DNA of 58,550 bases, from IMG/VR virus record IMGVR_UViG_3300007513_000047, positions 1 to 58,550 of that record. The stretch is one strand, 5' to 3'. Source of the DNA: a virus. Lineage: Duplodnaviria > Caudoviricetes. The translations under genes and the position numbers were made by a program. The notes under the pieces are model-generated. The model was not told the origin of the DNA. It saw only the letters and a list, made by a program, of their open reading frames with translations, and ran no database searches. This document shows positions 1-58,550 of the stretch, one piece after another; position 1 is the stretch's first letter, and each line of letters starts with the position of its first letter.

Positions 1-713
1 ATGTTTGCATCTATTCTCTCTGCAATTCTTTCTTCACTCATTTCCATAGTGATATACAATACATTCTTATTCTGCATCAAAGAACTTGACGCCATATGAC
101 ACATGAATAATGATTTACCAACACCTGTTCCTGCAAGACATATGTTTAATGTCTTATTTGGCAGACCACCTTTTGTAATCTTATTAAAGTATTCTAAATC
201 AAAAGGTAATTTCTCTTCTTCATGCGTATAGAAATCATGTCTTTGTTCTGCATCTTCGAGTTGGTCATGACCAATGTGTTGGTCAAAAGACACGGAAAGG
301 GCATCCTTTAATAACTCTGGTATTTCGCCGGTCGACCTTTGAGATTTTTTATCTAAGACTTCAATAGAATCCATAACTGCAATATAGATTGCTCTATCTT
401 TGCACCAAGATTCTGTTTCATCAATAAGCCATTCTATAGGTGTTTCATCTTTAGGCATCGAGCCCAACAACTCTTTGGATCCTTTGACTACATTCTCTGA
501 CTCAGAGGTGATGTTGTCTAGGTTAATGAGAAGTGCTTCGAGTGTTGGGCTCTTAGTATACTTATCGAAATAATGTGTAATTTCTTTGTATACCAATTGC
601 TCTGATGAATCGGCAAAATACTCAGGTTTTAGGAAAGGAATTACTTTCCGTGAAAACTCGTCATTCTGTATCAGATTCTTGAGTATCGTCTGTTCTATTC
701 TCGTTGTTTCCAT
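1..713 (-). CDS. 41: T4 gp41-like replicative DNA helicase (N-terminal part; runs off the window)
   Basis: Not in the ORF track. Manual translation from ATG at 713 gives [14 protein letters not shown]...[15 protein letters not shown]...[25 protein letters not shown]...[18 protein letters not shown] (Walker A and DnaB-family motifs). Follows uvsX as in T4-like phages. Confidence 0.95.
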
Positions 714-1716
714 ATTTAAAATATTGATTTGCTACCTTTTCAAGTTTTTCCATTACTTCATCTGTGAAGTATTTCTCTGGATTATTATTAATCGTTTTAC
801 CAAACTCTGTTTTTCCATTTGGTAGTTTGACTCTGGTTGAAGATTTTTCAAAAACTCCACTTGCAAGTGCAAGGTCTAGTAGACCATAATATCTATCTAG
901 TCCTTTATCATATGTCAATCTGACATCGACCATTCTGTTCTCAACAGTAAGTCTTGACTTTGCGTTCTTACAATGAATGATGTTTCCTATAATCTCAGTT
1001 CCCTCTTTCTCTTTTCTTCTAGAAAGATATATGATTGAACTAGCGGCATATTTAAGTCCACTACCACCACCCATTTCTTTCTGTGGGAACATAGAACCAA
1101 TCACATCATATGTGTGGTTCGTGACTATCATAGGAACTCCTGCACGACCAAGTTTTAGAGTTAATACTCTAAATGCACCCTTTGTTATTTGGGCACGAGT
1201 CATGTCTTTAGTTTCCTTTCCTTCAGCAGTATCTTCGATTTCTTTTGTAGTTGATAACATACCAAGACTATCTAAACAAAACATCATAGGAGGTCTATCG
1301 TCTTCTGGTGTTTCTAGATATCTATCGAGAATATTGATTGCCTGATTTCTAAATTGTTGAACTGTTATTACAGGCACGATAACAACTCTGTTTGAATCTA
1401 TTCCTCTATCTTCAATCATTTGCTTACTAAGAGCAGATTCAGATTCAAAATAGATAACAGCAGCTTCAGGATTATCTTCTAAGAATTGTTTGCACATTCC
1501 TAATGCGAAGTAAGTTTTACCTGTTGCTGATTCTCCTGCGATTGCAGTAATTTTGTTTTTAGGTAACCCACCGAATAGTGAGCCACTTAATAATGCATTG
1601 AAGACATATGACCCACTGTCTACGAATGAGTCAACATCTCCAGCTGCAACACCATCTGCAACAATACCTGCGTATTCATTGCCGGATGCTTTAACTAAGT
1701 CTTTGATGAATGACAT
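661..1716 (-). CDS. uvsX: UvsX RecA-like recombinase
   Basis: Walker [22 protein letters not shown] and [12 protein letters not shown] motifs. Confidence 0.95.
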
Positions 1717-1765
1717 ATTTCACTTCTCCATAATATAAAAGTTTTTTTATACTGTTTCCAGTATA

Positions 1766-1966
1766 CTACTTATGGTCAATTTTGTCTAGAGACTTTTCTA
1801 AATCTTTTAGGGTATCTGTATAAAAATCTTCTTCTAGTGAATGACCTGTCCATCGTTCTTTCATCATTTCTAGAATAAGTTTCATCTGTGTTTCAAGATG
1901 AACAATGAATCCAAATATTGTGATAATCATTAAGATGTAGAATACATCCATAAGTGTTATCAGCAT
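1766..1966 (-). CDS. small membrane protein, hypothetical
   Basis: One hydrophobic helix; the likely start is MLITLMDV at 1966 (the ORF track extends to 2005). Confidence 0.6.
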   Translation of the reverse strand: MLITLMDVFYILMIITIFGFIVHLETQMKLILEMMKERWTGHSLEEDFYTDTLKDLEKSLDKIDHK

Positions 1967-1967
1967 A

Positions 1968-2399
1968 TTATGATCCGTTTCCATTCTCCAACTCCACTGT
2001 CCCATTCTCTATTAAAACTTTTCTGTTGGCCATATGTTGTTTTTCAACTTCTTCTTTATTACCACCTGTGTATGCGACTGCATGATGGTCATCAATCATC
2101 TGTTGATTGATAGAATAAGAAGAAGAACCATGATATAAATTACCTAAGATTCTTCCAAACTTTCCTCTGTCATGAGAAACCATTTGGATATCTCCTTCTT
2201 CTAAGATTTTTGCGAGATGAGCTTTAGAAGCTTTACCAAATTTCTTTTCTACTAAATCACGAGTTCTAGATTCAGGTGTATCAATACCCAACATCCTAAC
2301 TCTTTGTTTTTTGTAAACCATTCCGAAACCAAGGTCTACATCAACATCAACTGTGTCTCCGTCCACGACTCTTACGACATTTACTTTATATCTATACAT
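1968..2399 (-). CDS. thermonuclease (SNase-like) family protein
   Basis: VVDGDTVD, RVRMLGIDTPE and DRGKFGRILG motifs. Confidence 0.88.
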   Translation of the reverse strand: MYRYKVNVVRVVDGDTVDVDVDLGFGMVYKKQRVRMLGIDTPESRTRDLVEKKFGKASKAHLAKILEEGDIQMVSHDRGKFGRILGNLYHGSSSYSINQQMIDDHHAVAYTGGNKEEVEKQHMANRKVLIENGTVELENGNGS

Positions 2400-2811
2400 A
2401 ATTGTGTTGTCTATGTTCTTTTTTATTTTCCCAATCTGTTATTGCCTGTCTTATAGAATCTTCTGCAAGAACTGAACAATGCAATTTGATTGGTGGCAAT
2501 TCAAGTGCTTTTGCTATATCTTTATCTTTGACTTGTTTTGCCTCTTCAATTGTTTTACCTTTCAGCATATCAACAAACAATGTAGATGATGCGATTGCAC
2601 TTCCACATCCATATGTTTTAAATTTAACATCAACGATTCTTTCTTTATCGTTAAGTTTAATTTGTAATCTCATTACATCTCCACATGCAGGTGCACCTGT
2701 CATGCCTGTAGCAACATTAGGGTCATTAGGATCAAAACTGCCCACCGAGTGTTTATGCGGATCATTTAGAACAGATTCAAATCTGTCTATGACCTTCTTA
2801 CTATATGCCAT
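2392..2811 (-). CDS. iscU: Fe-S cluster scaffold IscU
   Basis: GAPACGDVMRLQ, FKTYGCGSAIASS and LPPIKLHCSVLAED (three Cys ligands plus LPPVK-like HscA motif). Confidence 0.95.
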   Translation of the reverse strand: MAYSKKVIDRFESVLNDPHKHSVGSFDPNDPNVATGMTGAPACGDVMRLQIKLNDKERIVDVKFKTYGCGSAIASSTLFVDMLKGKTIEEAKQVKDKDIAKALELPPIKLHCSVLAEDSIRQAITDWENKKEHRQHNYV

Positions 2812-2832
2812 ATTAATATATTTAGTGTTTTT

Positions 2833-5340
2833 CTAACCGAAGAATGAATCTAATGATGCGGTGGGTTCTACATTCCAATCTATCAATTGAACTATGTTTT
2901 TGAGTGGTTCGACAAATGATTTATCAAACTGTAAATCATAATCTACAAATCTATGTAAGTCGAATTCTTTTGGCAATGAGTTAGTAAATGATATCACATT
3001 CTCATTAATAGGATTAGGCATAGTGAGATATGTAAAGTGTATCTTCTCACCATTTAAAATGGGTTCATATCTCTTCATAAGATTCATCTCTTTAAGTCTA
3101 TGATTAAACAACAATGAACCTCTAACATGAATTGGTGTACCCTTTGAATATATATTTGTAGTGTCTGCGTATTGAATTAAACCTCTGCACCCTCTAGGGA
3201 ACGCAACATCTTCTGGCGGTAATTCTCTAAACTCTTTTCTTGATGCCTCTACGAAATTCCATAGTTCTTGTTCTGTTCCAGTCATTACAAGTTTAATTGC
3301 TTGTTCTAATCTTCTTCTAACCCACAAAGGCGTAGACGACTTGGCAGTTTCAATACCCATGAGTTTAAGTTTTGGTTCTTCTAATCTTACACCCTCGTTA
3401 TCATGCACATTAAGAATGTATCTTTTCTTTGCAGTCCAAATACCCTTATCTGCAATAACTTCTCTGCCCATTTCCATCTTCTGTTGAAATGCGTTTACAT
3501 ACTCTGCAAGTTCTACAAACCCTTCTTCTAATACTTCTTCTATCTTATGTTCTACCTTAGATAAGAAATCGATAATCTTATCTTTATCTGTTTCTTCTGG
3601 CATAACTGCATTAACAAATTTGTCCATTGTAAGATAAATTGAATCAGTATCAATTGCGATTACATAATCTTCATTATCTGTTTTAAGTAGTTCATTAAGA
3701 TACCTATTGACTATCTTCTCTGACCATCTAATTACCAACTGGCCAGCAGTTGTAATTGCTTCTGCTAAGTCAACACTAAAGAAGGCGAACCACTGATTCG
3801 CCATAGAACCATATGCTGAGTTCAATGCAATCTTTCTTACTTGTTGATTGTTGTATGCCCTTTTGATAAGTGTATCGAGTTGTCTGATTCTTTTTGCATC
3901 AGTTGTTCTTTCTTTTTCTATCTGATACTCAATCATCTTTTTCTTCCATGCCTTTCTTTCGTCATACATGATTTCCATAATCTCAGGAAAGAAACCTTGT
4001 TTGTCTCTAGAGAACATGACACCATTAGGTGCAATAGAAGTATTCATCTTCTTACCTATCGATAAGTCCATTTCTTGATACAACATTTTATCTACTGTTG
4101 CATCTTGACGATTGCCTTTAATCATTTTCTCAGGCGAAATGTTCCACTGCATAATTAAATGTGGATATAGACTATTCAAGTCAAATGACATCACCCAATT
4201 ATGTCCACCTACAATAGGTTCTTTTACATATGCACCAACTATCTGATTGTTCTTATTCTCATTCTTCTTTTGTGGTGGTGTCTGAACACCTTGTTCTTTT
4301 AAGAAATTGTATATGATAGTTTCCCAATACTTAACCATACCAAATGTATCGATGTAATTACACTTGGCATCATATGCCATCGCCTGTGTTAAATCTAAGA
4401 AACCTAATTTCTCTTCTAGTTCTTCTACGAGAACAACATCACGAACATTGTATTCAAGATACTTTGCATAATTATTTTTGTATAAGGTGTGAAGTGAACC
4501 ATACTCTGAGTAATCTAACTTCTGTTTACCCAATTCAAAGTGAGCAATGTAATCTAACTTATATGATTCTTGATTATGAAATGTTGACCTCTTGTATAGT
4601 TCCATATAGTCAACAACATTGACACCACTTAAATCAAATATCTGAGTTCTCTGATAACCATGTTGTAAGAATTCTCTTTGAGATGATTGTCCCCATGGCG
4701 ATAACTTCTTATGTGTATCTTCACCAAACAATCTATCATATCGATTACAAAGATAAGTCATATCAAATGAATCTACATTCCAACCTGTAATGATATCAAA
4801 CCATTCTGACCTCCAATACTTCATGAAGTTCACTAATAGTTCTTGTTCGTTTTTACAGTTCACATAGACTACATCTGACTCTGTCTCCCATTCACCAATA
4901 CCAAATACGACAGTAGATTTGCCGAAAGGTTTAATTGAAATTGCGTTTACTTTTTCGATTGCCTGGTGTGGTTCTGGAAAACCATTCTCTGATTCACACT
5001 CAATATCAAGTGTGGCAATCTTTATGTGTTGTGGGTCAAAATTTATTTTGCCAGGAAATTTATCTGAGATGTAAGTATAAACATATCTATCATAACCATG
5101 AACTTCAAAACCATCTATCTTCTGATACTTGTCTTTGAATTTCTTGGCGCCTGCCATTGAGTTGAGATTAACAACTTCTAATGGACGACCATCGAGTGCC
5201 TTATAAGGGGAGGAACTTTTCTTTGATGGTATGTAAAGATTCGGTCTATACGATACAGAAAGTTTTTGTTTCTTTCCGTTCTTATAACCTATTGCAAGTA
5301 TTTTATCACGAGAACGACATACATTAGTGTAAAAATCCAT
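2833..5340 (-). CDS. 43: family B DNA polymerase gp43
   Basis: ExoI DIECE, SFDLNSLYP, KIALNSAYG, DTDS, KKRY and C-terminal clamp-binding SLDSFF. Confidence 0.97.
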   Translation of the reverse strand: MDFYTNVCRSRDKILAIGYKNGKKQKLSVSYRPNLYIPSKKSSSPYKALDGRPLEVVNLNSMAGAKKFKDKYQKIDGFEVHGYDRYVYTYISDKFPGKINFDPQHIKIATLDIECESENGFPEPHQAIEKVNAISIKPFGKSTVVFGIGEWETESDVVYVNCKNEQELLVNFMKYWRSEWFDIITGWNVDSFDMTYLCNRYDRLFGEDTHKKLSPWGQSSQREFLQHGYQRTQIFDLSGVNVVDYMELYKRSTFHNQESYKLDYIAHFELGKQKLDYSEYGSLHTLYKNNYAKYLEYNVRDVVLVEELEEKLGFLDLTQAMAYDAKCNYIDTFGMVKYWETIIYNFLKEQGVQTPPQKKNENKNNQIVGAYVKEPIVGGHNWVMSFDLNSLYPHLIMQWNISPEKMIKGNRQDATVDKMLYQEMDLSIGKKMNTSIAPNGVMFSRDKQGFFPEIMEIMYDERKAWKKKMIEYQIEKERTTDAKRIRQLDTLIKRAYNNQQVRKIALNSAYGSMANQWFAFFSVDLAEAITTAGQLVIRWSEKIVNRYLNELLKTDNEDYVIAIDTDSIYLTMDKFVNAVMPEETDKDKIIDFLSKVEHKIEEVLEEGFVELAEYVNAFQQKMEMGREVIADKGIWTAKKRYILNVHDNEGVRLEEPKLKLMGIETAKSSTPLWVRRRLEQAIKLVMTGTEQELWNFVEASRKEFRELPPEDVAFPRGCRGLIQYADTTNIYSKGTPIHVRGSLLFNHRLKEMNLMKRYEPILNGEKIHFTYLTMPNPINENVISFTNSLPKEFDLHRFVDYDLQFDKSFVEPLKNIVQLIDWNVEPTASLDSFFG

Positions 5341-5364
5341 AGTATAATTATACTATACTATGGT

Positions 5365-5598
5365 CTATTCTACAAGGGTCTTTTGCTGTCTATAGTCAAA
5401 AATACTGGCAGCATTTTTGATATCGGTCCAATAAGCAATGCGTTCCAATTCTTTCTCAATTGTTGCCATTATATCTGGATGTTCTGCAACACCCACTGCA
5501 TTTTTAGTGAGAATCTCCACATTAACTTTGTGTTTCTCAATCATTGCATCTGCTTGTTTTACTTGAGCTGATAGAGCTCTATCGATAAAGTCATTCAT
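5365..5598 (-). CDS. hypothetical phage protein
   Basis: 77-aa ORF in operon orientation containing VGVAEHPDI. Confidence 0.7.
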   Translation of the reverse strand: MNDFIDRALSAQVKQADAMIEKHKVNVEILTKNAVGVAEHPDIMATIEKELERIAYWTDIKNAASIFDYRQQKTLVE

Positions 5599-5601
5599 AA
5601 T

Positions 5602-5895
5602 CTATTTCCTAATTTGGCCTCTGACGCCGTGTGTATTACCTGTTGCAACTTTGAAATTAGTTTCAAGTTGAGGTTTAGCATCAAAGACTGTTTGTATCAA
5701 TTGTTTTTTTATTCTAAAAGTATATTCTTTGGCGAAAGGAATCCATGGTGCCAAATTGACTTCCATAGTTCCATCTTTCGCTTCTAAAACACATATTTGT
5801 GCATCTTGTATAGTATAGTCTCCATTATAGTGTTTGGTGACAAACCCTATTAAGACTTCACCTGTGTCTAGGCGTATGCATTTTACATCAAGCAT
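5602..5895 (-). CDS. hypothetical protein, Sm-like beta-barrel type common in T4-like phages
   Basis: IRLDTGEVLIG...LAPWIPFA pattern. Confidence 0.6.
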   Translation of the reverse strand: MLDVKCIRLDTGEVLIGFVTKHYNGDYTIQDAQICVLEAKDGTMEVNLAPWIPFAKEYTFRIKKQLIQTVFDAKPQLETNFKVATGNTHGVRGQIRK

Positions 5896-6340
5896 CTAAT
5901 ACCATTTCCTGTAGTTCTACTGACCTTCTACCTACTTGCCCAAACCATTTTGAATCTTCCATTTGAGCAGCCATTTCTCTCCAATCAGACTCAGAACATG
6001 CCTTGAGCATGTTTCTAAACTTTGCTAATCGGTTGGCACCCAAATTGAAACACATATTAACTAATACATGTTGCACATTCTCTGGTAGATTATCAAAATC
6101 TATGTCGTGTGCTTCACAAACATGTAATGTTTCGTCTACATGTTTATCAAAATCTACTTCATAGTATCTATCTACCACCTCTTGTGAAACTGGTGTACCT
6201 GATGGTTCACCAAATTCGTGGTCATCTTCTCTGATGAGGTGACCGACACCTAGGGTTAAGTAACCTAGTGAGTCTTCATAAACTTCTAGAACTTCTCCCT
6301 CGTGTCTTTTTATTTGTTCTTTCAAGACTTCTTTATTCAT
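5888..6340 (-). CDS. phage lysozyme (GH24, T4 e-like)
   Basis: HEG-x-YEDSLGYLTLGVGHL catalytic E-D-T arrangement; NMCFNLG; SKWFGQVGRR. Confidence 0.92.
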   Translation of the reverse strand: MNKEVLKEQIKRHEGEVLEVYEDSLGYLTLGVGHLIREDDHEFGEPSGTPVSQEVVDRYYEVDFDKHVDETLHVCEAHDIDFDNLPENVQHVLVNMCFNLGANRLAKFRNMLKACSESDWREMAAQMEDSKWFGQVGRRSVELQEMVLDA

Positions 6341-6358
6341 ATTAAAGTTGGGTTATGG

Positions 6359-6535
6359 TTATTCGGATTTAGGTTCTGGATCTTGTTTTGCAACAAATGT
6401 AAATCCAGCATCTGCCTTAGCAGTTTTAAAAGTTGCTTCAGCGACTTCATTTCCATCAGCATCGATATTAGGAAAGTAATGTCCTGTTGGAGTGCCGTCA
6501 ACATCTTTAGTGAATTTGTAGTTAGCTATTGCCAT
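6359..6535 (-). CDS. 58-aa hypothetical protein (not in ORF track)
   Basis: Manual translation MAIANYKFTKDVDGTPTGHYFPNIDADGNEVAEATFKTAKADAGFTFVAKQDPEPKSE; fills the gap between neighbours, with GAGG upstream. Confidence 0.65.
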   Translation of the reverse strand: MAIANYKFTKDVDGTPTGHYFPNIDADGNEVAEATFKTAKADAGFTFVAKQDPEPKSE

Positions 6536-6827
6536 CTGATTTTTCCTCTCTTTTGATTTGCTCTTGGATTAACTCTACTAGAATATCACCCATGAGATTA
6601 TTTAATTCACCATTATTTAGTAATTCTTCAACCGCCTCATCAGAAGGTTCAACACCTTCTGGTAGTCTTCTGATTGTTCTTTTAAAATTCATCTGTGGTT
6701 CACCATCTACGAATTGAACATCACCATATTGATAGACTAAACCTTTCCATTCTCCAGATATCAATTCGATACCTGCATCTTTTTCATATGGATTTTCTAC
6801 AACTTGATAAACTTCTCTAAAAAGCAT
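6522..6827 (-). CDS. hypothetical phage protein
   Basis: 101-aa ORF overlapping the upstream gene (GEWKGLVYQYGDV). Confidence 0.7.
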   Translation of the reverse strand: MLFREVYQVVENPYEKDAGIELISGEWKGLVYQYGDVQFVDGEPQMNFKRTIRRLPEGVEPSDEAVEELLNNGELNNLMGDILVELIQEQIKREEKSDGNS

Positions 6828-7803
6828 CGTTCATTCTTCTCTCAAACTCTTCATAATATTCATCTTCTGTAAGATGAACCTCTGCGTAGTTTTGTCTAGC
6901 AAGTTCTAACTTCTCTTTTCTGAAAACTTCGTCTCTTAATTGTAATGACTTTTCTAAAAACTCTTCGAAAGTATAGACTCTTTGCCACTTGTCTATTCGA
7001 TATGAGTTGGTGCAGTCATAGTTTCTCCAAACAAATGGAACAATACCTATTGCAAGTGCCTCTGGATATCTGGCTGTTGTTGCAGTTTCATCTAACCAAT
7101 TAAAACATAATGTTTCTCTACAACCCTCCAATAAAGGATAGAGTTTTCTCCAATCTTTAATCCATTTGGCTTCTCGTTGAACACCAGATGGCATTCCACC
7201 TATAAGTTGGCATGAAAGTTCACTTCTATAAATTTGACGAATGGTCTTTTCTCTATCGTGGCCATGTTTCATACGACCCCAATATCCAAAGTCATGAGTC
7301 TTAGTTGACCCAACCATTTCCGCCAAAGGGTTTTTTAGGGTGTTTATGAAGTGATACTTCATGCCGTGTATGTTACCACTAAAATCGACTTCATCGATAG
7401 TAGTGAATGATTTGATATTAATACCTTTAAATACTTCTTCTCTATATAACTCTTCTGTATCTGCCCTATCACTACAGAACATTATAACATCTTTACCTTC
7501 GAAGAAAGGTCTGATTACATCCATATGTTCGTTAGACTTCGCTAAGTCTTTTGGATTCATCTGTAGTTCACCGTGATATCTGAACTCACTATCACTTGGT
7601 ATAACAATTACATCTGCCCAATCAATAGTCTCAGGTGTTCTCTTTGGTCTTTTATTTTCAAATGATACATTATAAGTATCGTACCTATGTTGAGGATTTG
7701 CTCTCATCCATCTCACATAATTTTCAAAGAAACTATCTAATACTGTCTCTAAAGGTCCATTGTATTTCACAAATGAACGAAGTCTTGCTATAGTTATATT
7801 CAT
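6817..7803 (-). CDS. GT-B fold transferase resembling T4 DNA beta-glucosyltransferase
   Basis: By-eye similarity to T4 BGT as I recall it: KTHDFGYWGRMKHGHDREK vs KTLDVIYGGSFRSGQRESK, and TARYPEALAIGIVPFVWRNYD vs TLRVWETMASDAVMLIDEEFD; similar length. Confidence 0.6.
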   Translation of the reverse strand: MNITIARLRSFVKYNGPLETVLDSFFENYVRWMRANPQHRYDTYNVSFENKRPKRTPETIDWADVIVIPSDSEFRYHGELQMNPKDLAKSNEHMDVIRPFFEGKDVIMFCSDRADTEELYREEVFKGINIKSFTTIDEVDFSGNIHGMKYHFINTLKNPLAEMVGSTKTHDFGYWGRMKHGHDREKTIRQIYRSELSCQLIGGMPSGVQREAKWIKDWRKLYPLLEGCRETLCFNWLDETATTARYPEALAIGIVPFVWRNYDCTNSYRIDKWQRVYTFEEFLEKSLQLRDEVFRKEKLELARQNYAEVHLTEDEYYEEFERRMNDAF

Positions 7804-8210
7804 GATTGGGTTACCCTCCTTCTTAAACCACTACTTGAAAATGAATGTTTTCTATTGGTATAGTAAACTTTTATAGGCAAGTAATCTCCTGTAAAAGTTT
7901 TGTCTTTATAATCTTCACCTATAAATCTTACATCGATTGGTGTTGATTCTAGTAAATCTATCAGACTCGCTTCTGTATCATATGGTATAACTTCATCGAC
8001 ATATTGTATCGCATTAAGTTGTACGAATCTTTCGTATACAGACTGTACTGGTTTATTCTTTTCTTGCCTATCAATAGTTGGGTCAGTCTGCAACCCTACA
8101 ATTAAATGTTCACAATTCTCTCTCGCTTCTTTTAACATTACTACATGTCCTGCATGTAATAAGTCAAATGCGCCACAAGTAAATCCTTTTTTCTTTGTCA
8201 TATATCTCAC
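7800..8210 (-). CDS. TagD-like (glycerol-3-phosphate) cytidylyltransferase
   Basis: GAFDLLHAGH (HxGH), LIVGLQTD, GEDY and RKHSFSSS motifs. Confidence 0.9.
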   Translation of the reverse strand: MRYMTKKKGFTCGAFDLLHAGHVVMLKEARENCEHLIVGLQTDPTIDRQEKNKPVQSVYERFVQLNAIQYVDEVIPYDTEASLIDLLESTPIDVRFIGEDYKDKTFTGDYLPIKVYYTNRKHSFSSSGLRRRVTQS

Positions 8211-9331
8211 CTAATAATATCTATATTACTATTCTTAGACCAAACCTCTAGTTCAGTTCTAAGTCTGTTATCATTTTTTAATTTCTCGTATCTTCTACCT
8301 GCGTGTTTCTTCCACCATGTAATGATACTATCGTATTCAAATCTATCAAAGTTGATATTCTTTTCTAATGTATCAGTTTCTAAATTCAAATACTCTTTTA
8401 CATTCTTGAAACCATATGTTCCAAGATATTGTCTCTTCTGTTCTGTAAGATTCTTTGCATCAACGAAACATTGTTTGAATGGTTTTAACATTTCGCTATG
8501 ATGTTTATCTAATGAATTTCTTATAATAGAAATCATCTTGCCTTGCGTTTTAAGTTTTCTACTCGATGCATCATCATGAACAAGTGGCACTCCATTATTC
8601 TTATTTTCAAACCATTCTTTTAGATGTGCATACTTATCATCATTGATTGACGGAACAAAATCTGAATCAGTTAGTCCTATAAATCTTAAGAATGGTTTCA
8701 TGCCATCATACATCGATGATGATTTAGATGTGCCATATAATGATGTAGTTTCAAACATACAGAACTCTGTATTATATTTCTTGTTTAATGTTTCTCTTGC
8801 AAGATGTGAATTACAAATGCCTGCAAGTAGTTTACCACCTAGATAATTGAAACCAAATGGTTGTGTTGGTATGATATTAAACCCCATGATTGCTGAGTCA
8901 TTAAATCTTCTCATTACATCTTTGTCTAATGTGTTTAAAGGTTTGCCTAGAAATTCATTACGAGGTTTAGAGTTGATAGTAGGAGAACCAAAACGAATGA
9001 ACCCTACAATCTTATTAGTATTAGTTTCATATACAACCCACTTAAGAGTTTTGCCTGGTATCGATTTCTGAATCATTTGAGATGCAACTATATCAATGTA
9101 ATCATCGTATAAAGAAACCTCTCTACAGTCGAACTCCATGTCTTCTGGATGAATCGTAAAGTCTTGAAACATGTCGTCCTCTGGACCCATACCAAATAAT
9201 GATGCAGGTCTATCTGACATTTTTTCTAGTTTTACTTTGCGTAGATAATCATCTATTCTATCAAAATTAGCATAGTAGTCGATAAAGATTTGACCGACAT
9301 ATTGTGCATCTTGTTTTGATAGTATCAACAT
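8207..9331 (-). CDS. DUF4338 (DruA-like), GNAT-related protein
   Basis: IVGFIRFGSP...PFGFNYLGGKLLA...ETTSLYG..SSMYDG...FIGLT motifs, recalled as DUF4338-like. Confidence 0.65.
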   Translation of the reverse strand: MLILSKQDAQYVGQIFIDYYANFDRIDDYLRKVKLEKMSDRPASLFGMGPEDDMFQDFTIHPEDMEFDCREVSLYDDYIDIVASQMIQKSIPGKTLKWVVYETNTNKIVGFIRFGSPTINSKPRNEFLGKPLNTLDKDVMRRFNDSAIMGFNIIPTQPFGFNYLGGKLLAGICNSHLARETLNKKYNTEFCMFETTSLYGTSKSSSMYDGMKPFLRFIGLTDSDFVPSINDDKYAHLKEWFENKNNGVPLVHDDASSRKLKTQGKMISIIRNSLDKHHSEMLKPFKQCFVDAKNLTEQKRQYLGTYGFKNVKEYLNLETDTLEKNINFDRFEYDSIITWWKKHAGRRYEKLKNDNRLRTELEVWSKNSNIDIIR

Positions 9332-9390
9332 AAAAAACCCACCTCCATTATAAACGAAGATGGGTATAATTGTCTAGTGACTTTTTGTAA

Positions 9391-9915
9391 TTATGCTACG
9401 AATTCATCGCCAGGATTCCATGCACAACCTGTAAGACCACCAGCTTTTAATGCTTGTAATGTTCTTAATATTTCTTGTGCGTTTCTACCTGTATCTAATG
9501 CGTTGACTGAAACACTTTGAATTGTTCCATTAGGGTCAACAATGAATGTTGCTCTATAACAAACACCGTTGTCAATATCAACGATTCCTAATTCAGAAGA
9601 TAAATATAGTCCAGTGTCAGCTGCAAGTTCATGATTGATTTCTCTAATCATTCCATTTACATTTCTCCAGGCCTGTTTGCAGAATTCATTATCACCACTG
9701 ATACCAATTACTCTCGCCTCATCGACAAGTATGTCCATAGCGGCAATTTCTGTTGGGCATATGAATGTGAAATCTTTTGGATAAAAGTAAATGACACTCC
9801 AACCAACATGTTCCTCTAAACTTACCTCTGTTATATCGTTTGCAGGATTAACTCCTTGTAAATTAAAAGTAGGAAATTCATCACCTACAGTTAATTGTTC
9901 TCCTTCTCTAAACAT
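9391..9915 (-). CDS. ahpC: 2-Cys peroxiredoxin AhpC
   Basis: FYPKDFTFICPTEI peroxidatic motif, RATFIVDP and GRNAQEILR; start moved to ATG 9915, which has a GAGGAG SD and avoids overlapping the tRNA. Confidence 0.92.
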   Translation of the reverse strand: MFREGEQLTVGDEFPTFNLQGVNPANDITEVSLEEHVGWSVIYFYPKDFTFICPTEIAAMDILVDEARVIGISGDNEFCKQAWRNVNGMIREINHELAADTGLYLSSELGIVDIDNGVCYRATFIVDPNGTIQSVSVNALDTGRNAQEILRTLQALKAGGLTGCAWNPGDEFVA

Positions 9916-9936
9916 TTTTTCTCCTCTGTTTGAAAC

Positions 9937-10008
9937 TGGAGCGGAGTGAAAGTTTCGATACTTCATCTCTCAACTGGTAGTCGAGTGTGTTCTTTACACT
10001 AACTCCGC
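9937..10008 (-). tRNA. non-canonical tRNA-Gly, anticodon ACC
   Basis: GCGGAGT TA GTGT-AAAGA-ACAC A CTCGA-CT ACC AG-TTGAG AGAT GAAGT-ATCGAAA-CTTTC ACTCCGC T CCA: perfect 7-bp acceptor stem, U73, encoded CCA, full cloverleaf; the D-loop lacks GG and the T-arm is degenerate. Confidence 0.85.
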
Positions 10009-10061
10009 TTAGTATTCCATCCTACTAAATCTAGTAGTATTTTACAAGGGGTTTTTTGAAA

Positions 10062-10484
10062 TTATTTAATTTTAATTTCGACTGGTTTATCTTCTTCTGG
10101 AATAATCCTTTCTAAAGATACACTCAATATACCATCTTTCATATCTGCACCCTTGACTTCAATATCGTCTGCAAGTGTAAATCGTCTATTGAAAGTTCTG
10201 CCTGATAAACCTCTGTGAACATACTCAGTATCTTCACTTAGATTTTCTTTTGAACCCTCAATCAAAAGAGTTTCTTTTTCTTTTGTAATGGATATATCCT
10301 TCTTACCGAACCCAGCAACAGCAAGTTCAATACTGAAATTTTCAGCATCAATCTTTACAATATTGTAAGGTGGGTAGTTTGAAGTGTCGTGCAAATGTTC
10401 AGCACGGTTTAATAGTTGAAAAGTTCTGTCGAACCCTATTGCGAATGGGAATGATTTCCCGAAGACATCGTCATAGATTGTCAT
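10062..10484 (-). CDS. small heat-shock protein Hsp20 (IbpA-like)
   Basis: NYPPYNI, IELAVAGF, YVHRGLSGRTF and GILSVSLERIIPEE; start MTIYDD at 10484 with AAGGAGG SD. Confidence 0.95.
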   Translation of the reverse strand: MTIYDDVFGKSFPFAIGFDRTFQLLNRAEHLHDTSNYPPYNIVKIDAENFSIELAVAGFGKKDISITKEKETLLIEGSKENLSEDTEYVHRGLSGRTFNRRFTLADDIEVKGADMKDGILSVSLERIIPEEDKPVEIKIK

Positions 10485-10487
10485 AAT

Positions 10488-10505
10488 AGTCCTCCTTAAG
10501 CGACT
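10488..10505 (-). promoter_or_regulatory. ROSE-like RNA thermometer hairpin over the hsp20 SD
   Basis: AGUC-G-CUU aag GAG-GACU: UCGCU motif with a bulged G paired against the GAGGA SD. Confidence 0.5.
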
Positions 10506-10539
10506 GTTTGTTAAAATACCTAACCTCAAATGAGCATTA

Positions 10540-10870
10540 GGGCGTATGGGATGTCGAACTCTTTACGGTTTCAAACTTCTCGAGCAAATCTAAAACAAGT
10601 TCAACATCTCATACTAAAGTGAGGTTTATTTCCCAACTCGAACACGGAAGGGACTTCTTCCTCAATGCTTCGCAAACGAAGCAACTGAGTCACTCTTACT
10701 TCTGAATCGCCTTCATTTGAACAATTATAAACTGTTCTATGAAAGAACATCATCCGTCTGGACTCAGTAAGATGAAGTTCTCTAGGTCTCGAATTAACGG
10801 TAACCGGATCCCTTCATCGTCCAGATTGTTCTCAACTAATTGGTTTTCATTTCTCTCCCAATCGATTAAT
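10540..10870 (-). ncRNA. candidate large structured RNA (~330 nt), family unknown
   Basis: No minus-strand ORF; several long helices (10544-60/10598-614; 10757-63/10819-25; 10771-77/10812-18; 10666-72/10677-83); sigma70-like promoter immediately upstream. Confidence 0.6.
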
Positions 10871-10883
10871 TACAATCTAGGAC

Positions 10884-10925
10884 TATTATATAGTACATTT
10901 GGTAGCTTAAACAAGGGGTTTTTTA
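10884..10925 (-). promoter_or_regulatory. sigma70-like promoter of the AAAACCCC-TTG class
   Basis: AAAAAACCCC TTGTTT-N18-TATAAT preceded by A-tracts. Confidence 0.65.
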
Positions 10926-10934
10926 ATTTTTTTT

Positions 10935-11066
10935 TTAATTTTTTTTATTTTTGTATTCTTCTTCACTAATAACTCTTATCTTTTCTTTAGGAAAAGTTAT
11001 ATTCCATGCATAAACATCAGTTTTAATCTGCCATATCATAAGTCTTCGCCACAATCTTTTAATCAT
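10935..11066 (-). CDS. 43-aa hypothetical protein (not in ORF track)
   Basis: MIKRLWRRLMIWQIKTDVYAWNITFPKEKIRVISEEEYKNKKN; ATGA overlap with the upstream gene. Confidence 0.5.
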   Translation of the reverse strand: MIKRLWRRLMIWQIKTDVYAWNITFPKEKIRVISEEEYKNKKN

Positions 11067-11290
11067 GCTTCTATAGGTTTGTCACGAAAGATTATGTTTG
11101 ATAGTCCGAGTTTGTTTCTTCGTTCTATCTCAACTCTAACTTTAGCTCTAAGTTTTCGTTTAGTGCTTTCTTTATTGTATGCTTCGATTAAGTCTGCGTT
11201 TGATTTACATTTCATGTAGTCATAAACTAAAGTAGTCTTCTTAGTCATTCTATCATATTGTCTAGATGTTTTTCCAAATTTAATTGGCAT
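11063..11290 (-). CDS. basic hypothetical protein
   Basis: 75-aa ORF with AGGAG SD. Confidence 0.7.
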   Translation of the reverse strand: MPIKFGKTSRQYDRMTKKTTLVYDYMKCKSNADLIEAYNKESTKRKLRAKVRVEIERRNKLGLSNIIFRDKPIEA

Positions 11291-11307
11291 AATATACTCC
11301 TGTTCTT

Positions 11308-13197
11308 TTATTTATTGAGTTTACGAACCTCTTTTCTTCCTCTGCCATCATCAAAGACAGGTGCAAATATTTTAACTGGTATGTCTTTACCCTTAACTTT
11401 AATCTCATCTATTTGTTGACATGCAATATTGTCCAATTGCATATAAGTATATTCGGATAAAAGAATTGGTGTATCAAAAGTTCTTGTTTGAACTTCTAAT
11501 CTTGCGCCAAGATTAACTGCATCTCCAACTACTGAGTAATCAAATCTCAATTCACTTCCCATATTTCCTACAATACATGGGCCTGTATTAATTCCTGTAC
11601 CTATTACTACTGGTGGTAAATCCATACCCTCATCTTTAATTTCTTGATTCATTTTCTCAGTGAGTAGTTCTATTTCTATTGCAGTCTTCACAGCCATCTC
11701 TGCATGATTAGGACAATCTAACGGAGCATTCCAAAATGCCATTAAACAATCCCCCATATACTTATCTACTGTTCCACCATTCTCAATTACCACCTTTGTC
11801 ATACCATCTAAGAATCTATTGATAAGTAATACTAGTCCCTCTGGATCATCATTCTTCATATAAGCTTCTGATATGGGAGTGAATCCAACTATGTCTGCAA
11901 ATAAGAAAGACATTTCTTTTCTATCACCACCAAGTCTAAGTTTACTTGGGTCTTTCTGGAGTTCTTCAATCATATCAGGAGATAAATATTTCTGGAACTG
12001 CTTCTTAATTTGTTCTTTGAGTTGGTAGGTCGTATAGTATTGGTTGAAAGAGGCATGCCCGAAAACAACTATGGAGGAAATCGATGACCAGAAAATATCG
12101 AAGAGAACGAGAGATGAAGACCATAAGTAGAAACCCCCACCCACCTGAACTAACACGATACTGGAACTCACTATCGCCGAGTAGACTGTGGGAAGTTTGT
12201 AAACCGATGCCAATATTCCTAGAAGGACTATCAAAAGAAGAACGACTTCTAAAAATTCAAGAAAGTCGGATTGTTGTATTTGAACTCCTGTCGAGACGGT
12301 TTGGATTAGGTTCGCTTGAACTTCGTGGGGATACATTGTACCCACTGGAGTTGAAATTGGATTAGCTAATCCTTCAGCAGTAAGACCATAAACTAGAATC
12401 TTATTCTCTATATCCGATTCTTTTAGGTCTGAGAATGAAATGGAATCAAACTGATTCCAATAAGAAATCATTAAGTCACCGCTTGATGTGGTCTCGATTG
12501 GCGAATCTCTTCCCATTTTTACCCAAACTATACCCTCTTCTTTAGTAACCCTAGTCTGATAATTAGGTTGGTCATAGAAAGCTCTGAGTGTTTCAAAGCC
12601 CAAACTCGGATAGAGCTGGCCATTGGCCTGGATGACAAGCGGAGCGCTCCTGATGGTACCATCAAAGTTAGGGGTTTTCGCCACACTAGGTGTAGCGACT
12701 GTGACTCCCATACCCCAAGCCGAACTTTGTAATCCGGGAATGGGACTCACCAAACCTGGAAAGTTCCATACATGGTCTTGTATATCACCATCTCCAAATA
12801 CAGATGTATTTACGAATGGTGCGTTGCCTGATTCTTTTTGAACTGTTGGTGCAGATGATAATATGGTTAATCTATTCTCTAATGCGTTTGCAAAGACTTC
12901 GTCTCCACCAAATCTATCTTCTTCTGAGAATAGAATATTGAATACATGAGTGTTTGTGTGGTGAGTTTCCCATAGAGTATCAGCATATATCTCTCTAGGG
13001 AATGGGTATTGACCTAGGGCGTCTATCGACTTTTCATCTATATTTACTAGAAGAATGTCTTCTACTTGAACTTTTTCTTTTGATGAATGTAGAACATCGA
13101 AGTAAGACCATCTAACATTATCTATTAAATAAGGCGACCATATCTTTACACCCACCAATGCAACGATAGTGAGTAATACCGTTTTCCAATTATACAT
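11308..13197 (-). CDS. CHASE2-domain membrane adenylate/guanylate cyclase (class III)
   Basis: N-terminal TM, IDEKSI..LGQYPFPR (CHASE2), three TMs, then FADIVGFT, DKYMGDCLMAFW, GNMGSELRFDYSVVGDAVNLGARLE and VKGK; the K and D specificity residues suggest ATP; start MYNWK at 13197. Confidence 0.93.
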   Translation of the reverse strand: MYNWKTVLLTIVALVGVKIWSPYLIDNVRWSYFDVLHSSKEKVQVEDILLVNIDEKSIDALGQYPFPREIYADTLWETHHTNTHVFNILFSEEDRFGGDEVFANALENRLTILSSAPTVQKESGNAPFVNTSVFGDGDIQDHVWNFPGLVSPIPGLQSSAWGMGVTVATPSVAKTPNFDGTIRSAPLVIQANGQLYPSLGFETLRAFYDQPNYQTRVTKEEGIVWVKMGRDSPIETTSSGDLMISYWNQFDSISFSDLKESDIENKILVYGLTAEGLANPISTPVGTMYPHEVQANLIQTVSTGVQIQQSDFLEFLEVVLLLIVLLGILASVYKLPTVYSAIVSSSIVLVQVGGGFYLWSSSLVLFDIFWSSISSIVVFGHASFNQYYTTYQLKEQIKKQFQKYLSPDMIEELQKDPSKLRLGGDRKEMSFLFADIVGFTPISEAYMKNDDPEGLVLLINRFLDGMTKVVIENGGTVDKYMGDCLMAFWNAPLDCPNHAEMAVKTAIEIELLTEKMNQEIKDEGMDLPPVVIGTGINTGPCIVGNMGSELRFDYSVVGDAVNLGARLEVQTRTFDTPILLSEYTYMQLDNIACQQIDEIKVKGKDIPVKIFAPVFDDGRGRKEVRKLNK

Positions 13198-13361
13198 TAC
13201 TGGATCCAGCAAACAGGATATACACACCAGTAAGGATTAGCAAATCCTAATAACCATAGTATGAGAATCCATAATGGGATTTTTACCCATGTTCTGCCTT
13301 TAGACCACTCTCTGAATCGTATGGCGTATGGTGCCATTTTATTAAACAACCAGTCTTGCAT
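13197..13361 (-). CDS. 54-aa membrane protein (not in ORF track)
   Basis: MQDWLFNKMAPYAIRFREWSKGRTWVKIPLWILILWLLGFANPYWCVYPVCWIQ; TAATG overlaps at both ends. Confidence 0.7.
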   Translation of the reverse strand: MQDWLFNKMAPYAIRFREWSKGRTWVKIPLWILILWLLGFANPYWCVYPVCWIQ

Positions 13362-13546
13362 TATCCTCTGATTTCCTCTATAGGTTCTGGTATTACAATC
13401 TCTTCTGGTTGCATATGATTAAGGTAAATATACAATGCACCACCTAAAAGTGTAATCATCAAAGCCCATGCTAGTAATCTTCTCATAAATCTTTTCCTTT
13501 TTTTTAGACGCCACTCGCCTTTAAGTTTAATTATTCTCTCGTTCAT
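13361..13546 (-). CDS. small membrane protein
   Basis: Basic N-terminus followed by one TM helix. Confidence 0.6.
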   Translation of the reverse strand: MNERIIKLKGEWRLKKRKRFMRRLLAWALMITLLGGALYIYLNHMQPEEIVIPEPIEEIRG

Positions 13547-13739
13547 TTTCTTGTATAAAGTCTTTCATCTCTAACATCCAAGCTCTAAGTCTATGGGTTT
13601 GTTTCATGTGAAACTCTGCGTTCTTCTTATCTTCTAGTATCATTCTATTATGATAATCTATTACCCTCAGAATGATTCTTATGCCCTCTTGATATGGCAT
13701 ACGAATTAGAGTTGAAAATCTCTCTTTTTTTGTAGACAT
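13527..13739 (-). CDS. hypothetical protein
   Basis: 70-aa ORF in operon orientation. Confidence 0.6.
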   Translation of the reverse strand: MSTKKERFSTLIRMPYQEGIRIILRVIDYHNRMILEDKKNAEFHMKQTHRLRAWMLEMKDFIQENERENN

Positions 13740-13747
13740 TCAAGATA

Positions 13748-14578
13748 TTAGTTTCCTTGCGAAACCGTGACAGAACAACCGCCAGAAGTTTGGCAGTTTT
13801 GTGTAAGTGTATAATTTTGTGTTGTGTTGCCTCGTTGTTCGAAATCGAGAGTAGTTCCAAATGTTCCATTTAATGTTATGGTTGCATTGTGTTCGCCATG
13901 GCCATCTTGAAGATAATCAACAGTATTGTCATCATTCTGAACTGTTAAATAAAATTCTTTTGCACCATCGCCCTTTTGTTTGCCAAAGATTGAGTTATCA
14001 TCTCCATATAAATATATTCTTGCTGAGTGTCCATCACAATTACCTTGTGAACAATTTCGTTGTTGCCCAACTATTTCGTTATCATCTCCATGTATATCTA
14101 CGGTAACATAATGACCGCCACCCTCTGTATTATCAATTGCCCAACTAGTGTCGGTTCTACTTGAGATTTCATATCCTTGAGCCCACCATAACTTATTATT
14201 TGTTCCATAACTAATATGAAACTGAATATCATTCTTGTTGCAATCTGAATTTTTAGTACAGTTCTGCCAGAGTTTAACAGTTTGGTTATCATAGTCAATA
14301 TCACCACCCCAAGATGCGCCAGAACCCCAACTTGGAGAATCATTGGCCCAACCTATTTCGTTGTTAGAACCAACTTGTTTCATTTCAATCACAACATCAT
14401 CTCCATCACCTACAGAAAAGAATATATCGTTGTTGAATCCTTCTTGAATGATATCGATTTCTAAGTTGTCTCCACCTGCTACTTGATTAATGTTGATAGT
14501 ATTATCATCAGATGCTATAACTGATAAGGAAAACAATGTTCCTATTGCAAATGTTTTTATTTTATTTAAAAAATCCAT
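13748..14578 (-). CDS. secreted curlin-repeat-like protein (CsgA/CsgB-like)
   Basis: Signal peptide; repeated Q-x-G-x-x-N beta-arch units (IIQEGFNN, MKQVGSNN, KQKGDG, YLQDGHG, EQRGN); three close Cys pairs. Confidence 0.7.
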   Translation of the reverse strand: MDFLNKIKTFAIGTLFSLSVIASDDNTININQVAGGDNLEIDIIQEGFNNDIFFSVGDGDDVVIEMKQVGSNNEIGWANDSPSWGSGASWGGDIDYDNQTVKLWQNCTKNSDCNKNDIQFHISYGTNNKLWWAQGYEISSRTDTSWAIDNTEGGGHYVTVDIHGDDNEIVGQQRNCSQGNCDGHSARIYLYGDDNSIFGKQKGDGAKEFYLTVQNDDNTVDYLQDGHGEHNATITLNGTFGTTLDFEQRGNTTQNYTLTQNCQTSGGCSVTVSQGN

Positions 14579-14583
14579 ATTAA

Positions 14584-15741
14584 TTAACCTTGTTGAATAA
14601 TAACTATTTCTATTCCATCTCCATCACCAAATGTTATAACACCTTGATAACCTTCTACTTCGGTCTCTAGAGTTCCGGAACCTCCTGCGGCTATTATTAT
14701 ATTTATGTGTCCATTCACATCTCTAAAGAATACTAAGTCGCCATCTTGTTCAAAGATATTATACTGCGATTCTTTATTGAACCCAGCAGATGCACCTCTA
14801 AGTTTGAAACCTGCTATATCTGCGGCCTGTCTATCATCAACCAATACAACTCTAGTCTTTTCTAAAGCTTCAACAACATCTAATAAATCTTGTAAGAAGT
14901 CTACATCTAGATAATCAATATCTAATTCGGAGAAATCTCCTTCCATAGTGTCATCTAATGCATTTGCTTCTAGTTCATTAAACTCTAAGAAGTCGATGTC
15001 TAATACACCTTGGTCTGAGTTCTGCTCATCTGAATATGATTCTTCCATCGCCTGTCTTATCGCAGGTGGTGGATTCACAATAAACATATTGTCAATCATA
15101 CTAGGTGTTATGCCTTGAACAACAACTGATTTAGTTGGTGCGGCCTCAAAAGATGCGACTGTTGTGGCCGCATACGCTTGATTTAAAATCGTTTCACCGC
15201 CATCATTCCATACTAAAATCTCTCCTGATGTTTCACCTGTTGTTTCATCAGGCAAAAGAATGACCATTGTCCTACCCAACTCATCTATGGTTGTGGTGAA
15301 ATCGGTCCCTCTCATCGTAATGTTCGCCGTTGGTGTGGCGACATTAACATTTTGTTTTTTAATTCTATTACCAGCACCCGAGGCAAATCTTGATGTGCCT
15401 CTTACCATTCTAATCGACATCTTTGATAGACTTGGGTCTGGATCGTAATACGCCTCGTCAATATAAACAAGACTGTTTTCTGTTAATGAGAGTTGTTCTG
15501 CATCGAGGAACTCTATTAACATTCTGCCATTGGCAGTTTCCGCTTCATCATATAAAACTATGTCTGTTCCGACATCAGTTTCAAGCCGACTGTCACCTCT
15601 TTTTACGGAAGTGACACCTTTGTTTTCTACAATATCACCAATGGGTTCAGCATAAGCGAACCCACCGTATGATAAAAAAAGACTTAAACTAACTGTCGTT
15701 AGCAGCGTCTTTCTGATTAATTTGAATGATTGCATTTTCAC
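14584..15741 (-). CDS. FecR-domain periplasmic protein
   Basis: Signal peptide; D-x-x-ET-x-x-GR, LTENS and TPTANITMRGTDF FecR pattern; acidic C-terminal region; start uncertain. Confidence 0.8.
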   Translation of the reverse strand: MKMQSFKLIRKTLLTTVSLSLFLSYGGFAYAEPIGDIVENKGVTSVKRGDSRLETDVGTDIVLYDEAETANGRMLIEFLDAEQLSLTENSLVYIDEAYYDPDPSLSKMSIRMVRGTSRFASGAGNRIKKQNVNVATPTANITMRGTDFTTTIDELGRTMVILLPDETTGETSGEILVWNDGGETILNQAYAATTVASFEAAPTKSVVVQGITPSMIDNMFIVNPPPAIRQAMEESYSDEQNSDQGVLDIDFLEFNELEANALDDTMEGDFSELDIDYLDVDFLQDLLDVVEALEKTRVVLVDDRQAADIAGFKLRGASAGFNKESQYNIFEQDGDLVFFRDVNGHINIIIAAGGSGTLETEVEGYQGVITFGDGDGIEIVIIQQG

Positions 15742-16435
15742 TATCCGCCGTTAAGGTTATATGGGCGTCTGGTGATGAGCAAGAATTGCCTGCACCCGAA
15801 ACACATGTTCCACTTAATTGATTGATATCAATATCAGCACTTGAACCAGTTAAAGTTAGGTTCAATGTTTGTTCTCCATCTTTTTGTAGAGTGTTAATGT
15901 TATTGGATCCACCTGTGACTGTAAAGTTCCAGGTAGCGTCATCTGACTCCCAATCAACATCGAATACATTACTGTTTCCTACTAAGACTAAATCTGCGTT
16001 CAATCTCTCTGCACTTAAAGAATATCCTTGGTCTAAATCGAATGTATTTGAATCACCATCAACATTAAAGTTAATATCTGAATCATCAGCAGAACCTGAG
16101 GCCCCTATGTTCCAATCAACTGAGTTTGAATTTCCTGAAAGTAGCAAAGTTATATCAGTGCTATCTGTGATAAAAGGTCCGAATAACAAGTTCTGATTAC
16201 CAATCATATCGATGTTTAAATCTAGAGTGTGACCAGTCATTGTCATAGCAGTACCAGAACCACTTGAATAATTATTTTGACCTATTTTGTTACCAAAACC
16301 GATTTGGTCAATATATAATTTCAAGGTGTCTCCAGTTTGTGCAATCATAACCTCATTATCATCTGTAGCAGCAGCGAAAACGAATGATGTCGACATTCCA
16401 AAAAGTAATGCTATACTTAATAAAAATTTATTCAT
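15689..16435 (-). CDS. secreted curlin-like beta-solenoid protein
   Basis: Signal peptide; IAQTGD, IDQIGFGN, GNQN, GNSN, GDSN, GNSN and GGSN repeats. Confidence 0.7.
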   Translation of the reverse strand: MNKFLLSIALLFGMSTSFVFAAATDDNEVMIAQTGDTLKLYIDQIGFGNKIGQNNYSSGSGTAMTMTGHTLDLNIDMIGNQNLLFGPFITDSTDITLLLSGNSNSVDWNIGASGSADDSDINFNVDGDSNTFDLDQGYSLSAERLNADLVLVGNSNVFDVDWESDDATWNFTVTGGSNNINTLQKDGEQTLNLTLTGSSADIDINQLSGTCVSGAGNSCSSPDAHITLTADSENAIIQINQKDAANDS

Positions 16436-17315
16436 TTTCTTCTCCTATTATCCAAAAGCCTCTATCGTGCCCTTGGTAAATTAATTCCAACACGGCAGCC
16501 TCGATAGCTGTTCGTGTTGCGTATGTCACTGACTCATTATTACCCACGCCGTCCTCGAACTCGACAAGTTGTGTTCCTTCTTCAAAGAATCGGAATACAT
16601 CTCCCCCAGCACCATAAGAAAGGATAGTCTTTCTTGTTTGGACATTCAATAATATTTCTCCTGTGAGAACACTAACAGCTCTCATAGAAATTGTCACAGC
16701 ATCTTGACGATACTGTTTGGCCATTCCAACACCTAGAGTTCTTGCGCCTCGACCTCCGGTTAGTAAATTGGAATCATAACCAATTATCCCACCTTCTATA
16801 ATTATGCCTGCGAATAGCATAGGTTGAATTCCTTGTGCTTCTGTCCCATTGGCAGTAGCAAAATCTTGTCTGGCAGAACGAATAATCTGCCTCTCTCTTA
16901 CTAAGTTGTCTATACCACCCCTTTCGACAACTCTAAACCACTTACCACCAGCGGCGGTTTTAAGTGCATCTATAACCATTGCTTCAGCGCCTTGTGTGAC
17001 TGCTGTAGAGAATGATGCAATGTTACCTTCTGATTTTCTTTGACCTGTTCTATCAATGAAATTATATACTGCAACCACTGGCATTTCTTTTGCAGGTGGT
17101 ATGTTTAACAGTTCTATGTATGATGGAAGTCTTATTACTTCCGGCGTATCAACACAAATATATTTTCTGGACATTATTTTATTAACACCTGTCCAAACAT
17201 CTTTGCCAAACCCCTCCTGATAATCACAATCTTTAGGGTCCATACTCCACTGTGGTATTGATGCACAACCTGACATAAGAATCAATAAAGAACTTAAAAG
17301 AAAATTTCGAAACAT
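16428..17315 (-). CDS. csgG: curli secretion channel lipoprotein CsgG
   Basis: Lipobox LMSGC; VAVYNFIDRTGQRK, FSTAVTQGA, WFRVVERGGIDNLVRERQIIR and EGGIIGYDSN. Confidence 0.95.
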   Translation of the reverse strand: MFRNFLLSSLLILMSGCASIPQWSMDPKDCDYQEGFGKDVWTGVNKIMSRKYICVDTPEVIRLPSYIELLNIPPAKEMPVVAVYNFIDRTGQRKSEGNIASFSTAVTQGAEAMVIDALKTAAGGKWFRVVERGGIDNLVRERQIIRSARQDFATANGTEAQGIQPMLFAGIIIEGGIIGYDSNLLTGGRGARTLGVGMAKQYRQDAVTISMRAVSVLTGEILLNVQTRKTILSYGAGGDVFRFFEEGTQLVEFEDGVGNNESVTYATRTAIEAAVLELIYQGHDRGFWIIGEENE

Positions 17316-17842
17316 TAACTGTCTCCAGGCACTGGCACAGGATCAGGGTCCTGACTAAAGTTTCCTGAACCTATTGGTATCTCTAATATTGTTTCTGTAC
17401 CATCTTCTGATACAATAGTCATTCTAATAAATTCTGAGCCGTCTGCGTTAGTGATTACTTCGTATGTGACTGTACTACCTTCTAATACAAATGAACCAAA
17501 ACGAGTTGCAGTATCGTTTGAGAACATTGATTCAACCAATTGTTTGGCCATTTGAGCATAGATACGGCTCTCTAAGTTTCTAATAAATTTTGCAAGGGTT
17601 GTATTGTCTTCTGCCCTTTCAGCAGCTTTACGAGCTGATTCTAATGCATCTTCTATCTCCGTCTTACGAGTGAACTCTTGGTTCTCTACTGTGAGATAAT
17701 GAGATGCGGTTCCCTTTCCACTGAAAGATGGATTTTTAAATTCGTGTGTTATTGGTGATGCGTAAACATTGTTTGCGTGTAGAAACAATACAAATAATAT
17801 TGAAAATACGAAACTAGCTATCTTTATCTTTTGTGTCTTCAT
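17315..17842 (-). CDS. csgF: curli assembly component CsgF
   Basis: Signal peptide, then ITHEFKNPSFSG; FIRNLESRIYAQ; C-terminal TILEIPI; adjacent to csgG. Confidence 0.85.
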   Translation of the reverse strand: MKTQKIKIASFVFSILFVLFLHANNVYASPITHEFKNPSFSGKGTASHYLTVENQEFTRKTEIEDALESARKAAERAEDNTTLAKFIRNLESRIYAQMAKQLVESMFSNDTATRFGSFVLEGSTVTYEVITNADGSEFIRMTIVSEDGTETILEIPIGSGNFSQDPDPVPVPGDS

Positions 17843-18155
17843 TCTTCTTCCCCTTTAGAGCCTGCGCTTGCTTATACTCTAAAACTGTATTTAATTTTTC
17901 TTGCAATCTTATCTGGTCTTGGTCTAACATTCTCATTTGGTCGATAAGTCTTACAAGTACCGTCTGTTGTTTATCCAGATTCGGTTCTAATTCTTCCGTC
18001 ACAAATTTCCAGACAAAGTAGATAAAATAACCCATTGCAAGTGCAATTATAATTGGGAATCCAAACTCATTGAGCATATCTGCAACAGGAGTTAGATAAT
18101 CTAATTCTAAGTCCAGAACATCTTCTGGCAATTCATTACTAATCTCTTCTTGCAT
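17814..18155 (-). CDS. single-TM coiled-coil protein
   Basis: FGFPIIIALAMGYFIYFVW...LIDQMRMLDQDQIRL; resembles the next ORF. Confidence 0.75.
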   Translation of the reverse strand: MQEEISNELPEDVLDLELDYLTPVADMLNEFGFPIIIALAMGYFIYFVWKFVTEELEPNLDKQQTVLVRLIDQMRMLDQDQIRLQEKLNTVLEYKQAQALKGKKNEDTKDKDS

Positions 18156-18432
18156 CTATGTTTCCATCCTCTACAAAATTTTCAGACCGTGCAACTCTAT
18201 CCAAATCTGGTCTTAACTCCAGAGTTTGTGAAATAAGTAAGTCGATTTTTAATATGTCATTGTTCATTACTCTCGCCCTATCTTCTAACATGGTTATAAT
18301 ACCTGTTAGACCTTTGACATTATCAAGTACACCTTCTAAGATGTATTTTAGGGTTAAGAATATGAAGAAAGCCATAACAAGAGAACCAAAAATTGGCGCT
18401 CCGACTTCAGCTAAAAATTCTATCCAGTTCAT
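18139..18432 (-). CDS. single-TM coiled-coil protein
   Basis: VGAPIFGSLVMAFFIFLTL...LEDRARVMNNDILKI. Confidence 0.75.
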   Translation of the reverse strand: MNWIEFLAEVGAPIFGSLVMAFFIFLTLKYILEGVLDNVKGLTGIITMLEDRARVMNNDILKIDLLISQTLELRPDLDRVARSENFVEDGNIDARRD

Positions 18433-18475
18433 AATATTACTCTATTATTTATGATTTCATTGTCTTATTAACCAT

Positions 18476-18503
18476 AAAAAAAGGGACCAAAAGGTCCCTT
18501 TTT
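18476..18503 (-). terminator. intrinsic terminator (possibly bidirectional)
   Basis: AAAAAAAGGGACC-AAAA-GGTCCCTTTTT. Confidence 0.85.
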
Positions 18504-18522
18504 AATAATCCGTGAGGACTAA

Positions 18523-18834
18523 TTATAATTCTTCGGTTTCATCACCATCGGAATTATCTTTCAGTTGCGAGTGTATCTCGTTGATAACTTGAGCTTTCGT
18601 ACCACTCTTCTTAACTTTAAGAGAGTTTTTGTCAGCAAGGTCAAGAAGTTGAACTTTGGTTAATGTTTTCAGTTCAGCTTTGGAAGTAATTCCATTGTCG
18701 TTCTTATCAGCGACTGGTACCGGTCTCGGTCTTGGTGCTGGTGTCGAACTTACTTTACTACCTTTATCTTTCTTATCAAAGAAAGCGAAGTAAATAACAA
18801 CTAATACGACTACAATTGCAATTGCGTATTCCAT
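18523..18834 (-). CDS. membrane-anchored protein with a Rho-N/HeH-like C-terminal motif
   Basis: N-terminal TM, Pro-rich linker, ELKTLTKVQLLDLA...TKAQVINEI. Confidence 0.65.
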   Translation of the reverse strand: MEYAIAIVVVLVVIYFAFFDKKDKGSKVSSTPAPRPRPVPVADKNDNGITSKAELKTLTKVQLLDLADKNSLKVKKSGTKAQVINEIHSQLKDNSDGDETEEL

Positions 18835-18907
18835 AATATACTCCTATTTCAATTATGAAACTCCATATTAACACTGGAGTTTAAAATTGACAAGGGGTTT
18901 TTTGGGA

Positions 18908-19084
18908 TTATTTGTCTTTTGCTTTACCAACATTAAATGCAAACCAATCAAGGACTTTATAAGCCTTCTTGACTAGACCATCATCTACTGGTGTTGGTGT
19001 AAGGGCTGCTATTAGTGAAGCGCCTGCAACTATCCAAGGGATTAATTGAAGCCATCCGACTACCCATGTAAGAAATTCTAACAT
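18908..19084 (-). CDS. 58-aa membrane protein, holin-like (not in ORF track)
   Basis: MLEFLTWVVGWLQLIPWIVAGASLIAALTPTPVDDGLVKKAYKVLDWFAFNVGKAKDK; GGAGG SD. Confidence 0.75.
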   Translation of the reverse strand: MLEFLTWVVGWLQLIPWIVAGASLIAALTPTPVDDGLVKKAYKVLDWFAFNVGKAKDK

Positions 19085-19139
19085 TTCTATCCTCCATTGT
19101 TTAAAAATAAAAGTTAATTATTACTATTAACGATGGTAT

Positions 19140-19547
19140 TTATGAAATATTGTTGCCAATTGAGTATTTTTGGGTGAGTTTCCACTCTGTTTTCTCTTTG
19201 TAAGGTATAACTTTTATCTGAGAAAGTGGTGCTCTAGGGGTTGCGATTGATGTTGGAATGACTACTGATACTAGATTCCATTGTCTTAATAAGTCAACGA
19301 TGGTGTTTCTACGGCCCACATCCGACTCGTCAAAGTTGGTTGGTTTACCATCTAGTTTGAATAGTTCTTTGAAATGGACAATGTAATACTTGCCTCTTTT
19401 GTGGAGAATGTGACAGGACTGAAACAGTTCTTTTTCTTTTCTAGATGCCACACCAATACGAGATAAGGTCTCTCTTATCTTAAGAAAGTCGTCCTTTTCA
19501 GGAAATGTGATTTCTATTAAGTCCTTTACTAAATCGTTGTCATCCAT
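19140..19547 (-). CDS. regA: translational repressor RegA
   Basis: DDFLKIRETLSRIGVAS, QSCHILHKRGKYYIVHFKELF and RRNTIV; start at ATG 19547. Confidence 0.96.
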   Translation of the reverse strand: MDDNDLVKDLIEITFPEKDDFLKIRETLSRIGVASRKEKELFQSCHILHKRGKYYIVHFKELFKLDGKPTNFDESDVGRRNTIVDLLRQWNLVSVVIPTSIATPRAPLSQIKVIPYKEKTEWKLTQKYSIGNNIS

Positions 19548-19932
19548 TATTCTTGCCACCAAGTTTCATTCTGTTTTTCAACTCACGATACTGTTTATCA
19601 TTTAATAACTCTAGATATTCTTTAGCTCTTTGTGTTGATACACCAAAGGCATTCTTCACTGTATCTAACTTCTTACTTAAGTAAGGTTTTTGCCATTTCG
19701 AAAATCTCTGTCTTTTTCTAAGAGTATTTATGAAAAACAAGTATTGAAGACGGTTATCCGTACCGTGACGGACATTCATCTCGTTTACAAGAAAAACAGA
19801 ATCTTGATGATAAGATAATGCTTTATTGATTAGGAATGGTTGATAGGCTTTCTCTTCGACATCATCAACCATGATGTCTTTTTTGTCGTAAGAGACCGAC
19901 TTTACAAAGTCAAACGGATTTCGTTTGTTCAT
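19540..19932 (-). CDS. 62: clamp loader small subunit gp62
   Basis: YQPFLINKALS...QYLFFINTLRKRQRFSKW; located between gp44 and regA. Confidence 0.92.
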   Translation of the reverse strand: MNKRNPFDFVKSVSYDKKDIMVDDVEEKAYQPFLINKALSYHQDSVFLVNEMNVRHGTDNRLQYLFFINTLRKRQRFSKWQKPYLSKKLDTVKNAFGVSTQRAKEYLELLNDKQYRELKNRMKLGGKNNG

Positions 19933-20219
19933 CTTTGTGGATATTCGTATTGTGACCTGCGTAAGAAAGAATGTAAAAGATTCTCACCTCTCTTCTGAGT
20001 ACCGAATCTGTGAATTTCTTTTCCGTTCTTAGACCTGACAATTACACCATTGTTGTATTGAACATCGGTCACTGGTGAATCGTCTGTATCTGCTGGTCTA
20101 TCATCGTACCACATAGATTTTAATTGATGTATATGGACACATTTAACATGCCATGCCCATTCTTCTGCCTCAAGTTTAAGTCTTTGTTTCTCTACCCTTT
20201 CATCATATTGGGTCATCAT
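19929..20219 (-). CDS. hypothetical protein inserted between gp44 and gp62
   Basis: 96-aa ORF with SD and ATGA overlap. Confidence 0.7.
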   Translation of the reverse strand: MMTQYDERVEKQRLKLEAEEWAWHVKCVHIHQLKSMWYDDRPADTDDSPVTDVQYNNGVIVRSKNGKEIHRFGTQKRGENLLHSFLRRSQYEYPQR

Positions 20220-20268
20220 ACTTCTCCCTCTCTACTGAAAAAACACCAAAAGATTAACCATAGTGTTC

Positions 20269-21213
20269 TCATTTGAATTTACACTCACTCATTATTTCAG
20301 TAAGACAAGCAACAAAGTTTATCTCACTGTCCATTGCAAATGCAGATTTGTATTGATAGTCAGCGATAAACAATACAGCGGCAGGTATTGAACTTGGTTC
20401 AAGTCGTTGTTCTAATGAGTTAAATACTTTCCTATATAGAGTATTGAAGTCATTATCTGAATTCTGTCCTACCCATTTTCTCATGCCAGACCAATTCTTG
20501 TCTGCCAACATATCAATTAGAGGTGTAAGTTTTTCTTCGGATAATGTCGCTAATAGACCACTATCTATTACACCACTTGCACCATATCTCTGAACTTCAT
20601 TGATACATCGTCTAAAATCTGGAAAGAACTTCATAATAAGTTCTACTAAAACCTTTTCGTCATATTCTATATTCTCTTCTTTACAGATATGCTTTAATCT
20701 ATCTAATGCACCCATAGCGAGAGTTTGTTTCTCATTATTAGGTATCGCAAAATCTATAACAGTGCATCTACTATGAAGTGGTGCAATGATACGATTCTTA
20801 TAATTACATGTGAATATAAACCTACAATTAGAAGAGAACTCTTCTATGAAATTTCTTAATGCAGGTTGAACAGATTCAGCAGATATGTAATCTGCTTCAT
20901 CTAAAATAACTACTTTTGGACCACCAGAAAGTGAAACTGTTGATGCAAAGTTTTTGATTTTTGTCCGTAAAGTATCGATAAGGCGGCCCTCATCACTACC
21001 ATTGATAACTATAAAGTCAGCTCCTAACTCATTACACAACGCCTTAGCGATGGTTGTTTTGCCTGTCCCAGCAGGACCATTCAATAATAGATTAGGTATT
21101 TCTTGATTATCTACGAACTCTGAGAAACTTTTCTTCACCCCTTTGGGTAAAATTGTGTCCTCAATTGTTTGAGGTCTATATTTCTCTACATATAAAAATT
21201 CTGTTTGACTCAT
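20269..21213 (-). CDS. 44: clamp loader large subunit gp44
   Basis: EKYRP, GPAGTGKTT, ILDEAD and SRC motifs. Confidence 0.96.
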   Translation of the reverse strand: MSQTEFLYVEKYRPQTIEDTILPKGVKKSFSEFVDNQEIPNLLLNGPAGTGKTTIAKALCNELGADFIVINGSDEGRLIDTLRTKIKNFASTVSLSGGPKVVILDEADYISAESVQPALRNFIEEFSSNCRFIFTCNYKNRIIAPLHSRCTVIDFAIPNNEKQTLAMGALDRLKHICKEENIEYDEKVLVELIMKFFPDFRRCINEVQRYGASGVIDSGLLATLSEEKLTPLIDMLADKNWSGMRKWVGQNSDNDFNTLYRKVFNSLEQRLEPSSIPAAVLFIADYQYKSAFAMDSEINFVACLTEIMSECKFK

Positions 21214-21335
21214 AACTTAAAAGAACGACCCCCACCTGCCGTTTGTGCATTAGACCAAAGATGATGAGATTCTAATACTCCCATGAAAAGAGCGGAGACT
21301 GGCGCTTTTTCACACATTTATATATCCTATATATG

Positions 21336-22001
21336 TTAGGCGTTGTAAGAACTGTCAGGTTCTAACGCAATAAAATACTCTAAATCTATATCTTTATTTT
21401 TGAAATGAGATATACCTTTAGAAGATACTGCAACCGAGTAGTTGCCATCTAAAACTTTCAAGTTCTCAATCTTGAAGTTCATTGTGAATTTAGAACCATT
21501 GCCCTCTCCTACAACTCTTGAGAATGTATTTGAAGTTGGATTCTTTTTGTCAGCAACTGACAATTTGATAGTTGTACCATCAGAAGTCATACTTAAATCA
21601 TTGACGCCTAGAACTGAAGCAGCCTTCTGCAATTCGGACAATAATGTTGATGATAAATCTATATTGATTTCTGAGTCAGGCATTGTAATCATTTTGTCTA
21701 CAGTAGTTACCATACCCTCAGATGCATAGAAATAAGTCAAAGATGTATCAGCATCAGCAATAGTCAATGATGCTTCATTGAAATTGAAATCTGGATTATC
21801 TGTCAGACTTATTGCACCTAGAAATTCAACTAGGTTGTATATACTAAACTCTTGATTAAATGTTTCTGGAACATTTGCAACAGCAAGTATGTTTTTCATA
21901 TTAGATATTGTTCTAAGTTGATTACCTGCACCAACTTTAATACCTGAATTAATTGTGGCGAAGTTCTTTAATATCGCCTGAGTTTCACTTGAAATTTTCA
22001 C
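21336..22001 (-). CDS. 45: sliding clamp gp45
   Basis: MKISSETQAILKNFATINSGI...IYNLVEFL...YFIALE. Confidence 0.95.
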   Translation of the reverse strand: MKISSETQAILKNFATINSGIKVGAGNQLRTISNMKNILAVANVPETFNQEFSIYNLVEFLGAISLTDNPDFNFNEASLTIADADTSLTYFYASEGMVTTVDKMITMPDSEINIDLSSTLLSELQKAASVLGVNDLSMTSDGTTIKLSVADKKNPTSNTFSRVVGEGNGSKFTMNFKIENLKVLDGNYSVAVSSKGISHFKNKDIDLEYFIALEPDSSYNA

Positions 22002-22285
22002 TTTTCAGTCTCCTTATAAGTATCGTGATTATATAAAGCAAGAAATCCGTAATGGATAACTTTCAACAGGTCGGCACGATTATAACCGTCCTTCTTTCCG
22101 TATCGTTGGGCATATTTCAAAATATTCCCAATACAAAATCCTTCTCCATGACCACCGTCCATAATGAACTCTGTGGCCTGAAATTTTTCTTTTGAGTAAT
22201 GTTCTTCATAAGTCTTGTCTACATAAGAAGAGAACTCGTTTAAGAGTTCTCTTTCGTTATATTTGTAGTCTATACTATTACTCAT
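21998..22285 (-). CDS. DUF3310-like protein
   Basis: HY...GFCIGNILKYAQRYGKK...DLLKVIHY. Confidence 0.75.
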   Translation of the reverse strand: MSNSIDYKYNERELLNEFSSYVDKTYEEHYSKEKFQATEFIMDGGHGEGFCIGNILKYAQRYGKKDGYNRADLLKVIHYGFLALYNHDTYKETEK

Positions 22286-22329
22286 CTTGTTCCATTATAC
22301 TCTTGAACCTTTCTATCGTCAATGGGGTT

Positions 22330-23583
22330 TTAGATATAATCATCTTCGATTACAGTATCCTCAGGTTTGACTTCCTCAACAACTTCTTCGTAAGGATTAA
22401 CTCCTTCATCAACTTTGGTGTAGAGGTCAAGAACTGCGGCCCTAGTTTCTTCATCGAATCTAGAGATACACATTGTTATTGATTTGAGTTTATCGTTAAA
22501 CATTCTGAAAGCGTTTACAATGTGAACAAGTCTTCGAGTTGTTATCACATCATCTATCGCACCTTCGTAGTAAGTTTTTCTGATTATGTCTGCCCAATCA
22601 ACTAGTTTTTTGCAGAACTCTTCATCAACTTCGCCACTCAATGCCATTTCTTTTTTAAGAATGTTTCTCTCAGTAGTCACTGGAGGATATTCTTGTTGCA
22701 TTGTAATCGCAAACCTTTCAAGCATCGCTTCATTCATAATTTGAGTCCCTATGAACTTGCCATCTTCTGAACCTTGCCCTTTAGTGTTTGCAGTTGCAAG
22801 AACTGTGAACCCAGGTGTTGGTGTCACCCACTCACCAGTTTTCTTGATTAAGTATCCTTTCCCTTCAAGAACTGATTGTAAACACATGAGTTTATTAGAC
22901 CCTAAGTCAACTTCATCAAGAAGTAAGACAGCGCCTTTTCTCATTGCCTTGATAACAGGACCTTCTCTAAAGATAATGTTACCATTTTGTAGAGTGTGTC
23001 CACCCATTAAATCATCTTCATCAGTTTCGATGGTAATGTTCACTCTGAAAAGTTCCCTTTTCAATTGAGCACAAACTTGTTCAATCATCAAAGTTTTACC
23101 ATTTCCTGAAAGACCAGTCACGAAAACTGGAAAGAAGATTTTAGATTTAATGATGTTTTTAACATCTTTATGGTGTCCAAACTGAACATAGTTTGACATC
23201 TTCTCAGGAATGATTTTGACTTTGTCGTCAATTAGATTGACTGCCTCAGTAGCAGCGGCGGCAGGCATATTTGAAACTTGCGGTGCAGGAACAGTCGCAA
23301 CTTTTAACGGTGCAGGTTTATTAACTGCAACAGTTGTGCCATGTTCATCAACTGCAAGAATCGGTTGAAGATTGAAAACAGCACCATCTTTAAAATTGTA
23401 TCTGTTTGATTTCAACCAGTAAGGGAAATGTCCCAATGCATCAAATTGTTCTTTAGTGAACTGTAATTGATTAGGATATTTCGTTTTCAATGCCGTGATA
23501 AATTCTTTTCTATCAGGCGTCAGGTGGAAGTTTTGACCACCTATGTCGATTGACTCGGTTGGGTCATATGTCCATTTACTCAT
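22330..23583 (-). CDS. MoxR/CobS-like AAA+ ATPase
   Basis: GLSGNGKT, LLLDEVD, ATANTKGQG, NEAMLERF and ITTRRL. Confidence 0.9.
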   Translation of the reverse strand: MSKWTYDPTESIDIGGQNFHLTPDRKEFITALKTKYPNQLQFTKEQFDALGHFPYWLKSNRYNFKDGAVFNLQPILAVDEHGTTVAVNKPAPLKVATVPAPQVSNMPAAAATEAVNLIDDKVKIIPEKMSNYVQFGHHKDVKNIIKSKIFFPVFVTGLSGNGKTLMIEQVCAQLKRELFRVNITIETDEDDLMGGHTLQNGNIIFREGPVIKAMRKGAVLLLDEVDLGSNKLMCLQSVLEGKGYLIKKTGEWVTPTPGFTVLATANTKGQGSEDGKFIGTQIMNEAMLERFAITMQQEYPPVTTERNILKKEMALSGEVDEEFCKKLVDWADIIRKTYYEGAIDDVITTRRLVHIVNAFRMFNDKLKSITMCISRFDEETRAAVLDLYTKVDEGVNPYEEVVEEVKPEDTVIEDDYI

Positions 23584-23604
23584 ATAGTCTCCTTGTTAAT
23601 ATTT

Positions 23605-23648
23605 TTCATCATGTGTCCATGGTACTAAAAAAGTGTACCTACTGTCAA
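23605..23648 (-). promoter_or_regulatory. early promoter repeat, copy 1
   Basis: TTGACA-gtaggtacacttttttag-TACCAT-ggacacatgatgaa; near-identical to 28414-28457. Confidence 0.8.
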
Positions 23649-23657
23649 CCATTATTA

Positions 23658-23954
23658 TTACCATTTGTCTTTAACATCTGGTACTCCGTTTACATAATCA
23701 AATGGCATCGATATACTAGCAGGGTTATGACCACTACCAATATATCTAAATCCTTTCTGAACTGTCATAGGGTCTACATGGTCTAGATATCTATCAACCC
23801 AACACCCTTTCCTTTGACAGTAATCTTCCACTTCAGCATATGTTCCATGAACATACTCTTTGAAGTTTCCTTCTTGGTCTAATACCCTTGCATATTCTTG
23901 TTGGTCTATCTGACCTCTAGGTATCTTTGGTAAATTTAATTCTAATTGTTTCAT
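23658..23954 (-). CDS. hypothetical protein
   Basis: 98-aa ORF with ATGA overlap. Confidence 0.65.
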   Translation of the reverse strand: MKQLELNLPKIPRGQIDQQEYARVLDQEGNFKEYVHGTYAEVEDYCQRKGCWVDRYLDHVDPMTVQKGFRYIGSGHNPASISMPFDYVNGVPDVKDKW

Positions 23955-25477
23955 AATTTCTCCGGAACTAGTGTCACTTTGCCACTATCATCATTTGTTG
24001 AACCTAGTATAGTGCAAAAGTCACCAACATCCTTGTGGTGATTATGCCAAGTGTTTGCAGTGATTTTCTTAGAAGAAGCAGGACCATCTTTACCTTTTGA
24101 ACCATTACTTTTCCAATCGTTAGGTGCATCTGCTCTGCCACCATTAATATCTGTTATTGTAATCCACATCTTACTACAGTCTTCATTTCTACCAATCAGT
24201 AAGAAGTCCATTGTTGATGCCGTTTTAGCGGTACCTGAACCATCACCGCCTGCCCACCCATTCATAGAACCTTGGTCTTCATTTATCAATGTCACTTTAA
24301 CTTCAATAACTGGAATGTGATATCCCTCTTTTGAAGTTTTGTATCTTTCGCCATCAATTAAACCTCTAACTTCAACATCGAATACACTATCATTTTCTTT
24401 ACCTTCTGAGTATGCATCATATCCATATTCTCTCATAACAAGAGTCATAGCAGACATAGCACTATGCGAACAACCACTTGATATTGCACTTTGACTTTCG
24501 CCTGCAATCTTACTGAATACAATTTTTACTTTACCCTCACCTGGAACAACTGCGACTGCACCAAATTTTTGTTCTAGAAAATCTTTAAATAACTTTACGA
24601 ATCTCTTTTGCATCTTCTTAGATTTTTTGAATAACTTCCAAAAGTGTTTCGCATCTGTAATACATTCTGCATAATTTTCATCTATAGCAAACTCTAATGC
24701 CTTTGCAGGAGTTGTGCAACTTTTACCATTGAACTTCTTATCTACATCAATAATCTTGAACCATTTTCTTGCTTCTTTATCACCCACAAAGTCAATCAAT
24801 TGAAGCCCTTTCAATAAATGTGTATTACTTATATCTCTATCTTTGGCAAAGTTTTTTCTCTCTTTAGCACAAAAAGAATAGTTTTTTGTTTCTTTATAGT
24901 TTCCTGTTAAGTCAACCTTTCTATCTTCTGCCAACATTTTTCTCATGGCGTTAAACTCTTGACAGTTGGTCAACCAACTCTTCATATTTCTTACTAATAA
25001 GTTTCTTCCGTTTTGTGATGATAATATCTGTGCATCGTCAAACTCACTTCTATTTGGGTCAAACCATATGTCTTCTGGACAAATATAAACTCTTACAAGT
25101 TCAAGACCAGTCTTAGTAGTCATGAAAACTCTACAATCACCATTTCTTATGAAACAATAACCATCTATTGCAACTGCTTCTGTATTACCTACACCATCAT
25201 AATCAATCTTTGAGTTTTCTAATAACCCCTCTACACCATAACCTAAATCATATAACTTTCGAACATTAGGGTCTTCATCGTGTGGATTCTTTTCGAAGAG
25301 TTCAAACTCTGGATACATTTTTCTATTTGCAGGACTAGGTCTCAACAATTCAGCAGGCATTAGAAATGTATAAGATTGTTTACCATACTCTTTACTGTTT
25401 AATGCCTCTATGAATTCTGGATATTCACAACCCACAAACTGTTTCAATTCAGATAATATTTTTTCTCTTTGTTTCAT
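23951..25477 (-). CDS. hypothetical 508-aa protein; possible ParB/Srx-like N-domain and PD-(D/E)xK-like C-domain
   Basis: LLRPSPANRKMYP...IDGYCFIRNGDCRV; FDVEVRG...IEVKVT; the domain calls are tentative. Confidence 0.5.
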   Translation of the reverse strand: MKQREKILSELKQFVGCEYPEFIEALNSKEYGKQSYTFLMPAELLRPSPANRKMYPEFELFEKNPHDEDPNVRKLYDLGYGVEGLLENSKIDYDGVGNTEAVAIDGYCFIRNGDCRVFMTTKTGLELVRVYICPEDIWFDPNRSEFDDAQILSSQNGRNLLVRNMKSWLTNCQEFNAMRKMLAEDRKVDLTGNYKETKNYSFCAKERKNFAKDRDISNTHLLKGLQLIDFVGDKEARKWFKIIDVDKKFNGKSCTTPAKALEFAIDENYAECITDAKHFWKLFKKSKKMQKRFVKLFKDFLEQKFGAVAVVPGEGKVKIVFSKIAGESQSAISSGCSHSAMSAMTLVMREYGYDAYSEGKENDSVFDVEVRGLIDGERYKTSKEGYHIPVIEVKVTLINEDQGSMNGWAGGDGSGTAKTASTMDFLLIGRNEDCSKMWITITDINGGRADAPNDWKSNGSKGKDGPASSKKITANTWHNHHKDVGDFCTILGSTNDDSGKVTLVPEKL

Positions 25478-25719
25478 TCTATGTCCTTAAGTAATCTCTC
25501 CATATCAATTGCGATAGAAGTCTTCTTACCCTTTCTCTTGGTGGTATAAGAATCATTGTTAACCCAAAATCTAAATGCCTTACATTCAACCTCTTCTTCA
25601 GCACACAAAGCTTGCCTAGGGCAATTAAACTTAACGCATGGTCCTACACCAACACTAACTATTGCTTCTTGAAACTTGTCGTAATTGACAGATTCAATTA
25701 TTTCCATTTTTATTGCCAT
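25474..25719 (-). CDS. small four-Cys hypothetical protein
   Basis: PCVKFNCPRQALCAEEEVECKAF. Confidence 0.65.
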   Translation of the reverse strand: MAIKMEIIESVNYDKFQEAIVSVGVGPCVKFNCPRQALCAEEEVECKAFRFWVNNDSYTTKRKGKKTSIAIDMERLLKDIE

Positions 25720-28184
25720 TATGCAATCTCCTTTATAAATTCATTAACTAAAAATCTTGAGGTTGTTTTACCTTTTTGATTTCTTTTGAAGGCCGCCATT
25801 ACTCTATTCTTGTTTGCACCAATGTACTCTTCATCAAGTTCATCATCGCCTGCCGTGGCAAGTTTAGATGCATAAGTTAAGAACAATTTGTTGTACCCTT
25901 TACATTCAACTACATACCCTTGTTTTCTGGTTTCTTTCCAAAGTTCATCTGTTGAGTGATAAGCCTTGTTGCCCATTATTGCATATGCAGTATTTCTAAA
26001 ATCGTGTTTCTTAGAGAACACAAAGTATCCTGTCACGGTCACATTGCAAGTTTCTGATAACCACTCTAAAAGATTTTGAGTCGCATCGAACCTACTGTCA
26101 CCGATAGTTGAATTATCTTCGTAAAGGAAACTCTTATTGATGTATGGGTCTAAGAAATATCTCTTCTTGTTCCATCTTGCATAAGAATCTTCACCTACTT
26201 GTGCTTTTTCATCAGACCTTTCCTCAGAACTATCTGAGAAGAATCTAGAACTGTGACTGTAACCATCAGTGATAATCGTTAAGATAGATTTTTCAACTCC
26301 GTATGCGTGGTTAAACTCTGGTAAGAATTTTCTCATTGCAACTAAACAGTGGTCAAGAGGTGTTCCTCCCAATCTGTAATGGTCAGGATACATTTCATAA
26401 TGTTGGTGTTTTTCTTGTTTCTCATTATAATATGCCTCAGGATCCCAAGTTTGAACTCCATTAAAAATTCTATCGTATTCTTCAATCAAAGGTCTCTCTT
26501 TTTGTCTCCAACTGTATGTGATGTCTTGGTGCAATTTACTAACTAGTATTGAACTAAGGTTCACAAACATTTCGTTATATTCTCTGTGAGATTGTTCGTT
26601 AGAAAGTATTTCAACTAATTTGCCTTTGCCACTTGAACGATAAGGATCACCATCTTTTCTTCTAATTGCATCTGAGAACAAATACACTCTGAAAGGTATT
26701 TGAACTTTTCTGCAAAACTCAGCAAGAACAAGAGATTGTTCAAGTAAGTCTGAAACTTCTCTACTGATAGAACCAGACCAGTCAACTAAAACATTCAAAC
26801 CATGATTCTTACCATCAGGTATGTAAGTGACTCTCTTGAAAATATCATCAACTATTTGATACTTAGCAAGTCTATTCATATCGAGTTCACCACTTTTTCC
26901 TGTGAAAGCTTTTGCACTTCTTTGTGCGGTTTGTCTCATTTCAAATTCTTTTGCCATGTGAGCGACAATCTTTTTGTTCTTATCTTGAATATGTTTCTTG
27001 TAATGTTCAGCAAGAACTTTCCAATATAATCTATTATCTTTTTTTCTATCGTTATATTCAGAACGCCAAGCTTGTGATTTCTTATCTTTATGATTTGCCA
27101 TCAATTCTTCTAATCTTTCATCAAGGTCTTTGCCCGAGAAGAATTCTCTCCAATCTTCAAGAACTGTTTTGTAATCATAAAGAACATTATCAACTTTTTT
27201 ATTTTCAAATCTTTCTCTTATTGGAACAGTTGTTCTGATACAAGCATTTTCATCTATAAATTCTTCTTCATTATTATGTGCATTGTATTCAGTAAGTGAT
27301 TCTCTTGCACCCTCAGGTTCATCATATCTACCTGTGAAGTTTCCACCTTCTTTACCAGTGACTTTAATTTCTTCTTCAAGGTCTTCGCCAGGTTCTGTAC
27401 CAGGTTCTGGTACTTTCTCTTCTTCCTCTTCTTTATCTGGATTGATAGGTGAACCATAAGAATCAGTATTGTCTCCATCTGGATCTTCCGTTTCTTCATC
27501 TTCGGTTTCCCACTTAGAAGTTTCTTCTGAGTTTTCTTCTTCGCCTTCTTCATCGCCATTTTCTAGCATTTCATCAGGCACTATAAATGTAATTTGTTCG
27601 TCATTCTCGTCTCTGGTCTCATTTTCTTTTGACCACTCATAAATCTCTGTAGCAACTTCAACAACATCTTCCCATGTTTTACATGCATCTGCCTTTTTTA
27701 AGAACTGAATTAAAACTGTATCGTGAATGATGTCTACTCTAGAACCACACTTTGTAATTAGATTGATTTTATCAATCATAGAAAGTGTTTGTAAATCTCT
27801 CTCTTTAATACCAAAGAAGTCTTTGTCCATTAATTCATTATATGCCTTGAAGAATGAACCCCTTAACCCTTGATACTTCTCTTTGATTGCCTTCTCAATT
27901 CGGACATCTTCTATAACATTGAGATACCCTTTAAGAGTTTTATTCTCCATAATAGTGGAGTGAAGCCCTTCATATGGAGTATTCAACGCATGACCCACTT
28001 CATGACCCATAAACAAGTCATAAAGTTCTGGTGATATATCGTCTTTGAAAACAGGACAAGCAAGTACCCTATTCTTCACATCAAAATATGCGGTGGGTAT
28101 TGCTTTATGAACTATCGTCAAGTCCTCAGTAGCCATAAGTCTAGCGAGGTTATCTTTCTGCGTTCTTAATCTTTCGTCTACCAT
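25719..28184 (-). CDS. CobT-like protein: HExxH peptidase-like domain, acidic linker, VWA domain
   Basis: HEVGHAL, NVIEDVRIE, DWSGS MIDAS, GGTPL and ITDG; partner of the MoxR/CobS ATPase. Confidence 0.85.
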   Translation of the reverse strand: MVDERLRTQKDNLARLMATEDLTIVHKAIPTAYFDVKNRVLACPVFKDDISPELYDLFMGHEVGHALNTPYEGLHSTIMENKTLKGYLNVIEDVRIEKAIKEKYQGLRGSFFKAYNELMDKDFFGIKERDLQTLSMIDKINLITKCGSRVDIIHDTVLIQFLKKADACKTWEDVVEVATEIYEWSKENETRDENDEQITFIVPDEMLENGDEEGEEENSEETSKWETEDEETEDPDGDNTDSYGSPINPDKEEEEEKVPEPGTEPGEDLEEEIKVTGKEGGNFTGRYDEPEGARESLTEYNAHNNEEEFIDENACIRTTVPIRERFENKKVDNVLYDYKTVLEDWREFFSGKDLDERLEELMANHKDKKSQAWRSEYNDRKKDNRLYWKVLAEHYKKHIQDKNKKIVAHMAKEFEMRQTAQRSAKAFTGKSGELDMNRLAKYQIVDDIFKRVTYIPDGKNHGLNVLVDWSGSISREVSDLLEQSLVLAEFCRKVQIPFRVYLFSDAIRRKDGDPYRSSGKGKLVEILSNEQSHREYNEMFVNLSSILVSKLHQDITYSWRQKERPLIEEYDRIFNGVQTWDPEAYYNEKQEKHQHYEMYPDHYRLGGTPLDHCLVAMRKFLPEFNHAYGVEKSILTIITDGYSHSSRFFSDSSEERSDEKAQVGEDSYARWNKKRYFLDPYINKSFLYEDNSTIGDSRFDATQNLLEWLSETCNVTVTGYFVFSKKHDFRNTAYAIMGNKAYHSTDELWKETRKQGYVVECKGYNKLFLTYASKLATAGDDELDEEYIGANKNRVMAAFKRNQKGKTTSRFLVNEFIKEIA

Positions 28185-28399
28185 TCTTTGTAAAACCCTT
28201 CTTTTTCGTTATCGTTATAACCTTTCATATAAATTTTTATTTGATATGGGGTTAAATCGGTCACTCTTTTACATTTGTATGTTCCGTGAGGATAGTAATG
28301 AGGATTTATACCTCGTCTATAATAAGAGTCGCAAGTGCCTCTATCATAAAGACCACCATTGACTGTGTGTTTTTCTGGAATTCCTTCTACTTCAAACAT
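28178..28399 (-). CDS. hypothetical early protein
   Basis: GGLYDRGTCDSYYRRG..PHY; AGGAG SD behind an early promoter. Confidence 0.75.
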   Translation of the reverse strand: MFEVEGIPEKHTVNGGLYDRGTCDSYYRRGINPHYYPHGTYKCKRVTDLTPYQIKIYMKGYNDNEKEGFYKEW

Positions 28400-28413
28400 A
28401 TTTACTCCTATAA

Positions 28414-28457
28414 TTCATCATGTGTCCATGGTACTAAAAAAGTGTACCCATTGTCAA
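28414..28457 (-). promoter_or_regulatory. early promoter repeat, copy 2
   Basis: TTGACA-atgggtacacttttttag-TACCAT-ggacacatgatgaa. Confidence 0.8.
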
Positions 28458-28459
28458 AT

Positions 28460-28672
28460 TTATCCTAGGTTATCTACTGATGATTGAACATCTGAAATAT
28501 TACTATTAGCAGATTGTATCTCTGATTCAATTGAACTCAATTGACTTTCTAAAGAATCGACTTTTGATTTTAAGTCTTCAATCGTTGAACCTAATATATC
28601 ATTTATTTCAATAACTTTATCGAAATTTTTCACTACTTGTTCCATTAGTGTATTATTGGTTACTTCACTCAT
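28460..28672 (-). CDS. coiled-coil hypothetical protein
   Basis: Heptad pattern IEDLKSKVDSLESQLSSIESEIQ. Confidence 0.7.
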   Translation of the reverse strand: MSEVTNNTLMEQVVKNFDKVIEINDILGSTIEDLKSKVDSLESQLSSIESEIQSANSNISDVQSSVDNLG

Positions 28673-28976
28673 GCTTTCGCTCCTTTGTTTTTGATTACTG
28701 TTCTGATATCAGCAGCGAATTGCCAGGCGTTATAATCACCAGCACTTGCGATACCAAAATCTTTATCGTTAATAATTAATTTGTAATACTTGGCACCACT
28801 TATAAAATCTAGAAGTTCACCATCTTCGATTTTACCGGTAATCCAGTATTTGTTAAATGAACCTTTGACAGGTTGCAATTGATAACCTAGACCTTCCATA
28901 AAGTCTAGAATTTTTTGTTTGTTAAAGATACCTTCTTTCTCAGCAGGTACTTTTAAAATTGGATTGTATTTCATAT
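28669..28976 (-). CDS. hypothetical protein
   Basis: Likely start MKYNPIL after an AGGAG SD (the ORF track extends to 29025). Confidence 0.6.
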
Positions 28977-28990
28977 TACTCCTATAAATT

Positions 28991-29215
28991 TTATCCGTGA
29001 GGACCAGGAATGTTGATCCAATCATCGAACATTTGGTCCATTAAAACTGTTTTTGCAAAATCTATTATGTTTGCACCGTGGACTTTGTCTCCTGTGAATT
29101 TGGAAACTTTTGTTAGGTTTGCAGGATTAAGTGCTTTGATTACATCCATGTCTTTCATATCTGCAACATCCATTATAATGTTGTCTGCAATTATGTCATT
29201 AGCGGGGTGACTCAT
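28991..29215 (-). CDS. hypothetical early protein
   Basis: 74-aa ORF with AAGGAG SD behind an early promoter. Confidence 0.7.
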   Translation of the reverse strand: MSHPANDIIADNIIMDVADMKDMDVIKALNPANLTKVSKFTGDKVHGANIIDFAKTVLMDQMFDDWINIPGPHG

Positions 29216-29253
29216 TTTTTTACTCCTTTTTTTATTACTTTTCTCATTTCTTA

Positions 29254-29287
29254 GTCCATGGTATCAAAAAGCGCTACCCATTGTCAA
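29254..29287 (-). promoter_or_regulatory. early promoter repeat, copy 3 (diverged)
   Basis: TTGACA-atgggtagcgctttttga-TACCAT-ggac. Confidence 0.75.
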
Positions 29288-29322
29288 CCTCTGAAAGGCC
29301 TATAGGTATAAGGATTTAGAAA

Positions 29323-29970
29323 TTAATTTTCGTAAGGATTTTCTAAACGATAGGAATCTTCGTCTAGATTTAAGTCTTTTACCGGATAAATTGGCATACA
29401 TCGAGTGATGTCTGTAGTGAACCAAAATGAAACTGTATGTCTTGAATGTCTTCTAACTTTTGATACGCCGTGTGGTATGTAGATACCTTGAAACAATAAA
29501 CCTGAACCTGTTTCTGGTTCGTATGTTTCACCACCTGGAATCCATGTTCGACCACCATTAAAGTTGTCGTTTAGATATAAGATACAAGTCCATTCTCTTG
29601 AAGGTTTATCAGGACTTGATTGGTGTTTTATTTCTTGATTTGAATATGTGTCTAGATGTGGTTCTTGAACTCCGCCGATTGGCCACTCATTGAGTGCAAT
29701 CATTTCTGGAAATACAACTTGGTCTGATATCTTTCTGACTTCGCCTATAAGATTGACTACTACTTCTGATATCCAATTCCGTATATGTGGAGTGTGTATA
29801 TGCATGAATCTGATACCAGTGTAATCAGAACCATCACCTACGCCTGTTATGTGTCTATGACTCTTGTGAAATCGTATCAGTTCCTGACATCTCTCCATCG
29901 ACATCAGATTTTGAATCATTCTTGGCTTGTAGTTGCTGGAAGTATTTTGCGAGTTCATGTCTTTTTTCAT
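29323..29970 (-). CDS. 2OG-Fe(II) oxygenase (prolyl-4-hydroxylase-like)
   Basis: HLD...ILYLNDNFNGG...HGV...RHTVSFWF; the true start is probably near 29919. Confidence 0.88.
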   Translation of the reverse strand: MKKDMNSQNTSSNYKPRMIQNLMSMERCQELIRFHKSHRHITGVGDGSDYTGIRFMHIHTPHIRNWISEVVVNLIGEVRKISDQVVFPEMIALNEWPIGGVQEPHLDTYSNQEIKHQSSPDKPSREWTCILYLNDNFNGGRTWIPGGETYEPETGSGLLFQGIYIPHGVSKVRRHSRHTVSFWFTTDITRCMPIYPVKDLNLDEDSYRLENPYEN

Positions 29971-30490
29971 TCTCTAATCTCTTCTTTCGAATTTTTGGTC
30001 TGGCTTTTAATGCTCGTTCTATTTTCAACTGAGATGCTCTTTGTAGAAACAGTATACCATTCAAATGGTCTATTTCATGTTGAACACATCTTGCGCCAAT
30101 ACCTTCTAATAGTGCTGTTTGTTCTTTGCCTTCAATGTCTTGATATTTAAACTCTACTGTTTTAGACCTTTTAATCATCAAGAACATATCAGGAAATGAT
30201 AAACAACCTTCTTTCATAAGTTCTGTTTCTTGTGAAACTTTTGTCAATTCAGGATTAAAGTATGCGATATTTGATGGAGTTTTATCTCCTTCATGCATAG
30301 TTCTCATAACAAAAACTCTGTAAGGTAATCCTACTTGATTTGCAGAAAGGCCTAACCCACCAAATTTATCCATCGCTTCACCCAAGTTCTTAGCAATCTC
30401 TTTGGGGTCTTCCGGTGGGTTATCAAAATCGAACTCCGGTGGTGGAGTTCGTAATACCTTTGAAGCCTCTTCTATAAGTTTATACATCAT
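29855..30490 (-). CDS. def: peptide deformylase
   Basis: GLGLSANQVG, EGCLS and QHEIDHLNG. Confidence 0.95.
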   Translation of the reverse strand: MMYKLIEEASKVLRTPPPEFDFDNPPEDPKEIAKNLGEAMDKFGGLGLSANQVGLPYRVFVMRTMHEGDKTPSNIAYFNPELTKVSQETELMKEGCLSFPDMFLMIKRSKTVEFKYQDIEGKEQTALLEGIGARCVQHEIDHLNGILFLQRASQLKIERALKARPKIRKKRLENEKRHELAKYFQQLQAKNDSKSDVDGEMSGTDTISQES

Positions 30491-30493
30491 ATA

Positions 30494-31669
30494 TTATTTA
30501 TCAGATTCTTCTCCATGACCTTTCATAAAATATGGGTAAGCTTTTGAACCTGTTTCCCACATATCTGAACCACCAACTTCTTCTTGTTCACCAACTCTGA
30601 TACCTACAGTCTTGTTTAATATCCACCATAATAGATATGATGTAGAGAAAACAAATCCAAATATTGTGACTGTTCCATATGCTTGATGTAAGAAACTTGC
30701 ATCTGCGTTTAGTATTGGGACTAACATAAGTCCTAAAACACCTGCGACACCATGAACTGATATTGCACCAACTGGATCATCACAACCTTTTCTTTCTATC
30801 CAACTCATAACAACAGGCATCATTACTCCACCCAATGAACCATATAGTAATGCGATTAAAGGTGAAGGTGTTAATGGGTCAGCAGTTATAACTACTAGAC
30901 CTGCTAATGCACCATTTGTTGTGGCGTTTAAGGCAGTCTTACCTAACCACAGTTTAGATAATATCATTGCAGATAAAAGACCACCAGCAGCGGCAGTATT
31001 AGTGTTTACAAATATCTTTGCGACTGCATTTGCGTTCTCTACACCATCTATTGCAAGTTGTGAACCACCATTGAATCCAAACCATCCCATCCACAAAATG
31101 AGTGTGCCTAATGCGACTTGAGCCGCATTGGAACCGTGTATTGGTTTAGGTGTTCCGTCTTTTAAGTATTTACCCTTTCTTGGTCCAAGTATTAAAACTC
31201 CTGCAAGTGCGGCTGAAGCCCCAGCCATATGAACTATGCCTGAACCTGCAAAGTCAAAGAATCCTCTCTGACTCAACCAACCACCACCCCATGTCCAAGA
31301 ACCTTGAATTGGGTATATAATTGTGGTGAAGATAGCGGCAAACAATAAGAATGTCCACAGTTTCTTTCTTTCTGCGACTGCACCTGATACAACTGACATT
31401 GCAGTTGCGACAAATACTACTTGAAAAAAGAAATCAGAATACATCGAATGTGTTTCTATATCTCCCCACCCATACATAAGGGAATAACCCCCTACTAAAA
31501 ACCCTACAGATGCGACACTATAAAGTGCAACATTCTTTAAGAGTATTTCTATAACATTTTTACTTCTAACTGAACCCGCTTCTAGCATGGTAAAACCGGC
31601 TGCCATCCACATGACTAATACGCCAGACATTAAAAAGTAAAATGTGTTTAATGAATATGATAAATCCAT
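30494..31669 (-). CDS. amtB: ammonium transporter
   Basis: FDFAGSGIVH, LWMGWFGFNGGS, NTNTAAA, NGALAGLV and DDPVGAISVHG; many TM helices. Confidence 0.95.
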   Translation of the reverse strand: MDLSYSLNTFYFLMSGVLVMWMAAGFTMLEAGSVRSKNVIEILLKNVALYSVASVGFLVGGYSLMYGWGDIETHSMYSDFFFQVVFVATAMSVVSGAVAERKKLWTFLLFAAIFTTIIYPIQGSWTWGGGWLSQRGFFDFAGSGIVHMAGASAALAGVLILGPRKGKYLKDGTPKPIHGSNAAQVALGTLILWMGWFGFNGGSQLAIDGVENANAVAKIFVNTNTAAAGGLLSAMILSKLWLGKTALNATTNGALAGLVVITADPLTPSPLIALLYGSLGGVMMPVVMSWIERKGCDDPVGAISVHGVAGVLGLMLVPILNADASFLHQAYGTVTIFGFVFSTSYLLWWILNKTVGIRVGEQEEVGGSDMWETGSKAYPYFMKGHGEESDK

Positions 31670-31683
31670 TATTTTCTCCTTTA

Positions 31684-33402
31684 TTATGAAATTGATATAC
31701 GACTAAAGTTTTTATATTTTTCGAAACGAATTACTTCTTCGAACTTATCGTATAACTCTCCTCCCTTATGGGAAATAATAAAGGCGTTTGTTTTCTCATT
31801 CAATGAATTCAATAACTTTAAAAAGTCATCGGTTCCTTGAGCATCTAAAGAACTATCAAACACCTCGTCTAATATAAGTATGTTTGTATTTACTGAGTTC
31901 TTAATTCTTGCGACTGCTCTCCATGTGAAGAGTAATGCAAGGTCAATTCTCATCTTCTCACCTTGTGAAAAGTTATCATACTTAAATACATCTCTAAATC
32001 TGGATTTGATTGTTTCTTCAAATGCTTCATTCAATTCAAACCCAACATAAAATTCTAAATTGGCCAGATACTTGTTTATCATCTTATTCATTACTGGAAC
32101 ATATTGTTTAATAATTCTCTGCCTCACCCCTTGGTCTCTTAATAGGGTTGTTGCGAGGTCGTAGTAATGTTGTCTATCAGTTAGACTTTCTTTCTTAATA
32201 TGTAAAGTATCTAAATCATCTTCTGCTGTGGTCAATTTATCATGAACATTAGCATCAACAGAAGTCTCATTCTTTAAATCTTTAATCTCTTGATTCAATT
32301 TGTCTATGTATTTCTGATTAGATAAAATCTCTGTTTGATGTAATCCAATGTTTCTTTGCAGTTTTTCTATTTCATCTTGAATAAGATTTATTCTTTGGAT
32401 TTCATCGTGGCAGGCATCGATTGTTTGAGCAATCTCGTTGAGCGCCTTCTGGATTTCATTCGATTTAGCTTTTCTTTCCTTAATGTGTTTCTTCTTGTGT
32501 TCTTCATCTAACCCTTGTTTACATGTTGGACAATCATCGTTCTCTTGATAGAATAAGACATCTTGGTCAGCTTTAGCTCTGGCTTGTTCCAATTGTCTTT
32601 CTAAATCTAGTGTCTCAGTTAATCTATCTTCATTTGATTTCTTATTAGTTATGCCTTCTTTCTTTTTATCAATCTCTTTATCTTCTTGAACAACATCATT
32701 CATAACCTTTTGTATATTCTCTTGTGTCTCCTTTATGGTATTCTCATACTTCTTTATCTTCTTATCACGAGATTTTTGTAAGAGACCCATTTGTTCATTT
32801 AGACCATTTATTCTTTCTTCTAGCAATTCAATCTCATGGTTTGTTTCTCTTACATCTATATTATGTTGTGTGACTTTCTTCTTTAATATATCCTGCATTG
32901 TAGAAAAGATTGATATGTCTAGTAAATCTTCCACAAGTCTTCTTCTCTCTACCGACTTTAACTGCATAAACGGAGTAAAGTTAGCAGAACCTAATACTGC
33001 GACTTGGGTAAATGAACGATAGGACATCTTAAGAATGTTCTTCTCTAAATGTTCTTGATAATCTCTCATCGTTGCATCTTGATTGATTAATGAATCATTG
33101 ACATATAACTCAAACTTATTTGGTTTAGCGCCTCTTATAACTTTATATAATTTTCTTCCAATCTGAAATTCTATCTCTACTATCAACTCTTTACCATTGA
33201 TAGAATTAACCAACAAGTCTTTCTTTAAGTTTCTAAACCCTTTTCCATATAAACCAAAACATAATGCATCTAACAATGTAGATTTACCAGCACCATTATC
33301 ACCAACAATAAGAGTTGTTTGCGACCTGTCTAAGTCTATGGAAGTAAAAGTGTTTCCTGCCGATAACAAATTCTTGTATCGGATCTTTTTAAAATTAATC
33401 AT
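31684..33402 (-). CDS. 46: gp46 Rad50/SbcC-like recombination ATPase
   Basis: GDNGAGKST, CPTC zinc hook, FSQGEK, LDEVFD and ISH. Confidence 0.96.
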   Translation of the reverse strand: MINFKKIRYKNLLSAGNTFTSIDLDRSQTTLIVGDNGAGKSTLLDALCFGLYGKGFRNLKKDLLVNSINGKELIVEIEFQIGRKLYKVIRGAKPNKFELYVNDSLINQDATMRDYQEHLEKNILKMSYRSFTQVAVLGSANFTPFMQLKSVERRRLVEDLLDISIFSTMQDILKKKVTQHNIDVRETNHEIELLEERINGLNEQMGLLQKSRDKKIKKYENTIKETQENIQKVMNDVVQEDKEIDKKKEGITNKKSNEDRLTETLDLERQLEQARAKADQDVLFYQENDDCPTCKQGLDEEHKKKHIKERKAKSNEIQKALNEIAQTIDACHDEIQRINLIQDEIEKLQRNIGLHQTEILSNQKYIDKLNQEIKDLKNETSVDANVHDKLTTAEDDLDTLHIKKESLTDRQHYYDLATTLLRDQGVRQRIIKQYVPVMNKMINKYLANLEFYVGFELNEAFEETIKSRFRDVFKYDNFSQGEKMRIDLALLFTWRAVARIKNSVNTNILILDEVFDSSLDAQGTDDFLKLLNSLNEKTNAFIISHKGGELYDKFEEVIRFEKYKNFSRISIS

Positions 33403-34466
33403 AGATAATTATGTTCGTCTAATGCTTCATTATATAACGAAGTCATTAATTCGAATAGGGGTTTTTTCTGACCTTGTATTTCTAGTCCATCAATATACTT
33501 TTCTAATATAGTAAGAGTGTCTTCTACTCCTTCTAATTCTTTATCGTCCATTAAGTCCATATGTTTATGGTCATCTACGACAACAACATGCAATGGATTA
33601 GCGGCATGTAATTTGTCGACCATAGAATCAAACCAATATGGATTGTCTTTATTGACTACTATCATCTTCACAAATTTGCCTGTGAATTTACTGTAATCTT
33701 TATTTGATATTGTTTCAAAAGTTTCTTTTGTATCATCATAGAATAACTTTTCGAACATAGTTAATGGATTATGAACAGGAGTTATTTCTCTTGTATCTGT
33801 ATCAAATATGTGGAAGTATTTTTCATCTCCATAATCTGACCATGTGAATTGCATCTGACTTCCTAGATACCTGATATTCTTAAGTTCTGATTTTTGATGA
33901 AAGTGACCACTATAAACTTTGTCGAATCGTTTTAAATATGTGTGGTCTAGACCATGTTGACTTGTCATTCCAGGCATCATTAAAGCGCCCTCTATTTCGA
34001 AATGACCAAAACATGTATCTGCATTGGCATTTAATAAGAAGTCTACACTATCTGCATAGTTCTCATTATTAATCCAAGGAACAAGTGCAAGATTAACTCC
34101 ATCGTATTCTCTTACTGTAGGTTCTGTTATAACACTTATATTATCGTGTTCGAACAATAATAAGTCTGGTGAGTTTACTTCATTGGTATTCTTATAATAG
34201 GTATCATGATTACCAATAATCAAGTCCATAGTAATACCCCTTTCTAGCATAGGGTCTATAAAATGTTCTCTATTTGATTTTAGACTTGCAAAGTTTACAT
34301 ACTTTCTTCTATCGAAGTAATCTCCGAGATGTAAAATGTGTCCAATGTTATTTTCATCGAGATATGGGAAGAATACTTCCTCATAGAATCGGCCTTGATA
34401 TTTGGCCATCTCTAACATATCTCCTCGAACACCTGCATGAGTGTCGTTGAGTATCGCTATTTTCAT
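33399..34466 (-). CDS. 47: gp47 Mre11/SbcD-like nuclease
   Basis: DTH, GDYFD, GNHD and SGHFH phosphoesterase motifs. Confidence 0.96.
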   Translation of the reverse strand: MKIAILNDTHAGVRGDMLEMAKYQGRFYEEVFFPYLDENNIGHILHLGDYFDRRKYVNFASLKSNREHFIDPMLERGITMDLIIGNHDTYYKNTNEVNSPDLLLFEHDNISVITEPTVREYDGVNLALVPWINNENYADSVDFLLNANADTCFGHFEIEGALMMPGMTSQHGLDHTYLKRFDKVYSGHFHQKSELKNIRYLGSQMQFTWSDYGDEKYFHIFDTDTREITPVHNPLTMFEKLFYDDTKETFETISNKDYSKFTGKFVKMIVVNKDNPYWFDSMVDKLHAANPLHVVVVDDHKHMDLMDDKELEGVEDTLTILEKYIDGLEIQGQKKPLFELMTSLYNEALDEHNYL

Positions 34467-35005
34467 TCAGTAAATTTATCTAAGCCTTTATCTTTCTGTA
34501 CTTTTTTTCGTTTTGATTTTCTTGGTTCGTATTGAACACGGTTCATATTGTCTTGCATCCACTCAACATTAGTATTATGCATACCAGAAGTATCGCCATC
34601 TATTGTATCGAATGTATGTGCGGTGATATCTGATATTACTTGTTGCTTAATGAAAACTTGTTTCTTCTCTTTCTGTATCCTTCTTAGAAAGGCGTAATAA
34701 CAAATTTGTGTAATATATGCAAATGCGTTGTTAGATTTTTCTACATTGAAGTTCTTAATATACTGAATACAATTCTCGATTGCATCACATATCATTTCAT
34801 CTCTGTAAGTGTAGTTTATAAAGTTTGGTCGTGTAGATAGTCGAGTTGCAATCTTATAGATACACTCTCCTATGTAATTTGACATTTGTGGTGGGGTTCT
34901 GCCCTCTTCCTCGGCGAGTTTAACGGCGGCGTTATGTTCGGCGACTGCGGCTGTGAACTCTTTGTTATTAACATAATGTTCACTTTGTTTTTTAGTTTTT
35001 GCCAT
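34463..35005 (-). CDS. 55: late sigma factor gp55
   Basis: HYVNNKEF, NFINYTYRDEMICDAIENC and AFAYITQICYYAFLRRIQKEK. Confidence 0.96.
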   Translation of the reverse strand: MAKTKKQSEHYVNNKEFTAAVAEHNAAVKLAEEEGRTPPQMSNYIGECIYKIATRLSTRPNFINYTYRDEMICDAIENCIQYIKNFNVEKSNNAFAYITQICYYAFLRRIQKEKKQVFIKQQVISDITAHTFDTIDGDTSGMHNTNVEWMQDNMNRVQYEPRKSKRKKVQKDKGLDKFTE

Positions 35006-35012
35006 GTGGTCT

Positions 35013-35115
35013 ATTATACTAGGGTTAATGCTATAATGTAAGGGGTTTTTCTCCCTTATTTTTATTTATTTATTTTAAAAACCCCCTTGTTATAAGAAGG
35101 ATTTCGTGATATTAT
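35013..35115. promoter_or_regulatory. back-to-back divergent sigma70-like promoters
   Basis: Minus strand AAAAACCCC TTACAT-N17-TATAAT drives gene 55; plus strand AAAAACCCCC TTGTTA-N17-TATTAT (35087-35115); an AT tract lies between them. Confidence 0.6.
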
Positions 35116-35151
35116 AGCTTTGTGCCAGCGGATAGGATAGCTATTAGCAGT

Positions 35152-35268
35152 CTAATGGAAATAGACTACTCCTATTATATATCCACAAAAGAAGAAAGCA
35201 GCTGCCCATACTGGCTCCTGCTTACAAAACTCCCATATATTGGCCCAATAGTCCAAAAACTCTTTCAT
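35152..35268 (-). CDS. 38-aa membrane peptide (not in ORF track)
   Basis: MKEFLDYWANIWEFCKQEPVWAAAFFFCGYIIGVVYFH; GGAGG SD. Confidence 0.6.
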   Translation of the reverse strand: MKEFLDYWANIWEFCKQEPVWAAAFFFCGYIIGVVYFH

Positions 35269-35433
35269 CTAGAACCTCCAAGTTGCTAGGTACATTATTC
35301 CAAATGGTAATAATATTGGAAGAGTCAATAGTGTTAGGAACTCAAGTTCTTTGATGATTCTTGGTAGAACTTCTCTTGGGTCTTCAAATTCGCCCACCAT
35401 GCTCTTCGCAATGTTTAAAATTGCCGTGGTCAT
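35269..35433 (-). CDS. small membrane protein
   Basis: Likely start MTTAILN after a GGAG SD; C-terminal TM. Confidence 0.65.
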   Translation of the reverse strand: MTTAILNIAKSMVGEFEDPREVLPRIIKELEFLTLLTLPILLPFGIMYLATWRF

Positions 35434-35523
35434 GGTTTCTCCGTTATTAATAGTAATTATAATTGTATATTCACGAGAATTATACACAATCTATTTAGTA
35501 AACTTTTTGTTTTAAAATAACAA

Positions 35524-35613
35524 CTATGTGTAAAATAATATTATGAAGAAGAGTGAACCACCTATGCCGTAGACAAGAGTGCCTACAACCCATACTGGTA
35601 TTTTGTCAAACAT
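35524..35613 (-). CDS. 29-aa membrane peptide (not in ORF track)
   Basis: MFDKIPVWVVGTLVYGIGGSLFFIILFYT; TAATG overlap with the upstream ORF. Confidence 0.5.
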   Translation of the reverse strand: MFDKIPVWVVGTLVYGIGGSLFFIILFYT

Positions 35614-35804
35614 TAGTAGATTGTTTCGTGACAGATTAAATGTCTTGGTGAAGTGCCGGTACAGACTTCAATGGTATCTCTTTTCATCTCTTTTTTCTTT
35701 TCTGGTGTCGCAACTGTTTGAGTTGAAGCACAACTAACTGCAAAGATTACTAAGAATAGTATACTTAAAAATTTCATCGATTCCTTAGATTTAAAATTAA
35801 ACAC
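35613..35804 (-). CDS. small lipoprotein
   Basis: MKFLSILFLVIFAVSC lipobox (likely start at the internal Met); a further Cys pair. Confidence 0.65.
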   Translation of the reverse strand: MFNFKSKESMKFLSILFLVIFAVSCASTQTVATPEKKKEMKRDTIEVCTGTSPRHLICHETIY

Positions 35805-35852
35805 AGGTGTATTACCTGAGTAATACAGCAGATATTTATAAACTAATGAATC

Positions 35853-35975
35853 TTATCGAAAAGCCCATATTCCAGCAGCTGTAAAGTAAACAAACATGAA
35901 AGCTATTGTTAGCCAACTAGTTGTATCGTCCCAACCTGCAAGTGGTTTAAATTTGTATTCTTTATTCATTTCCAT
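35853..35975 (-). CDS. 40-aa membrane peptide (not in ORF track)
   Basis: MEMNKEYKFKPLAGWDDTTSWLTIAFMFVYFTAAGIWAFR. Confidence 0.5.
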   Translation of the reverse strand: MEMNKEYKFKPLAGWDDTTSWLTIAFMFVYFTAAGIWAFR

Positions 35976-36033
35976 TTAGTCACTCTTAAAAGTAACCATT
36001 CGAGAATTCGAATGAGTCGAGCTTTGATTTTCA

Positions 36034-36549
36034 TCAGTGAAACTTCTTTTTGTCTTTGGGTGGTAATGCGTATTTGAATTCTTCGAAATCATCTTCTGTC
36101 ATATCTTCTAACATTTCTTCTATGAATTCTGCATCTGGTGCTGAGAATATCGCCTTCTCATCTTGTAGTAATCTATCTATGTGTCTTCTCATTACCTCTT
36201 GCACTTTCAAATCTTCTGCGTTGGCCAATGGTATAGATTTATTCTCAATCATATCCATCCACTTAGAAGATGCATTATCGTAATAAGGAACGAATTGTTC
36301 GTTCATTAGATTTCTATGAACTATTTCAAACTTCGGTATATTGACTTTCTCTTCAGCACTTAATGGTGCATAAGGATAAAACACTGCATTAGTTCTTGGT
36401 GTACCTGGAATTAAAGACAACTGACATATCATTGGTAATGTTATCTCAATTGTGTCTCCTAAGTCTCTGGTCATTCCAACAACTTCAGCACCATTCTTAA
36501 GTTTGATAACTTCGTATCTTTCAGGTATTAAATCTGATGGTATTGCCAT
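36034..36549 (-). CDS. hypothetical protein downstream of uvsW (Sm-like N-terminus)
   Basis: VIKLKNGAEVVG pattern; position typical of marine T4-like phages. Confidence 0.7.
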   Translation of the reverse strand: MAIPSDLIPERYEVIKLKNGAEVVGMTRDLGDTIEITLPMICQLSLIPGTPRTNAVFYPYAPLSAEEKVNIPKFEIVHRNLMNEQFVPYYDNASSKWMDMIENKSIPLANAEDLKVQEVMRRHIDRLLQDEKAIFSAPDAEFIEEMLEDMTEDDFEEFKYALPPKDKKKFH

Positions 36550-37980
36550 TTACTTAAGCTCGAATTGTTTGAGTTCATAAGGAAAATTCTCCTCGTTATA
36601 AGTATTTATGCGTTCCTTTAAGTGAACAAGGGTATAATTTTGATACCCTAAGTCGTCTGCGATATCAAATAACCTCATACTATCTTTACCTTCCACTTTA
36701 CGAAGACCCCTACCAATAGACTGTAGGTTTCGTATTCTTGACTTGGAAGGACTTGCAAAAACGATATTATCAATTCGTTTTATATTAATACCTGTCGAAA
36801 AAGTTCCATATGATGCAAGTATAGTATCTTCTTTATTTCTCTCAACAATTTCTCTAACTGACTCTCTATCTTCTGTATCTGTTCCACCATAAACATAATG
36901 TAAGTTTCCACCCATGTCTGCATTAGACATCATATCAAATAACTTTACACCATGTTTTTCAACAAACTGGAACAGTACAAGTGTGTTTCCCTTTAAACTC
37001 TTAACTAAATTCAATATGAACATATTTCTTTTCTCATTAGAAACAAGATAGTCCATCTCTTCTTGATATGACATTTTCTTCATTTTGGTATGACATAGTA
37101 TGACACAATCAATATTAATTTGTGCAATTGTTCCCTTTTCCATAAGTTCGGAAGATGATACAACTTTCTTAACAGGTCCAAACAAACCTTCTAACTGTAG
37201 TCTATGAACTTCTGAACCATCTAATGTTCCTGTTGTACCTATTCTAATTGCAGTAGACTTCATCTTCTCTAAGATACCTTTAAGTGTTGTTGCCTTAAAT
37301 AAGTGTGCTTCGTCTCCGACAACCATGTCGAATGTTTGCATTACCTTCTTGGGTGCTTTACTAAATGATTGCCATGTAGTAATTGTTATAGGTGCATCGA
37401 ACACTTCTTGACCATGATATATCTTACAGATAGGTTCTTTATAACCATACTCTACAAAATCTTTCGCCATTTGTTCTACTAATGATGTTGTTGGAACTAT
37501 GATTACAGTTTTCTTATTATAGTATCTTGCCAACATATAAATGATTAATGATTTACCACTTGCAGTTGGAGATAAAAGAAGTTGTCTGCCATATTGCACA
37601 GCAGTTCTAAATGCTTCCATCTGATAATCTCTAGGTGAGAAAGGTAAATTTAGTTCTTCTATAAACTGATGCAACTCTTCTGTTGCTCTTTGTTTCTCTC
37701 CTATTACATCTTCTATACCACTAAAATCGAAACCTCTTTCTCTACAAAACTCGTCAACATAGGGTAATAGTCCTATGTAAATCTTACGAGTTTTTATTGA
37801 AAACAGTCTGACTTTGCCATCCCAATACTTATTTCTATAAGAAGGCATGAACTTAGCATTTGGAACTGTAAACGAAAAGAAGTCGTATAAGTCTCGTGCA
37901 AGACCATCGTCACATTCGACTTTCATAAAACATTCGTCTACCTTTGAGACGATAACTTGATTAGACATAGGGTTGACCAT
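36550..37980 (-). CDS. uvsW: UvsW SF2 helicase
   Basis: PRDYQ, SPTASGKS, DEAH, TGT and QSIGRGLR. Confidence 0.96.
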   Translation of the reverse strand: MVNPMSNQVIVSKVDECFMKVECDDGLARDLYDFFSFTVPNAKFMPSYRNKYWDGKVRLFSIKTRKIYIGLLPYVDEFCRERGFDFSGIEDVIGEKQRATEELHQFIEELNLPFSPRDYQMEAFRTAVQYGRQLLLSPTASGKSLIIYMLARYYNKKTVIIVPTTSLVEQMAKDFVEYGYKEPICKIYHGQEVFDAPITITTWQSFSKAPKKVMQTFDMVVGDEAHLFKATTLKGILEKMKSTAIRIGTTGTLDGSEVHRLQLEGLFGPVKKVVSSSELMEKGTIAQINIDCVILCHTKMKKMSYQEEMDYLVSNEKRNMFILNLVKSLKGNTLVLFQFVEKHGVKLFDMMSNADMGGNLHYVYGGTDTEDRESVREIVERNKEDTILASYGTFSTGINIKRIDNIVFASPSKSRIRNLQSIGRGLRKVEGKDSMRLFDIADDLGYQNYTLVHLKERINTYNEENFPYELKQFELK

Positions 37981-38671
37981 GATACCAACTAACTAGAGAT
38001 ACTCTTGTTCCTCGTGTCACCGGCGTGACTTGGTGATGCACAAATGAAGGAAATACGATAAGTGTTCCTCGTGCCTTTGCACTGAAAGGTGCTGTCTTGA
38101 TATATGGATCCACATTGATGTTCTGAGAACCTGTTGCTTTGAGTTTATCAAATAAGCCTGCTGGTTCAATCCATTGAAAGTTGCCTCCCTCATATTCATC
38201 TGCATCTGATAATTGAATTGTTGAACTAAGTTTTCTTCTTCTACCACCAGGCGATTGGTCACCTTCACCGGCATCTGTATGCCATGTATAGAAATCTCCT
38301 GTGACTGGTTCATCTGGTCTATGTTTGTAAATTGTATATTGATGATTTTCTACATGGTCCCACTGATGCAACCAATCTGCATCTATACTTGCTTGATTTA
38401 CTCCATCTGTAATTCTTTGTTGAATCTCATTGGGCATGACACTGTGCTCTATCCATTTAATTTCTGATTGTCTGATGTATCTATCATCATTACCTTCCAA
38501 TGGATCAGGTGAATCTGGATCCACATCTTTATTACCAATAAGACCTGGAAGAGTTTCTATTTGATTTGCAACTGCGTGTATCTTATCAACTTCGTGTGGT
38601 GTAAAATAATTAGGAAAGACTACACAATATTGTCTTAATATCATTATTGACCCGCCATAAATTTGCGCCAT
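37961..38671 (-). CDS. 2OG-Fe(II) oxygenase (PKHD-type)
   Basis: WHTD, RKLSSTIQLSDADEYEGG and FPSFVHHQVTPVTRGTRVSLVSW; the true start is probably near 38644. Confidence 0.9.
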   Translation of the reverse strand: MAQIYGGSIMILRQYCVVFPNYFTPHEVDKIHAVANQIETLPGLIGNKDVDPDSPDPLEGNDDRYIRQSEIKWIEHSVMPNEIQQRITDGVNQASIDADWLHQWDHVENHQYTIYKHRPDEPVTGDFYTWHTDAGEGDQSPGGRRRKLSSTIQLSDADEYEGGNFQWIEPAGLFDKLKATGSQNINVDPYIKTAPFSAKARGTLIVFPSFVHHQVTPVTRGTRVSLVSWYHGQPYV

Positions 38672-39087
38672 TCAATGGTGTTTCTGATTGTTTGATGTCT
38701 CCATGTGATATTATCCATACATCTCTTAATGAAGTCTACAGTGACTTCAAGATATTCTATTTTAGATTTTAATTTAACTAAATCTTCATCTGAATTGAAG
38801 AAGTAATTCATATCATTCTTCATGATTTTAAGACCATCGAATGGGTCTTTTTGCCAACCAAACTTCTCTATAGTATCGTCATCTAACTTACCTGTAAACC
38901 ACAACCACTTATACTTTAATAGTTCGTTGTAGTCAGTGTTTAACTTCTTAAGTAGTAATACTTTGTTGGTTAGTTCGTCTGAATATTTTGCGTGGAGTTT
39001 GGGAACTTCTAAAGATGCAGAATCAAGTTCTATATCATCAATAATGCAATCCTTTTCCCACTCAGCTTTAAGTTCTTGTAAGTTCAT
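38644..39087 (-). CDS. uvsY: UvsY recombination mediator
   Basis: PKLHAKY...IRNTIEWRKF; located between gp3 and uvsW. Confidence 0.9.
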   Translation of the reverse strand: MNLQELKAEWEKDCIIDDIELDSASLEVPKLHAKYSDELTNKVLLLKKLNTDYNELLKYKWLWFTGKLDDDTIEKFGWQKDPFDGLKIMKNDMNYFFNSDEDLVKLKSKIEYLEVTVDFIKRCMDNITWRHQTIRNTIEWRKFMAGQ

Positions 39088-39130
39088 AATATACCATTAT
39101 AACACAATATAGTAGTATTTATAAGGGGTT

Positions 39131-39676
39131 TTAAGACTTGGTTGCTATGTCGTAGTATGAGAATCTAAATGATACATTAACTAGTGCTGGTTCTGCATCA
39201 GCACCAGATTCTAGTTCAATTGAACCTAATGCAATAGGAAATGCATCATGGAATCTAATATATCTGTTTGCGATATTTTTATTTGTGTTGATAACTAGTG
39301 TTATATCTGAGTATTGATTTAAGTCATTTGCAGTAGATTGTAAAACATTTGTACCTGATTTTGCAGTTCCGGTAAATGTTCCATACAATTCTGGATCACT
39401 TAAAGGAACTATAGAGTCTATCCAATTGTATATCTCTACAAAGTTCTGTAAGTCTTCGTCTACTAAGAATGATACTTCTAATGTATCGAATGATGCCTTA
39501 TCGCCTGGAAAGAAAGCTTCTAAACCAACACCAGCAGGTTGAACTGTTTCTCCAAACTGAACACCTGGTATGTTTACTGTTCTAACATAATATTCTACAG
39601 TAGGGACTTTATCTATTAGAAGTCTAAAGTTATTTTTATTTAGAATCGATTTGTTTATATCTGTTTTTATACCCAT
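39131..39676 (-). CDS. 3: gp3 tail completion / sheath stabiliser
   Basis: NIPG, FLVDEDLQNFVEIYNWI and DAFPIALG; synteny. Confidence 0.85.
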   Translation of the reverse strand: MGIKTDINKSILNKNNFRLLIDKVPTVEYYVRTVNIPGVQFGETVQPAGVGLEAFFPGDKASFDTLEVSFLVDEDLQNFVEIYNWIDSIVPLSDPELYGTFTGTAKSGTNVLQSTANDLNQYSDITLVINTNKNIANRYIRFHDAFPIALGSIELESGADAEPALVNVSFRFSYYDIATKS

Positions 39677-39690
39677 GCTACTATTTATGC

Positions 39691-39713
39691 AAAAGGGGAC
39701 CGTAGTCCCCTTT
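39691..39713 (-). terminator. intrinsic terminator
   Basis: AAAAGGGGAC-CGTA-GTCCCCTTT. Confidence 0.8.
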
Positions 39714-39731
39714 CTTAGTTAATAAAAGTAT

Positions 39732-39947
39732 TTACTTCTCATTAACGAACTCATTCAACTGTCTAGCAGTCGCAATGACTTCTTCCGTAGAAACGAATTG
39801 GTCACCTAGTGCCCTTTTATCGTTTGGGAAGTTTTCATTGTGAATACCAATAGCCTCATTATCTCTGTAGAGGTTTCCTTCTAAGAGACCTTGTGCTTGG
39901 TTTAGTAAGTCGGCTCTGATTTCGAAGCCTGATTTTGGTTGTGACAT
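39732..39947 (-). CDS. hypothetical protein downstream of gp23
   Basis: GFEIRADLL...EEVIATARQLNEFV; strong CAGGAGG SD. Confidence 0.8.
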   Translation of the reverse strand: MSQPKSGFEIRADLLNQAQGLLEGNLYRDNEAIGIHNENFPNDKRALGDQFVSTEEVIATARQLNEFVNEK

Positions 39948-40010
39948 AATTTCCTCCTGTGTGTATGTGTGTTATGTCTGTATCTTAATGATACTTTATA
40001 TTTAGTGCAT

Positions 40011-40039
40011 AAAAAAAGGGGTCTCGAAAGACCCCTTTT
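40011..40039 (-). terminator. gp23 terminator
   Basis: Minus strand GGGGTC-TTTC-GAGACCCC followed by a U7 tract. Confidence 0.88.
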
Positions 40040-40074
40040 AACTTTGAACTGTAGTTCTACTACAATAGAGTTTC

Positions 40075-41379
40075 TTACATAATGTTAGAAACTACCATTT
40101 TTCTGTAGTATTGGTTAGTTCCATCAGTCGCAAGACCGTTAGCAGGTGTAGCACCTACGAATGGGTTTGAAACCATTCCGTATCTTGTTTTGAAACCGAT
40201 TTTAGGTTGGAAAGTATTTTCGCCAACAGCACGAACCATTTGTAATGGAACATATGGGCAATAGAACATACCAGCGTCATAAGGGTTAGTACCTCTATAA
40301 CCAACTGTCATGTAGTCTGCGCCAGCATATGGATCAACATATACTTTAACTCTTCCGTTAAGAACACCGGCGAAAGTATTGCCTGTGTCATCAACATTCA
40401 AGTTAGTGGAAAGTGCAGGTGCGTAATCTAATACACCAGCCATTGAAAGAGCAGATGCAACATCACTTGAGCAAAGGATAAAGTTACCTTTTCCTCTACG
40501 AGTTTCTTTTGCAATTGTGTTTGATTCTCTTTCGATTTGGAACAATAAACCTTTGAACTTCTCAACTGACCATCTTCCGTTAGCGTCAACATCTAAGTTG
40601 AAAGTACCAGCAGTTGCTGTTGCGGCTGCACCAGTTTTTGCTTGGTTGTTTACTTCCCTTACAACTTCTCTGTTAATCTCTGCAAGTATTTCACTTGAAA
40701 GAATGTTTGCTAACTCAGATTCAGCGTCAAGACCGTGGATTGCTTTTAAGTCTTGTGCAAGTTCTAGAGTGTATTCTGCTTTTAATGCTCTGGATACAGC
40801 AGTCACAGTTGATTTTTCAATTGTGAATGACATTTCAGCAAATGCGTTATTAGCGGCATCGCCTAATGCTTCAGCTGTAGCTGTGCTCATACCAGTAGAA
40901 GTAGCGTTTTGATACGCACTACCACCAGCAAATGGATCACCTTCTGGATCAGCATCAACACCAGCGTTGTCAGTGTTAGCTGCGGCTGAATGAGCAGTTC
41001 TCGGCTCATTAACACCCATAGCTTCTGAATTTGCTAATCTTGTACCTGAAGGGTAATCTTGGTATCTTGCTTTCATAGCGAAGATAAGTCCTGTAGGACC
41101 AGTCATTGGTTGAACACCACAAATGTCGTAAGCAACGAGATTTGGCATAGCTCTTCGAACTAGTGAAATTAGGATAGGATCCCAATTACTAATTCCAGTG
41201 CCAGTAGCATTTAAAGGTGCTGCTTCCTCAAGAGTTTGGCGGTCTTCTGCAAGTGCCTTCTCTTGGTTTTCTAGGATTACAGCAGTGACGGCTCTTTTGT
41301 AGTTGTCTTCGATTTTAGGTAAATCGGAGTGCTCTAGAATAGGGCTCCACTTTTCTTGTAAATTTTCTGATAAAAACAT
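40075..41379 (-). CDS. 23: major capsid protein gp23
   Basis: LVRRAMPNL, GVQPMTGPTGLIFAM, RALKAEYTLELAQDLKAIHGLDAE and FQPKIGFKTRYG. Confidence 0.98.
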   Translation of the reverse strand: MFLSENLQEKWSPILEHSDLPKIEDNYKRAVTAVILENQEKALAEDRQTLEEAAPLNATGTGISNWDPILISLVRRAMPNLVAYDICGVQPMTGPTGLIFAMKARYQDYPSGTRLANSEAMGVNEPRTAHSAAANTDNAGVDADPEGDPFAGGSAYQNATSTGMSTATAEALGDAANNAFAEMSFTIEKSTVTAVSRALKAEYTLELAQDLKAIHGLDAESELANILSSEILAEINREVVREVNNQAKTGAAATATAGTFNLDVDANGRWSVEKFKGLLFQIERESNTIAKETRRGKGNFILCSSDVASALSMAGVLDYAPALSTNLNVDDTGNTFAGVLNGRVKVYVDPYAGADYMTVGYRGTNPYDAGMFYCPYVPLQMVRAVGENTFQPKIGFKTRYGMVSNPFVGATPANGLATDGTNQYYRKMVVSNIM

Positions 41380-41397
41380 TTCTGATTTCCTTTAAAT

Positions 41398-42807
41398 TTA
41401 ACCTAATGGTTGTAGTTTACTAATTGCAGATGAATACTGAGTCATAGTAGGATCTAGAACAGTTTCTTCACTTGAAGTAAATTCACCAGTTCCTTCTTCT
41501 ACTCTCGTTTCTTCTGCGATGTCTTCTTCTTTTGGAAAGTAAGCATTCTTAAGTTCTTCAACTTTATCACTAAAGTCTTCAGCACTTGTGAAGTCTACAC
41601 CTTCTGCAAGAGAAACCATCTTCTCTGTTTGTGATTCAGTTAGGTCATTACATGCCTCTCTAATCACATTGCCTCTTTTGAGTTGGTCGTTCTCAGCAAC
41701 TACATCCATATTCTTCTGGACTTCACTGTCGAGTTTTTCTTCCATCTCATCAAGACGATTTGCGAGTTCATCAATAACATTGTACTTATCTTCTGGAACT
41801 TCAACATAATGTTCTACGAACAATGTTTTAAGTCCTTCGATGAAGTTATCTGTCATTTCTGACCTCAAACCTCTTTCGATTGCAAGTTCGTTTTCTTTCG
41901 TCCACTCTTCTGCACAATAGGATAGATATTTGTCAACGGCCTCTGCGAGGTCTTCTTTGACTTTATCTACTGAGGTTTCTAAATTCTTCTCGTAAGTTGT
42001 TTCTAATTCTTCTTTGATTTCAGCAACTTTTGAAGATACAGCGGCTTTGAAGATAGTTCTTGCTTTCTCAGAATTTTCTTCTGATAGTTCAAGTGCTTCT
42101 GAGATTTTCTCTAGGTCGTCTTCTATTTCCATCTCAACTAACTCAGACTCAACTTCTGTAGACTCTTTAGTAGTTTTCTTTTCATCAACTTCTTCTTCGT
42201 CTTCATCATCTTCGTCTTCGTCTTCTTCTTCGTCACCTTCGTCTTCTTCTTTAGCTACTTTTTCTTCAAGCTTCGAATAAGTTTCTGCAACTGTTTCTTC
42301 GTCTGAACCCTTTAAGAATTCTACGATATTTCTTGCAATTTCTGCTTTAGTCAAGGATTCGTCAACCTCTTGAGTTTCGTCCTCAGACTGTACCATTTCT
42401 GAATACATAGTCTGTAAGTCTTCTTTACTCATATCCTTCATAGTGTTGACCATAGCCTTGATTGTTTGCATTTTGGAAGGAGCTTCTTCAGCGATTGTAT
42501 CTTCTGAATCTTTATCTTCTTCCTCTTTTACTTTTTTCAACTTAGGTTGCTTCTCGGCAGGAGCTTCCCCTTTCTGTTGAGCGTCACCACTCACTTCTTT
42601 GGTTCCTTTCTCTGCACTTTTAATAGATGCAACTGCTTTGTCAACAGGATTTTCTTCTGGTTTGACGACTTCACCTTTACCACTTTCAATTTTAGCGGCA
42701 TCAGATGAACCTTGCTTAACAGGTTTTGAGTCACCTTTTTGAGCTTTAGAATCTGGCTGAAGAGCCTCTTCTATTGCCTGTTCTAGGTTTTTTTCTAAAT
42801 CTGCCAT
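41398..42807 (-). CDS. 22: prohead core scaffold gp22
   Basis: Acidic coiled coil; KARTIFKAAV, VDKYLSY..EEW..ENELAIERGLRSE. Confidence 0.92.
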   Translation of the reverse strand: MADLEKNLEQAIEEALQPDSKAQKGDSKPVKQGSSDAAKIESGKGEVVKPEENPVDKAVASIKSAEKGTKEVSGDAQQKGEAPAEKQPKLKKVKEEEDKDSEDTIAEEAPSKMQTIKAMVNTMKDMSKEDLQTMYSEMVQSEDETQEVDESLTKAEIARNIVEFLKGSDEETVAETYSKLEEKVAKEEDEGDEEEDEDEDDEDEEEVDEKKTTKESTEVESELVEMEIEDDLEKISEALELSEENSEKARTIFKAAVSSKVAEIKEELETTYEKNLETSVDKVKEDLAEAVDKYLSYCAEEWTKENELAIERGLRSEMTDNFIEGLKTLFVEHYVEVPEDKYNVIDELANRLDEMEEKLDSEVQKNMDVVAENDQLKRGNVIREACNDLTESQTEKMVSLAEGVDFTSAEDFSDKVEELKNAYFPKEEDIAEETRVEEGTGEFTSSEETVLDPTMTQYSSAISKLQPLG

Positions 42808-42842
42808 TTGTTTCTCCTGTTTGAGTTTTAGCTTAACTCTTT

Positions 42843-42850
42843 TATTTATA
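42843..42850 (-). promoter_or_regulatory. gp55-type late promoter TATAAATA
   Basis: Exact T4 late consensus upstream of gene 22; also at 35833, 39116, 45488, 48090 and 53054, all intergenic. Confidence 0.8.
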
Positions 42851-42852
42851 TA

Positions 42853-43506
42853 TTATAGGTTCTCTACGAACTTTTTCCATAAAATTAATTTGGTTTCTTC
42901 AAGTTTATTAAGCCTTGCAGCTTTTAAATCTTTCTGCATTTGTTCGGCGTCTTGTGCTTTAAGAATACCAGATTCATAGACCCACTCTACTCCTTCCATG
43001 ATGCCTTCTACGAAAGCCTCTGGAGCGGAAGGGTCTGCAACGATATCAGCGGCAGTTGCCAATTGAAAATCGTCTTTAACATATTGAGCACCACCTCGTT
43101 GTTCTAGTGAACCTAGACCACGAGAAGATACTCCTAGTTTTGCACCGTCATTAATCAGATTTCTTACAATCTGACCGTTTGGTGTTGATAAAATCTTTGC
43201 TCTCCCCATGAAGTTATTACCATCTTCTTCTAGTTTGGTAATCATGTGAGATACTTTGTCTAAATTGATTGTTGGACCGTCTGGATGTCCCAACTCACCG
43301 AATGCTCTGTCTTTTTTTACGAACTCTTTTACATATCGGTTTACTTCTTTTGCCATTACGGCTTTAGGGTATACACGACCATTTCTGTTTTTTATTTCTG
43401 CCTGCATGAATACTCCTTCTATGAAGTATTCTTTTTCACCCTTTTCGTTCTCTTCGACTATTACAGGTGCGACTTGATAGTCTGTAAATTCTGATATTAA
43501 TTTCAT
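42853..43506 (-). CDS. 21: prohead protease gp21
   Basis: NRNGRVYP, GELGHP, GVSSRGLGS and DIVADPSAP. Confidence 0.96.
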   Translation of the reverse strand: MKLISEFTDYQVAPVIVEENEKGEKEYFIEGVFMQAEIKNRNGRVYPKAVMAKEVNRYVKEFVKKDRAFGELGHPDGPTINLDKVSHMITKLEEDGNNFMGRAKILSTPNGQIVRNLINDGAKLGVSSRGLGSLEQRGGAQYVKDDFQLATAADIVADPSAPEAFVEGIMEGVEWVYESGILKAQDAEQMQKDLKAARLNKLEETKLILWKKFVENL

Positions 43507-43811
43507 GTATTTGACTCCCTAATTACTGTTAGTATATCATGTTTTGAGATGTCTTCTTCACCCATCTGTCTAATTACATTCTTAATATTCTTCATCTCTT
43601 TCTCAGCAGCCTTCATATTTATATATGGGTCTCCCATTGAAACACCATCTATATAGACATGAACTTTGCCTCGTTTATCCTCTCCGAACCTTATGTCGAG
43701 AGTTTTGCCGGCGACCTTTTGAGTCTCCTTCTTAACTTCTTTCTGGTCACGAGGAAATTTAAACTTTGCCTCATTCAGAATCGTTATTATCTGTTCCCAA
43801 GTCTTCGCCAT
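43503..43811 (-). CDS. probable prohead core protein (gp68 position)
   Basis: Synteny between gp20 and gp21. Confidence 0.55.
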   Translation of the reverse strand: MAKTWEQIITILNEAKFKFPRDQKEVKKETQKVAGKTLDIRFGEDKRGKVHVYIDGVSMGDPYINMKAAEKEMKNIKNVIRQMGEEDISKHDILTVIRESNT

Positions 43812-43956
43812 TGTTCCAATCTACTGACATTTCAACTCTTTTCATGTCGACAGCGTCAGCAGCCTTTTGTTTGATGCCTTGATTTATAGTTTCTCGTGCA
43901 TCGTTTAATTTACCAGATTCAATCTGGTCTACTATCTGTTTACTAATTTCTGACAT
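43771..43956 (-). CDS. probable prohead core protein (gp67 position)
   Basis: Small acidic ORF directly after gp20. Confidence 0.55.
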   Translation of the reverse strand: MSEISKQIVDQIESGKLNDARETINQGIKQKAADAVDMKRVEMSVDWNNGEDLGTDNNDSE

Positions 43957-45482
43957 TAGAATTCATCTCCTTCTTCTTCACTATGTCCCTCACTATCCAT
44001 TTCGCCTTGTATTCTAGCGATATCGTCTTCTGAGAAACGAAGTATATGTTTTCTGATATATTCATCAGAAAAATACTTACCAACAAATGATTCTGCCTGT
44101 GAAAGAGTATCTAATCTTTCTCTGATAATTTCTCCCTCTTTCAATTCTTGGAAGTGATTATCTGTCGCAAAATCATAATATATAAAATCTTTAAATGCAT
44201 CGAACTCTTCTCCTGACACAATGTTTTTCAATATCATTTGTGTTCTGAGTAAATCTGTAAAGAGTCTTGCAAACTTAGTCTGTAATCTCTTTGTGAACTT
44301 ATTAAACTTAAGTTCATCTCTAGATATCTCAGATGCCCTACCCATATTGAAACCATTATCAGCTTCAAGTCTTGAGATAGGTACATTTAGAGAACGATAC
44401 AACTTCTTCTTGAAGTATTCTATATCTTCTATCTCTGAAAGATTCATGCCACCTGGAAGAGTTTCAATCTGAGTTCCTCGACCTCCCTCTCTTCTAGGTA
44501 ACCAGAAATCTTCCAACATTGACATGTGGCGTCTATCATCTTTGATTTCGCCTGTATCTGCATTATAAACAAGTTTATTTCTATACTTGTTCATAGTATC
44601 TGCAAGATACTGTTCTGCCTTTGCCTTTGGAAGGTTTCCTACATCAATGTAGAAAATTCTTCTTTCTGGTGCCCTTGAAATCCTATAGATAACAAGTGCA
44701 TCTTCCATCATTGATAACTGATTCGCAGTCTTCAATGCTTTGTGTAAGTAACCTATGACTACATTCTTAGTGTAATCTAACATACCAGAAGTTGTATAAC
44801 TTACTGCCTCTGGTGCGATTCTTACTGTAGAGCCTTCACTGGCACTACCTTTATCGAAACCTTTATCGCTGAAGATATAAAACTCTTCAACTTTCTTTAT
44901 TATATCAATCTTGGTTTTAGCGTCTTTCTCTTTCTCGACATTTCTAACCTTCTTGATTTTCAAGGGGTCGACATTTCTTATATCAACCATACCTTGCTGT
45001 GGTCTTTTACTGTCAACGACTTTATGGAAATAAATCCTGCCGTCAACATACCACTTTCGGAATAGTTCATGAGAATTTTGATGAAATTTCATTAAGGAGA
45101 GAATCCCCTTAAATTCGTCATGCATCTTGGTTTTGATGCTGTCTGACAATTCTACATCTCTTAAGTCTAATGAGACTATTCTATCTTGGGTATCTGAAAC
45201 TATACATTCATTTACTATATCTTCGATAGCAATATCACATTCTGGAACCAGAGATGTTTCACGGTATCTTGTAATGAGTGCGACCTCATTCTTGATACCG
45301 CCTTCCATATCAATATAGGAACCATATGCTCCACCTGATATGAAACCACCTGGTGCTTGTTGGATAATGGGAGTTCCATCATCCTCAACAGGTGCAACAA
45401 AAGAAGCCGCTGACTTCTTTGCTACATCTTTTACTCTTAACTCGTCTTTCTTACGAGTGATTTCAAACCCAAAAATTTCCAT
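43956..45482 (-). CDS. 20: portal protein gp20
   Basis: WYVDGRIYFHK, YRISRAPERRIFYIDVGNLPK and EDFWLPRREGGRGT. Confidence 0.98.
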   Translation of the reverse strand: MEIFGFEITRKKDELRVKDVAKKSAASFVAPVEDDGTPIIQQAPGGFISGGAYGSYIDMEGGIKNEVALITRYRETSLVPECDIAIEDIVNECIVSDTQDRIVSLDLRDVELSDSIKTKMHDEFKGILSLMKFHQNSHELFRKWYVDGRIYFHKVVDSKRPQQGMVDIRNVDPLKIKKVRNVEKEKDAKTKIDIIKKVEEFYIFSDKGFDKGSASEGSTVRIAPEAVSYTTSGMLDYTKNVVIGYLHKALKTANQLSMMEDALVIYRISRAPERRIFYIDVGNLPKAKAEQYLADTMNKYRNKLVYNADTGEIKDDRRHMSMLEDFWLPRREGGRGTQIETLPGGMNLSEIEDIEYFKKKLYRSLNVPISRLEADNGFNMGRASEISRDELKFNKFTKRLQTKFARLFTDLLRTQMILKNIVSGEEFDAFKDFIYYDFATDNHFQELKEGEIIRERLDTLSQAESFVGKYFSDEYIRKHILRFSEDDIARIQGEMDSEGHSEEEGDEF

Positions 45483-45524
45483 AATAATATTTATAACTCC
45501 CTAAAGGGGGAGTTATTCACTAAA

Positions 45525-46022
45525 TTAAAGGACTCTTTCCCAATGAGAATACTGGAATTCAACATCAAAGGTCTCCAATGCATCGACTGTCTCATATGAT
45601 AAGTCAATAGCACCTATAGAGGTTGGAAACATGTTAAAGAATTCGTATCTCGCAAGAACTGAGTCGTCTTTATTTAATTGTTCAACAAATGCTCTGTCTA
45701 CTAAGTAGTCTAATGAAGTCATACCTTCACCACTGTCTAATTCTTGGATATCTGTTTGCCAAGACTCTAAGGCAGTTCTTGATGAAAATTCTACATCATT
45801 AATAATCGTCACGGTCCAAGGTTCAAATGTTCTATCTCCTGCGAGTTTTAGAATATGTCCTCTGAACTGTTGTTCAACTACACCTACAGTAGCAGCAGGA
45901 ATTTGTGCAGACTGACATAAGAATTCAATCTTATTGCCTGTTCTAGGTATAAAAACTCTAAAACGGTTTGCTCTAGGGCCTCCGCCGAGTAATTGTGCTT
46001 TAAATTGGTCTATACTTGCCAT
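45525..46022 (-). CDS. 19: tail tube protein gp19
   Basis: GGPRANRF, AGDRTFEPWTVTIIND and FPTSIGAIDL. Confidence 0.95.
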   Translation of the reverse strand: MASIDQFKAQLLGGGPRANRFRVFIPRTGNKIEFLCQSAQIPAATVGVVEQQFRGHILKLAGDRTFEPWTVTIINDVEFSSRTALESWQTDIQELDSGEGMTSLDYLVDRAFVEQLNKDDSVLARYEFFNMFPTSIGAIDLSYETVDALETFDVEFQYSHWERVL

Positions 46023-46035
46023 TTACTTATACTCC

Positions 46036-48039
46036 TTAAACTGCGCCGTAAATTTCTTCGAACTGAACACCACTCTTAGCGGCGACAAAGTTCAATGTTA
46101 TGTAGTTAATTGATTTAGTTGGTTTCAAGAATATTGAACAAACGAATTCGTTTCTATCTTGAACAGCATCTGTATTGTTTGTTTCGTCACAAACAACTGA
46201 GAAGTCTATTAGACCTCTTCTGTTCTTAACATCTCTTAAGAAAGGTTCTACAGCAGCCCTAAATTGTGCCCTTGTAAATGAATCGTTGAATTCGAACAAT
46301 TGAGCCTTAGCGGCAGTTGAAATAGCCTTTTCTAAAGTGATGAATAATCTTCTTACATTGATTCTATCAAATGCAGAAGGTGAACTTAATGCAGTCTTGT
46401 CTCCAAATAGTACAGTTCCTTGTCCAGGAAATGTGACTATTGGGTTAATTCTTGCACGATACAAGTCATCTCTTGATGCCTGTTTCGGATTAAACGCAAG
46501 TTTAGTAATACCCATGTATTGTCCTCTTGCGAATCCAGCAGGTGAATACCATGGGTCTTGCAGTAAGTCTGCTCTTGCCATGATGCCTGCGGTGTGTCCG
46601 TTACCTGGAATCCAACAGTATTTGTCGTTGTATCTTTCGTATTGGTATACCCAACCACTATCTAGAACACAATATGAACTAGAAGTCACTGATGCGAAAT
46701 CTGCTTTAACATTAGTTGCCTGAGTTGATTCGGAAGATACATTTACTACGGATGCTCTTCTTGGCGAAGCAACTACCATGCAATCTTTTCTTGCTTCTGC
46801 AATTAAGATAGCACTGTTTACTATACTGTTATGGTCTGCAACTGTATCTTGTGCGGACTCTGAACCACCCCCAGCATCAGTAGATGTTGAACCTACGATG
46901 AGGAAAGAGATGTCGATTAACTCGCCATCTGCAAAGTGTTTATCCCATGCATCTGTTTTTTGACCAACAGTTGGGTTTGCCCTACCATCTGCACCACCAC
47001 TTAATGATGATAACTCAGGTAAAGCGGGTCTGCCAAACGCAGTTCCTACTGCGGTTGCCATTGTTCTATGTTCAGCAGCACTTGCCAACATTGCTGTTGA
47101 GTGTCCTGACCAATAGACATATTTTGAATCTCTTTCGATTACATCTCTATAATAATTAGAGTTACCAACACTGTCATTAGCGTCTGTAGCCAACGAGCAG
47201 AAACCATGAGCTTCTAATACTGTGCCCTTTGTACCTGTTATTGCACCGTCTTCGTCTATTACGACAACATGAACTTCGTCATTTACAGCGCCAATCAATG
47301 TTGCGTGAGCAGATGTTCCTGGTGCCTTGTCGAATAATGCGTAGTGTTCCCAATATCTGTCTACAGCTGAATTATCAGCGACAGCAGCTACTAGGCCTGT
47401 GCCAGCAGGTTGGTTTAAAGCTTCGATAGTTAAGTTATGAGAGGAAATTGCCGTAATCTTATATAGATTAGTGTGAGCTGCGAACTTAATGATATCTCCA
47501 ACAACAAACAAAGCGCCATTATCAACTGTGACAGTTGTTGCCCCAATTGCGTAATTTGAACTATTGTTTATTAAAGATGCGTTATCATTATAGTAAGCGT
47601 CACTAGATGCACAAACTGAAACTTTAAGAGAGTTTCCTAAAGTGCCTGCGAATCTAGATGTCCATTTTCCTACTGTACCTGCACTACCACCACTTTTGAA
47701 AGTATTTGTGTAATCATCAGAGTGTTTTAATAATGTTGCGCCGTTCCCACTAGCGTTAGCTGAGAATAATCCAGTGTTAGATATTCTTACAACACTTAAT
47801 GAAGAACCATATCTCAAGAAAGATTCTGCTGAATAGAAGTCTTCGGCTCCAGCGTCTGTATTAGCCGGTTGGAAAAATTCATCAACTAACTGTTGTCCGT
47901 CTGAAACTGTTTTTACTTCATCAACAGGACCCCATTGGAATAAGCCAGCGAAAGCCCCTCTTGTTGAGGATACTGCTGGGACAACATTCGATAAGTCAAT
48001 CTCTTTGACTTGAACGCCTGGTGAAACTTGAAATGCCAT
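46036..48039 (-). CDS. 18: tail sheath protein gp18
   Basis: SPGVQVKEIDL, WGP, PWYSPAG and FDRINVRRLF. Confidence 0.97.
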   Translation of the reverse strand: MAFQVSPGVQVKEIDLSNVVPAVSSTRGAFAGLFQWGPVDEVKTVSDGQQLVDEFFQPANTDAGAEDFYSAESFLRYGSSLSVVRISNTGLFSANASGNGATLLKHSDDYTNTFKSGGSAGTVGKWTSRFAGTLGNSLKVSVCASSDAYYNDNASLINNSSNYAIGATTVTVDNGALFVVGDIIKFAAHTNLYKITAISSHNLTIEALNQPAGTGLVAAVADNSAVDRYWEHYALFDKAPGTSAHATLIGAVNDEVHVVVIDEDGAITGTKGTVLEAHGFCSLATDANDSVGNSNYYRDVIERDSKYVYWSGHSTAMLASAAEHRTMATAVGTAFGRPALPELSSLSGGADGRANPTVGQKTDAWDKHFADGELIDISFLIVGSTSTDAGGGSESAQDTVADHNSIVNSAILIAEARKDCMVVASPRRASVVNVSSESTQATNVKADFASVTSSSYCVLDSGWVYQYERYNDKYCWIPGNGHTAGIMARADLLQDPWYSPAGFARGQYMGITKLAFNPKQASRDDLYRARINPIVTFPGQGTVLFGDKTALSSPSAFDRINVRRLFITLEKAISTAAKAQLFEFNDSFTRAQFRAAVEPFLRDVKNRRGLIDFSVVCDETNNTDAVQDRNEFVCSIFLKPTKSINYITLNFVAAKSGVQFEEIYGAV

Positions 48040-48116
48040 ACTTTTCTCCTGTTAATGTATTTTTACATTGTAAAAGTTGTTTACACTTTTATTTATATAT
48101 TTTATTTATCTAAGAA

Positions 48117-49703
48117 CTACTTTAAACCTTCTGTAGACCATAATTGTCCGTCTGCGTCCACAAATGTTTCATCGTTGTTCTGTTCCCCAAATACTCCTGC
48201 TGGTAACAAATCATCTTCTATCATTTTCTGTTGTTCAGAATATAATAAGTCCTTTACAGCAGTATCCGTTAAGTGTGTGAAAAATTCGGTGGTGACAAAC
48301 CATGCGAAAAGAACACAATTCATGACCATATCGTCATGATATCCTCTGTCTGCCTCGAATGACGACCCCTTATGAACAAATGTCATTAGTTCTGTTATTG
48401 TGGGTCTATCTACTACAACGAGTCTATTTTCTTCGAGAAGTTCTTTTAGAGTAGAACAACCTACTCTTTTAATCTTTCTCGACATCGTAATACCAATATC
48501 TTCTGCTTTTGTTAAACCTTGAGTGAAGACATTAGGGTATTCGATATCATAGTGTAATTGAGTAGCAACTAACGAACCTTCTGCGTTATTTTCTATAATA
48601 ACTAAAGATTCATTATATCTACTACAATACTTATTTATTAAATCCGGAAAGAGTAAAGGGCTAACCATATTGTCTCTAAATGTGCAAACTTGTTTAAAAG
48701 GTCTCATAGTGATATCAAATACACTAAATGTAGAGAAATCCATACCTCTCCCTTGCGAAACATCTACAGTTGTAATATAATTATGTCCTTCTTTTGGTTT
48801 CTCATAAACAGTTAAACCACCTCTTTTCCATTCTCCATCTAATGCCCTCATACCTAATAAGGTGTCTGCATTGATAAGTGTATTACCAGTACCTAAGAAA
48901 CTATTACCATACTCTTGTTCGAATTGTGCTTCTGAGGTATTTGCGATTGTTTGTTCTTTCCATTCTTCATCTCGACCTGGTACATCATACCAGTTTATTA
49001 CAAAATTTGCATATTCTGAATTGCCATGAACCGCACTTTCATATATCTTATGGAACATATTACCTACACCATTTGCAGTAGATGTAATAATAACTTTAGA
49101 ATCTTTACCAGATGTTACCACAGGATATGTCGCAGTATAGAATACTTCTGCATCTTCTACGAAAGCGAACTCATCTAGATACAACATATTGATTGACATA
49201 CCACGAATTGAACTTGAACTTGTTGCGGCCGCCACTAATTTACTATCATTACCAAACTCTATATTACCTTTATTCAGTATCTTTACGCCTGGTTGTAAGA
49301 AGAATGGCACGGTTTCCAACATGGTAACAATTCTGGCTACCATCTCCCTCGCAATCGCCCCTTTATTCGCTAAAATAGCCACAGTGACTTCTGGTGTAAA
49401 TAGAAGATACCATAGTAGATATGCACATGATGTTATTGATTTGCCTGACTGTCTAGCAGCTAATACAACACTAAATCTATTATCATCAAAGTGATGTACC
49501 AACTCCTCTTGATAACCACGAAGGTTAAAAGGCACAAGACCTTCATCTAGTGATATAATTTGTGTATAAGTTTCGATAAAATGGCAAGGGTCGTTGGTGC
49601 ATTTTTGATATTCTGCTATCTCTTCTTCGGTGTATTTGCTCTCTACACCTGCTCGTTTTATAAGGTTGTTTCCAAGATAACCTTCGTTTTTAGCTTTAAC
49701 CAT
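48117..49703 (-). CDS. 17: terminase large subunit gp17
   Basis: RQSGKS, LDEFAF, STANG and HDDMVM. Confidence 0.97.
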   Translation of the reverse strand: MVKAKNEGYLGNNLIKRAGVESKYTEEEIAEYQKCTNDPCHFIETYTQIISLDEGLVPFNLRGYQEELVHHFDDNRFSVVLAARQSGKSITSCAYLLWYLLFTPEVTVAILANKGAIAREMVARIVTMLETVPFFLQPGVKILNKGNIEFGNDSKLVAAATSSSSIRGMSINMLYLDEFAFVEDAEVFYTATYPVVTSGKDSKVIITSTANGVGNMFHKIYESAVHGNSEYANFVINWYDVPGRDEEWKEQTIANTSEAQFEQEYGNSFLGTGNTLINADTLLGMRALDGEWKRGGLTVYEKPKEGHNYITTVDVSQGRGMDFSTFSVFDITMRPFKQVCTFRDNMVSPLLFPDLINKYCSRYNESLVIIENNAEGSLVATQLHYDIEYPNVFTQGLTKAEDIGITMSRKIKRVGCSTLKELLEENRLVVVDRPTITELMTFVHKGSSFEADRGYHDDMVMNCVLFAWFVTTEFFTHLTDTAVKDLLYSEQQKMIEDDLLPAGVFGEQNNDETFVDADGQLWSTEGLK

Positions 49704-50101
49704 TATTTCTTTTTCTTTTCTTTCTTCAAGAACTTCTGCAACTCAGATGTTGAACCAACATATAAATGATTATGTTGTGTCCCAACTTTGGTGTCTTCGC
49801 CTTCTAACTTCTTCAATTTTTGTTGAAGGTCTATTAACTTCTCTGCTGTTTCTCCAACAGTTTTAATTAATTGGCCTGCGACTTCGTATGCACGAGGATG
49901 TTCCGTTTCTTTTGAAAGTTGTAATATACCATCTATGGCATCTTGACCTCGTTCTACTAGGTCATAAAGGTTTTCTCTGGCGTATCGATAGTCTGTTTCC
50001 ATATTCTCATGTCGAGAAGGAAGTTTAACTACTTGTGTTTCTTTTTTAATATCAGATGAGATATTTAGAATATCATCCAATTTCTGGTCTATTTCGTTCA
50101 T
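49703..50101 (-). CDS. 16: terminase small subunit gp16
   Basis: DYRYARENL, HPRAYEVAGQLIK and VGSTSELQK. Confidence 0.93.
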   Translation of the reverse strand: MNEIDQKLDDILNISSDIKKETQVVKLPSRHENMETDYRYARENLYDLVERGQDAIDGILQLSKETEHPRAYEVAGQLIKTVGETAEKLIDLQQKLKKLEGEDTKVGTQHNHLYVGSTSELQKFLKKEKKKK

Positions 50102-50103
50102 AA

Positions 50104-51138
50104 TTAAGTATTGTCTTCATCAGCAAAAGTATATCTTGCTCCATCATCATAATATGTCACATTTTCTGCAACAACAAATGTATCTGCTGGGTCTACTGAA
50201 CCAACAAATTTAAGTAGTGTGTTTGCATCAACTGTTATAGCAGCTGATAATACCATTGATAATTTGTTAGCGTGAATAGATGCAATGGTTGGATTAGTTG
50301 ATAAGTTTGTTCCAAACACCTCGTCTGCAACACTTATCTTACTGTTTATTGCAGTTGCAAAGGTTACCGTAGTTGAATTGGATACTGCATTACATCTTTC
50401 TCCAAATGCAGGTTCATAGTGTTTAACTTCTTTAATTAGACCAGCGGCAGTTATCTCAGATGTTGAAAATGCAGTTTGTCCATCTCCAAGATAAGTTCTT
50501 TCAATAACATTCTTAATAATATTACCAGTGTATACAGGTCCAAAGAAGTATGTTTTCATTGTAAAGTCTAAAGTGTATTCTATAATTCTTCTATCTTCGA
50601 ATGAACCTTCATAATCATCTTGAAAAGATACACTATTTAAAATGACAGGTACATCTCTATTATCAGGCATTGAATCTACCATTTTCATTGTGACTGTATA
50701 TTCTGGTTGAAAGTATGGAAGAATCTGTTCTACTATCTGTAATGCATCATTCATATTCTTTGTTAGAATAGATAATGTAAAGTTTAAATTGTATGGTGCT
50801 GGGTTGTATTGAAAACCTCTCTTACCATCTGCCTCATAAGTAGACTTTGCGGCTCTTATAAGTTTATTCTGTTGTCTTTCTCTATCATATTCAAAACCTG
50901 TAAGTTCAAATGCCATACGAGGTAATGATATTGCACTTCTATTTTTATCTGATAAATTAGGTTCTTCTGCGATTCTATCTAAAAACTTTTGTTTAGGTCC
51001 ATATGATAACGGAACAATAGGAGAAGTCAAAACAGTTCCATCTGCTTTGACCTTCTTATATTGTATATTATTAAACAAGGTACCAAATACTGATACGCAC
51101 CGTTTAATAGTTTCATTATAGAAATATGTTCCGAACAT
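50104..51138 (-). CDS. 15: tail sheath stabiliser gp15
   Basis: FGTLFNNI, PLSYGPKQKF, LPRMAFE and QIVEQILPYFQP. Confidence 0.93.
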   Translation of the reverse strand: MFGTYFYNETIKRCVSVFGTLFNNIQYKKVKADGTVLTSPIVPLSYGPKQKFLDRIAEEPNLSDKNRSAISLPRMAFELTGFEYDRERQQNKLIRAAKSTYEADGKRGFQYNPAPYNLNFTLSILTKNMNDALQIVEQILPYFQPEYTVTMKMVDSMPDNRDVPVILNSVSFQDDYEGSFEDRRIIEYTLDFTMKTYFFGPVYTGNIIKNVIERTYLGDGQTAFSTSEITAAGLIKEVKHYEPAFGERCNAVSNSTTVTFATAINSKISVADEVFGTNLSTNPTIASIHANKLSMVLSAAITVDANTLLKFVGSVDPADTFVVAENVTYYDDGARYTFADEDNT

Positions 51139-51353
51139 TATGCATTGTCCTCTACATATTGTTTTATATCTCCAACAGTAAATATGTTTTCTGCATCTTC
51201 ATCAGGTACAGATATACCATATTCTTCTTCTACTGCCATTACCAATTCTACAACATGAAGAGAGTCAGCTCCCAAGTCTTCGACTAGTTTACATTCATCT
51301 CTTACTGCATCTTGGTCTATATTAAGAGTATTTGCTATTATTTTTTCTATCAT
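51138..51353 (-). CDS. acpP: acyl carrier protein
   Basis: DLGADSLHVVELVMAVEEEYGISVPDEDAE (phosphopantetheine Ser in DSL). Confidence 0.93.
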   Translation of the reverse strand: MIEKIIANTLNIDQDAVRDECKLVEDLGADSLHVVELVMAVEEEYGISVPDEDAENIFTVGDIKQYVEDNA

Positions 51354-52207
51354 TATGGTTCTCCAAACGGATTAACTTCACTTAAATCTAGATACGATGT
51401 ATCTTTCTGTTCAAATTCTAAGTTCTGAGCAGCCGCATCATTAGAGAATGTCATTCTATCATCTATTGATGTTATTGTAAATTGTGCGCCTGAAACAGCA
51501 CCAACTAATACATCGTTCACTTCTAGGGTTGTTGTTATGTCTTTAGCGAGTAGTTTACTAGTAGGTTGATGCCATGATACTGCTTCTGCAACAACTGTGC
51601 TACCTATCTTTATATCCTCATTAGCAACATAATCTTTATTATTTCCACTACCCATTGTCATACTTAATGAGTATGCTTGTTCGTCTTCTATCAAGTCTAT
51701 ATCTGCAATACCTGTATCGAAATCTTCTTGACCGTATTCGTAGAGTTCACATCTAAGTTTAAATACAAATAGTTTACCAACTTGATAGAATGGGTCTTCA
51801 TGTTCTACAAATTTGATTTCAAACATTGAACCACTTAAAGGGAAATAAACTAAATCTCCTTCATTGGGTCTGAATGATGTTGCAAGGTTTGAGTCTAGGG
51901 AAATGAATCTTTCCCAACTTCTTAGTGATATGACAAATGTTGCTTGGTCTCTAACTTGAACACCAAACTTGGACATAAGGTCTCCTTCTCCTTCGAAACC
52001 TTCTGCATTTTCTATATACATTTCAACCGAATACGCATCACCAAACTTAGACTGAACATCTTCGTTCAGTATAGTATCTTCTTCTATTATCTGCCTTGGC
52101 AAATAATAAGTTTCGTGACCATAAATCCTTAAAGACTCAACTACTAAATCTTCGTATAGTTGTTGTTCCGTTGAGACTGCATGGTTGAAAAAAACATTAG
52201 TAGGCAT
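51353..52207 (-). CDS. 14: neck protein gp14
   Basis: YYLPR, SKFG, RPNEGDLVYFP and PFYQVGK. Confidence 0.93.
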   Translation of the reverse strand: MPTNVFFNHAVSTEQQLYEDLVVESLRIYGHETYYLPRQIIEEDTILNEDVQSKFGDAYSVEMYIENAEGFEGEGDLMSKFGVQVRDQATFVISLRSWERFISLDSNLATSFRPNEGDLVYFPLSGSMFEIKFVEHEDPFYQVGKLFVFKLRCELYEYGQEDFDTGIADIDLIEDEQAYSLSMTMGSGNNKDYVANEDIKIGSTVVAEAVSWHQPTSKLLAKDITTTLEVNDVLVGAVSGAQFTITSIDDRMTFSNDAAAQNLEFEQKDTSYLDLSEVNPFGEP

Positions 52208-52213
52208 ATCTCA

Positions 52214-53029
52214 TTATCCAATCATATCCATAGGTAACATGTCATGATTTAATCTTGACTCTTCTTCAAGTCGTTGTATTTCTTCTTGTGCTTCTTGTTT
52301 CATCTGAGTTCCATCAAGAGTCACTCCTCCAGGCAATGCAATACCTTGGAACTTAGATAAGTTTTCTCCCCATTGGTATTTGCATAATGCGGTTGCATAT
52401 TTTTTTAACCACATATCATTATAGATATCAGTAAAATCTGTAGGGTCTAGTTTTCTATAACATTCTATGATTAAGTGTTCGTCTTCGTATATACTATCTA
52501 CATCCATATCTAAATACAATCTATTCATATGTTGATTAAATCTTAGTGGTGTTCTACCAACTAATACATGTTGCATTAAAGATAATTGTTGTTGAACTTG
52601 TTCGTAGTATAGAATGTTGGTTGATGTTAAACTATATAAATCGTTTAATCTTATTTGGTATCTCATATCAAACATGTTAAGATTACTCTTATCATTGAAT
52701 GGGAATATGTTCTGCACTGCGAGAACGAAATCTGGTAATACGATATAGTTCTTTTGTTGTTTAACAACTTCATTAGCATAGTCATGATTTCCAGCGGCAT
52801 TCTCTGTGAATGACTCGTCTGTTTTCATAGTGGTAGTTTTATTAGCAGTTATCTTATGTTTTAGATAAGTCTTTATACTACCATCGTAATGATAATTATG
52901 AAAATACTGTAGCGCCTCATCTATTCTATCATCGAATTGGTCGTCATCGATGTTTATTTCTAGAACAGGTGCACCCAGCCGTCTCTTGATGTATTCTTTT
53001 AAAGTTGCTTTACTGTTCGGTGATGCCAT
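52214..53029 (-). CDS. 13: neck protein gp13
   Basis: RLGAPVLEINI, WLKKYATAL and QWGENLSKF.GI.LPGGV. Confidence 0.94.
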   Translation of the reverse strand: MASPNSKATLKEYIKRRLGAPVLEINIDDDQFDDRIDEALQYFHNYHYDGSIKTYLKHKITANKTTTMKTDESFTENAAGNHDYANEVVKQQKNYIVLPDFVLAVQNIFPFNDKSNLNMFDMRYQIRLNDLYSLTSTNILYYEQVQQQLSLMQHVLVGRTPLRFNQHMNRLYLDMDVDSIYEDEHLIIECYRKLDPTDFTDIYNDMWLKKYATALCKYQWGENLSKFQGIALPGGVTLDGTQMKQEAQEEIQRLEEESRLNHDMLPMDMIG

Positions 53030-53067
53030 AATAGTAGTTCCTGTTTATACTACTATTTATAGTAATT

Positions 53068-53337
53068 TTAATCTTGGAAATAAGTTTTTGTCTGGAGTCT
53101 GTCTATCTTCTCATCTATTCGTTCTATAGAATCGATAATTCTTTGAAAAGTTTGTTCCATCTGTTCTCTGGTAACATAGTCTCTTGCGACTTCTTCTCTT
53201 GTTTTATTAATTAATATATCTATTCTTTTTTGTTCAGCGAAAATGCTTCTAATTAACCATCCACCAGGTATTACTATAACAGTAAGAACCAGGTTCCATA
53301 GCATATGCGGATCCATTGATATTGTAGCGATTTCCAT
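53068..53337 (-). CDS. single-TM coiled-coil protein
   Basis: LWNLVLTVIVIPGGW...LINKTREEVARDYVT...IDEKIDRL. Confidence 0.7.
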   Translation of the reverse strand: MEIATISMDPHMLWNLVLTVIVIPGGWLIRSIFAEQKRIDILINKTREEVARDYVTREQMEQTFQRIIDSIERIDEKIDRLQTKTYFQD

Positions 53338-53345
53338 ACATATAT

Positions 53346-54059
53346 TTAGTAAATGTAGTTGCCGTCTTCATCTATATGCCATATGTTATCTAGATTTTTT
53401 ATATCATCTCTATGAAAGCTATCTTCGTTTTTTCCTAGTGTATAATTTCTCATTCTGACTTGCATATTAAAGGATATACTGTATCTTTCTTTATCAGTTA
53501 AGTTTGGTGCGACCATATGCATAGCAGCACTAGGAAACATTAACAAGTCTCCTGTTCTAGGTGTTATTCTGACATTATCATGCAGTCTTGGAGCGGCGGG
53601 CATATCAGATACAACCTTAGGGTCTTTATCAACAAACACTATGTCTCCTTCATCTCCATCGGCCCTTATATACATAGCACCAGAATAGAAACAACCGTTG
53701 TGTAAATGTGGAGAATTCCATGCACCGAAACCATTAATGTTTCCCCATGAGTTATGAAATTCTATATCAAAAGAATCTTTCTTAACACCCATGAATGGCA
53801 TAATTTCATCTCTCATCACCCTCTTTATTTGTCTTACTGCACCAATGAATATAGGATTAGTTTCTAAACCATCATTTGATTGCCAACTAGTATTTTCTTG
53901 ATTAGATAAAAATCTTCCTTCATCTCTTTTTCTTATTGCGTCCATCTCATCTCTCAACAGACCAAAATACTCTTCGGTCATAGTTGAACACCTATCTTTC
54001 TCTTCATGTAAAAAAGATTTATGAAATAGATAAGTTGGAAACATTAGTCTAACTGCCAT
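53346..54059 (-). CDS. 2OG-Fe(II) oxygenase-like protein (TIGR02466 type)
   Basis: SWGNIN, HLH, SGAMY, FPSAAMHMV and RYSISFN. Confidence 0.85.
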   Translation of the reverse strand: MAVRLMFPTYLFHKSFLHEEKDRCSTMTEEYFGLLRDEMDAIRKRDEGRFLSNQENTSWQSNDGLETNPIFIGAVRQIKRVMRDEIMPFMGVKKDSFDIEFHNSWGNINGFGAWNSPHLHNGCFYSGAMYIRADGDEGDIVFVDKDPKVVSDMPAAPRLHDNVRITPRTGDLLMFPSAAMHMVAPNLTDKERYSISFNMQVRMRNYTLGKNEDSFHRDDIKNLDNIWHIDEDGNYIY

Positions 54060-54910
54060 TACTTCTCCTCATCTGTTATGTGTGCAGGACATTCTGGTGG
54101 CGGTTTATCTTCTTTAAAGTATTGTCCTTTCTCTTTCCAATAACCTTCTAATCTATATGGACCCAATTTCTTCGAATCACTATTTTTATATTCATCGTAC
54201 ATTTTTCTTCCTTGTTCGTCCATTCCAGGCATGTCTGCATGTCTTGTATATTCACTTCTGTTTTCATGCCACACCTTAGCGTCTTTTAATTGATATGTTG
54301 CAGTCCATTTTTCCCTCTTGAAAGGAATCACTTGAACGAGAGGCGTGCCTTTCGGTATAGTAAATGAATGTTCTACTTTAGGATAGAATATGATTTGCGA
54401 ATTATCCAAATTTGTGTTAAACTTATCTGTATCTATAACACCTTGCCAAACTGCAAAATAATCATTTTGAAATAGAAAAGGGTCTAAGTAGAAACAAGAA
54501 TAATCTGTTGGTGTAATAATGTTCCATGCATTTCTCATTTTAAACGCATCTTTAACATGACCTTTACCATTCTTTATATAATCAAATGCATTATCAAACT
54601 GTTCAGATGGATGTGTCGGAGAACCATAGCCTGAATCTGTTGGGTCTTTTGTTGTAAAATTCTCATTCGACAAACCATCTCTATCTTGTCCAACTAAAAC
54701 TTCCATATCTCTATTTGCGAGAATATACCAACCAGACTTTAACCAATCGTCCATAGCTGGACATGCACGAATAGTTTGAGTTCTTCTACCTCTTACTGCT
54801 TGGAAGATTTTCATTTTCTTCCACCAGTCTGGCATAATAGATTTAGCCAGAATAGGTTTAAAATCCCTTATCGTGTTGTCATTAAATGTAGTGAAGTCTA
54901 TCGTTGGCAT
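54059..54910 (-). CDS. beta-rich hypothetical protein (DUF6065-like) in the oxygenase cluster
   Basis: PDWWK...TIRACPAMDDWLKSGW...GVIDTD...IPKGTPLVQVIPFKRE. Confidence 0.6.
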   Translation of the reverse strand: MPTIDFTTFNDNTIRDFKPILAKSIMPDWWKKMKIFQAVRGRRTQTIRACPAMDDWLKSGWYILANRDMEVLVGQDRDGLSNENFTTKDPTDSGYGSPTHPSEQFDNAFDYIKNGKGHVKDAFKMRNAWNIITPTDYSCFYLDPFLFQNDYFAVWQGVIDTDKFNTNLDNSQIIFYPKVEHSFTIPKGTPLVQVIPFKREKWTATYQLKDAKVWHENRSEYTRHADMPGMDEQGRKMYDEYKNSDSKKLGPYRLEGYWKEKGQYFKEDKPPPECPAHITDEEK

Positions 54911-55616
54911 TATAAAACTCTTCTTTTTCTACTAGTTCTATTTCATCTCCTCTTAGAACTACTGAGCGTCTATCCATGTATCTCGCTCTTTCTGTTGGTG
55001 CATCTGCACCGTGTGGTATTCTTCCGTCAAACATTAACAATCGATTCGGAACAAACTCAATGTTTCCGATTTCATGATTCTTAATGTGTTCGTTTCTACC
55101 ATCTAAACCTTGTTGTGGTTCATCATATATTCTTAAATTACCACCCCATTTCTTTTCCCAAAATGTATTATAATAATATAAGAATGAGAGATTCCAATCA
55201 TCATCTTCAGCACAATCACTATGAGTTGTTCCATGCTGACCATATGTTTGAGAATTTAGTCCCATATATTGAAATCTTTTCCATTTGAATCCAAAATCAG
55301 TACATATTCTTCTATTCAACCATCGAGCAGGAATAGATTGTAATGCATCAACACAAACTGAATCTCTTTCAACTACACCATTCTCTACTCGAAAAAATGA
55401 TGCACCCCAAAATGAATGATGTGGTAATCCTGTTCTACTGTGACCTTGTACTGAATTTGTTTTAGACCATATTGCATTATTGGTAAACTTATTATTAATC
55501 CAATAGTGTAGACTCGTTTCTAGATAGTTGTCTATTACATAAATTTTATTTCTTATGGGAAAGTCAACCAATCGAAACGGCTTATCTAGATAGATAATCT
55601 CAAGGTCTTCAAACAT
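54882..55616 (-). CDS. 2OG-Fe(II) oxygenase (prolyl-hydroxylase-like)
   Basis: HSD, LYYYNTFWEKKWGG and PNRLLMFDGRIPHGA..R. Confidence 0.85.
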   Translation of the reverse strand: MFEDLEIIYLDKPFRLVDFPIRNKIYVIDNYLETSLHYWINNKFTNNAIWSKTNSVQGHSRTGLPHHSFWGASFFRVENGVVERDSVCVDALQSIPARWLNRRICTDFGFKWKRFQYMGLNSQTYGQHGTTHSDCAEDDDWNLSFLYYYNTFWEKKWGGNLRIYDEPQQGLDGRNEHIKNHEIGNIEFVPNRLLMFDGRIPHGADAPTERARYMDRRSVVLRGDEIELVEKEEFYNANDRLHYI

Positions 55617-55620
55617 GTTT

Positions 55621-56172
55621 TTAACCTATTAAAGCTTTCTGTGGTGAAGGAATCTGGTTTGAGTAATCTTCGAACTCTCTTAGAGTGTCTTCTCTAGTGT
55701 TTCTAATTTCTTCAACCACATTCAAGTAAACATTCCATACTGCATCATAATATTCTAATACTCTTCTAGCATCTGACCTTAAGGGGTGGTTTGAACCTTC
55801 TCTGCCGGCGGCAACTACATCCATGATGTTTTGAAATCCATAAGAATCGGATTGATCCATGATATAACCTTCACACATGTTTTGCAGTTGTCCACTAAAT
55901 TGATTTTGTAGACTTACTCCTTCTGGTGGAGCTGAATTAGATATGTATGTTTCAATCGCATCAATTTCAGAATCAACTAAGTTAATCTTCTCTTGGTCAT
56001 CAAACTGTTTAGTTTCGTCCCATTTTAAAATTTTAACTTCAATATCATCATAAACCAATACATCAAATTCAAAACCTAATTCTGGTTTATCTGTGTTCTC
56101 GAACCTGTATTCGAGTCCGTTTGGTTTTCTAACAGTAAGATTTCCATTTTCACAATAAATTAAAGCATTCAT
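55621..56172 (-). CDS. hypothetical protein, possibly a fibre-assembly chaperone
   Basis: 183-aa acidic ORF with GGAG SD; the function is a guess from context. Confidence 0.55.
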   Translation of the reverse strand: MNALIYCENGNLTVRKPNGLEYRFENTDKPELGFEFDVLVYDDIEVKILKWDETKQFDDQEKINLVDSEIDAIETYISNSAPPEGVSLQNQFSGQLQNMCEGYIMDQSDSYGFQNIMDVVAAGREGSNHPLRSDARRVLEYYDAVWNVYLNVVEEIRNTREDTLREFEDYSNQIPSPQKALIG

Positions 56173-56185
56173 AATTTCTCCATTA

Positions 56186-57715
56186 TTAACTGAATTTGTT
56201 CAATATATTTCTATAAGTATTTAGTTCTTCTATTTGGGTCGTATCCATACCCTCAATCCATGGTCCGCCTCGTGTATAATGTATTGCACTAGGTCTCCAA
56301 TTAGTTTCTCTTGTATCATGTCCTTCTGTAAACACATAATGTTCTGGTATCTGAGATATCTTATCAGTCCATTCAAATTGATGTAAGTATTTACCACTTG
56401 CAGTATTAATTACTTCTGGTGTAAGTTTTTTGCAGTCTTCGTGTGCGTTATTAAATATCATTAGCGAAGACCATAGTTTCTTTGGATACGAAACATTCTT
56501 TTCACCATCGAACTTAGTATCTGGATATTTGTCAAAGTCATATTGTATACATGCGACTGCATCATCTGGGTCCAGAAAGTAGAACATTGGCCATAAACTC
56601 TTAGTGAATAATATATCATCGTCTAAGAATATACTAAATCCTTCGTAATTTTCTAAGTATGGAATTAAGAATCTACTGTAAGTAAATTCTGTAGATTGAT
56701 TTGCATAGTCTCTAGTGTATTCAGGAATCTTAGATATATCAAGAAAGTTAATTTCTGGTTTCCATTTATTCATCCAATTGTGAACCTCTCCACCACCAGC
56801 GCCAAATTTCGTTGAATATTCAATACACTTCTTATTTAATTCTGCGAGATTTTTATGTCTAGAATCGTAACCAATGTATACATTTGAGTGTTTACCTTTA
56901 GCTAACTTATTGATTTTCTTATTAAAATCATAAACTTCTGTTCTAAAAGTCATCTGTAATAAGTCGGTTAGTATCTCTATATAACCATGAGTAAATGCAA
57001 ATGATATATTCTTATGATACTTATCTGGTCTTGCAAGTATCTTTTCTTTAGCCCAATCTATAATTTCTTCTATTTCTATTTCCGGAACAGGTATGATATC
57101 GTATTCGTCCCATATCCACATTTCCATATCCCAATCATCTAGACATTCAAATACAGGAGAACGAACAGAACCTGGGTGAATGTTTAAACTAAACATATCT
57201 CCTTGTTTTTTAACTATACCTTGAATTGGATTCCATAAACCCTCTTTTCTTATACTGTTTACTAACCAATGTGCTTTAGCGGCATGATAATATACAGAAC
57301 ATATGTTCTCTTCAAAGTCTGGATTATGTGATTCATCAATATGCGTTCCTATCTTTTCATATTCATCATTTGAATTTTTGAACTCCATACCCGAGTGACC
57401 AGGTTTTGGATTCTCTGGTTTATATGTATAACCATGTGGTAAGAAATACTGATATCCAAAAGCTTGAGACTGCAATGCGTTCCAACCAGAAAACTTACCG
57501 TCTCTAATTAACTTAACTACATCTCCCCATGTGACTCTTTTAAGTTTTAGATTATATTCTTTGATTATATATTTTAAAGATTTGTATGCCTCTTTGTCTT
57601 CGTAAGGTTCATCTATGTTGAACCCGCCCATGTGCATATGGAAAGACCTGTCTTTCCAATCTTCTTTTTCTAGAATGGCTATAGTGTCACTTAAAGTTTT
57701 AGAACTGATACTCAT
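56186..57715 (-). CDS. two-domain protein: ParB/Srx-like N-part and GT-A glycosyltransferase
   Basis: SIRKEGLWNPI...HPGSVR; then VYIGYDSR, STEFTYSRFLIPYL, FLDDDILF (DxD), YPKKLWSSLMIFN, LHQFEW and HYTRGGPW. Confidence 0.8.
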   Translation of the reverse strand: MSISSKTLSDTIAILEKEDWKDRSFHMHMGGFNIDEPYEDKEAYKSLKYIIKEYNLKLKRVTWGDVVKLIRDGKFSGWNALQSQAFGYQYFLPHGYTYKPENPKPGHSGMEFKNSNDEYEKIGTHIDESHNPDFEENICSVYYHAAKAHWLVNSIRKEGLWNPIQGIVKKQGDMFSLNIHPGSVRSPVFECLDDWDMEMWIWDEYDIIPVPEIEIEEIIDWAKEKILARPDKYHKNISFAFTHGYIEILTDLLQMTFRTEVYDFNKKINKLAKGKHSNVYIGYDSRHKNLAELNKKCIEYSTKFGAGGGEVHNWMNKWKPEINFLDISKIPEYTRDYANQSTEFTYSRFLIPYLENYEGFSIFLDDDILFTKSLWPMFYFLDPDDAVACIQYDFDKYPDTKFDGEKNVSYPKKLWSSLMIFNNAHEDCKKLTPEVINTASGKYLHQFEWTDKISQIPEHYVFTEGHDTRETNWRPSAIHYTRGGPWIEGMDTTQIEELNTYRNILNKFS

Positions 57716-57748
57716 AATATAGAATCCGGTTTATACGGATATTTATGT

Positions 57749-58550
57749 CTACGAAGTAATAGGTGATCCAGGCCAAGTACCAGTGCCATCCCAACGGATA
57801 ACTGGTGTTCGCCCTTGTCTTGCATATGTAGACGGCGACCTATGGTCGTAAGTTGAAGGTTGTTGTCCTTGTCTTGCATATGTAGTAGGACTTCTGTGGT
57901 CGTAAGTTGAAGGTTGTTGTCCTTGTCTTGCATATGTAGACGGCGACCTGTGGTCATATGTGAATGGCGACTGTTTACTTGTCGGATGTTGATATGTCGA
58001 AGGACTTCTATGGTCGTATGTCAATGGCGACCTATGGTCATAAGAAGATGGCGACCTGTGGTCATATGTAAACGGTGACCTGTGATTATATGTAGTAGGC
58101 GACCTATGGTCATAAGAAGATGGCGACCTATGGTCGTATGTAAATGGACTTTGTTTATTTCTAATATTGGGTTCTTGAGCATTACTAGGTTGCTGAATAT
58201 CTCTAATATTAGGTTGTTGAGCAGACCTAATATTTGGTTCTTGTGCATTACTAGGTGATTGATTATTTCTTATATTAGGTTGTTGAGCAGACTTAATCGT
58301 AGGTTGCTGAGCATTACTAGGTTGTTGAGCAGACCTAATGTTCGGTTCTTGAATGTTTCTAATGTTAGGTTCTTGACCAGCCTTAATCGTAGGTTGTTGA
58401 TTATTTCTAATGTTTGGTTCTTGTGCGTTCCTAATGTTTGGTTGTCTAGCATTAGCAATATAAGGCGACTGGAATGTAAACGGTTGCCTATACGGTTGTC
58501 GAGCATTAGCAATATAAGGACTTTGATAAGTAAACGGTTGTCTATATGGT
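57749..58550 (-). CDS. C-terminal part of a long Pro-periodic tandem-repeat protein (starts beyond the window)
   Basis: The frame is open from 58549 to the stop at 57749: ...PYRQPFTYQSPYIANARQ (x2), NAQEPNIR/SAQQPNIR units, [ST]YDHRSP[STF] units, TYARQGQQP, then RWDGTGTWPGSPITS. Confidence 0.88.
   Translation of the reverse strand, partial: PYRQPFTYQSPYIANARQPYRQPFTFQSPYIANARQPNIRNAQEPNIRNNQQPTIKAGQEPNIRNIQEPNIRSAQQPSNAQQPTIKSAQQPNIRNNQSPSNAQEPNIRSAQQPNIRDIQQPSNAQEPNIRNKQSPFTYDHRSPSSYDHRSPTTYNHRSPFTYDHRSPSSYDHRSPLTYDHRSPSTYQHPTSKQSPFTYDHRSPSTYARQGQQPSTYDHRSPTTYARQGQQPSTYDHRSPSTYARQGRTPVIRWDGTGTWPGSPITS
57817..58140. repeat. coding tandem repeats (21-bp and 54-bp units)
   Basis: 54-bp units at 57817, 57871 and 57925 (partial); 21-bp ggcgacctRtggtcRta units with synonymous variation. 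Confidence 0.9.

Follow-up and report, generated by a model that had tools for sequence, protein, structure and literature searches.

A phage tRNA-Gly gene with an ACC anticodon is an A34 allele of a selectively maintained tRNA-Gly(UCC) family in pelagimyophage-like marine phages

We observe that positions 10008 to 9937 of the window (the whole analyzed stretch of DNA, i.e., the 58,550 nucleotides of IMG/VR virus record IMGVR_UViG_3300007513_000047) form a real phage tRNA-Gly gene (Table 1), and that it represents the A34 variant within a tRNA-Gly(UCC) family residing in the replication module of pelagimyophage-like marine T4-type phages. ACC alleles are natural and recur beside UCC alleles in this abundant ocean phage group. 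In the excerpts available of the specialist literature, tRNA-Gly(ACC) is called missing, or "banished," in almost every organism, with the reason under debate (PMC6720975, PMC7293025, PMC4928997), and the terms used for A34 in glycine tRNA are "never observed" and "banished" (PMC7293025, PMC6720975). The literature searched contains no earlier description of a tRNA-Gly(ACC) in a phage, although the supplements of the pelagimyophage paper may list anticodons of its phage tRNAs. We tentatively propose that the gene, which is selectively maintained, is transcribed and used as a translator favoring GGU, a reading to which we give slightly less than an even chance.

Table 1. Features of the tRNA-Gly(ACC) locus in the window
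Feature	Position	Strand	Description
tRNA-Gly(ACC) gene	9937..10008	(-)	72 nt including encoded CCA (9939-9937); cloverleaf and RF00005 match
Anticodon A34 C35 C36	9978-9976	(-)	A34 is window base 9978
Promoter-like element AAACCCCTTG-N20-24-TANNAT	10019..10054	(-)	conserved motif
CCA-to-AhpC spacer	9916..9936	(-)	21 nt; ribosome-binding site GAGGAG at 9926-9921, conserved in relatives
AhpC/TSA-family peroxiredoxin, 174 aa	9391..9915	(-)	Pfam PF00578, E 9.8e-25
Hsp20 small heat-shock protein	10062..10529	(-)	Pfam PF00011, phrog_432; conserved upstream neighbor of the tRNA (synteny)
DruA-family protein (PF14236, phrog_19197), predicted GNAT-fold core	8207..9331	(-)	conserved replication-module gene

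The tRNA consists of an acceptor stem GCGGAGU/ACUCCGC (G1-C72, C2-G71, G3-C70) followed by U8 and A9, a D-stem GUGU/ACAC with a 5-nt D-loop AAAGA, an anticodon stem CUCGA/UUGAG with the loop CUACCAG (U33, A34 C35 C36, A37), a variable region AGAU, a T-stem GAAGU/CUUUC (G-C, A-U, A-U, G.U, U.C) with the T-loop AUCGAAA, and U73 ahead of the encoded CCA. It folds at −23.6 kcal/mol, whereas shuffled sequences average −13.3 (z −3.98), with none of 200 shuffles equaling it. What the earlier note had read from the letters, namely an ACC anticodon, the identity elements and the CCA, is correct throughout, on the minus strand. Judged by sequence, the identity set for glycyl-tRNA synthetase (GlyRS) is complete (G1-C72, C2-G71, G3-C70, U73, C35, C36), and it covers the determinants listed for this enzyme (G1-C72, C2-G71, U73, C35 and C36; PMC7826273). 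The suggestion that the tRNA is chargeable thus holds as far as sequence goes, with C35, C36 and A37 also invariant in 22/22 close relatives, although the search pattern had left these three positions free.

ARAGORN, which had been proposed as a check, returns zero tRNAs for the window, and an Rfam scan with default filters gives zero matches; with permissive filters, however, RF00005 matches 9940-10008(-) with 41.4 bits against a gathering threshold of 29 (E 1.3e-7), a score that is unchanged when the whole record is searched (E 4.9e-9). Our family model, R1, gives the tRNA 86 bits. A contig from an independent DNA run covers 7000-10908, with zero differences listed within the tRNA, and blastn against GenBank phages yields no match for the tRNA and none for the 1.3-kb locus. 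Common tRNA-finding programs, and Rfam at its default filters, overlook this gene, and ORF callers bury it under ahpC. The listed 191-aa ORF (9391..9966) begins within the T-arm, as the earlier note had recognized when it called the AhpC N-terminal extension false: translation really begins with the ATG at 9915, which follows the conserved GAGGAG, and relatives of AhpC align from residues 1-10, which fits this start. A further tRNA-like match in the window, at 35123-35186, is no tRNA according to Rfam.

With respect to its distribution, 109 IMG/VR stretches from pelagimyophage-like marine phages match the family pattern, corresponding to 48 distinct sequences, and ACC members account for 19 of the stretches and 9 of the distinct sequences. 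The tRNA is present in 16 of 80 AhpC-anchored loci, plus the window. UCC alleles occupy the identical genomic slot, and the ancestor of the family, to judge from the canonical tRNA-Gly(UCC) that cyanophage S-SSM7 has in the same module, resembles a normal elongator tRNA-Gly(UCC) of phages. One 77%-complete relative carries tRNA-Arg(UCU), tRNA-Thr(UGU) and tRNA-Gly(UCC), a set that is a codon supplement typical for an AT-rich phage. For a cellular source, 185,579 species genomes were scanned with the family pattern, which returned 13 stretches, with zero ACC members and zero marine host matches. Among cellular candidates, the UCC tRNAs of Phocicoccus were rejected, the acceptor type being the only shared trait.

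The covariation that the earlier note had asked to see in homologues is present. Across the 22 distinct close relatives, 97.1% of the stem cells of the alignment are paired, compared to 76.2% in shuffles and 40-51% in slid controls, 12 pairs show changes on both sides, and the covariation score is 0.516 versus 0.116 in shuffles, with none of 500 shuffles reaching the observed values. The ACC members taken alone have 193 of 198 stem cells paired, with compensatory changes among the ACC alleles too. U73 and CCA are invariant in the family, as are C35 and C36. In the specific case of the sublineage of the window, the tRNA is identical at 72/72 positions to that of L091 and to that of L156, where identity at pooled 4-fold sites has fallen to 84% (P about 4e-6) and 87% (P about 3e-5), respectively, a divergence of 16% and 13%, whereas in L111 5/72 positions differ, a compensatory 51-63 change among them. 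The structure is under purifying selection in this sublineage, and the gene is selectively maintained. Because the derived features of the D- and T-loops are under purifying selection, the earlier label "eroded" is misleading, and the random decay with broken stems that the same note named as a refutation is not seen in the 22 close relatives, which pair. A decaying pseudogene, i.e., a relic UCC tRNA with drifting anticodon and loops, would fit the miss by ARAGORN, the U53.C61 mismatch, A54 and the 5-nt D-loop; this reading is disfavored, and the identity at 72 positions amid diverged 4-fold sites, the compensatory changes in the sublineage and among ACC alleles, and the conserved promoter leave it scarcely credible.

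The promoter-like element has its hexamers at 10047-10042 (TTGTAA) and 10024-10019 (TAGGAT), ending 10 nt upstream of G1 of the tRNA. The 10 relatives with sequence across the element show conservation at both hexamer positions and a variable spacer. The window has three copies of the motif, each of them on the coding strand, versus zero in 100 shuffles, and the second copy (10921-10885) coincides with the edge of contigs from RNA runs, which begin there. The contigs of three metatranscriptome runs contain parts of ahpC, hsp20 and 10563-10882; they leave 9814-10014 uncovered, which, these being contigs and the tRNA a small structured RNA, is evidence neither way. The ahpC gene is probably co-transcribed downstream of the tRNA. 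The position 10 nt past a promoter and 21 nt ahead of the ahpC start would also suit a tRNA-shaped processing signal, that is, an RNase P/Z cleavage site setting the 5' end of the ahpC message and carrying no amino acid. We regard this as very unlikely, given that the tRNA is also found without ahpC (L156) and, in other lineages, downstream of the GNAT gene, and that such a signal would not need invariant C35, C36, U73 and CCA.

Under the translator reading, the conserved sigma-70-like promoter in front of the gene would drive transcription of the tRNA, with ahpC behind it. Host RNase P, together with 3' processing, would then free the tRNA, and host GlyRS, for which C35, C36, U73 and acceptor pairs one to three matter but base 34 does not, would attach the glycine. 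[quoted passage not shown] GGT is the commonest glycine codon of the phage (554/1047, 53%). A34 probably escapes deamination to inosine: the tRNA differs from the TadA substrate type (ACG, tRNA-Arg-type loop) in having the anticodon ACC and G at base 38, and 5 phage records, which are incomplete, contain no match to the PF00383 deaminase family. According to the part of PMC11066159 available, E. coli TadA leaves an ACC tRNA unmodified, with no inosine detected, and the ACC tRNA reads GGU best, with GGC and GGG next. In E. coli the same anticodon has been put on an engineered tRNA-Gly and on an orthogonal tRNA (Boren 1993, as cited; PMC11066159), and such tRNAs are chargeable and elongation-active; they are laboratory constructs, whereas the tRNA of the window is a natural, recurring allele under selection. 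Mycoplasma tRNA-Thr(AGU), as described in the same excerpt of PMC11066159, is a further likeness, in that its A34 is probably undeaminated and reads beyond the U-ending codon, with the difference lying in the amino acid.

Several observations stand against the translator. Although the codons read by ACC differ from those read by UCC, the alleles swap at least five times on the neighbor-gene tree, with four changes forced by starred branches. Glycine codon usage does not differ with the anticodon allele (the GGT share spans 0.52-0.64 across 6 ACC variants and 0.31-0.73 across 8 UCC variants). Wider relatives show G33 in 17 stretches and 6-nt anticodon loops in 5, both of which should be detrimental to decoding; losses of G18 and U55 and a weak predicted EF-Tu binding, detailed below, point the same way. 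The close family, in turn, retains U33, A37 and a 7-nt anticodon loop, and the 32-38 pair covaries (CG 11, UA 4, AU 3, GC 2 and other 2 among the 22 relatives). Anticodon loops in the family include CUUCCAG, CUACCAG, AUACCAU, AUUCCAU, UUUCCAA, GUUCCAC and UGUCCAA, plus loops of 6 or 8 nt. Phage tRNAs with loop changes that evade anticodon nucleases have been described, and this unusual diversity (A34, G33, altered loop sizes), together with the recurring U/A switching, could mean that an altered anticodon loop lets the phage tRNA-Gly escape or absorb a host anticodon nuclease or a tRNA-depleting defense, with translation retained. We know of no glycine-specific anticodon nuclease, and such a counter-defense would leave the D-loop and T-loop losses and the weak T-stem unexplained; we hold it to be quite improbable.

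The tRNA deviates from a canonical elbow in that G18, G53 and U54 are absent, with one D-loop G, C56, A58 and C61 present. The earlier statement that the D-loop has no G18G19 is accurate for the GG pair, but one G is retained, and it aligns with a G found in 24/24 rows of the model-based alignment. Since this G is conserved and all 22 relatives have C56 and C61, the elbow probably retains its G19-C56 pair. G18 is lost in 18/22 relatives and U55 in 13/22, the latter having G55 in 10 UGC and 3 GGC T-loops, and the sublineage of the window additionally lacks G53 and U54. We calculated EF-Tu affinity from a published additive T-stem table (PMC3239215, Table 2), which predicts −9.4 kcal/mol for the tRNA of the window (G49-C65, A50-U64, A51-U63). 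The same T-stem model gives glycine class means of −10.8 and −11.0 kcal/mol and −9.5 for staphylococcal non-proteogenic tRNA-Gly (PMC3239215). Among the 17 computable relatives, 15 are predicted at −9.5 kcal/mol or weaker and 1 lies within one standard deviation of the Gly-UCC class mean of −10.8. The co-resident phage tRNA-Arg and tRNA-Thr are canonical, and their predicted values match their own class means. As a general observation on this calculation, 4 of 5 single-copy outliers tested were normal, so that predicted outliers are often false, and the single-copy tRNAs of Pelagibacter itself are also predicted outliers.

These features raise the possibility of a dedicated glycyl donor, charged by GlyRS, poorly accepted by EF-Tu and the ribosome, and giving its glycine to a tRNA-dependent transferase, which we consider possible but somewhat unlikely. 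One parallel would be the staphylococcal NP1-3 tRNA-Gly, glycyl donors for FmhB/FemA/FemB, which likewise keep the GlyRS set, have lost the D-loop GG, carry A-U or U-A at 51-63 and are equally weak in calculated EF-Tu affinity; their T-stem (A49-U65, U50-A64, A51-U63) comes to about −9.5 kcal/mol, and the window T-stem is weak by the same calculation. The family further resembles them in lacking U55 in the 13 members with G55, most of them with a UGC-type T-loop. The strict retention of the GlyRS set and CCA while base 34 flips freely, the G33 and 6-nt loops of the wider family, and the normal Arg and Thr tRNAs would also fit a donor. The T-loop AUC of the window is, in contrast, unlike the UGC/UGU of the staphylococcal tRNAs, which have the anticodon UCC and belong to a lineage reported only from staphylococci (PMC7826273), whereas the window is a marine phage record and the phage host is presumably a Gram-negative marine bacterium. 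In addition, the staphylococcal system has Fem partners, while PF02388 (Fem), PF13480 and PF09924 (the FemAB, Acetyltransf_6 and LPG_synthase_C families) gave zero matches in 5 phage records that are 32-77% complete, and the frequency of false EF-Tu outliers likewise counts against a donor.

A candidate user of Gly-tRNA, and thus the putative partner of a donor acting on phage DNA or another substrate, would be the DruA-family protein. Its AlphaFold2 model built with an alignment has a pLDDT of 82 (from the single sequence 34.5, which was unusable) and points to a GNAT fold. Foldseek with this model gives weak GNAT matches (E 4e-3 to 4e-2), and the top 50 rows of the VIA search are nearly all GNATs (Z 7.1-8.6), where Mu Mom (8bv8_B, Z 8.6, 165 residues aligned) shares first place with generic GNATs and FemA reaches Z 7.7. 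Excerpts of two papers offer a parallel: Mom moves glycine from Gly-tRNA-Gly onto adenine N6 of dsDNA (PMC13219725), and a cyanophage homologue of the DruA-family protein (H38) has been independently called "structurally similar to Mu-mom" (PMC12801897). The two are alike in being phage proteins with a GNAT fold, predicted in ours, but we find no sequence relation between them: hhalign gives a probability of 0.3%, Pfam assigns only PF14236 to the DruA-family protein whereas the Mom family is PF25680, and PF25680 has zero matches in the 5 incomplete phage records. A DruA-family profile searched against PDB sequences retrieves only RecX (E 0.99), and an ESM Atlas search returns DruA clusters only. 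Furthermore, the Z score of Mom is shared with ordinary acetyl-CoA GNATs, and the protein has a Q-x-x-G-type motif. Mom uses Gly-tRNA-Gly outside translation and accepts all isoacceptors of the host, so that a private donor tRNA is not required; the excerpt available mentions none encoded by the phage (PMC13219725).

Genomic linkage bears on the same question. The tRNA lies about 0-2 kb from the GNAT gene in several lineages although gene order changes, which favors a donor. HTVC008M and AG-345-O18, however, carry the GNAT gene with no tRNA within 5 kb, the tRNA of S-SSM7 is 3.2 kb from it, and these layouts indicate that the linkage may be plain replication-module synteny; in the largest UCC lineage hsp20 is the neighbor of the tRNA, and the GNAT gene is 7-8 kb off or unseen. 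The more specific proposal, a non-proteogenic glycyl carrier that GlyRS can still charge, that is tuned to avoid EF-Tu and the ribosome, and that feeds the DruA-family GNAT for a Mom-like, tRNA-dependent modification of phage DNA or another target, is unlikely in our judgment; such avoidance would explain the U/A drift of the wobble base. The interpretation in the earlier note is supported in part, and exclusion of the tRNA from translation is a possibility that has gained evidence. The weak predicted EF-Tu binding, G55 in the family, the canonical Arg and Thr tRNAs and the nearby gene with its predicted GNAT fold speak for it, and U33, A37, the 7-nt loop, the covarying 32-38 pair, the elongator-like ancestor and the false EF-Tu outliers speak against it.

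Regardless of its use, the family offers natural sequences to test A34 tolerance, the codons read and the modification state in glycine tRNA. Hallmarks of the staphylococcal cell wall tRNA-Gly (loss of U55 and G18 and a T-stem weak for EF-Tu) arose independently in phages, where they adjoin a gene of predicted GNAT fold, at a time when the use of Gly-tRNA-Gly on DNA by Mom has recently been shown. A donor serving the DruA-family protein, if confirmed, would make this the first virus known to carry its own donor tRNA for a nonribosomal reaction and would give a function to a gene of thousands of marine T4-like phages and of Druantia defense systems. Either outcome informs phage translation takeover or DNA hypermodification at sea.

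The gene of the window can be set beside the elongator tRNA-Gly(UCC) genes of marine T4-like phages, such as that of cyanophage S-SSM7 (SSSM7_181), which shares the acceptor type and an AT-rich body and lies in the same module, between hsp20 and DNA polymerase gp43. The S-SSM7 tRNA has a canonical GG D-loop, a UUCGAUU T-loop, the anticodon UCC and no encoded CCA, whereas that of the window has A34, no G18, A54, the U53.C61 mismatch and an encoded CCA.

The tRNA gene with its ACC anticodon can be read from the minus strand as a cloverleaf (see the table), and the earlier note's description of its sequence features is correct on that reading. ARAGORN called no tRNA in the window and an Rfam scan of the window with default filters gave no match; once the filters are relaxed, 9940-10008(−) scores 41.4 bits against the Rfam tRNA model (gathering score 29, E 1.3e-7), and a search over the whole record returns the identical score. 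The tRNA strand folds at −23.6 kcal/mol compared with −13.3 for shuffles (z −3.98), with 0 of 200 shuffles as good. That the ORF listing hides the gene under a false N-terminal extension of AhpC, as had been suspected, is also upheld, since the listed ORF starts in the T-arm while the peroxiredoxin domain and its relatives start at the ATG at 9915, behind a conserved GAGGAG. An independent DNA run has a contig over 7000-10908 that differs at 16 letters, none of them listed within the tRNA, indicating that ACC is not an assembly artefact.

Features of the tRNA-Gly(ACC) gene and of other elements in the window
Feature	Position (strand)	Description	Basis
tRNA-Gly(ACC)	10008..9937 (−)	cloverleaf, 72 nt	read from sequence
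Acceptor stem		GCGGAGU/ACUCCGC	sequence
D-arm		stem GUGU/ACAC, 5-nt loop AAAGA	sequence
Anticodon arm		stem CUCGA/UUGAG, loop CUACCAG (U33, A34-C35-C36, A37)	sequence
Variable region		AGAU	sequence
T-arm		stem GAAGU/CUUUC with G.U and a U.C mismatch at its end, loop AUCGAAA	sequence
tRNA 3' end		U73, then encoded CCA	sequence
DruA-family protein	8207-9331 (−)	374 aa; GNAT-fold core and helical C-terminal half; same family as Druantia DruA	
Listed ORF over ahpC	9391..9966	191 aa, begins within the tRNA T-arm	
Stretch between 75-aa ORF and hsp20	10563-10882 (−)	starts directly after a AAACCCCTTG...TATAAT motif copy; only a 50-aa ORF (10601-10753)	
Second promoter motif copy	10921-10885		
CHASE2-sensor adenylate/guanylate cyclase	11308-13227 (−)	retained by relatives beside the tRNA region, at 57-93% identity	
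Curlin-repeat and FecR-domain proteins	among ORFs 13748-14578 (−) and 14584-15741 (−)		
Third promoter motif copy	18865-18900 (−)	AAACCCCTTG-N-TAATAT, upstream of ORF 18523-18834	
Small element	35123-35186 (−)	64 nt; 7-bp acceptor-like stem, hairpin GUCUA-UUUCCAU-UAGAC, no T-arm; fold z −3.3	

The gene is genuine, shows signs of expression and is subject to purifying selection. When 22 distinct close relatives are aligned with MAFFT and scored over the cloverleaf plus the 32-38 pair, 97.1% of cells pair compared with 76.2% in shuffles (0 of 500 reach this), 12 of 22 pairs have changed on both sides, and the covariation score is 0.516 versus 0.116; sliding the partners by 1-3 columns lowers pairing to 40-51%. 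Covariation extends to every one of the five anticodon-stem pairs and to four of the five in the T-stem, the 32-38 pair occurs as C-G (11), U-A (4), A-U (3), G-C (2) or unpaired (2), and U33, C35, C36, A37, C56 and C61 are invariant in all 22. The nine ACC sequences taken alone pair in 193 of 198 cells, with several pair types per position. Two loci, L091 and L156, have tRNAs identical to that of the window (72/72) at pooled flanking 4-fold-site identities of 84% and 87%, for which drift at the 4-fold-site rate gives probabilities of ~4e-6 and ~3e-5, respectively. A third locus, L111, matches at 67/72 with a flanking identity of 76% (probability 1.4e-4 for ≤5 differences), and among its five differences are a compensatory exchange of A51-U63 for U51-A63 and the replacement of G.U by A-U. 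The window and L111 have the U53.C61 mismatch and A54 in common and are the only two of the 22 sequences lacking G53-C61; the mismatch and A54 are fixed derived traits rather than random damage. With stems kept in this way and the gene under selection, a decaying pseudogene, in which homologues would show random decay and broken stems, is extremely improbable.

The record (58,550 bases, CheckV completeness 32%) has all its long ORFs on the minus strand and encodes T4-type sheath, terminase, portal, scaffold and major head proteins, as well as a helicase, an SbcC-like nuclease and a family-B polymerase; the major head protein is nearest to those of OM43 phage Melnitz (66.8%) and the Pelagibacter phages HTVC008M (66.1%) and Mosig (63.7%). 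The gene order, 5' to 3' on the minus strand, is CHASE2-cyclase, 75-aa ORF, hsp20, tRNA, ahpC, DruA-family protein and cytidylyltransferase-like protein, with the DNA polymerase further downstream. Parts of PMC7029224 describe a curli cluster for pelagimyophages, which the window's curlin-repeat and FecR-domain proteins both fit.

With respect to expression, the flank alignment reveals a conserved block AAAAA(A/C)CCCCTTG, a variable spacer and TAnnAT, with hexamers TTGTAA and TAGGAT in the window and TTGCAA and TATAAT in the related locus L096, and this promoter-like block ends ~10 nt before G1. The composite motif has three copies in the window, all on the coding strand, and none in 100 shuffles. 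Three metatranscriptome runs, from two studies, have contigs over the stretch 10563-10882 with an edge at the second copy, and since these RNA contigs begin there, they suggest that the promoter class of the tRNA is active in the sea; none covers the tRNA itself, which is uninformative either way. Word depths over this stretch (21.9, 67.7 and 7.1) are the highest in the 6 kb compared, some strains have a ~30-nt insertion at 10818, and Rfam gives nothing at E≤0.1; the stretch may be a long leader of hsp20 or an unknown small RNA.

An AhpC query against IMG/VR gave 584 confirmed relatives, and for the best 80 of 584, which were kept, a covariance model from seven sequences finds the element in 16 loci in addition to the window; ARAGORN places a tRNA-Gly directly upstream of ahpC in 15 of 60 loci scanned (7 ACC, 8 UCC), and the tRNA of locus L003 is identical to the window's. 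A search of IMG/VR with a pattern of the tRNA ends, which fixes the acceptor stem, bases 8-14 and CCA so that conservation of those parts is by construction, returned 109 stretches representing 48 distinct sequences, with ACC in 9 of the 48 (19 of the 109); the two locus sets overlap in some contigs. No natural tRNA-Gly(ACC) of a phage turned up in the literature searched, supplementary tables, a possible source of anticodons, lying outside the search.

The anticodon switches within this family. On a tree of the DruA-family neighbour (29 distinct rows from 55 loci with near-full-length genes, gene-less loci and identical rows being dropped), ACC and UCC exchange at least five times, four of these changes being forced by well-supported branches, and the nearest tRNA relatives of ACC alleles are often UCC (L083 shares 93% identity with L152 and L088). 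Locus L088 has ahpC DNA 91% identical to the window's, yet a UCC tRNA with different stems, and L091 combines its identical tRNA with an ahpC only 78% identical, indicating that tRNA alleles are shuffled by recombination, with a breakpoint between tRNA and ahpC (window 9391-10008). GGT is the commonest of the window's 1,047 glycine codons (GGT 554, GGA 281, GGC 144, GGG 68), and its share does not differ between ACC and UCC loci (0.52-0.64 for six ACC and 0.31-0.73 for eight UCC tRNA variants). Wobble and "two-out-of-three" reading are established for G/C-rich codons. On this basis and that of PMC11066159, U34, if unmodified, and A34 could both read most of the GGN box, which would make the alleles near-equivalent and explain the switching. 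Parts of PMC11066159 report that an orthogonal ACC tRNA in E. coli reads GGU, to a lesser extent GGC and GGG, and not GGA, with no inosine, and that E. coli TadA acted on no more than 3 of the 15 A34 anticodons tested. As the window and four related records have no cytidine/adenosine-deaminase family gene, A34 most likely stays adenosine. According to parts of PMC4928997, ACC variants are charged by GlyRS and a mutated E. coli tRNA-Gly(ACC) functions in elongation (Boren 1993, as cited there).

Several points speak for an ordinary role in translation. The family seems to derive from a typical phage elongator: between hsp20 and gp43, cyanophage S-SSM7 carries a canonical tRNA-Gly(UCC) whose D-loop has GG and whose T-loop is UUCGAUU. 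A relative of the window (77% complete) carries tRNA-Arg(UCU), tRNA-Thr(UGU) and tRNA-Gly(UCC), a typical supplement for an AT-rich phage, and AGA makes up 74% of Arg and ACA 48% of Thr codons in the window. Given this descent and an intact decoding loop, whose features needed for decoding are all kept in the 22 relatives, we tentatively read the tRNA, at slightly less than even confidence, as a working elongator favouring GGU. Nuclease evasion or a decoy role is improbable and a tRNA-shaped processing signal still more so.

The elbow points in another direction. GG in the D-loop is found in only 4 of 22 relatives, all with a UUC T-loop, and the T-loop starts with UGC (10), UUC (7), GGC (3) or AUC (2); UGC or UGU for UUC is a trait noted, in parts of PMC7826273, for the staphylococcal non-proteogenic (NP) tRNA-Gly. 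D-loop and T-loop states are linked in the alignment (4/4 GG have U55, 13/13 G55 have A-G at 18-19), a hint that the 18-55 tertiary contact has been replaced; as the sequences are related, the counts are not independent. EF-Tu affinity calculated from a published additive table over three T-stem pairs (PMC3239215, Table 2) is −9.4 kcal/mol for the window tRNA, compared with class means of −10.8 (Gly UCC, sd 0.68) and −11.0 (Gly GCC and CCC), and −9.5 for NP tRNA-Gly (class mean −10.8); among the 17 of 22 relatives that are computable, 15 lie at −9.5 or weaker and one within one sd of the mean. The co-resident tRNA-Arg and tRNA-Thr lie near their class means (−9.5 versus −9.3 and −10.0 versus −9.8) and have canonical loops, with RF00005 scores of 70.4 and 68.8 bits, whereas the same phage's tRNA-Gly reaches 56.1, indicating that AT-richness alone has not eroded the tRNAs of this phage group and that the glycine tRNA is the exception. 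Single-copy Pelagibacter tRNA-Gln and tRNA-Thr are likewise predicted outliers, and four of five tested single-copy predicted outliers turned out normal (PMC3239215). The earlier note's interpretation, a chargeable tRNA kept out of translation as glycyl donor or nuclease decoy, is supported in part. Family-specific NP-like traits, a free wobble base and a GNAT neighbour speak for a dedicated glycyl donor, which we nonetheless consider rather unlikely.

The GNAT neighbour, the DruA-family protein, shows full-length matches to Pfam DruA (PF14236, E 4e-7) and phrog_19197. It is found widely among marine T4-like phages, and the protein collection has 6,735 relatives; among cultured phages, homologues lie next to clamp-loader and polymerase genes in cyanomyoviruses and HTVC008M. 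An AF2 model from a 21-sequence alignment (pLDDT 82, pTM 0.77) gave only weak Foldseek hits (E 4e-3 to 4e-2), GNAT acyltransferases in nearly every case, and a Foldseek-independent search placed phage Mu Mom first (8bv8_B, Z 8.6, rmsd 4.0, 165 residues aligned), tied with ordinary GNATs (Z 8.0-8.6); FemA scores Z 7.7. Mom, according to parts of PMC13219725, moves glycine from Gly-tRNA-Gly onto adenine N6 of double-stranded DNA. Mom belongs to PF25680, unlike the window protein, PF25680 has no matches in five records, and hhalign gives the pair a probability of 0.3%; a Mom relationship has no support at the sequence level. The tRNA lies ~0-2 kb from the GNAT gene in several lineages with differing gene orders and 3.2 kb from it in S-SSM7; no tRNA is found within 5 kb of it in HTVC008M or one single-cell virus record, and the tRNA of the largest UCC lineage remains beside hsp20, the GNAT gene being 7-8 kb off or unseen. 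The linkage may merely reflect shared residence in the replication module. No Fem, Acetyltransf_6 or LPG-synthase family gene was found in five incomplete records.

Abnormal anticodon loops occur in other phage tRNA-Gly genes that share the acceptor type. G33 (loop UGUCCAA) is present in 17 stretches, including L082, L086 and L097, and a 6-nt loop UUCCAA occurs in 5 (L118, L133 and L142 types), C35 and C36 being kept in both; locus L164 has an 8-nt anticodon loop that ARAGORN calls as a four-base anticodon, AACC. The small element at 35123-35186 matches the family model weakly (17 bits, E 0.33), is not a tRNA by Rfam and has a hairpin whose stem matches that of the anticodon arm in the L096-type tRNA-Gly; it may be what is left of a tRNA-Gly(UCC), or a chance resemblance. 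Finally, Phocicoccus genomes (Staphylococcaceae; L193 and L203) have tRNA clusters with a tRNA-Gly(UCC) whose D-loop is without GG and whose T-loop is UUUAAAU, in tandem duplicate in L203, presumably a cell-wall type outside the genus Staphylococcus.
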